Assembly (NCBI RefSeq): GCF_000195855.1
Contig: NC_002677.1
Span: 540,001-572,000 of the forward strand
DNA: 32,000 nt
DNA from: Mycobacterium leprae TN
GTDB taxonomy: Bacteria > Actinomycetota > Actinomycetes > Mycobacteriales > Mycobacteriaceae
Direction of reading: 5' to 3'
Shown here: positions 1 to 32,000 of the stretch, in pieces
Layout of the letters: the number at the start of each line of letters is the position of its first letter
How positions within the stretch are numbered: position 1 is the stretch's first letter
Made by a program: the position numbers and the translations under genes
The notes under the pieces: model-generated
What the model saw: the letters and a program-made list of their open reading frames with translations, nothing else
Told to the model about the DNA's origin: nothing
Databases searched by the model: none

Positions 1-186
1 AACTCGGCTTTTCCGAGTTGTCGTTCCCCAAAACTGTCTTTCATGGCGACACCCTGTATGCGGAGACGGTATGTACCAGCGAAGAGCCGGCCCAGTTCGG
101 GTGTCGTCACCTTTGAACGCACCGCGCGCAACCAGCACGATAACGTCGTTGTGCAGGCGATGCGCATGACTCTCGCACAGAGGTGA
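1..186 (+). pseudogene. 3' remnant of a MaoC-like (R)-specific enoyl-CoA hydratase/dehydratase (Rv2499c-like), frameshifted
   Basis: Translation gives FHGDTLYAET... in one frame, then VVTFERTARNQHDNVVVQAMRMTLAQR* in another. This is a hot-dog/MaoC C-terminal pattern. It lies directly upstream of citE, as in M. tuberculosis. Confidence 0.5.
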
Positions 187-203
187 TTGGCGCAGGAGTC
201 TAG

Positions 204-822
204 ATGAACTTGCGCAGTGCCGGTCCGGGATGGCTATTCTGCCCGGCCGATCGACCTGAGGGTTTCGCCGAGGCTGCTGCTGCCGGTTTGGTTATCCTGG
301 ACCTCGAGGATGGCGTGGCACAGGCTGAGAAAGCCGCCGCCCGCAAAGCACTGCGGGATACTCTGCTCAACCCCGAGCTCACGGTAGTGCGGATCAACGC
401 CGACGGTGGGTATTAGCAGGCCTGCGACCTGGACGCCCTGGCCGGTACGGCTTACTCGAGAGTGATGCCTGGCTAAAGCTGAATTGGCGACACAGGTGGG
501 GCCGCATTCGCGCCGCGCTACGTTATCGCTCTGGTCGAGACTGCGCGGGATGTTATGCTAGTCGCTGAAATCGCTGCTAATGGCGCCGTCGGGATGATAT
601 GGGGTGCCGAGGGTTTCATCGCCACTTGAGTAGCAGCTCCAGCCAGTGGGCCGACAGCGGCTATCAGGATGTGGACCGCCATGTCAGGTTCACGGTCTTC
701 CTTGCGGCCTCCGCATTCGACCGGATCGCGCTCGACGCCGTGCCGTTTGGACATCCACGACATTGACGGCCTGCTGGCGGAAATCAACCGACTCCGTGGC
801 GGGTGGGTTTCGGAGTTCTTCG
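204..822 (+). pseudogene. citE: citE (citryl-CoA lyase beta-subunit-like, HpcH/HpaI family) pseudogene, 3'-truncated
   Basis: ORF 204-416 (MNLRSAGPGWLFCPADRPEGF...VILDLEDGVAQAEK...VVRINA) matches the CitE N-terminus (Rv2498c-like). Homology continues through stops and frame changes (YVIALVETAR, GMIWGAEG, LDIHDIDGL). About 70 C-terminal codons are missing. Confidence 0.8.
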
Positions 823-1478
823 ATGCTTATTACTCTCGACCCAGAACCGGTGCAACTCGTCTGTCCAGATAAGATGCTGACGGTGAGATGTCGACGGCCG
901 AATGTTGCTACAACGTCGGATCTTCCCGCCGAGACTATCGTGGCCTCTACGAGCTGATGGTGGTTACCCGAGGGCTCGACACCGAGTTCGTCAACCTGAA
1001 GCGCCAGGTAAGTTGGCGCTGTTCGCGTTTTGTCGTGGTCAGGCAGTTGCGCAGGTAGGCGTTGCGGCCTGCCTCGCAAGAAATACTGGCTGTTTCCCAG
1101 TGCTGTCAGTTGTATGTCTATACTCGTGTGCGGTATACATGCACGGGCATGCTAGCGCAGCATGCCGCGCAACCTGGTATAGCCGGATGGAATTCACCAA
1201 GAAACATTGTGTTCCGATGTCGATTTCGATCTGTACTCAAACTCTGCATACGGTCGGGGCGGCGATGGCTGCATAACGGCTAGGCGAGGACTCTGTGACG
1301 GTGGTCTGCCTTGGCGGCGGTACCACCAGCGTAGGCGATGTGCACGAGGCTCTGAACTTCGCGGAGGTTTTCTAAGCAACGGATTTCGACATCGACGAAG
1401 TGTTCACCACAGTGAACGCGTGAAATCACGCCGGGACTTCAGGAGTAGCGACAACAGCTGCCAAGTCGAACTGGACTG
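823..1478 (+). pseudogene. pdhA: Branched-chain keto-acid/pyruvate dehydrogenase E1 alpha pseudogene with a large internal deletion
   Basis: Recognisable segments are MLITLDPEPVQLVCPD, LYELMVVTRGLDTEFVNLKRQ, CRGQAVAQVG, PMSISICTQTLHTVGAAMAA and GDVHEALNFAEVF. The sequence then jumps directly to DFDIDEVFTTV near 1372-1382. That skips roughly 160 codons expected from Rv2497c-type proteins. Several frameshifts are present. Confidence 0.8.
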
Positions 1479-1489
1479 AGTGAAGTATA

Positions 1490-2538
1490 CGGGCATGGCT
1501 TCGACGCTGATCCTCCGGCAAGTTCGAGTGAAGCGCTCACGGTGGCAGTAGATGCTGCTGCACTCGGTGCACAGCCAATGACCATGGTAGCTGCGCTCAA
1601 TCGTGCACTGCATGATGTAATGACAGCCGACAACTGGGTGTGCTGTTAGGCGAAGACGTCTCCACCGCGGATGGAGTATTCCGGGGTACCGGGGATTGGC
1701 CGAAACATATTCGGCGAGAAGCGCTGCTTATACACATCGTTTGCCGAGTCAGCGCTGATCGGCATCGCCATCGGACTCACGCTGCGTGGCTTTGACCCGG
1801 TTCCTGAAATCCAGTTCGACGGCTTTTCTTACCCAGTCTTCGATAGGTGGTCAGCCTTCTAGCGAAGTACTGGACCCGTACTCGCAGTGAAGGTGAATAT
1901 GCGGGTCACGGGCCGGATTCCGTCGTTTGGCGTCATCGGTGCAGCCAAACATCGCTCGGACTTTACTGCAATCTATTGGGTGCACACCGCGGTCCTGAAA
2001 GTACTGTTTTCGTCGTCACCCTCTGATGCCTATTGGCTGCTGCGGACACGCGATCGACTGTCCAGACCCTGTGATGTAATTAGAGAACAAACTCCGCTGC
2101 TAGGGTCGCGGAATGGTCAACACCAGCAGGTCAGAACCCTCGATCGGTCAGTTGATGGTGCCCCGGTCCGGCACCGACGTAACCGTCATAACTTATGGAA
2201 GCCGAGTTCAGTACCGTGATATCTCTTGTGTAAGAGACTTAGCAGCAACGTGGTTGGAGTGTCGAAATTATCGATCTCTTGTGACTGACCTCGGTGGATT
2301 TCGATACTATCGCCGCTTCCATCCATCGGGCCGGGTGATGCACGAAGGGCCGCTAAGCCTGGGCTACGGCGCCGGTTTGGCCGCACGCATCTAGTAAGCT
2401 ATGTTTTACGAGCTGCAGGTTCCGGTGTTACTCGCCTGCGATTTTGGCACTCCCTACCCGGCGGCTTCGTTGGAGAGGTGGCTACCGGGTTCCGACCAGC
2501 TGCTGGATTGTGTCGGGCGTGAGTTGGAGCAGTCGTGA
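1490..2538 (+). pseudogene. pdhB: E1 beta subunit pseudogene
   Basis: Segments MTMVAALNRALHDVMTADN, FAESALIGIAIGLTLRGFDPVPEIQFDGFSYPVFD, RIPSFGVIGAAKHRSD, SDAYWLLR and MHEGPLSLGYGAGLAARI are collinear with Rv2496c-type E1 beta. They are broken by multiple stops and frameshifts. Confidence 0.8.
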
Positions 2539-3730
2539 TCGCAACTTTGTTCACCAGCGCGTCAAGCTTTTTCGTGTACACGACCTTGGCTAGGTACTGG
2601 GAGAAGTGACTGTGATGTTTGGAACGTCGATGTCGGCGACTACGTGGAGCTTAACCAGATCCTGTGCACTGTGGGTATTGTGAAGGTTCAGGTTGAAATC
2701 CCCGGTCTTTACGCTGTCCGGATCGTTGTACAGGGCCAGCTTCGAAGGAGATGTACCCAAGGTGGGCGTGGTGTTGGTCCGGATCGACATTGCACCGTCG
2801 AACAAGGCGGCGCGGTCCGCGTCGCTCAATGGTGAGGCCGCGGTACCCGCCCTGGTCGGCTATGGTGTTGGCGCGGACATCGATATCAGACGGCGATCAA
2901 GTCGGCCCCACCCGTGCTTAAGCTCGACAAGCTATCTGTCGGTCGGTTTCGCTTCACTGTAGCGCGGCGCAGGCGAGGGGATCACTCGCGCGGACGTGCT
3001 GGTGGCTGCTTCATGCGTCGGTACCGGTGTTCGACCGGTGCTCGGGGTGCGCTAAGATGGTGGAGAAGATGGCGCTGTCCCCACAAGGAAATCCTGGAAG
3101 CAAAAGTCAGTGTTGAAGCTTATGGCACCGAACTCCTGAGGCTGGGCGATCGGTTTCGTTAGCTCGCGTAGGGGACTGACTACGAGGTCACTCCCATTCG
3201 TGCTGACGCAGCTGCTGCGTGTTATTTCCTGTGATCCACAACGCAATTCTTAGCTCTACCTGGTTCGACTCGCCGGATGGGCCATACGTCTACATCCACC
3301 GTGGTGTGCATCTGGGATTCGGTCTCCTGTAAAGCCTGGCTGCTTGCCCAGCCGTACTTGGTCGCCAGCGTGCTACTGGTACCGGTTATTATTGACGCCC
3401 AAATTAAAAATAACCCGCGAACTTGCTTACCGTACAACTGAGTTTATCGCTGGTGCGCGCGCAGTCACTCTGACGCCTTCGGAGCTGTGAGGCTTGACTT
3501 TCATCGTGTTGAACTCTGGGTAGTTGGGCTTGGACGACAGTGTAGCAATGATCAAACATCACGAAGCGGCCATTCTGGGGATCGGAGTAATTAAGCCGCT
3601 TCTGGTGTCCGTAGGAAATGTGCTGGTGGTGTGTACGATCAGTGACTCTGACATGCGTGTTCGATTGGCCAATGGCGCCCAGATGGCGCAATTTCATTTG
3701 CAAGCTAAGCGACCCGATCCAGTAGTCTGA
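2535..3730 (+). pseudogene. pdhC: Dihydrolipoamide acyltransferase E2 pseudogene
   Basis: The lipoyl-domain remnant ([28 protein letters not shown]), the linker ([13 protein letters not shown]) and the catalytic C-terminus (IKHHEAAILGIGVIKP...ANGAQMAQF) are collinear with Rv2495c. They lie in different frames. The putative GTG start overlaps the pdhB stop (GTGA). Confidence 0.8.
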
Positions 3731-4163
3731 GACCGCGCTATTAGAGCTTTAAGTCGCACTTACGTCGTCCCTTCGTTTTCGTTGTCGGCGCTAAACAGAT
3801 TTTCGTTGTGCTAGAAGGTGGGTAGTTCGGTTTTTGTCGTTGTCGAAGGACGCGAGTTAATGACAGGAGTAGGCGGTTCAGGAGGATGACGTCGTTCATT
3901 GGCAGGATGCTGCCAGGTAAGTACCTTGCTGGTCTTGTATTTCAACTTTTGAGCGTAGTGGATACGATGATGGAGACTGGTACCCGTTGTGCTGGAACAG
4001 ATTCTCCCGGATGCCGACAGGGCGTGCAACGCAGTGGTGAGTGCATCATGATTGCGTTGGGCTAAGTTGTGGGGTGTCCCGTTCGATCACGTTTTGTCTG
4101 GGTGCTTGCTTTCGCCATCGCGATGATTGTCGGGCTAGGGGTGTCGCTGATAGTGCGTTGTCG

Positions 4164-5401
4164 CCGGGTGTGGGGATCGTGTTGCCTGGTCGCGGTAGTG
4201 CCGGGTGGATACCGTCGCGGGGTTGAATAAGATGGTCCCGTTGGCGCTGATGGGGGTCGCCACCGCCCGGTGAGGTTGGTGAACCAGCGTCGTACGTAGA
4301 CCCATCTCCGACGGTGGCTGTGTTGTTGTCAGTGAACGATCCGCCACCACATGAGTTTACGCAGAAGGTTCAATGTATGCTTGGCGACGGTATGTCGGAA
4401 GAGGGGTCTTGGTCTCGGATAGGTGCAATCCCATTAGTTCGAGCGCCCAAGTGATGTCTTTGCGTAGTGTTTCGATGTGGCTTTGGGATCTTTTGACCAG
4501 CACTACAAAATCGTCCGCGTAACCAACTAGGCGCCAGTTCGGCAGTCCTTTCCAGCCACGGCGTCGGCGTACTGGTCAACCTTGGTTGCCGCGGTTTCCG
4601 CGGCATATGTAGGTGCTTATCGAGTACTGCCGACGCTATGTTGGCCAGCAGCGGGACCAAGAGGCTGTCTTGCGGCGTGCTGATATGGGTGTTCTCGTAG
4701 TTCGCCGAGTTCACTGAGGATCCTGACCTTGAGGAACGACTTGACCAGCCGCAGCACCCGCTTGTCTTTGATCCGCTGGAGCACCTGGTCTATTGGGGTC
4801 GGGTGGTCTACGTGGTCAAAGTACGTCTCAAATATCTGTGTCTAACACTCATCGGTATTCCTGGGTGGCCAACAGATGGATCTCGGCGATGGCGTCGTGT
4901 GTGCGCTGGGCGGGCCGAAACCCGCAGGAAAATGGCTTGAAGTCGGTCTCGAAGATGGTTTCTAGCAACAGTTTTAGCGTCACCTGGAAGACGACATGGT
5001 CGGCCACCGTGGGAATCTCCAGCAACAGCAACTTGCCCGACCTGCTTGATTTGGGGATCTTGTGTATCCTGCACCGGTTGAGGTTGGAACTGCTCACTTT
5101 TGAGCGGTATGCGTAGCCCTCCTAGGAACATCGGTACTTCACCTTGGAGTTGATGCGGGTGTCCACAGTCAGCCCGTTCGATCTTGCTGTTGTACGGGCA
5201 CTCGGGTTGGTTGCTACCCGATCAATGCCACCACCAAGGTGACTGGGTCGGAGACGGAATTGAACAGATCATCGAACCGGTGGCCGGGATCGGCTGTCGC
5301 CCATCGGTGACGTTTGACCTGTATTTCCGATCCTTACCGCTAGGGTCCATCAGGTCCTGCTTGCACAGAGCACCACCATTCAGCGGCGCATCATCCGGCA
5401 T
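4164..5401 (-). pseudogene. Group II intron-type reverse transcriptase/maturase pseudogene
   Basis: RT blocks lie in shifting frames: FDDLFNSVSDPVTLVVAL, IHKIPKSSRSGKLLLLEIPTVADHVV, FKPFSCGFRPAQRTHDAIAEIH, TPQDSLLVPLLANIA and RLVGYADDFVVLV. The YADD motif is at 4510-4521. The C-terminal part reads HTLNLLRKLMWWRIV...RWFTNLTGRW...ILFNPA...GNTIPTP. An internal deletion of about 110 codons lies near 4390-4400. Confidence 0.75.
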
Positions 5402-5951
5402 GATAACCTCCTAATGCCTTTGCGAATTCGCTGCTCCTTGATCATTAGTCGCCTTTTCCGACCTCGGACTACTATTACTACGGTGGTTTACTACGGTGGT
5501 TCTGTTCTATTCCGAACCGGTCGGTCGACGGCGCTCCTAGCCCAGCACTGTGCTGGATATGCGGCATTAAGCCGGGAACGGCGTAGTTCTCGTGTTCACG
5601 TGTTGATCGCTTGACGAAGTAGGCACCCAATTTTGCCCCTAGGACATCGCCTGGCGACAACCAGCAGCACGTCACCACGGTCTTCTAATCAACGAGGACA
5701 AATCTACGAGGAATGCCCTACGACCTTAAGGCAAGTAGGTGCGCATCGCCTCCGACTCCTATCCGCTCAGATTTGAGCCGAAACACCATCATAGGGGATA
5801 GGGACATATTAACGCCGGCTTCTTCCGTATGTCTTTCCGTTTCGCTCACCGGACCCGACCCATCTGGGGTACTAAAATGTTCCAGCTTTGCCAGGGCCGC
5901 CTGCCGCTCTCCCCGATATCTTCCCGGACCAGGCTGCCCTCAGTGTCGCAG
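4164..5951 (-). mobile_element. Decayed group II intron (5' ribozyme leader plus intron-encoded RT; 3' domains apparently deleted)
   Basis: A roughly 550-nt non-coding leader (5402-5951, minus strand) begins CTGCGACACTGAGGGCAGCC. This is close to the canonical GUGCG...GAUAGGG intron 5' end. The leader also contains GGAAAGACATACGGAAGAAG, similar to a conserved domain I element as I recall it from Ll.LtrB. AGGAGG lies 5-6 nt before the RT ATG at 5401, a DIVa-like arrangement. Confidence 0.6.
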
Positions 5952-6684
5952 TACTGCTGCGACAAAACTACCGTGCAGGTCTTTTACCTCCAGTCGACCA
6001 ACAAACACTTCACGACACACATACGCATCGGTATAGCTGCCATCTGGGTTAAGGCAGTCAGCGGCGAGTGATTGGCCAGCATGGCCAGCTGGTCTGGACG
6101 AAACTTGGTGGTCAGAGCTGCCACTGTGTCTCGGATTGCTAGTGAGTTTCGATGTCAACAGAACTGGGCGGCCGGCAAAAGAAGTTGCTGATCACCTGCA
6201 TGTGGTCGGTATCGATGCACTTGTCGCTTTGGGCCGTGGCGGTAGCGGTCAACAGCGGTGGTAACGGTTGACCGGTCAATGTGTGCCGTTCACCGAGATC
6301 GGCAGCCTCGGCCACCCGCCGGTTGGCCCCGTCGCCAGTGATGTGCAGTCGGCTCGCCAACGCTGTGGGCAGTATGCCGCCCAAGCTTTTCGGAGTCGGA
6401 CTGCTCCGCGATCTGATTGATTCAACTCACGTTCAACGGTAGTTAGCTGGCGGCATGCCGTTGAGTACGAGTTGCAACAGGGCCAACCGTCCCCGCGTGA
6501 TCAATGCGTCAAGCCAGAGCTCTGTCAGCCGCGATATCGTGCCATCAAGCATAGCAAAGCCGCTGCCATTGCCTCCCGATTAAGAACGTCGCAACCTACA
6601 CCGCTAAACTAGCTCAGTACACCGACCGAAAACCCGCTTCTAAGCTATTGAAAACGCTGTGAAAAAAGTGATTAAAGTCTGGTG

Positions 6685-7250
6685 TTATCTGTGTTGTGCT
6701 ACGGCTAATCGCGCGACGAATTCCGGCGATTGGACCAATTTCACCTGCGATCCAAGTTTTAAGCGCTTAGCAGTTCGTTTTGTTCGTTGTTGAACGCCGC
6801 ACCGACGGTATAGTTGGCCGTGCTTAGCGCCAAACCTGGGCCCACGGTGGATTCGATATCGAAATGCATGTCGCAGAACAAAGCCGCCTGAGTGACCTAA
6901 GATCCCACCATAAGGTGCAAGCATCTAGCTTGCACCTTATGGTGGGATGCAGTCCCCGTTTCTGGAATGGGATGTTGAACAGCGCGGCTGGCTTCGTGAT
7001 GCGTACGTCGGCGGCCAGTGCCAGGTTCACAGGTCTGCCGCCGACGGCTGCGCCATTGACAGTGACGATGGTGGGCAGCAGACTGCAATTGCCGACCGCC
7101 ATGAAGCCGTAGTAGAGCCACAGCAGTCCGGGTGCGATCCTCGGCGATCAATCCCAGCGCCTAGGGCGCTGAGTTCGCACTTACCGGACGCCACCGCCAC
7201 TACTCTGGTCGGCACTGCTTTGCATCACTGCCGACGAATACCTCTTCTCG
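6685..7250 (-). pseudogene. Enoyl-CoA hydratase (crotonase family) pseudogene, truncated at both ends
   Basis: Crotonase blocks [58 protein letters not shown] and [12 protein letters not shown] are present, interrupted by frameshifts and by the 47-nt palindrome. Confidence 0.65.
6902..6948. repeat. Perfect palindrome: 21-nt arms, 5-nt spacer
   Basis: atcccaccataaggtgcaagc (6902-6922), atcta, gcttgcaccttatggtgggat (6928-6948). The arms are exact reverse complements. Both-strand ORFs consequently share HHKVQA...LHLMVG. Confidence 0.95.
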
Positions 7251-7254
7251 TATT

Positions 7255-7975
7255 TAGGTTGGCGGCTGTCGTCACCCGACAGCAAGTCAGCACGACGACA
7301 TTCTCGACATCATGTTGTACAGTGCCGATCCCAGCACCGGCGAGCAACTCGACACTGATAATGTTGTTAACCAGATCCTCACGCTGTTAGTCAGCGGCAG
7401 CCAAACATTGGCCAACGCCATCGCGTTCGCCTTGCACTATCTCCTCTCCATCCACCACGACATCGCCGCCCAAACCCGCCGCGAAATCTACCAAAACCGG
7501 TCAGATCGTGGTATCGCCAACGTATCGTATTGTTCGGCGATGTCGTTAAACTGCGATGCTTACGTCGTGTCGTCGACGCAACTTTGCGGCTGTGGTCTGG
7601 TGGTGCCCTGCTACTTGCGCCAGGCTCGCCGTGACACCACTCTCGGAAACGGCACATCTCTTTTCCACAAAGGCCAATGGGTGATCGTCCTGTTAACCGC
7701 GCCGATGCCTGGGGGCCCGATGCTAACGAATTCAACCCCGACCGAGTCTTGCCGGAAATTTGCAGGAAGCTGCCCCGTATACCTATAAATCCTCTTTGGG
7801 ACCGGGCTCCGCACCTGCATCGGTCGCCGATTCGCCCTCCACGAAATGGCGTTGGAGTTGACGATGATCGTGCATCAATACATACTATCTAGAGCCGACC
7901 CGGGTACTGCCTATCGATCTCCGAGGCGTTCACACTTAAAACCGTCGGTCTGCACGGCTACACAGCCGGTAATGT
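7255..7975 (+). pseudogene. Cytochrome P450 pseudogene, C-terminal half only
   Basis: Segments are DILDIMLYSADPSTGEQLDTDNVVNQILTLLVSGSQTLANAIAFALHYLL (I-helix region), WGPDANEFNPDR, and the heme-binding loop FGTGLRTCIGRRFALHEMALELTMIVHQY in a shifted frame. The N-terminal ~250 codons are absent. Confidence 0.75.
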
Positions 7976-8129
7976 CTGTCATAGTGCCGCTATGCAGGCC
8001 TGGTACGTATCTAGCGTGGGCTGCTGTTATTTCGGTCTAGAGTGTCACGTAGTTAGGGTGAAGGGGCGGCCGATAACAGCACAGCAGACATCGGTCTCAG
8101 CAGCCAGTTGGTACAAGCCGAAAGGAACA

Positions 8130-8640
8130 ATGGAACAAAAGGTATTTCGAATCGTGACCGACAGAGATTCTCTTTGCCAAAATGTATATGTATATGTGGG
8201 AACGGGGCCTGACTCGATGTTTGCCGCCGCCGCAAAATGCGGAGAACACGTAATTATGAGATAGGTAATAGGCTTAGGTCGTTCGTGGCAGCGGTTGCGG
8301 TGTTACAAGAGCAGTGCTTAGGTTCTTCGGTGATGTGGATGGCCGAGGCAGCCGCGCCGTATCGGCAATGGCCGGATTCCCTTGCTGGGAAATCTATCGG
8401 ACCGCCGCAAAGGCTTACCGCCTTGTGGAAGCGTATGGCAATGCGTGTGAGATGGTGGTTCTCCCCCGGACGCGATTGCCTGGAACTGTGTTCAGTGAGA
8501 AGCGCTAATCGCCGGGGAACGATTCGGGAAAACCTTCGGTGATCGCGGCAGTTGAGGACTAAGACCAGTAGTTCTGCCCCTGGAACGTCAAGGCGATGGA
8601 GGCTTATGCTGCTGCGGTTACGGATAGGTTGTTGTAGATG
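8130..8640 (+). pseudogene. PPE-family N-terminal domain pseudogene (3' extent unclear)
   Basis: An ATG at 8130 follows AAAGGAA. The remnants GTGPDSMFAAAAKCG, WMAEAAAPY, TAAKAYRLVEAYGNA...VVLP and RWRLMLL/AMAGYAAAV-like sequence are collinear with the conserved PPE domain. Many stops are present. Confidence 0.55.
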
Positions 8641-9095
8641 ACTCCGTGACAGGAGCGGCTGAATATCACTAACAAGGCCGGGGTGGTCCCCGGAGGTGTC
8701 GCGGTCCGCTGCTGCTTTTATTTGCCAATGTCACCATGGCACTTCGCCGAGGTCCGAACCATGCTCCAATTCCGGAGTCACGTTGATATCACTAGGCCGT
8801 GATAATGTATCCACTGTTTGACGCTGATGCTTGCCGTGTTTCGTTCTGGTCAAGAATCCGACTGTTTTGGGTGTTGATGTGCTCGGCGGCCGTTTCGCTA
8901 GTTGTTGCTAAGTGACGGTGGGCTGACGCGATGATTTGGTTTCATCCAGCATGATCCGGAGGGATCGAATGCTTCGATCCGGGTTCTTTGCATGCTGAAG
9001 GATTTCGTACGTGCTCTACTTGCAGAGTCGAAAAATGGTGCTAGCGCAAGGGGAGTCTGTCCGCTAGTTTTCCATGTATACGTGCTCTTTCAGCA

Positions 9096-9310
9096 TTACG
9101 TAGTTGTGGCCAGTGGAAGATGAGTTCGAGCGTTGTAAACGTAGCGTTTCGTACTGATCGGTGTAAAGACCATGACGCGTTTTATAGGGTGGTCCGGGTT
9201 CCTCGTGTTATTTCCCATGATGACCAATCGAGTGTGCCGAACAGGGCAGTTTTGTAAGCGCTTAAGCCATCTCTGCAGTATCCTGTCTACCGCTTCTGCC
9301 AATCCGACAC
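9096..9310 (-). pseudogene. Possible pdxT (glutaminase subunit) 5' remnant
   Basis: RIGRSGRQDTAEMA*AL resembles the PdxT N-terminus (R[IV]GVLALQGDTREHLxAL). LVIMGNNT resembles LVIPGGEST. The position downstream of tesB2 matches the M. tuberculosis order. The match is weak, with shortened spacing. Confidence 0.3.
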
Positions 9311-9332
9311 GGTTCGAGCATAGTAGTCAGCT

Positions 9333-10149
9333 TCAGCTAGCGTGTTTGCAGCAAAATATAAGCCGGTTTCGGTCAAAGGTCTTGTCCTGGGTTAACGCGG
9401 GGCCGGCTTGCGGCTGAAGTGACGTCTGGTTGTAAAGTCGCCATTCGTCCGCACGGAACGGTTGTATGAACCATAGCTCGTGATCCAGTAACACCCACCT
9501 GAAGAATGTCGTACTCACCCGGATGGATCGATTACGCTGTGCCCAGCAACGTCAGATCGCTCATGTAGGCCAGTGTGCGGATGTGCCAGCACCGGATTGT
9601 CGGACAGCGGGTCGCGATGGCGGAACTACACCTGCTGCTGGGCTACCTTGCCCCGGTCTAGGCTCGAAGAGCTTAAGCAGTACTTTGCGCAGGTCTCATT
9701 CCTGAAACTGCTTAATGATCTCGTCGTCAGACGCCTTCATGCTGCTGGCTTCGGGATTTTCCTTGGAGTCCGGCTGCCGGAGATATCTCGTCCTGGTGGA
9801 CGATGCCCTTTTAGCCTTCTGAAGCGACGTCGACATGTGGCAAGCAAGCAAGATAGTCTGGCTGCACTGCGCTGACGTAGCGGGTGCAAAAGGAACCGCC
9901 GTCGCGGGACATGCTTGACCAGAAAGACGGTGGGCACGCATAAGATCTCCCGGCAACAGAAAAGGGCCGTGCAGCCAGTGCATACTGGTACCCGCATCGT
10001 CGACCGTACGCACCACCGACCCTAGCGATTGCCCCGCTTACCTGGCCGCTAAAGGCATGGTTCCGGTTTTCCGATGTTAAACTAGCTAAGCTAGCATGGA
10101 AAATGTTGACCTCGAGCTGCTCCAGATCAAAGATTTCCTTGATTGCCAC
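9333..10149 (-). pseudogene. tesB2: Acyl-CoA thioesterase II pseudogene
   Basis: Segments VAIKEIFDLEQLEVNIF, FSGQVSG, RDGGSFCTRYVSAVQ and C-terminal LLDHELWFIQPFRADEWRLYNQTS are collinear with TesB/Rv2605c. They are split over several frames with stops. Confidence 0.75.
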
Positions 10150-10192
10150 GCTATCGGTCGTCTGCTTTTCGCTCAAGCGCTCATCACCGTTT

Positions 10193-11116
10193 TTACCAGC
10201 CCCGCTGGGCCAGCCGATCGGGCTGCGCAATCTGTTCAACATCGATGCCCGCCATCGCCTCACCCAGCCCGCGCGACACCTTGGCCAGTACATCGGGATC
10301 GTCGTAGAATGTGGTGGCCTTAACGATCGCGGCGGCACGCTGAGCCGGATCACTCGACTTGAAGATTCCTGAGCCCACAAAGATGCCCTCGGCGCCGAGC
10401 TGCATCATCATCGCCGCGTCGGCGGGAGTGGCGATTCCGCCGGCAGTGAACAGCGTGACCGGCAGCTTGTTTGTCCGGGCTACTTCGATGACGAGCTCGT
10501 AGGGGGCGTGTAATTCCTTTGCTGCAACATACAACTCGTCCTCAGATAAGGAGGTCAGGCGGCGGATGTCGCCGGCGATGGCCCGCATATGCGTGGTTGC
10601 GTTGGATACGTCACCGGTACCGGCTTCGCCCTTGGACCGGATCATTGCCGCCCCCTCGTTAATGCGCCGTAGCGCCTCACCGAGATTGGTAGCCCCACAC
10701 ACAAACGGTACGGTGAACTTCCACTTGTCGATGTGATGGGTGTAGTCAGCGGGAGTCAGCACTTCGGACTCGTCGATGTAGTCGACACCCAGGCTCTGCA
10801 GGATCTGCGCCTCGACGAAATGCCCGATCCTCGCTTTGGCCATCACCGGAATCGTGACCGCGGCGATGATGCTCTCGATCATGTCGGGGTCGCTCATCCG
10901 TGACACCCCGCCCTGAGCACGGATATCGGAAGGCACCCTCTCCAGCGCCATCACTGCGACGGCACCGGAGCCTTCGGCGATTCGGGCCTGCTCGGGGATA
11001 ACGACGTCCATTATGACGCCGCCTTTGAGCATCTCGGCCATACCGCGCTTCACCCGCGCCGTTCCGGTCTGGCCGAAAACCGACTGGGCCTGGTTCGACT
11101 GTGCGGCGCTATCCAC
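10193..11116 (-). CDS. pdxS: Pyridoxal 5'-phosphate synthase lyase subunit PdxS
   Basis: Near-identical to the mycobacterial PdxS core ([21 protein letters not shown]...[12 protein letters not shown]...[17 protein letters not shown]...LAQRGW*). The start is placed at the GTG for VDSAAQ (residue 96 of ORF 10193-11401), preceded by GGGAGAG. The longer ORF would overlap the upstream gene. Confidence 0.93.
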
Positions 11117-11190
11117 TAGACTTTTCTCTCCCTTAAACTGATTTGTCTCAATTAACTCTAGTGGCGGGCGATAAACGAGTTTGGCCCTGC

Positions 11191-12240
11191 TCAACAAATT
11201 GACAGCAGCACATAGGTGTTGCGAGCAGCCGCTGTGCCTCTCGCGGTGCCGGTCGAAGCATCCGCTAATTGGTTGGCCACGGGCAACAGTTCGCCCAGCT
11301 GCCTCGGGTACACCTGTTCGCCGGACGCGACTAGCTCCGCGATGTCGTTGGCGTCGCACCAGCGCGACCCGTGCAGGCAGAGGTGTTCCAACTCGGTCCA
11401 CCCCACGGTAGACGGCTCGAACCGCCGGGTGCGGTACACTAAGTAAAATTCCTCGCTATCGATCACAGAACCGTTGAACTCGAAAATTGCGTCGCGTCGC
11501 CAAATAGGTCCGACCATATGTGTCGGGATAACCCGCAGACCGGTTTCTTCTGCCAGCTCCCGCGCTGCGGCTGCTGCTAACCGTTCGCCTGGTCGCACTT
11601 CGCCGCCGACGGTGATCCACCACCTGGGTGCGTGGCCATTGGTAATAGCCGGATCCGAGCCGCATAGCAACAGCACCGCCCCGGTTTCGTCGAGGAGCAC
11701 CACCCGCGCCGAGGTCCGCTGGTTCGGCACACCGTGATCACCGTGCGTCAACGCATGAGGCCGCTCGACGATCTCGAAATAGGTTGGCACCGAAGCGGTG
11801 CCCCGGAGCCGCAAGGTGCGTACCAAGCGTTGTTCGCCCAGTGCGAGGGTGTCGCGGACCGCATCGTTGTGAAATCGACGGGCCAGCAACACGCGGGCTT
11901 CGGCGTCGGCCAACTCGGCGATTAGGGCTGTTGGCAACGACGCCGGATCAACCATCGCCAACGCGGCCGAAAGCTCGTTTTCCGCGTTTTCTCGCGTATG
12001 CCTGGGCGCGCACTCGGCGGCGTCGGCCAGCGCCGCCAACCGCCTACCCGGCGAAGTACCGCTGTACGCGTCGATGGCCACGGCACGCGCCACTACCGCG
12101 CGCCGCGCCAACGCTCCGTCCAGAGCCTGCCACGACAGGTCGTAGCGGACGTGCAATCGGTTCAGCCGATTTGCCGTTTGATATCCCCAGCCGCCCGCCA
12201 ACGTGGCCAGCGCCACTAACAGCACCAAGAGGGTCAGCAT
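11191..12240 (-). CDS. Membrane-anchored LemA-like/Nudix hydrolase domain protein (Rv2609c-like)
   Basis: This is an intact 349-aa ORF. It has an N-terminal TM helix ([15 protein letters not shown]) and a LemA-like segment ([24 protein letters not shown]). The Nudix box is [24 protein letters not shown]. Its ATG shares one base with the pimA stop (TGATG). Confidence 0.9.
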
Positions 12241-13364
12241 CAGCTAGCCACCTGCACCTTGGAACCTGACGTAGCGACCGTTTCGTACACCCGCATGATT
12301 TGGCTGGCCACCACCGACCAGTCATACCGACGAACCGCTTCGGCGCCGGCGGCCACGTAACGCTCCCGCAGGACGTCGTTGCGCAGCAACGCGACAAGCG
12401 CATCGGCCAACGCGGCGCTATCGCCCGCAGGCACTAAATGCCCGACTTCGCCGTCGCGCAGTACGCGGCGAAACGCGTCCAGATCACTCGCCACCACCGG
12501 AGTGCCGGCGGCCATCGCCTCCACCAGGACAATGCCGAAACTCTCGCCGCCGATGTTGGGCGCGCAATAGACGTCGGCGCTGCGCATCGCCGCGGCTTTT
12601 CCGGCGTCATCCACCTGGCCAAGAAAACGGATGTGCTCCACCAATCCGCCTGCCTGGCTCCGCAATTGCTCTTCGTCGCCACGGCCGACGATCAGTAACT
12701 GTACGTCGTCGAAGCATTCCATAACTCCCGGTAGGGCATCAAGCAGGACCGACATGCCTTTGCGTGGCTCGTCGTAGCGGCCGAGGAACAGTACCGTCTT
12801 GCCGAGCCGCGGGTACCCGGCTAGCTGGGGTGCCGAGGACAACGAATCAACGTTCACCCCGTTGGGGATCTCCACCGCATCGGACCCCAGAGCCTCCATT
12901 TGCCAGCGCCGTGCTAAGTCGGATACTGCGATCCGGCCGATGATCTTCTCGTGCCATGGTCGCAGCACGCCTTGGAATACCGACAGCGTCAGTGATTTGG
13001 TGGTGGAGGTATGAAATGTCGCGACGATTGGCCCCTCGGCCACCCGCAGCGCCCACATCGACAGGCTGGGTGCGTTCGGTTCGTGCAGGTGAAGCACGTC
13101 AAAATCGCCGTCCACTAACCAACGCCTGACTCTGCTGTGTACTGCCGGACTGAACTGCAGCCGCGCCACTGAACCGTTGTAGGGAATCGGGATCGCCCTG
13201 CCGGCGGAGACAACATATTCGGGCAGCGAGACATCCGGCGAAGCCGGCGCCAGCACACGGACCTGCTGTCCCCGCGCGCGCATCACCTCGGCCAGTTGCA
13301 AGACGTGCGATTGCACCCCGCCTGGCACATCGAACGAGTATGGACAGATCATCCCGATCCGCAT
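12240..13364 (-). CDS. pimA: GDP-mannose-dependent phosphatidylinositol alpha-mannosyltransferase PimA (GT4)
   Basis: This is an intact 374-aa ORF. MRIGMICPYSFDVPGGVQSHVLQLAEVM... and the GT-B C-terminal ESFGIVLVEAMAAGTPVVASD motif are typical of PimA (Rv2610c). Confidence 0.95.
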   Translation of the reverse strand: MRIGMICPYSFDVPGGVQSHVLQLAEVMRARGQQVRVLAPASPDVSLPEYVVSAGRAIPIPYNGSVARLQFSPAVHSRVRRWLVDGDFDVLHLHEPNAPSLSMWALRVAEGPIVATFHTSTTKSLTLSVFQGVLRPWHEKIIGRIAVSDLARRWQMEALGSDAVEIPNGVNVDSLSSAPQLAGYPRLGKTVLFLGRYDEPRKGMSVLLDALPGVMECFDDVQLLIVGRGDEEQLRSQAGGLVEHIRFLGQVDDAGKAAAMRSADVYCAPNIGGESFGIVLVEAMAAGTPVVASDLDAFRRVLRDGEVGHLVPAGDSAALADALVALLRNDVLRERYVAAGAEAVRRYDWSVVASQIMRVYETVATSGSKVQVAS

Positions 13365-13373
13365 AGGCTTCCC

Positions 13374-14336
13374 TCAATTCGGTCTCAGCTGCGCTCGCTT
13401 GGCATCGGACAAGTCAGCCAACCATTGCGGCTGAAGCATGTGCCAGTCGGTGGGGTTGGCGGCGATGTCCTGGGCGAACTGGTCGGCCAGCGCCTGGGTG
13501 ACGTCACCGACGTCACCGCTGGTGCAATCCAGCGCTGGGTGTACCGAAAAGCCCCAGCCGCTGCCCTGGAACCAGCAGTGAACCGGCAGTAGTGCAGCCC
13601 CGGTCTTGATTGCGAGCTTCGCTGGGCCTGCAGGCATGCGAGTGGGTTCGCCGAAGAAATCGACCTCAACGCCGGTGCGGGTGAGGTCACGCTCGGCCAT
13701 CAGACACACCACGCGGTTGGACCGCAACCGCTCGCACAGCAGCTCAAAGAGGGCTTGGAAGCCAGTATCCTTGTTCGCAGACATTGGCAGTACTTCGAAA
13801 CCGAGGTTTTCACGGTAGTTGATGAAACGCCGATACAGCGACTCGGGTTTGAGTCGTTCCGCGACGGTGGTGAAGGTACCGTGGCATTGCACCAGCCACA
13901 CGCCGGCCATATCCCAATTGCCGCTGTGCGGCAATGCCAGCACAACGCCGCGCCCAGCATCCAAGGCCTCCCCGACACGGTGCAGGTCGATGCCATAAGC
14001 CTCGACCTGCTTTGCCACCGTGTGGGGATTCATTGTCGGCAGACGAAACGCTTCCCGCCAATAGCGGGCATAAGACGCCAGCGAGGTGCGTATCAGTGCG
14101 TCCGGTACATCGGCAGCTTGCACACCGATGATGCGGGCCAGGTTCTTGCGCAATTGATCCGGTCCGCCGTTGCGGGCTGCGTAGCGCGCTCCGGTGTTGA
14201 ATGCGAAACGCGCAGCAGATTCCGGCATCGCGCGCACAGCCCTCCAGCCAGCCGCATACGCCCAGTCGATGGCCCGCCCGGTCATTAGCCGATGCGGAGC
14301 CCTGATCATTTTCAGCCCCGCTGTGCTGGTTGTCAC
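13374..14336 (-). CDS. patA: Phosphatidylinositol mannoside acyltransferase (PatA/HtrB-type lysophospholipid acyltransferase)
   Basis: This is an intact 320-aa ORF with the HX4D acyltransferase motif (LPHSGNWDMAG) and Rv2611c-like sequence. The GTG start overlaps the pgsA1 stop (GTGA). An alternative start at M10 is possible. Confidence 0.88.
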   Translation of the reverse strand: MTTSTAGLKMIRAPHRLMTGRAIDWAYAAGWRAVRAMPESAARFAFNTGARYAARNGGPDQLRKNLARIIGVQAADVPDALIRTSLASYARYWREAFRLPTMNPHTVAKQVEAYGIDLHRVGEALDAGRGVVLALPHSGNWDMAGVWLVQCHGTFTTVAERLKPESLYRRFINYRENLGFEVLPMSANKDTGFQALFELLCERLRSNRVVCLMAERDLTRTGVEVDFFGEPTRMPAGPAKLAIKTGAALLPVHCWFQGSGWGFSVHPALDCTSGDVGDVTQALADQFAQDIAANPTDWHMLQPQWLADLSDAKRAQLRPN

Positions 14337-15052
14337 GGCTCGCCTGTTCCCAGGTTTCCGGGACCGGGTTGGCCCCCATTCGTCGCGTTAGTCCTGTCGC
14401 TAGCGCTAGGGTAGCCTGGTCTGGCAATGCGATCGGTTGCCCCCGGCGAGGTGTGCACTGTGTGCAACCGTTGCGCACAGGTGATGAGGCTGGCGACCAC
14501 TAACAGCCACATCGCCACCGACAACGCCCACGGCAACGAATACACCGGAAAGTCCGATAAGCCCGCACCGACCAGCACGATGATCAAACGTTCCGGCCGT
14601 TCGATGAGGCCATCATCGCCGCGTAGCCCGCTGGCTTCGGCCCGGGCCTTGATGTAAGAAATCACCTGCGAGGTGACCAAACAGATCAAGGTTGCCACCA
14701 CCAGGTGTTTGCTGTGCAGGCCGAACGCCATCCACCACAGCAGTCCGCAGAATACCGCTCCGTCACTGATACGGTCACACGTCGCATCGAGAACCGCGCC
14801 GTACCGGGTGCCGCCGCCACGTTCCCTGGCCATCGCCCCGTCGAGCATGTCGAAAAGTACGAAAAACCAGACTACCAGAGTACCGGCGAAGAGTTTGCCG
14901 ATCGGGAAAAGTACCAGCGCCCCCGACGCAGCCACGATGGTGCCTAAGACGGTGATGGCATCCGGCGTCAAGCCGACCCGCAGCAACGCTCTTGCGGTCG
15001 GAGTCGTGAGCCGCGTAAACGTCGCCCGGGACAGGAATGGCACCTTGCTCAT
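14333..15052 (-). CDS. pgsA1: Phosphatidylinositol(-phosphate) synthase, CDP-alcohol phosphatidyltransferase family
   Basis: [15 protein letters not shown]... and the CDP-alcohol motif DMLDGAMARERGGGTRYGAVLDATCDRISD are present. The start is set at the ATG at 15052 (residue 49 of ORF 14333-15196) by homology to Rv2612c. It forms an ATGA overlap with the upstream HIT gene. Confidence 0.9.
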   Translation of the reverse strand: MSKVPFLSRATFTRLTTPTARALLRVGLTPDAITVLGTIVAASGALVLFPIGKLFAGTLVVWFFVLFDMLDGAMARERGGGTRYGAVLDATCDRISDGAVFCGLLWWMAFGLHSKHLVVATLICLVTSQVISYIKARAEASGLRGDDGLIERPERLIIVLVGAGLSDFPVYSLPWALSVAMWLLVVASLITCAQRLHTVHTSPGATDRIARPGYPSASDRTNATNGGQPGPGNLGTGEP

Positions 15053-15669
15053 AAGCTTCGCTCTGCATCGTCGCCACTGCGGCTCATAAACTGTTTCGTC
15101 CACTCCGTCGCAAGCAGCTGTCGAGTATCCCGGAGCAACTGCGGGATCACTTTGGAGCCGCCGATGATGGTGATGAAGTTCGCGTCGCCACCCCACCGTG
15201 GCACGACATGCACATGCAGGTGCTCGGCCAGCGATCCTCCCGCCGATGTCCCCAAGTTTAGGCCCACGTTAAAGCCATGTGGCCGAGACACGTTCTTGAT
15301 GACGCGAATCGCCTTCTGAGTGAAGGTCATCAACTCCGCGCTCTCTGCGTCGGTTAGGTCTTCAAGCTCGGAAACTTGCCGGTAGGGCACCACCATTAGG
15401 TGCCCGGGGTTGTACGGGTAGAGGTTGAGCACGGCGTAGACGAGTTCACCGCGGGCTACCACCAAGCCGTCTTCATCGGACAATTGTGGAATGTCGGTGA
15501 ACGGCTGCGCCGGGGTGGAGTTGTCGTGATTGACTGGCGCTTCAGCCAGATAGGTCATCCGGTACGGTGTCCACAGCCGTTGCAAGTGGTCGCGCTCGCC
15601 GACGCCCATGTCCAAGATGGTGCCGTCTGTGTGATCGGCACGTGTGTCGGGTCTTTCCTGCTCACTCAC
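15049..15669 (-). CDS. HIT-family nucleotide phosphorylase/hydrolase (Rv2613c-like Ap4A phosphorylase)
   Basis: This is an intact 206-aa ORF with the histidine triad HLHVHVVPR. The GTG start overlaps the thrS stop by 8 nt. Confidence 0.88.
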
Positions 15670-17770
15670 CGCCGGTTACTTTCACCAATTCTGCTGTGGG
15701 AAAATCATTCTCGCGGTCAACGATCCAACAAACGATGGCCTCGACGGCACTGTCGCGGGCGACGCCGTTGATCTGTGTGCGGTCACCAAAGCGGAAGCTC
15801 ACCGACCCGGTCCGCACGTCGCGGTCGCCGGCCAGTAACATAAACGGCACTTTCTGGTTGGTGTGACGGACGATTTTCTTTGCCATCCGATCGTCGCTGA
15901 CATCCACCTCCGTCCGGACACCACACGATTTCAGTTGCGCAGCAACCTCTTCCAAGTAAGATACATGCTCACCGGTGACCGGTATACCGACCACCTGAAT
16001 GGGCGCTAGCCAGGCAGGGAATGCTCCCGCATAGTGTTCGGTGAGGATGCCGAAGAATCGCTCGATTGATCCGAATAACGCCCGGTGAATCATGACTGGG
16101 CGCTGCCGAGTCCCGTCCGCGGAGGTGTACTCCAATGCGAACCGTTCGGGAAAGTTGAAGTCTACCTGGATGGTGGACATCTGCCAGCTGCGACCCAGTG
16201 CGTCGCGCACCTGCACCGAGATCTTCGGGCCGTAGAACGCGGCGCCACCTGGATCGGGAACCAATGGGAGAGTAGAATTCTCGGCTACCTCCGCCAGCGC
16301 GGCTGTGGCTTCTTCCCAGATCTCTTCGGAGCCAACAAATTTCTCCGGGTCTTTAGTAGAAAGCTCGAGGTAAAAATCTTCTAGCCCATAGTCGCCAAGA
16401 AGATCCAGGACGAACCGGAGCAGCGACGCCAGCTCGCAGTGCAGCTGCTCGCGGGTGCAGAAGATGTGCGAGTCGTCCATGGTGAACCCGCGGGCACGGG
16501 TAAGCCCATGTACTACACCAGATTTCTCGTAGCGGTAGATCGTGCCGAACTCGAAGAGCCGTAGTGGCAACTCTCGATACGAACGTCCGCGCGAGGAGAA
16601 AATCAGGGTGTGCATCGGGCAGTTCATTGGCTTGAGGTAGTAGTCTTGCCCTGGCTTACGCACCGTGCCGTCATCGTTGTGTTCGGCGTCGAGGTGCATC
16701 GGGGGGAATATACCCTCGGCGTACCAGTCGAGGTGACCCGAAGTGTGGAACAGCTGCGCCTTGGTAATATGCGGGGTGTTGACGAATTGGTAGCCGGCTT
16801 CGATGTGCTTGCGCCGGGAGTACTCTTCCATTTCCCGACGTACGATGCTCCCCTTAGGGTGAAAAATCGCTAAGCCAGAACCGATTTCGTCGGGGAAACT
16901 GAACAGATCCAGCTCAATGCCCAGCTTGCGATGGTCGCGGCGCTGGGCCTCGGTAATCATCTCAAGGTGGCGATCGAGGGCCTCCTGCGATTCCCACGCG
17001 GTACCATAGATGCGCTGCAGGCTGGCGTTTTTCTGGTTGCCTCGCCAGTACGCAGCGGAACTTCTGGTCAGCTTGAACGCAGGAATGTGCTTGGTAGTTG
17101 GGATGTGTGGTCCGCGGCACAGGTCACCCCAAATACGTTCCCCGTTGCGGGCGTTGAGGTTGTCATAAGCGGTGAGCTCATCGCCGCCGACCTCCATGAT
17201 CTCGGCATCCCCCGATTCGTCGTCGACAAGTTCCAGCTTGTATGGTTCGCCGGCCCACTCGGTACGAGCTTGCTCCTTGGATTCGTAGATCCGTCGCGAG
17301 AACAGCTGCCCTTCCTTGACAATCTGCCGCATCCGCTTTTCTAGCGCCTTTAAATCTTCAGGCGTGAACGGTTCGGCCACGTCGAAGTCGTAGTAGAAGC
17401 CATCGGTAATAGGCGGCCCGATCCCCAGTTTGGCTTGTGGGAACAGGTCTTGGACAGCTTGGGCCAAAACGTGTGCCGTCGAATGCCGGATCACGCTGCG
17501 GCCGTCGTCGGTATTGACGGGTACCGGAGTCACCTCGACGTCGACGTCCGGAACCCAGCTTAAGTCGCGTAACTTCCCGTCGGCGTCGCGCACCACCACA
17601 ATCGCATCGGGAGCGCCATGTGTTGGCAATCCGGCCTCGCTGACCGCGGCCGCTGCGGTACTACCGGCAGGAACCTGGATTGGGACTTGCGGCGACCGCA
17701 AGCCCGGCGTGGCCGGGCGCAGCGGGTCGCCGCCATCGGCTCCAGGGACGGGGTGTACGGGGGCGCTCAT
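15662..17770 (-). CDS. thrS: Threonyl-tRNA synthetase
   Basis: The ORF is intact. It has TGS/editing and class II core motifs ([27 protein letters not shown]-like loops, [26 protein letters not shown]). The start is taken at MSAPVHP (17770) by homology. The ORF-track start at 17785 is 5 codons upstream. Confidence 0.95.
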
Positions 17771-17904
17771 CGGGTTGGTCTCCAAGACGAATTTGTAGCC
17801 GGGTTGTAATTGGGGACATAACTGATAACGGTTGCCATGCTATCGGGGCGGGCTTTGAAGAAACCAAGCCCATTAAGGGTCGAGTGTGTCTCAGTCAGTG
17901 CGCA

Positions 17905-18350
17905 TCATGGCTGGCCGAGCTTAAACCGCATAAACAACGCGTCAGCTTCGTTCAACAGGGTGTCGCCGTCGGTCAATCGGCCCGAAACGAAGCTCTTGTG
18001 CCCGTCCACCTGGTTGACGCCGACATCGATCTGCAGCTCCTTTCCAATCGACACGATGTGCCGGTAATTGATTTTGAAGTAAGGCGGTGCGCTGGTAGGA
18101 ACCCTCGGTTAGCACCGCAGACGTCAACTACAGCACTGTATCGAACAGCATTTCAGCAGCTTCGCCGTGCACAGCATCGTTGCGTACCAGATTAAGCCGG
18201 GCGAATCACGCCCAGCCACGAACGCGGCTGTCGTCGGTTTTACCGGCAGATATCGGCACCGTCAGGATGTTTGTTGCGGACAGGTAGGTCCATCCAGCGA
18301 CCCGACTTGCTGGCCACCACGACACCGAATTGCCTACCGAGAGGTGTAAA
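17905..18350 (-). pseudogene. PaaI/hotdog-fold thioesterase pseudogene
   Basis: The C-terminus reads INYRHIVSIGKELQIDVGVNQVDGHKSFVSGRLTDGDTLLNEADALFMRFKLGQP*, a typical hotdog thioesterase end. The upstream part is broken by stops. Confidence 0.5.
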
Positions 18351-18362
18351 CCACCGGCTCGG

Positions 18363-19268
18363 TCACTGGGCCCCAGCAGCCGAGAGCATCTCGAACTCGT
18401 CGTCGGAAAGGCTGATCTCGGCGGCGGCGACGTTCTCCTCCAGGTGCGCCACCCGCGATGTCCCTGGAATCGGCAACATCACCGGCGATCGCTTTAGCAA
18501 CCAGGCCAGCGCCAGTTGCGACGGCGTCGCGTGATGGTTGACGGCGATGCGCTGCAGCGGTCCGTCCGGGGCCGCCAACGGTCCCGCGGCCAGTGGGGAC
18601 CACGGGATGAAGCCGATGCCCCGACTGGTCACGGCATCTAACAGTGGTTCGGCAGCTCGCGCCGACAAGTTGTACATGTTCTGCACCGACACGATCTCTG
18701 TGATCTGCTGGGCCGCGGTGAGTTGATCGAGGTTGATCTCGGACAGACCGATATGGCGGATCTTGCCTTCGTTTTTCAATGTGAACAGCTCGCCCACTTG
18801 GTCGGCCAGTGGGAAGTTCGGGTCGATCCGGTGCAGTTGAAACAGATCGATGGTGTCGACGTTGAGACGGCGCAGGCTCATTTCCAGTTCTTGGCGCAGG
18901 TAGCTTGGATTACCCAGCGGGATCCATACGTCCCGGCCTGTCCGCAACAAACCGGCCTTGGTTGCGATCACCAGTCCCTTGTAGGGATGCAACGCCTCGG
19001 CAATTATCTCCTCGGAGACGTAGGGGCCGTAGGAGTCGGCGGTATCGATGAAGTTCACCCCCAATTCGACGGCGCGTCGCAGTACCCGCACGGCCTCGTA
19101 GCGGTCAACGGGCGGGCCCCACACTCCCTTACCCGTTAGGCGCATCGCGCCGAAACCAAGTCGGTTGACCTTCAGGTCGCCACCGAGCGTGAACGCTCCG
19201 GATGCCTGGGCCAGAGCCTGAGAGTTTTGTGATGTCACTTCCACGACCGTACGCCAAAAACGACGCAT
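18363..19268 (-). CDS. Aldo/keto reductase family oxidoreductase
   Basis: The ORF is intact. AKR signatures are LGFGAMRLTG, FIDTADSYGPYVSEEIIAEAL, LFQLHRID and IPGTSRVAHLEEN. The start is uncertain: ATG 19268, GTG 19238 or TTG 19292. Confidence 0.85.
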   Translation of the reverse strand: MRRFWRTVVEVTSQNSQALAQASGAFTLGGDLKVNRLGFGAMRLTGKGVWGPPVDRYEAVRVLRRAVELGVNFIDTADSYGPYVSEEIIAEALHPYKGLVIATKAGLLRTGRDVWIPLGNPSYLRQELEMSLRRLNVDTIDLFQLHRIDPNFPLADQVGELFTLKNEGKIRHIGLSEINLDQLTAAQQITEIVSVQNMYNLSARAAEPLLDAVTSRGIGFIPWSPLAAGPLAAPDGPLQRIAVNHHATPSQLALAWLLKRSPVMLPIPGTSRVAHLEENVAAAEISLSDDEFEMLSAAGAQ

Positions 19269-19309
19269 TTTTAAGCATAGCAAGCTAAACAAGTGTATAT
19301 TTATGCGCT

Positions 19310-19990
19310 TGAAGTAATGCCGACTGACCTACCAGGAGGTGCGCGCGACCGTAGCCGGCCAGCTGCCACCAAAACATATGACCATCTGCGCGTGCAGACC
19401 GAAATCGGCACGGGACAGCAGCGCTTCGAGTAAGCCGCCGACGCCGCCCTGCACTGGGACATGTAACGCGGAGCTGGCCTGTGCGTGCGAGCCAGTTCTG
19501 AGGTCGCCGCCGTAGAGGACGGTGGTGCTGGTTCGAATAGGGTGTCTATCTGGCGTCGTACCGGGTAGTGTTATGTCGTCGACTAACCCGATCTACACGG
19601 GTGCTCCTACGGGACTTGCCGGGTCATCCGGAGTCCGACGAGGGTCGGTTTGCGGTTCACTGTGACGCTGGTGGATGCATGGATGGAGGCCCGATGTTTC
19701 ATCGCTAAGTATTTGTGTGCGCGTAGTCCTATAGCCGGATAGAGGAGCAGGTCGACGATGATCTTGGCCCCCAGGTACCGATCCTCGGCGCAGCCATTAC
19801 CAGCATACCAGCCGAATCTCGAATCGTCTTGACGAGATACATGCACTGGTCGACGCTGTCAGAAAATTAGGTCGCTAATCCAGCTAAGTACATACTCTAG
19901 TGATGCAGGTGGGTCAACAGGTTGAAAAATTTGTCTACCCCAAAACAAGCAAGTATGGTCGTGACAGTCAATATGATGCTTAGCATCAGT
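19310..19990 (-). pseudogene. Probable zinc-type/MDR quinone oxidoreductase pseudogene
   Basis: Fragments DDSRFGWYAGNGCAEDRYLGAK and HVPVQGGVGGLLEALLSRADFGLHAQMVICFGGS resemble GDRVxG...YAEY and the GGVG Rossmann region of Qor-type enzymes. Several stops are present. Confidence 0.4.
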
Positions 19991-20039
19991 CGCTGATTCG
20001 CAAGGGCAAGGGTTGCGGCGGCCGGGTTGGCCCCCAAGA

Positions 20040-20125
20040 CTATAGAAAACTATGAAAAAGAAATAATTATATATATATTTAGTGTATGTCACTACATATT
20101 ATATTATGGGAATGTAACAATGGGT
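20040..20125. other. Extremely AT-rich patch with a short (TA)n run
   Basis: ctatagaaaactatgaaaaagaaataattatatatatatttagtgtatgtcactacatattatattatggg... A hand count gives roughly 20 G+C in about 86 nt, against about 58-68% in the flanking genes. Confidence 0.9.
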
Positions 20126-20179
20126 TGCAGAGCTTCACCAGTAGCGCACCGCCGGGATTTGTATGATTGCTGACTTAGA

Positions 20180-20800
20180 GCATCACCAAATTCCACTTTT
20201 TTGTTTGTGCTCAAATTAGCGCCGGTCGGCCGTGACCCAGGCAGCCGATACCGTCGGCATCCCACCTCACCAAGTGAAATTTCACTTGGACCGGCTCACG
20301 GCCTAGGGTCTGTTGGAAAGTGACTATGCATGCCTGATTGACCAATCCGGTCCCGACGCGGGGCGAACCTCCAGGCTGTACCGCAGGGCCCGCCGCGACA
20401 TCGCGGTCAGTCTCCCGCAGCTGCAATACGATGTTGTTCGGGCAGCTGATACGTGGCCATCTCGCAATATCGCAATATAACTAGCACCAGAGAACCCGTC
20501 ATCGAAGTGCTGCATCGCGTCGTTCATGACTAAGGGCAGACGATCGACGCTGTGCTGCTTGCAGGCAATTGCGCGTCGAGCCTCGCGCTGGATGGCAGCC
20601 CTATCTCTCACAGGCGGCGAGCGAACTCCGCTCGCCCGAGCGCATTGTTTCGATCACCTCGCTCACCTAGGCGTCGTCGCTGATCATTCCTACGCCCTGA
20701 CCGGGCGTCAACGAGCGCGGTGTGTGCATGTGCAGTCGTCGACTGCGATCGAGGCAATCTAGATTGGCACGTGCTGCCGGATCAGCGGTCAACGCGTCCT
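20180..20800 (+). pseudogene. Winged-HTH (ArsR-like) transcriptional regulator pseudogene
   Basis: VKFHLDRLTA*GLLESDY...GPDAGRTSRLYRRARRDIAVSLPQLQYDVV matches the family pattern KFHLDRLVxxGLL...GRPxKLYRxx...VSLPxRxYDL. There is an in-frame stop. Confidence 0.4.
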
Positions 20801-21369
20801 TGTTGCCCGCCCAGCACACAACGAAACCGTTGGTCAGCACGCGCTACAGAAATCGCGCCGATCAGGGCAGACTCATGACGACATCGAAGATTCGATTGAC
20901 CGCGGTGTCGGTTGCTTTAGTCGCTATTGGGGTCCGACGGCTGCCGTCGCCGGTCACCGACTCTCGGCACGCAGCCAGGCGAGTAGCCCACCCACACCTC
21001 GCTCGCGCCGGCGGCCAATACCTCGGTCAGTCTGCGGTACGCAGGAAATTCCGCTAAGCAACCGGCCGTGGCACCAACACCGCATCCAAGACGCTGTCAA
21101 ACAACGTCAGCGTGCGGCGCTTCACGTCCCCGTGCCCGTCGCCCTCAGACTCGCGGGCGACCAGGATGGCGACACGCGCATCGATCGCTTGACGGGCTCC
21201 GAGGCTGTCATATGCCTGTGTGGCTGTGGTGATTCCGGTGTCATGCGTCTGATTGACCTACGACCAGTTCGCGCCGAAACTAACTGACAACAAGGTGTAC
21301 TGCGAGGCAAGGGCATCCTCTAACAGCTCGGCTTCGTTGCTTATCAACCAAGTTCACTATGCTGATACC

Positions 21370-21405
21370 GAATTTCCCTTGCCTATAAGGAAATTCAGTT
21401 TTTAT
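21370..21405 (+). terminator. Candidate intrinsic terminator hairpin
   Basis: gaatttcc (21370-21377) pairs with ggaaattc (21389-21396) across an 11-nt loop, followed by agtttttat. No intact gene lies upstream, so it is probably relict. Confidence 0.25.
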
Positions 21406-21569
21406 GTGACAATATAATCGGCATTGCCCATGCCGACTATATTTAGTCTACCGGCAGCGGTGACCGGAGTGGCCAACTTACCGCCGGTGATCTCGCCCAT
21501 TGGGGCGTTAATGATCGGTACTCTTAGGACGAAACTCCTTGACCAGAGCGTCGATAACATCACTGTGTG

Positions 21570-21800
21570 CTATTGCGGCGAGTGAGCGATGCTTTTCAAC
21601 CCGGTCAGGATGATCCAAATCCTTGACGGGTGCTGTTGCCATGGAATTGCGACGTAGTCACCGGCCTTGCCATCCCGGGCGTTGCCACCGGCGGTAAGGC
21701 GTACGTGACCGCGCAGCACCTGCAACGTAGCCTTACTTGGGCTGTAATGTTCCGGACAGATCGTGGCTGACAAGCAGCGCCAGCACGGTCTGACAAAGCT
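21570..21800 (-). pseudogene. Cupin-domain protein remnant
   Basis: EHYSPSKATLQVLRGHVRLTAGGNARDGKAGDYVAIPWQQHP fits the cupin pattern HxH..E..YVLxGxxxxxxGG....L.AGDxVxIPxGxxH. Confidence 0.4.
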
Positions 21801-22199
21801 AGTGGGTATGAGCACCGTGGATGGTGTGTGTGATGAAGACATATATTACTATTATGACTGCATATATTGCGCTGCCGATGTTGCCAGCCCGACTGGGTAT
21901 TTACCCGGAGGACTCTTTAGCTTGGCGAAGCTGCTTGTTATACGTGGGGAGAAGCAGTATGTCTTCGGCCTGAATGACTCGACGAGTGTCGGCCCCGGGC
22001 CGGGCAACATGCCCTGGCTGGACGACCCAGGCCTGTCTGCTGTCATTGCGAGTTCCGTCGCAGCGGCTGAATTGGCTGCTGCGCGATCCTGGTAATTTCT
22101 AGCGGCTCGTTCGTGAACAGCTTCCTGGTTACCGGGCACATACTGCGCTTGGGCGAGTTTATCTAGCTTGCATCGACCGTGCTTTACTTTGGCAGCACC

Positions 22200-23356
22200 C
22201 GACGATCGTCCACTTAGCCAGGCCCCCTGATATCACTGGACGACGGGATCCAGCTCGTCACCAGTCACACAATGTACAGACTGACGGCCTTCATTGAAGC
22301 GCGGGTTCCTGGTCTTTAGTGCATGCCGGGGAGCTCGAAATTCAGGGTGGTGCGCAATCTCGCGAAAAGACGGTCATTCCGAACCAGTAGAAGCCGATTT
22401 CGCGCTCCGTGCTCGACAGCGTCATGAAGGCTTGTGAGCCGATGCTGACAACGGATGCGCCGACCGCGTTTCGCGGGATCCTTAGTCTATGAACCGCACT
22501 GGAAGTGCGCTTGTGTCGCTACGGCTGAAGGATCGTGTTCTTGGCGCGTTCTAAGTGGAGCAAGGTCATTCCGGCGAAAGCTGACGAAGAGTAGCAGAAT
22601 CTTCTGCATGCCTTCGCCCACCAAGCGGCCATCGCTATCGAAAACGCCCGGCATTTCGACGAGGTCGCCGAGTTTGCGCGAGGAGGAGAATAGCGTTCGC
22701 TAAGTGTTCCAAAAATTATGTACCCGCCGACATCGCCCGCGAGGCGTTCAATATCTTAAGGTTTATGGTGGGCGTGGGCGCTCGAGGCGCGCCGCGGCAG
22801 TGCTTTTTGCCGACATCCGCGGTTTCACCTCGATCAACTAGAAGATGCGACCGTAGGGCATAGTCGGCTCCACCAACGACTACCTGCAGCGCATGGTCGA
22901 CATCGTTTTCGACAAGGGCAGAATCGTCGACAAGTTCATCGGCGATGCTGTGATTAGCCGTTTTTGGCGCACCGGTGCCCAAGGCGGATGATGCCATTGG
23001 TGCCGTCCGCACAGTTATGCGCATGATGGAGGCAATCGATCGCTTTAACGAAGAGTAAGGGGTAACAGGCGGTGTCGAGATATACGTCAGGATCGGACTG
23101 CACACTGGCCGGCTGATACCCGGGCACATTGGCTTTGGTCGCAAGATGGAGTACGCTGTGACCGAGGGCGATGCGGTGAATGCGGCCAAGCGGGTCGAGG
23201 CGCTCAATCCGGAGATGGAAACGCGCATCCTAATCACCTGTAGAGTGTTTTGAGATGACGTAGGTGAGCCTTCCCAGGGCACGAGTTGGCGCATGTAGCA
23301 AGTCAAGGGCAAAGAGCAGCCGCTGCAGCTGTATACAGTGCTGAGTGAAGCGGTAG
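22200..23356 (+). pseudogene. GAF-domain class III adenylate cyclase pseudogene
   Basis: The catalytic domain lies in shifting frames: VLFADIRGFTS, NDYLQRMVDIVFDKGRIVDKFIGDAVI, AIGAVRTVMRMMEAIDRFNEE, GLHTGRLIPGHIG, MEYAVTEGDAVNAAKRVEALN and VKGKEQPLQLYTV. A GAF-like part lies upstream (FAHQAAIAIENARHFDEV). Confidence 0.75.
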
Positions 23357-23631
23357 TTTCCTACCGCAATCGAAATCATGCCTTACTCGGGGGCCGTGAA
23401 TTAGATACGGTGCACCTTTGGCAACAACCGCGGGCGGACCGTTATCAGCATCGTCGCTAACAAACCCCAGTAATGGCGGATTGCTCCCCTACCCCGCTTG
23501 GTGTGACCGCAGTGATGACCAGCTCATCTTCGGGAAAGCTCGGCGTCCAACCCGAGTGCGCGGTATACCGCCCGAGCATGATGTCAGGCGCTCTCACTTC
23601 TGTGTCTGAAAATTAGTTCACGCAGTACTCC

Positions 23632-24537
23632 TTGGAGACGTTCCGGTTAGGATTGGCCGCGGCCACTGCTGCCAGCATTTGGGCGATGTTGAATCAGCCG
23701 GGCGACGCTATTAGTCTCGGCTCCGTGGTGGACGGTTACACCAGATTCACGCGATATGTAGCCATCGGCGACAGTCAGACCGAAGGCTTGTGGGAGGGTG
23801 ATGACACGGTCGGGCTCCTAGGATTTGCTGATCGCCTCGCAGCACTGGTCGATGCGGTGTATCCCGGTTTGGTATACGCTAACCTCGCGATCCGCGGCAA
23901 GTTGCTGGCCGATGTACTCACGGAGCAGGTACCGCAGGTACTGGCAATGCGGCCGGATCTGATCACTGTGTGCGCCGGGATGAACGATGTTATCCAGCCG
24001 GGACGATCGTTCGCCCGTGCGCTTGCCGATCTTGAATCCATGTATGCTGCGCTGGCCGAATCGGGGGCGACGATAGTGACGACAACCTTCCCCAACGTCG
24101 TGCAGTTCCTCCCGCTCGGACGACTTGTGGCTAGACGGCTGTTGCGCATTAACAATGCGATTACCGCCGCCGCCGACCGCTACGAGTTTAAGCTCGTCGA
24201 CCTGTATAATGCCGCTTCGATGCGAGATTCGGCCACTTGGGACATCGACCGCGTACATGCGTCCACCAAGGGACATATTCTGTTTGCTGCCGCAGTTGCC
24301 GAAGCTCTCAATTTGCCTAACAGTAGCCATGATTGGGCCGAAGCGAGCGGTAATCATGCGCAGGTGCCATTTGGAGTCCGTAGCTATGAGCAGCTGCGCT
24401 GGATGCGGGAAATTTTTATGCCGTGGGTGTGGCGATGGCTGCGTGGCAAATCTTCAGCCGATGGGCGAGTACCTAAACGCCCGCGGTTAGAACCTGTTAG
24501 CGCGTCACACGTAGAACACCACGACGCGCCAACTTGA
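23632..24537 (+). CDS. SGNH/GDSL-family hydrolase (lipase/esterase-like)
   Basis: This is an intact 301-aa ORF. Block I is VAIGDSQTEG, block III is CAGMNDV and block V is DRVHAS. The TTG start is uncertain. There is a Trp/Arg-rich C-terminal tail (WMREIFMPWVWRWLRGK). Confidence 0.85.
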   Translation: METFRLGLAAATAASIWAMLNQPGDAISLGSVVDGYTRFTRYVAIGDSQTEGLWEGDDTVGLLGFADRLAALVDAVYPGLVYANLAIRGKLLADVLTEQVPQVLAMRPDLITVCAGMNDVIQPGRSFARALADLESMYAALAESGATIVTTTFPNVVQFLPLGRLVARRLLRINNAITAAADRYEFKLVDLYNAASMRDSATWDIDRVHASTKGHILFAAAVAEALNLPNSSHDWAEASGNHAQVPFGVRSYEQLRWMREIFMPWVWRWLRGKSSADGRVPKRPRLEPVSASHVEHHDAPT

Positions 24538-24582
24538 CGCTAAGAGCCTGCGGCGCGCATCCCGGTCGGGCATTCTTGATGT

Positions 24583-25227
24583 ATGGACGTGGATGCTCTG
24601 CTGCAGTCAATACCACCACTTGCAGTCTACCTGCTGGTCAGCGGTGTGGTCGGGGTCGAGAGTTTGGGCATTCCCCTACCGGGAGAGGTCGTGCTGGTAA
24701 GTGCGGCGCTGTTGTCGTCGCGTCACGACCTGGCGGTCAGCTCGATCGGTGTCGGTGTCGTCGCTGTGATTGGCGCCGCAGTCGGCGACTCGATCGGCTA
24801 CGCTATTGGCCGCCGATTTGGCATGCCGCTCTTTGATCACCTTGGCCGGCGGTTTCCGAAGCACTTCGGTCCGGGGCATGTCGCGTTGGTCGAGCGGTTG
24901 TTTAATCGCTGGGGTGTGCGGGCGGTCTTCTTTGGTCGTTTTATCGCGTTGCTGCGCATACTCGCCGGGCCGCTGGCGGGAGCGTTGAAAATGCACTACC
25001 CGCGCTTTCTAGCTGCCAACGTATCGGGTGCCATTTGTTGGGCAGGCGGTACTACCGCGCTGGTCTACTTCGCCGGGATGGCCGCCGAACGCTGGATGGA
25101 ACGATTCTCTTGGATCGCGCTCATCATCACCGTGGTGGTCGGCATCATCGCCGCAATCTTGCTGCGCGAACGAACGTCACGGATAATTGCCGAACTTGAG
25201 ATGGAGTATAAAAACCGCCGGCACTAA
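24583..25227 (+). CDS. dedA: DedA-family inner-membrane protein
   Basis: This is an intact 214-aa ORF with an ATG start. It has the DedA core (ESLGIPLPGEVVLVSAALL..., GRFIALLRILAGPLAGALKM) and multiple TM segments. It is Rv2637-like. Confidence 0.9.
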   Translation: MDVDALLQSIPPLAVYLLVSGVVGVESLGIPLPGEVVLVSAALLSSRHDLAVSSIGVGVVAVIGAAVGDSIGYAIGRRFGMPLFDHLGRRFPKHFGPGHVALVERLFNRWGVRAVFFGRFIALLRILAGPLAGALKMHYPRFLAANVSGAICWAGGTTALVYFAGMAAERWMERFSWIALIITVVVGIIAAILLRERTSRIIAELEMEYKNRRH

Positions 25228-25459
25228 ACCTAACCGCCCCTAATTCCGTTTGACGCCTGCCGTGAGGGGAGCTAGCTCGCCGGGCTGGGTTTGGCCATCA
25301 GTCATCGTGCCGTTGTTCGTCTCGTCCACCGGCGCACTGACTTACGCGTAATTTCTATGTCGGCACGGTTGTCTTGAATATGTCCCCAGTGTTGTTAACG
25401 ACGTGGCAAAGGCCAACGGCCAACACCACTGTGATATCCGACTAGTTACGCCAGACTAG

Positions 25460-25990
25460 ACCCGGAAACAACGCAAGCCTGTGCTGTTGGTCAGCATCAC
25501 GTTGGCGGCAATGTTGATCGCTGCGGTGGCTGGTGCTGGCAGTCGCCCTGATGATCAACATTCGCACGACGGTCGCTTTGCCGTCTAGCCCTAGGCAGAA
25601 TCTTATCGTGCCGGCCCAACAGACCTCCGCTTACCTCGCTGCATGAGTCTGCGCCGCTGTCCTCACCGATGCCCACCCATGTTGCAACGCGGCAGCCGGA
25701 CTGCACCTATGCCCGCAATACTGGTCTCGGCTTCGTCGGTCCCCACACCCGTTCCAGCGGCTCCGGTGCTTGTCCCGCTTCCGCTACCGCGTTTCCCACT
25801 ATCGGTTCCGAACATCCAGCCTCCGGTGAACCTGTCAAGTTCTCCGGTCCACCTATCGAGTCCACCGGTACAGGTTCCGATGGCGCTGCTGCAACTACCC
25901 AGCCCTAGACCATCGATGCAGGTGTCCACACTCGAGCCACCGGTGCACCTATCGGAGCTTAAGGTTCTCCACAGTGGCCTGCCCTCGTAG
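25460..25990 (+). pseudogene. Possible proline-rich membrane-anchored protein remnant
   Basis: A TM-like segment (KPVLLVSITLAAMLIAAVAGAG) is followed, after stops, by the Pro-rich ORF 25643-25990 with periodic PPV(N/H/Q)LSS units. There are competing ORFs in other frames and on the other strand. Confidence 0.3.
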
Positions 25991-26056
25991 CACAGCCGGC
26001 CTCAACCATGCCCCAAATACCGGTGTTAATTCCTCACTTTGGTATTTAATTTATCG

Positions 26057-26839
26057 CTATACCGCGAGCAAGCGAACCAGCCCGATTAGGCCGATCGCCA
26101 CGATGGTGGCCCGCAAAACATTCGGCGATAGTCGGCGCGCGTAACGGGTCCCAACTAATCCCCCAACCAGTGAGCTCGCCGCGATCATGCCGGCCGCCGA
26201 CCAGTTGATCCGATCGAAGGCCACCAGCGTATAGCCAACTGCCGCAGTAAGATTTACCAACATCGACAAAAGGTTCTTAGCCGCGTTTATGCGCTGCATC
26301 GACTCTGGTAGCAATATACTCATTAGGCTGACCAGCAGGATGCCTTGCCCGGCAGTGAAGTAACCACCGTAGACGCTGACAGCGAAGGTGCCAAGCGCCA
26401 GCATAGCCATCTGGGCCGGTGTGGTGTGTTCGGCGCGGTTAACGGCCGCTTTGGCCCGACACCGCGTCCAGGACTGAATCCGCGGCCCGGCCACTACTAG
26501 CACCAACGCCAGGACGAGAAGCATTGGCACGATAGCGGTAAACACCTTCTCAGGCAGATGCAGGAGCAGAAAGGCGCCTAGCGCTGCACCGGTCAGCGAC
26601 ATCGGGATCTGCCAGCGTAATCGACTCCACCGATCGCCCAGCTCGGCACGATAGCCCCAAGTAGCCGATACACCGCCAGCCACTAGACCGACCGCGTTAG
26701 ACATGGTCGACGTGACCGGTGAGTAACCAAGGGCGACGAGCGTTGGAAACGTGATCAAAGTGCCGGATCCGACGAGCGCATTGATCGCGCCAGCACCGAA
26801 CCCGGCCAAGCCTATCGTAGCCAAGTGTGAAACCAACAC
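26057..26839 (-). CDS. TauE/SafE (DUF81) family anion-export permease
   Basis: This is an intact 260-aa polytopic ORF. The Gly-rich N-terminus FGAGAINALVGSGTLITFPTLVALG and the internal repeat are typical of TauE/SafE. It has a GTG start. Confidence 0.82.
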   Translation of the reverse strand: MLVSHLATIGLAGFGAGAINALVGSGTLITFPTLVALGYSPVTSTMSNAVGLVAGGVSATWGYRAELGDRWSRLRWQIPMSLTGAALGAFLLLHLPEKVFTAIVPMLLVLALVLVVAGPRIQSWTRCRAKAAVNRAEHTTPAQMAMLALGTFAVSVYGGYFTAGQGILLVSLMSILLPESMQRINAAKNLLSMLVNLTAAVGYTLVAFDRINWSAAGMIAASSLVGGLVGTRYARRLSPNVLRATIVAIGLIGLVRLLAV

Positions 26840-26889
26840 CCCGGGACCTTAGTCCGACGTAGTGTTGCACCGCCAATAACCGTGCACTA

Positions 26890-27480
26890 AATCACCTCGC
26901 ACCACCGTGGTCCGGCGCGAGGCACTTCGTGACTAAGGTCTATTCCGGTGCGGAGCTTGACCGGGGCCGAGCTTTTTGCTGATTGAGCCCACCGGGTCCG
27001 ACGGCACTCGTTTAGGTTGACCCGGTCATCACCGATCGCTGGAGGAGGGATCCGGTGGCGAGAGTTCCGTTGACAGGTGACGTCTATGAACAACGCAGTA
27101 AGTGGAACGGGTACTTGACGGCGACTAACGTGTCTTGGCGCCATCGATGGCGTGGTGGTGGGTATTGGGCAACCGAGCCTCAAAAACTCCGAAGTCTGCC
27201 GGGAACGGACCTGTCAGAATGTTTATTGACGAACATGACCGGGTATCTAAATCAACTCTAAGGTAAGGGCGCCAGTCGATAGCCACGCGCCTTAACAGGG
27301 ATATGAAAATAAGCCGGACCACCTAGCCTTTTCGTCAAGCCATGGCTGTGCAGCAATACCACGGATGGGCCAAGTTCACCAATGTCAGCGTAGTTTGGTT
27401 CCCGGACCGCGATCAAGATTTGGTGTTCAGAATGCGACCAGGTTGTTGTGCGCCACGTGCCGTTCACCGATCCACTGTAG
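26890..27480 (-). pseudogene. Alpha/beta-hydrolase (epoxide-hydrolase-like) pseudogene
   Basis: GPSVVLLHSHGLTK...ARGYRLAPL matches GPxVVLLHGxP...AGYRVxAPDxRG. The downstream part is disrupted. Confidence 0.45.
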
Positions 27481-27899
27481 CGCTCGACCTATTCGCCAGC
27501 CTCCCGTGCTCATATGCTCCTATGAGCAAAAAAACTGACGATCAACTGCCGACTTCTGACCGGATCTGTTTGGTGCACAATGCTTTACCTATTCGGGTAT
27601 GGTTAGTCATCGTGTGATGACCATAAACGTGCAGCACTTAACCTCAAGCTGCTCTACAGATTGCACCTGTCAACAGAAGTCGGCGAGCGTCACGCATTTC
27701 GACGACGATAAAGCGTGGGGTGTGCTGCCGACGCTCGGCCGGGTACGTTTCCGGCTGTGACTCGCAGCAAGGAATGCATTTGACTAACCCAATCCGCAAG
27801 CTGGCCAACGCAGCCGGAGATGCCGAGCGAATCAACCGGTGGATTGAGTACAGGCTACGCCATGGTTAAGCCACTAGCGGCAGTGTACACTATAATGCC

Positions 27900-29441
27900 A
27901 TTTACTCATCAGGGGATTTATATCACATGTCGGCGCCCGGTACAGTACCGATTACATAGCGATTCACTATGTTGAGTGACAGTGGTCCTGGGCACAGTGG
28001 ATGTCGCGTATTCGTCGTGCAGCGGGCGCGCTCCACGCAGCCAATTGTGCGGCGTGGCCAGTGTGTGGTATTTCCTGGACGAAAGCCACCCGGCTTGCTT
28101 TGACATTCTGCTTGTGGCCGCGTTGTATTGGTTCGGTGGCTAACATCGTCAATTGGCGAGTAATCGGTGATGAACTCGGCCATGTGCTCAACGATAGTGA
28201 CGCACGAGTGTTTTTCATTGGTGCCAAACTGCAGTCATCAATTGAGCTAATTAGTGCGCGAATCCCCGGTTTTAGTACACATCATTGTGGTGGCTATGGC
28301 CCTAGTCAGAACGAAGACCCTTATGAATCCTGTTTCGTTGCAGCTATATCGGTCGCCGCCGACCCGTATAGTGTCGACGCTGACACCGCCCTGGTGATCT
28401 ACAGCTCGGGCCTTCCCGGATGGCCCAAAGGGTTCGTATTAAGCCGACGCGCCTTGGTCAACCACATCAAGAGCTTGGTCCAGCTGTTTCTGTTAGGCAA
28501 GGGGGACGCGAACGTGGTTGCGATGGCCCCTGTTCTACGTCGGTGGGTTTTCGTACGCATTTTTGATATCAGGGTCAAGGCGCCAACTAGCCTGGCCCGC
28601 GAACCCGGAGCTGCAACACTAATCGGCTCCCTGAATTCCGGGACACTTATGCATCTTTGATGCCCCCGGTGATTGCCCAGTTTCTGGACGTCGGTCACGT
28701 GGCGGTGAGTGCCTTCTCCGGCTTGCGCTACGTTATGTATGTAACAGCCACTATGCCTCTATGCTATGGCGAGTGCTCGCAGCTTGGCCCCGCATTAATT
28801 TCATCCAGCTGTAAGTACAAAAGAAATTTTGCAGCGCGATCACCGCCCCTAACGGGAAAACACCGCGATTACAGGCTACTCAACGTGTTGCTGTAACCCG
28901 TAAAAGAATTGCTGAGCAACGAAATCGAGAGCGTTGATCCCGAATCAGGTAACTAACCAAACTATCAGGCAATCCGGCGAGATCTGGATACAAAACAATC
29001 AGCGCATAAGCCGCTATTTTAATCAGCCACAAGCAACTGTCGACACGATTACCACAGATGTCTAGGTTGCGCACCGGAGACATCGGTCACCTCGGCGCCG
29101 ATGGTTACCTCATACATATAGTACATCTAGGACCGGTTGAAGGACATGATAATCGGCGCTGGCGAGAAACGTGTACAGACCTGAGGTGGAAGCGTGCTTA
29201 TCGGACATATTGCTGTTTATGATGCCACGGTAATAGGTATTTCTTATAACTTCTGTGGTGAATCCGTCAAGGCGATCGTTGTCATCACCACTACTGAAAT
29301 GGAACCTGGATGACATCATCGAATTTTTGTCACAAGTATCTGGTGGGCTACAAATGTCTGAAAGTCGTTTATTTCTTAGCAGCGATACCCCGCGATGCAA
29401 GCGGTAAAATCTTTAAAACCAAGTTCCAGCAGCATTATTAG
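27900..29441 (+). pseudogene. Fatty-acyl-AMP/CoA ligase (FadD, AMP-binding family) pseudogene
   Basis: Segments are IVNWRVIGDELGHVLNDSDARVFFIG and the AMP motif YSSGLPGWPKGFVLSRRALVNH. Later segments in shifted frames are LRTGDIGHLGADGYL, GESVKAIVV-like sequence and IPRDASGKIFKTKFQQHY*. Confidence 0.75.
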
Positions 29442-29898
29442 AGAGAAAGGCCACGAGGAATTTAGGCACCTTCAGAATCCGAATTGATCATCGATGATGC
29501 CGATAACACATGCTGGGTGTCGTTGCATGGTGCCGTGTTTTGCCCCACAAGACACTTCTCGCACCGGCGCCAGCGTGGGTGCAACATCGGCGCGGACCAA
29601 CGGTGGGCCGAAATTGTACTGGATCGCCTGATGCGGGCTCTCCTTGAGGACCTGGTCAACGAGATGGCTTTGCGGGCACTCAAAGGTTCAGCACGCCGAT
29701 CCCTGCTTGACTAGCTACCATAGTTCATCGTACTTACCGCTTACCGGGATATTGGTCTCGTTATCGGTGCCACACTCGTTGTCATCCGGAGGGTGAGAAG
29801 GTAGAGAGTTGTGGCTTCCTAACACCTTGATTGACCACCCCAGCGCGGGTAGCATTTGCATTGTCAGCAAAGGAGTGAGATCGGTAGTGTAGAGCTGG

Positions 29899-30290
29899 TC
29901 ACGCAGAAATCAAGTCAGCGAAGTTCCTTGATTTCTGCCGACTGCGTTGTCGCAACGGCAATTGGATGCGGAAAGCATGGTCGCCTCTAACCTCCAGTCT
30001 GTGTTCATTGGCTGCGGGAGCACGGAACCGGGCTATCTCCTGCAGTCTGTTCTGATCGAGAGTGACTCCAAAATTAAGTTTTTTGTCGCACTCACGGATC
30101 GCTGACTAGTCCGGTTCGGGCTTTCCGCCCGGCAATATGAAACGCCTTGTGTCGCGCTTGCGCACAGTTAACACCCTGCTTGAGGCGTCTCTCGACACCA
30201 CGGCATTGACCCGGATGGCATCCGCTAGATACTTCCTCAACCAACCGGAATCACCTTCATATCTCAATGCGGCATGCACCCAGGCCGCAC
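29899..30290 (-). pseudogene. Second, decayed Nudix hydrolase
   Basis: VLTVRKRDTRRFILPGGKPEPD*SAIREC...LNFGVTLDQNRLQEIARFRAPAANEHRLEV shows the Nudix fold and box pattern (PGGKxExGE...E). There is a stop inside the box. Confidence 0.55.
29903..29938. repeat. 12-bp perfect inverted repeat with a 12-nt spacer
   Basis: gcagaaatcaag (29903-29914) and cttgatttctgc (29927-29938), at the 3' end of the Nudix pseudogene. Confidence 0.85.
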
Positions 30291-30559
30291 ATCACACCGT
30301 CGGCGCGTCAACGTACTTTGTTACTCAGCCTAGATAATGCTGCGGCAAACCAGAGGGCCGATGCAGCGGTACTAGGCACTGATGGTGGCCTCAGTGGTAT
30401 AGCTGACCCTTCCGCATAATCAAACTGTGCTCTCCCCACCTCTGATGGTAGTGTGCGCGGCTTTGTCGACCATGAAGTGATTGAACTCCAGCACTGTTTC
30501 GGTAGATTTTGAGCAGCCTAACGAACTAATATACCGGGTCCACATTTCACCCTGCATTT

Positions 30560-32000
30560 CCAAATAGTTCCTACAGTGCGCCATCTCGGATGCTAGTAGC
30601 CGTGGTAGTCACACGCGTGATGATAAATTATGTTAGGGTAAGCGAAATCATTGGCGTACAGAAAGCCCATTAGTCCATACTGACAATCCGCATCAGTGTA
30701 ATTATCGTTGTTTTTATTGTACTAGGTGGTGATAAAAACATTGCGTTCGCCCACACATGTTGATCCACTAAATATCGCTGACTTCTAAAAGATTCTGTAA
30801 ACACAGTTTGGTGGAACTATACACAAGGACCTCAGTCTAAATATAGAATTCCAGATCAAGCAAAGCTATTGATTTTTTCCACCGGTATGGTGAAGAATTT
30901 TGACTAGATCTGTTACTACAAAAATAGTATGAAGCTGCGCTGCAGTGGATTAGCCAGTAATTCAACAGTAGACTTACCGTGGATGGCAAATAATAACGAA
31001 ATCGTGACACAAAATTCCCGCTTGCCATCGTTTGTACTTAACGGTAATGGAATCATTTGGTTTCCCGCGGGTTATTACGAAAGATTTCTGTTATTGTGGT
31101 ACCAAGCCGCACATAATCGACCGATTTGGCGGCAAGTTCATTTTGGTGCTGCTCTACTTTGCGCTTGATTTGGTTGTCGAGTCGCTGTAACCGCCTTCGA
31201 TATCTTCCCCCACTAACTTCGGTACCAAACCAGTAAGTGCTGTCATAGGTCGGTGCGTGCAGGGTATTCTCGTACCAGTTGGTGGTGTTGTACAGAAAAA
31301 CGGAATTGCCAAAGGGTGTTGTGCAGAAAGTCTGAAAAGGTTAGGTGAGCAGATCTCGGGAATCAACAGCGGAGCCCTGAGTTATGTTGTACGGTGACCT
31401 ACCGCAAACCTCCTCGCTCACGGAACATATAGCATTCCATTCCGGTCGGAAGACTCTAAGAAATAAGGTTTGATGCCGACATTCCTGACTCCAGCAGCTA
31501 CTGCAATATCCGCAGGTAGATAAGTAACGTCTTATCGGTCGCTGCGTCGTAGCGGTTTTGTGCCGATATTGACACCGGGTCGTAACACTAGGTGCGTGCG
31601 TTTTAACCGCTTCTATATATTTTTTCTACGTTGGAGTTTATTCCATAGAATTGATTAGCGGAGGTAATTGCATCATTGGGGACTGTGAGATGGAACCAGA
31701 ACTTACTCACCTTGTCTTTGCTGATCTCTAAACTTGCCCGCCATTGCAATTCTCCCTGTTCGTTTATCAACCAGCGAGAAAAGCTACCGTTATTTAACCC
31801 CTGTTTAACACTCTTGCACTTAACCAGGATGTCAGGTTGTCGGTATATTTCAACACAACTGGAGACTACGAACCTGGCTACGAATTGCACCATTTTTATT
31901 TAGCAGAACTAGTTATATAACGTAAAACTGCAAGGCCGGGTGTGGTACCGATCTGGGCTGGAACCAGCAGTTATGCACTTCTGTACGCTGCATGCTACGT
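30560..32000. other. Low-GC, ORF-poor segment (unassigned gene remnants)
   Basis: Hand counts of 60-nt lines give 22, 26, 22 and 20 G+C for 30661-30900, and 22 and 28 for 31621-31740. That is 33-47%, against 41/60 in a pimA line. Only 63-96-aa ORFs are present, with no family I recognise. Confidence 0.8.

Follow-up and report, generated by a model that had tools for sequence, protein, structure and literature searches.

What kind of element left the reverse transcriptase (RT) remnant that lies on the minus strand of Mycobacterium leprae TN between two pieces of a DUF222 gene, and how did it come to be there? We analyzed the locus within a window of 32,000 nt (NC_002677.1, positions 540,001 to 572,000), where the initial annotation had proposed the relic of a group II intron, sense-oriented within a DUF222 pseudogene. 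The type of the RT, the homology of the leader and the collinearity of the flanks all support this core reading, and, going by sequence comparison, we regard a sense-oriented group II intron relic inside a REP13E12-type DUF222 pseudogene as very probable. Three points named in advance as able to overturn it, namely the intron RNA, the RT type and the origin of the flanks, were examined and none did so. The intron and its DUF222 host stood; the proposed position of the 5′ end, the size of the deletion and the membership of a large dispersed family did not. The coordinates are collected in the table below.

Features of the intron relic and its host pseudogene (positions are those of the window; a slash in a motif marks the insertion point)
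Feature	Position	Strand	Remarks
5′ part of REP13E12-type DUF222 pseudogene	6021-6569	minus	aa ~8-189 of a ~450-aa protein; ends …LNPDGSYTDAY/
IBS2 and IBS1	6021-6034	minus	IBS2 ATACCG 6034-6029; IBS1 TGCGTAT 6027-6021; in 5′ exon
Intron 5′ RNA (domains I-III and start of IV)	5402-6020	minus	619 nt; begins GTGTG at 6020
EBS2 TGGTGT	5783-5788	minus	EBS2 alignment position of L089/L003; pairs 6/6 with exon -14 to -9
EBS1 GTCCTCG	5693-5699	minus	alignment position of L089 EBS1 GTCCGGG
Group II intron RT/maturase relic	4150-5401	minus	at least 7 frame changes plus in-frame stops; partly annotated as ML0444/MLBr00444
RT signals		minus	Shine-Dalgarno AGGAGG 5412-5407; ATG 5401; YADD 4521-4510; stop-equivalent TAT 4152-4150
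Tract 100% identical to copy B	4404-5582	minus	1179 bp; second M. leprae copy, near coaD, Br4923 ~2.004 Mb
Point of internal RT deletion	4400-4405	minus	74 codons (aa 332-405); end of RT domain 7 and first half of GIIM/X lost
Residual intron spacer	4130-4149	minus	between RT stop and expected DV start; alignments to L001 and host gene L085
3′ continuation of the same pseudogene	3833-4134	minus	aa ~236-335: …AQRNHDAL…IIVSTTLK…LPMNDVI…; HNH end missing
ML0444/MLBr00444, 'group II intron maturase (pseudogene)'	~4156-5204		genome 544160-545208; annotation of the same DNA
ML0445/MLBr00445, 'REP-family protein (pseudogene)'	~6032-6569		genome 546036-546573; annotation of the same DNA

The locus is real but largely known, as the annotations of ML0444 and ML0445, listed as two adjacent pseudogenes in an orthologue table, already state most of it; the neighbouring ECH pseudogene ML0446 also agrees with the window. 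By itself it adds little, since M. leprae has long been annotated with these maturase and REP-family pseudogenes, and an inactive intron within an inactive gene implies no present function. That annotation does not include the intron RNA of 619 nt, the precise junction or the EBS/IBS match, nor the downstream 3′ REP fragment, the loss of DV/DVI or the second copy. A search of the literature on ML0444/ML0445 and on group II introns with REP13E12/DUF222 found no paper describing such an arrangement. The refinements offered here are thus the exact anatomy and insertion site, a probable RNA-guided junction older than the split between M. leprae and M. lepromatosis, and the copy number.

To define the host gene, we aligned the two flanks to DUF222 proteins. 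The upstream flank matched Pfam PF02720 (E 2e-10), and tblastn placed aa 12-189 on 6558-6021 (E 1e-27 to 1e-30) when queried with 37 DUF222 proteins and with Rv1128c-like proteins in full length. The proteins that match this flank are named 'possible rep13e12 repeat protein' in their sources. The downstream part was supported both by tblastn and by DNA alignment to the host genes L084/L085. No host homology to the C-terminal HNH nuclease motif was found past aa ~335 (3833), and scores below 3833 lay within the shuffle null. Alignment of both halves to Rv1128c-like proteins showed them to be collinear, as expected from the earlier proposal of a single gene, and we take them to be probable same-strand parts of one REP13E12-type, Rv1128c-like gene (aa ~12-189 and ~236-335). 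Their limits required revision: the N-terminal DUF222 flank, on the predicted strand, does not end at ~5955, and the later part, on the same strand and from the same gene, had been put at ~4100-3735, with nothing significant now seen in 3833-3735. REP13E12 genes are recombination hot-spots, and 13E12 genes recombine often in M. tuberculosis (PMC13157036); given this, the 3′ host flank could derive from a paralogue.

The element between the flanks encodes a decayed RT. Intact 488-aa group II RT/maturases map onto it in two blocks, aa 1-331 on 5401 to 4405 and aa 406-483 on 4400 to 4165, and the mapping and motif positions agree with the minus-strand group II-type RT with YADD, AGGAGG and ATG first described. 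Its best database matches are 488-aa group II intron RT/maturases (E 3e-78, 55% identity); among the matches listed, nearly all homologues carry RVT_1 and GIIM, and a few shortened ones RVT_1 only. In a stitched, frameshift-corrected translation, the check by profile was answered in part: RVT_1, the only Pfam family listed, scored 56.8 bits (cut-off 29.6), and GIIM (X/maturase) was not detected in the stitched protein. TIGR04416, the only NCBIfam family listed, scored 155 bits (E 2.6e-45), below its equivalog cut-off of 300 because of the decay. GIIM occupies aa 370-443 of P0001, an intact relative. The window is without aa 332-405; what still aligns is the distal half of GIIM (aa 406-443) with the C-terminal tail. 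The missing half is therefore accounted for by the internal deletion, and aa 332-~350 remain encoded in the second M. leprae copy (copy B). The frameshifts reported earlier were present, and the accompanying deletion, thought to be of ~110 codons, comprises ~74. No retron, DGR or DRT family was listed for the stitched RT, and the intact relative matches these only far below cut-offs, so the assignment of its relatives to group II intron RT/maturases held.

We then aligned the region upstream of the RT to intact introns. The 619-nt leader shows ~77% mean column identity to the intact introns L001 and L003, and its first 195-200 nt are 75-81% identical to L088-L090; the region is common to M. 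lepromatosis. The intron 5′ end, GTGTGTCGTGAAG at 6020, aligns to GTGCGCCGTGAGG of intact introns, with GTGTG where these start GTGCG. The 5′ end had previously been placed at 5951; however, CTGCGACACTGAGGGCAGCC, on which that placement rested, is a conserved internal segment of domain I ~70 nt into the intron, and the leader is correspondingly longer than the ~550 nt estimated. A stretch that could be read as a continuation of DUF222, 'YVCREVFVGRLEVKDLHG…', was rejected as intron sequence translated. Covariance models gave a mixed answer. Rfam returned no group II match, either in the whole window at gathering thresholds or in 3400-6900 at E<=10, and the D1-D4 models had no match in the window or in the intact relatives L001 and L003; because these models also miss the intact introns, the null is uninformative for the intron 5′ part. 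On the positive side, the leader is homologous to L001 and L003, introns in which Rfam Intron_gpII detects DV/DVI at 60-63 bits. On homology, and not on a curated model, we therefore consider the leader to be the likely 5′ ribozyme part of a group II intron, beginning GUGYG.

The 3′ end of the intron has been lost, as had been suspected from the absence of DV/DVI. Rfam Intron_gpII finds nothing in the window, and a lineage-specific covariance model for DV/DVI (R1) reached at most 7.6 bits in 2500-7500, compared with 90-135 bits in 11 held-out relatives. In L001 and L003, DV starts ~24 nt after the RT stop; here only ~16-20 nt of intron spacer, and not 40-60 nt as first estimated, separate the stop-equivalent from host homology. 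Similarity to the intron spacer extends as far as ~4130, and that to the host gene begins at 4134, placing the deletion junction to the host gene at ~4134-4130. We infer that DV/DVI and ~46 host codons, and with them the 3′ junction, were lost in one deletion at this point. In the intact introns L001, L003, L089 and L090 the exons join in frame.

If the element is a group II intron, its exon-binding sites should retain complementarity to the exon that they recognized. The EBS positions were taken from covariation across 48 introns, with the register fixed by L089, the nearest intact intron from Mycobacterium, whose own exon is paired at 13/13 positions. The introns came from a scan of a genome collection with the RT alignment, which recovered at least 80 actinobacterial loci, no leprosy-clade loci being among the matches listed, and which was used for EBS covariation only. 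In this fixed register, EBS1/EBS2 of the window pair with their own 5′ exon at 11/13 positions (p=0.005), EBS1 accounting for 5/7 with the present IBS1, and the M. lepromatosis orthologue pairs at 12/13 (p=0.001). The canonical family sequence at the IBS is ACACCG-A-CGAGGAC, and EBS1 pairs 7/7 with its CGAGGAC. Against this canonical REP13E12 site (…YTDED/R…) the window EBS pair 13/13 (p=4.7e-5), a figure that uses paralogue and orthologue sequence of other species and not a reconstructed ancestor of this gene. A looser score that allowed any register was unconvincing with the present exon (p~0.09) and was replaced by the fixed-register test. The complementarity provides independent support for the intron reading, and the match to the canonical site argues that the 5′ junction was made by retrohoming. 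A metagenome scan for the DED/intron junction (ACCGAYGARGAYGTGCGCC) gave at least 120 matches to coding sequence by chance, no intron being present among the matches listed, and an intact intron at the DED/R site was not found among these or the genome-collection loci listed.

Whether retrohoming took place at this very locus is a separate matter, since the relic is not single. Copy B, found by exact look-up of the 59-aa ORF 5222-5401 (a look-up of the 107-aa ORF 4808-5131 returned no record), lies 1.46 Mb from the window copy (copy A) and is shortened; the identity between them spans the whole tract still shared. The RT deletion point of copy A is also the 3′ boundary of this tract. M. lepromatosis has two copies too, at 620926-622909 and 923558-925541 of FJ924, and the 1984-bp segment that these share includes the REP 5′ flank. 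The element may have reached the locus as a DNA copy of a REP13E12 paralogue that already carried the intron, through duplication or gene conversion, the window copy being a member of a small DNA repeat; the identity of copies A and B, the segment shared in M. lepromatosis and the frequent recombination of 13E12 genes in M. tuberculosis all speak for this. However, such copying shifts only the place of retrohoming, as the EBS/IBS match still needs RNA-guided insertion into a REP13E12 DED/R site, and both loci are occupied in M. leprae and in M. lepromatosis; therefore both copies are old. We consider arrival as DNA a serious though somewhat doubtful possibility, and infer that retrohoming happened here and not in a paralogue from which DNA was later copied.

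The syntenic M. lepromatosis site has the REP flank, the same junction, the leader and the RT start, and the frameshifts in 5401-5089 are not common to the two species. In M. uberis, synteny ends at window ~9363, giving no information on an empty site. M. leprae and M. lepromatosis orthologues are 82% identical. Because copies A and B are 100% identical over 1179 bp, these data suggest recent gene conversion between them. If this is true, homologous recombination between dispersed relics was active long after genome decay, and the identity of the copies bears on continued gene conversion in a genome commonly regarded as quiescent for recombination.

A large dispersed repeat family had also been envisaged. 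Only two copies were found in M. leprae, and partial tests gave no sign of LEPREP or RLEP membership. According to the M. lepromatosis genome paper, LEPREP and LPMREP go back to a pseudogene related to group II intron maturases and were inherited from the ancestor shared by the leprosy bacilli, and the reported size of LEPREP is similar to that of the window locus, as would be expected if the element were a LEPREP copy. However, the BLASTN-based repeat table lists the M. lepromatosis orthologue (620926-622909) as 'other', not LPMREP; the opening ~500 nt of the LPMREP core, of which ~1.9 kb more exists, gave no significant match to the window; the name carried by LPMREP pseudogenes is 'Possible maturase', that of ML0444 'group II intron maturase'; and LEPREP/LPMREP have eight copies per genome as against two for the relic. 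That the element is a LEPREP copy is accordingly very improbable. Chance placement of a non-intron RT (retron, DGR or Abi/DRT defence RT) between two DUF222 fragments, for which the absence of an Rfam intron match and of a detectable GIIM might be cited, is refuted by RT homologues that mostly carry RVT_1 and GIIM, by the TIGR04416 match, by a leader homologous to intact introns with bona fide DV/DVI and by a deletion that explains the missing GIIM half, and we give it practically no credence.

These observations provide a model for the history of the intron relic. An ORF-containing bacterial group II intron, its RT having no endonuclease domain, would have entered a DUF222-HNH gene of the REP13E12 type on its sense strand by RNA-guided reverse splicing (retrohoming/retrotransposition), with the codons for …LNPDGxYTDED on one side and those for RARRRG… on the other. 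This event is older than the divergence of M. leprae and M. lepromatosis. The RT then gathered frameshifts and stops, most of them lineage-specific in the part that can be compared. A 222-nt deletion removed the junction of RT domain 7 and domain X, and DV, DVI and the 3′ splice site were lost with ~46 codons of the 3′ exon, probably in one deletion of ~240 nt; the HNH end of the host gene is also gone. From its sequence, the relic is predicted to be no longer able to splice or move.

The closest living relatives of the relic intron are all in DUF222-HNH genes, which makes the lineage worth a short follow-up. L089 (Mycobacterium sp. MAG DATIOT010000209.1), L090, L001 and L003 are intact introns of ~2.18 kb with DV/DVI, and they split the HNH motif of their host genes in frame. 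They resemble the relic in an RT that is 53-56% identical, with RVT_1 and GIIM and without an endonuclease domain, in the host family and sense orientation, and in the positions of EBS1/EBS2. In contrast, their insertion site is the HNH motif C-x-x-P-G/C, whereas the relic has other EBS sequences and a DED/R site ~165 codons upstream of theirs. We would tentatively propose, as a quite possible reading, an actinobacterial intron sublineage specialized on DUF222-HNH genes, retargeted at least once from C-x-x-P-G/C to YTDED/R via EBS1/EBS2 changes, with two dead copies in the leprosy bacilli still homogenized by gene conversion. RmInt1-type introns (Sinorhizobium meliloti) likewise have an RT without an En domain, recognize their targets by EBS1/EBS2 and tend toward repeated or mobile genes, traits that the intron of the relic would share with them. 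The wider lineage of the relic's intron is found mostly in transposase-like genes.

Our analysis bore out both the observation and the interpretation of the initial annotation, a group II intron relic within a DUF222 pseudogene; some coordinates and the size of one deletion had to be changed. Blocks of the reverse transcriptase (RT) are visible in a three-frame translation of the minus strand, and RVT_1 matches of the separate fragments were weak. An RT pseudo-protein stitched across frames was used as the query for homologues and domains. It returned thousands of homologues, the top ones being 488-aa proteins with RVT_1 and GIIM domains (E 3e-78, identity 55%) that carry the source name group II intron RT/maturase. 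The stitched protein itself scored 56.8 bits with RVT_1 and E 2.6e-45 with TIGR04416, and no retron or defence RT families were listed for it. The AGGAGG (5412-5407), ATG (5401) and YADD (4521-4510) signals lie where they had been reported. Using tblastn with four intact relatives, RT residues 1-331 were mapped to 5401->4405, via at least 7 frame changes, and residues 406-483 to 4400->4165; the internal deletion is thus 74 codons rather than the ~110 first proposed. RVT_1 covers residues 114-347 and GIIM residues 370-443 of P0001, an intact relative. The RT domain has lost its end to the deletion, and domain X its first half; this explains why GIIM went undetected in the window.

An Rfam search of the window found nothing. 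In two intact related introns, L001 and L003, Rfam Intron_gpII detected domains V and VI (DV/DVI) at 60-63 bits, beginning ~24 nt past the RT stop, and Rfam D1-D4 gave no match there either. The window leader aligned to the leaders of these two introns with a mean column identity of ~77%, and its first 195-200 nt are 75-81% identical to L088-L090, the three closest relatives among the matches listed. The shared intron 5′ end, GTGCGCCGTGAGG in the relatives, reads GTGTGTCGTGAAG in the window at 6020; position 5951, formerly taken as the 5′ end, falls inside domain I, in a conserved stretch ~70 nt from its start. Directly upstream of the RT start, the leader also contains a 12-nt tandem duplication (CCACCGTAGTAA twice, one base apart; 5475-5499, minus strand) that is missing in M. 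lepromatosis and the intact relatives.

The flank upstream of the intron is DUF222 (Pfam E 2e-10), and its homologues include proteins named by sources 'possible rep13e12 repeat protein'. As host queries we used full-length conceptual proteins from two uninterrupted REP13E12-type genes, L084 (Rv1128c-type context) and L085. Host residues 12-189 map to 6558-6021 and residues ~247-324 to 4101-3873, on one strand, with the insertion point at …LNPDGxYTDED|RARRRG…. Host DNA homology after the intron runs from 4134 to 3833; nothing significant was found past 3833, indicating that the HNH end of the host gene is lost. A DV-DVI covariance model built from the tails of 33 relatives scored 90-135 bits in 11 held-out relatives. 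With filters off, its scores in window 2500-7500 did not exceed 7.6 bits and fell at irrelevant places, in agreement with the initial annotation, which had found no DV/DVI. In local alignments, intron homology passes the stop-equivalent TAT (4152-4150) and crosses a short spacer to ~4130. Meeting host homology at 4134, it points to one deletion of ~240 nt, which would have taken the 3′ splice site and ~46 host codons along with DV and DVI. L084 (2501-3855) and L085 (2501-3809), which come from different organisms, are each split by a frameshift into two ORFs near the same G-run, encoding …GLTGGGT…; this run is a candidate mutational hot-spot or slippery site.

A genome scan with the RT alignment yielded at least 80 actinobacterial loci, and intron ends were placed in 48. 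Intron columns were tested for covariation with the 5′ exon of the same intron, and two sites covaried: EBS1 with exon positions -7..-1 and EBS2 with -14..-9. The pairing register was set by L089, from a Mycobacterium MAG and the closest intact Mycobacterium relative among the matches listed, in which EBS1 GTCCGGG and EBS2 GGGTGC pair 13/13 with their own exon. In this fixed register, the window EBS sequences pair 11/13 with their own exon, ATACCG-A-TGCGTAT (p=0.005 against a null of all 63,972 window sites), those of the M. lepromatosis orthologue 12/13 (p=0.001), and the window EBS sequences 13/13 with the canonical REP13E12 sequence of L084, ACACCG-A-CGAGGAC (p=4.7e-5). A looser any-register score for the present exon was unconvincing (p~0.09). 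From the fixed-register pairing we conclude that base pairing probably targeted the intron to its present site, and that the exon end would have drifted afterwards.

Positions of intron pairing sites, the second M. leprae copy and neighbouring pseudogene fragments
Feature	Position	Strand	Remark
EBS1 GTCCTCG	5699-5693	-	same alignment position as in L089
EBS2 TGGTGT	5788-5783	-	same alignment position as in L089
Copy B	L211 3820-5063 = Br4923 FM211192.1 ~2,003,782-2,005,025		between MLBr01662 pseudogene and coaD
2-oxoacid dehydrogenase acyltransferase pseudogene fragment	3524-3730	+	E 0.001
Enoyl-CoA hydratase (ECH) pseudogene fragment, ML0446	6824-7102	-	E 1.7e-5
Cytochrome P450 pseudogene fragment	7312-7788	+	E 1.4e-5

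In the wider RT lineage (L004-L083) the insertion sites are diverse and often lie in transposase-like genes (junctions such as …DEKSQIQALDR… and …RFHLWRNLGEA…). The closest intact relatives among the matches listed, L001, L003, L089 and L090, however, each split the HNH motif of a DUF222-HNH gene and give a spliced product in frame (for example …RGCTRPG|CTVPAAWCQVHH…), and the 3′ exon of L088 is HNH-like. The M. leprae relic also interrupts a gene of this family, but its insertion site and its EBS sequences differ. These data suggest an intron sublineage with an apparent specialisation on DUF222-HNH genes. No intact intron was found at the DED|R site, and among the matches listed in a metagenome scan there were only chance coding matches. 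One subgroup of the wider lineage starts with TTGCG, not GTGCG. Two DV/DVI matches on one contig, at L043 (5355-5479 and 7380-7504) and L008 (480-595 and 2124-2248), indicate tandem or nested introns of the same lineage.

At the syntenic M. lepromatosis locus the REP flank, the junction, the leader and the start of the RT are all present as well, with 82% identity, so the insertion is older than the species split. Within the comparable 313 nt of RT all frameshifts are lineage-specific (3 in M. leprae, 4 in M. lepromatosis); the only shared defect is TAG at codon 21, upstream of the conserved Met27, the start used by L090. The initial annotation had raised a dispersed repeat family, and this idea was also corrected. 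A search for exact matches to the 59-aa ORF (5222-5401) located a second M. leprae copy (copy B) near coaD (Br4923 ~2.004 Mb), and window 5582->4404 (in copy A) is 100% identical to it over 1179 bp. Copy B retains RT residues 332-~350, lost from the window copy, and has nothing upstream of 5582. Since the tract is bounded by the window RT deletion point and the 5′ truncation of copy B, it is exactly the homology that the two copies have left in common. In M. lepromatosis, too, the coaD locus is occupied (MLPF_0940-0943). For two old copies that are identical within the species yet differ by 18% between species, recent gene conversion is the best candidate explanation, and it would have homogenised copies A and B within M. 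leprae.

A BLASTN-based repeat table (PMC9248898) lists the M. lepromatosis orthologue (620926-622909, 1984 bp) as 'other', not LPMREP, with a twin at 923558-925541; these FJ924 copies have 1984 bp in common, of which the REP 5′ flank is a part. The origin of the dispersed repeats LEPREP/LPMREP seems to be a maturase-related pseudogene (PMC9248898), and the LPMREP core, over the initial part that was available, had no match in the window. In the orthologue table of the same paper (PMC9248898), MLBr00444 is a group II intron maturase (Br4923 544160-545208), MLBr00445 a REP-family protein (546036-546573) and MLBr00446 an enoyl-CoA hydratase (546697-547141), all pseudogenes. With an offset of ~540,004 they coincide with the window RT, DUF222 fragment and ECH fragment, so the element was already annotated; the relic represents a known kind of element, now dead. 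A literature search gave no account of the nested arrangement, nor of group II introns that target REP13E12. The remaining interest lies in the apparent DUF222-HNH specialisation of the sublineage and in the evidence of homogenised M. leprae copies.

ORFs around the relic are all short and broken; the ORF at 12240-13364 (minus strand) is 100% identical to PimA of M. leprae, 97% to that of M. lepromatosis and 93% to that of M. uberis. Copy A of M. lepromatosis (L086 19432-21125) adjoins a TetR pseudogene orthologous to ML0432, from which ~11.7 kb (the ML0433-ML0443 interval) separates copy A in M. leprae; this difference implies a deletion or insertion in one lineage, with a breakpoint within the RT. 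M. lepromatosis also has ~2.8 kb extra between window 7247 and 7265 (L086 16098-18886), containing a cutinase fragment. Synteny with M. uberis ends at window ~9363, where M. uberis goes on with tesB, pdxT, yebC and ruvCAB.
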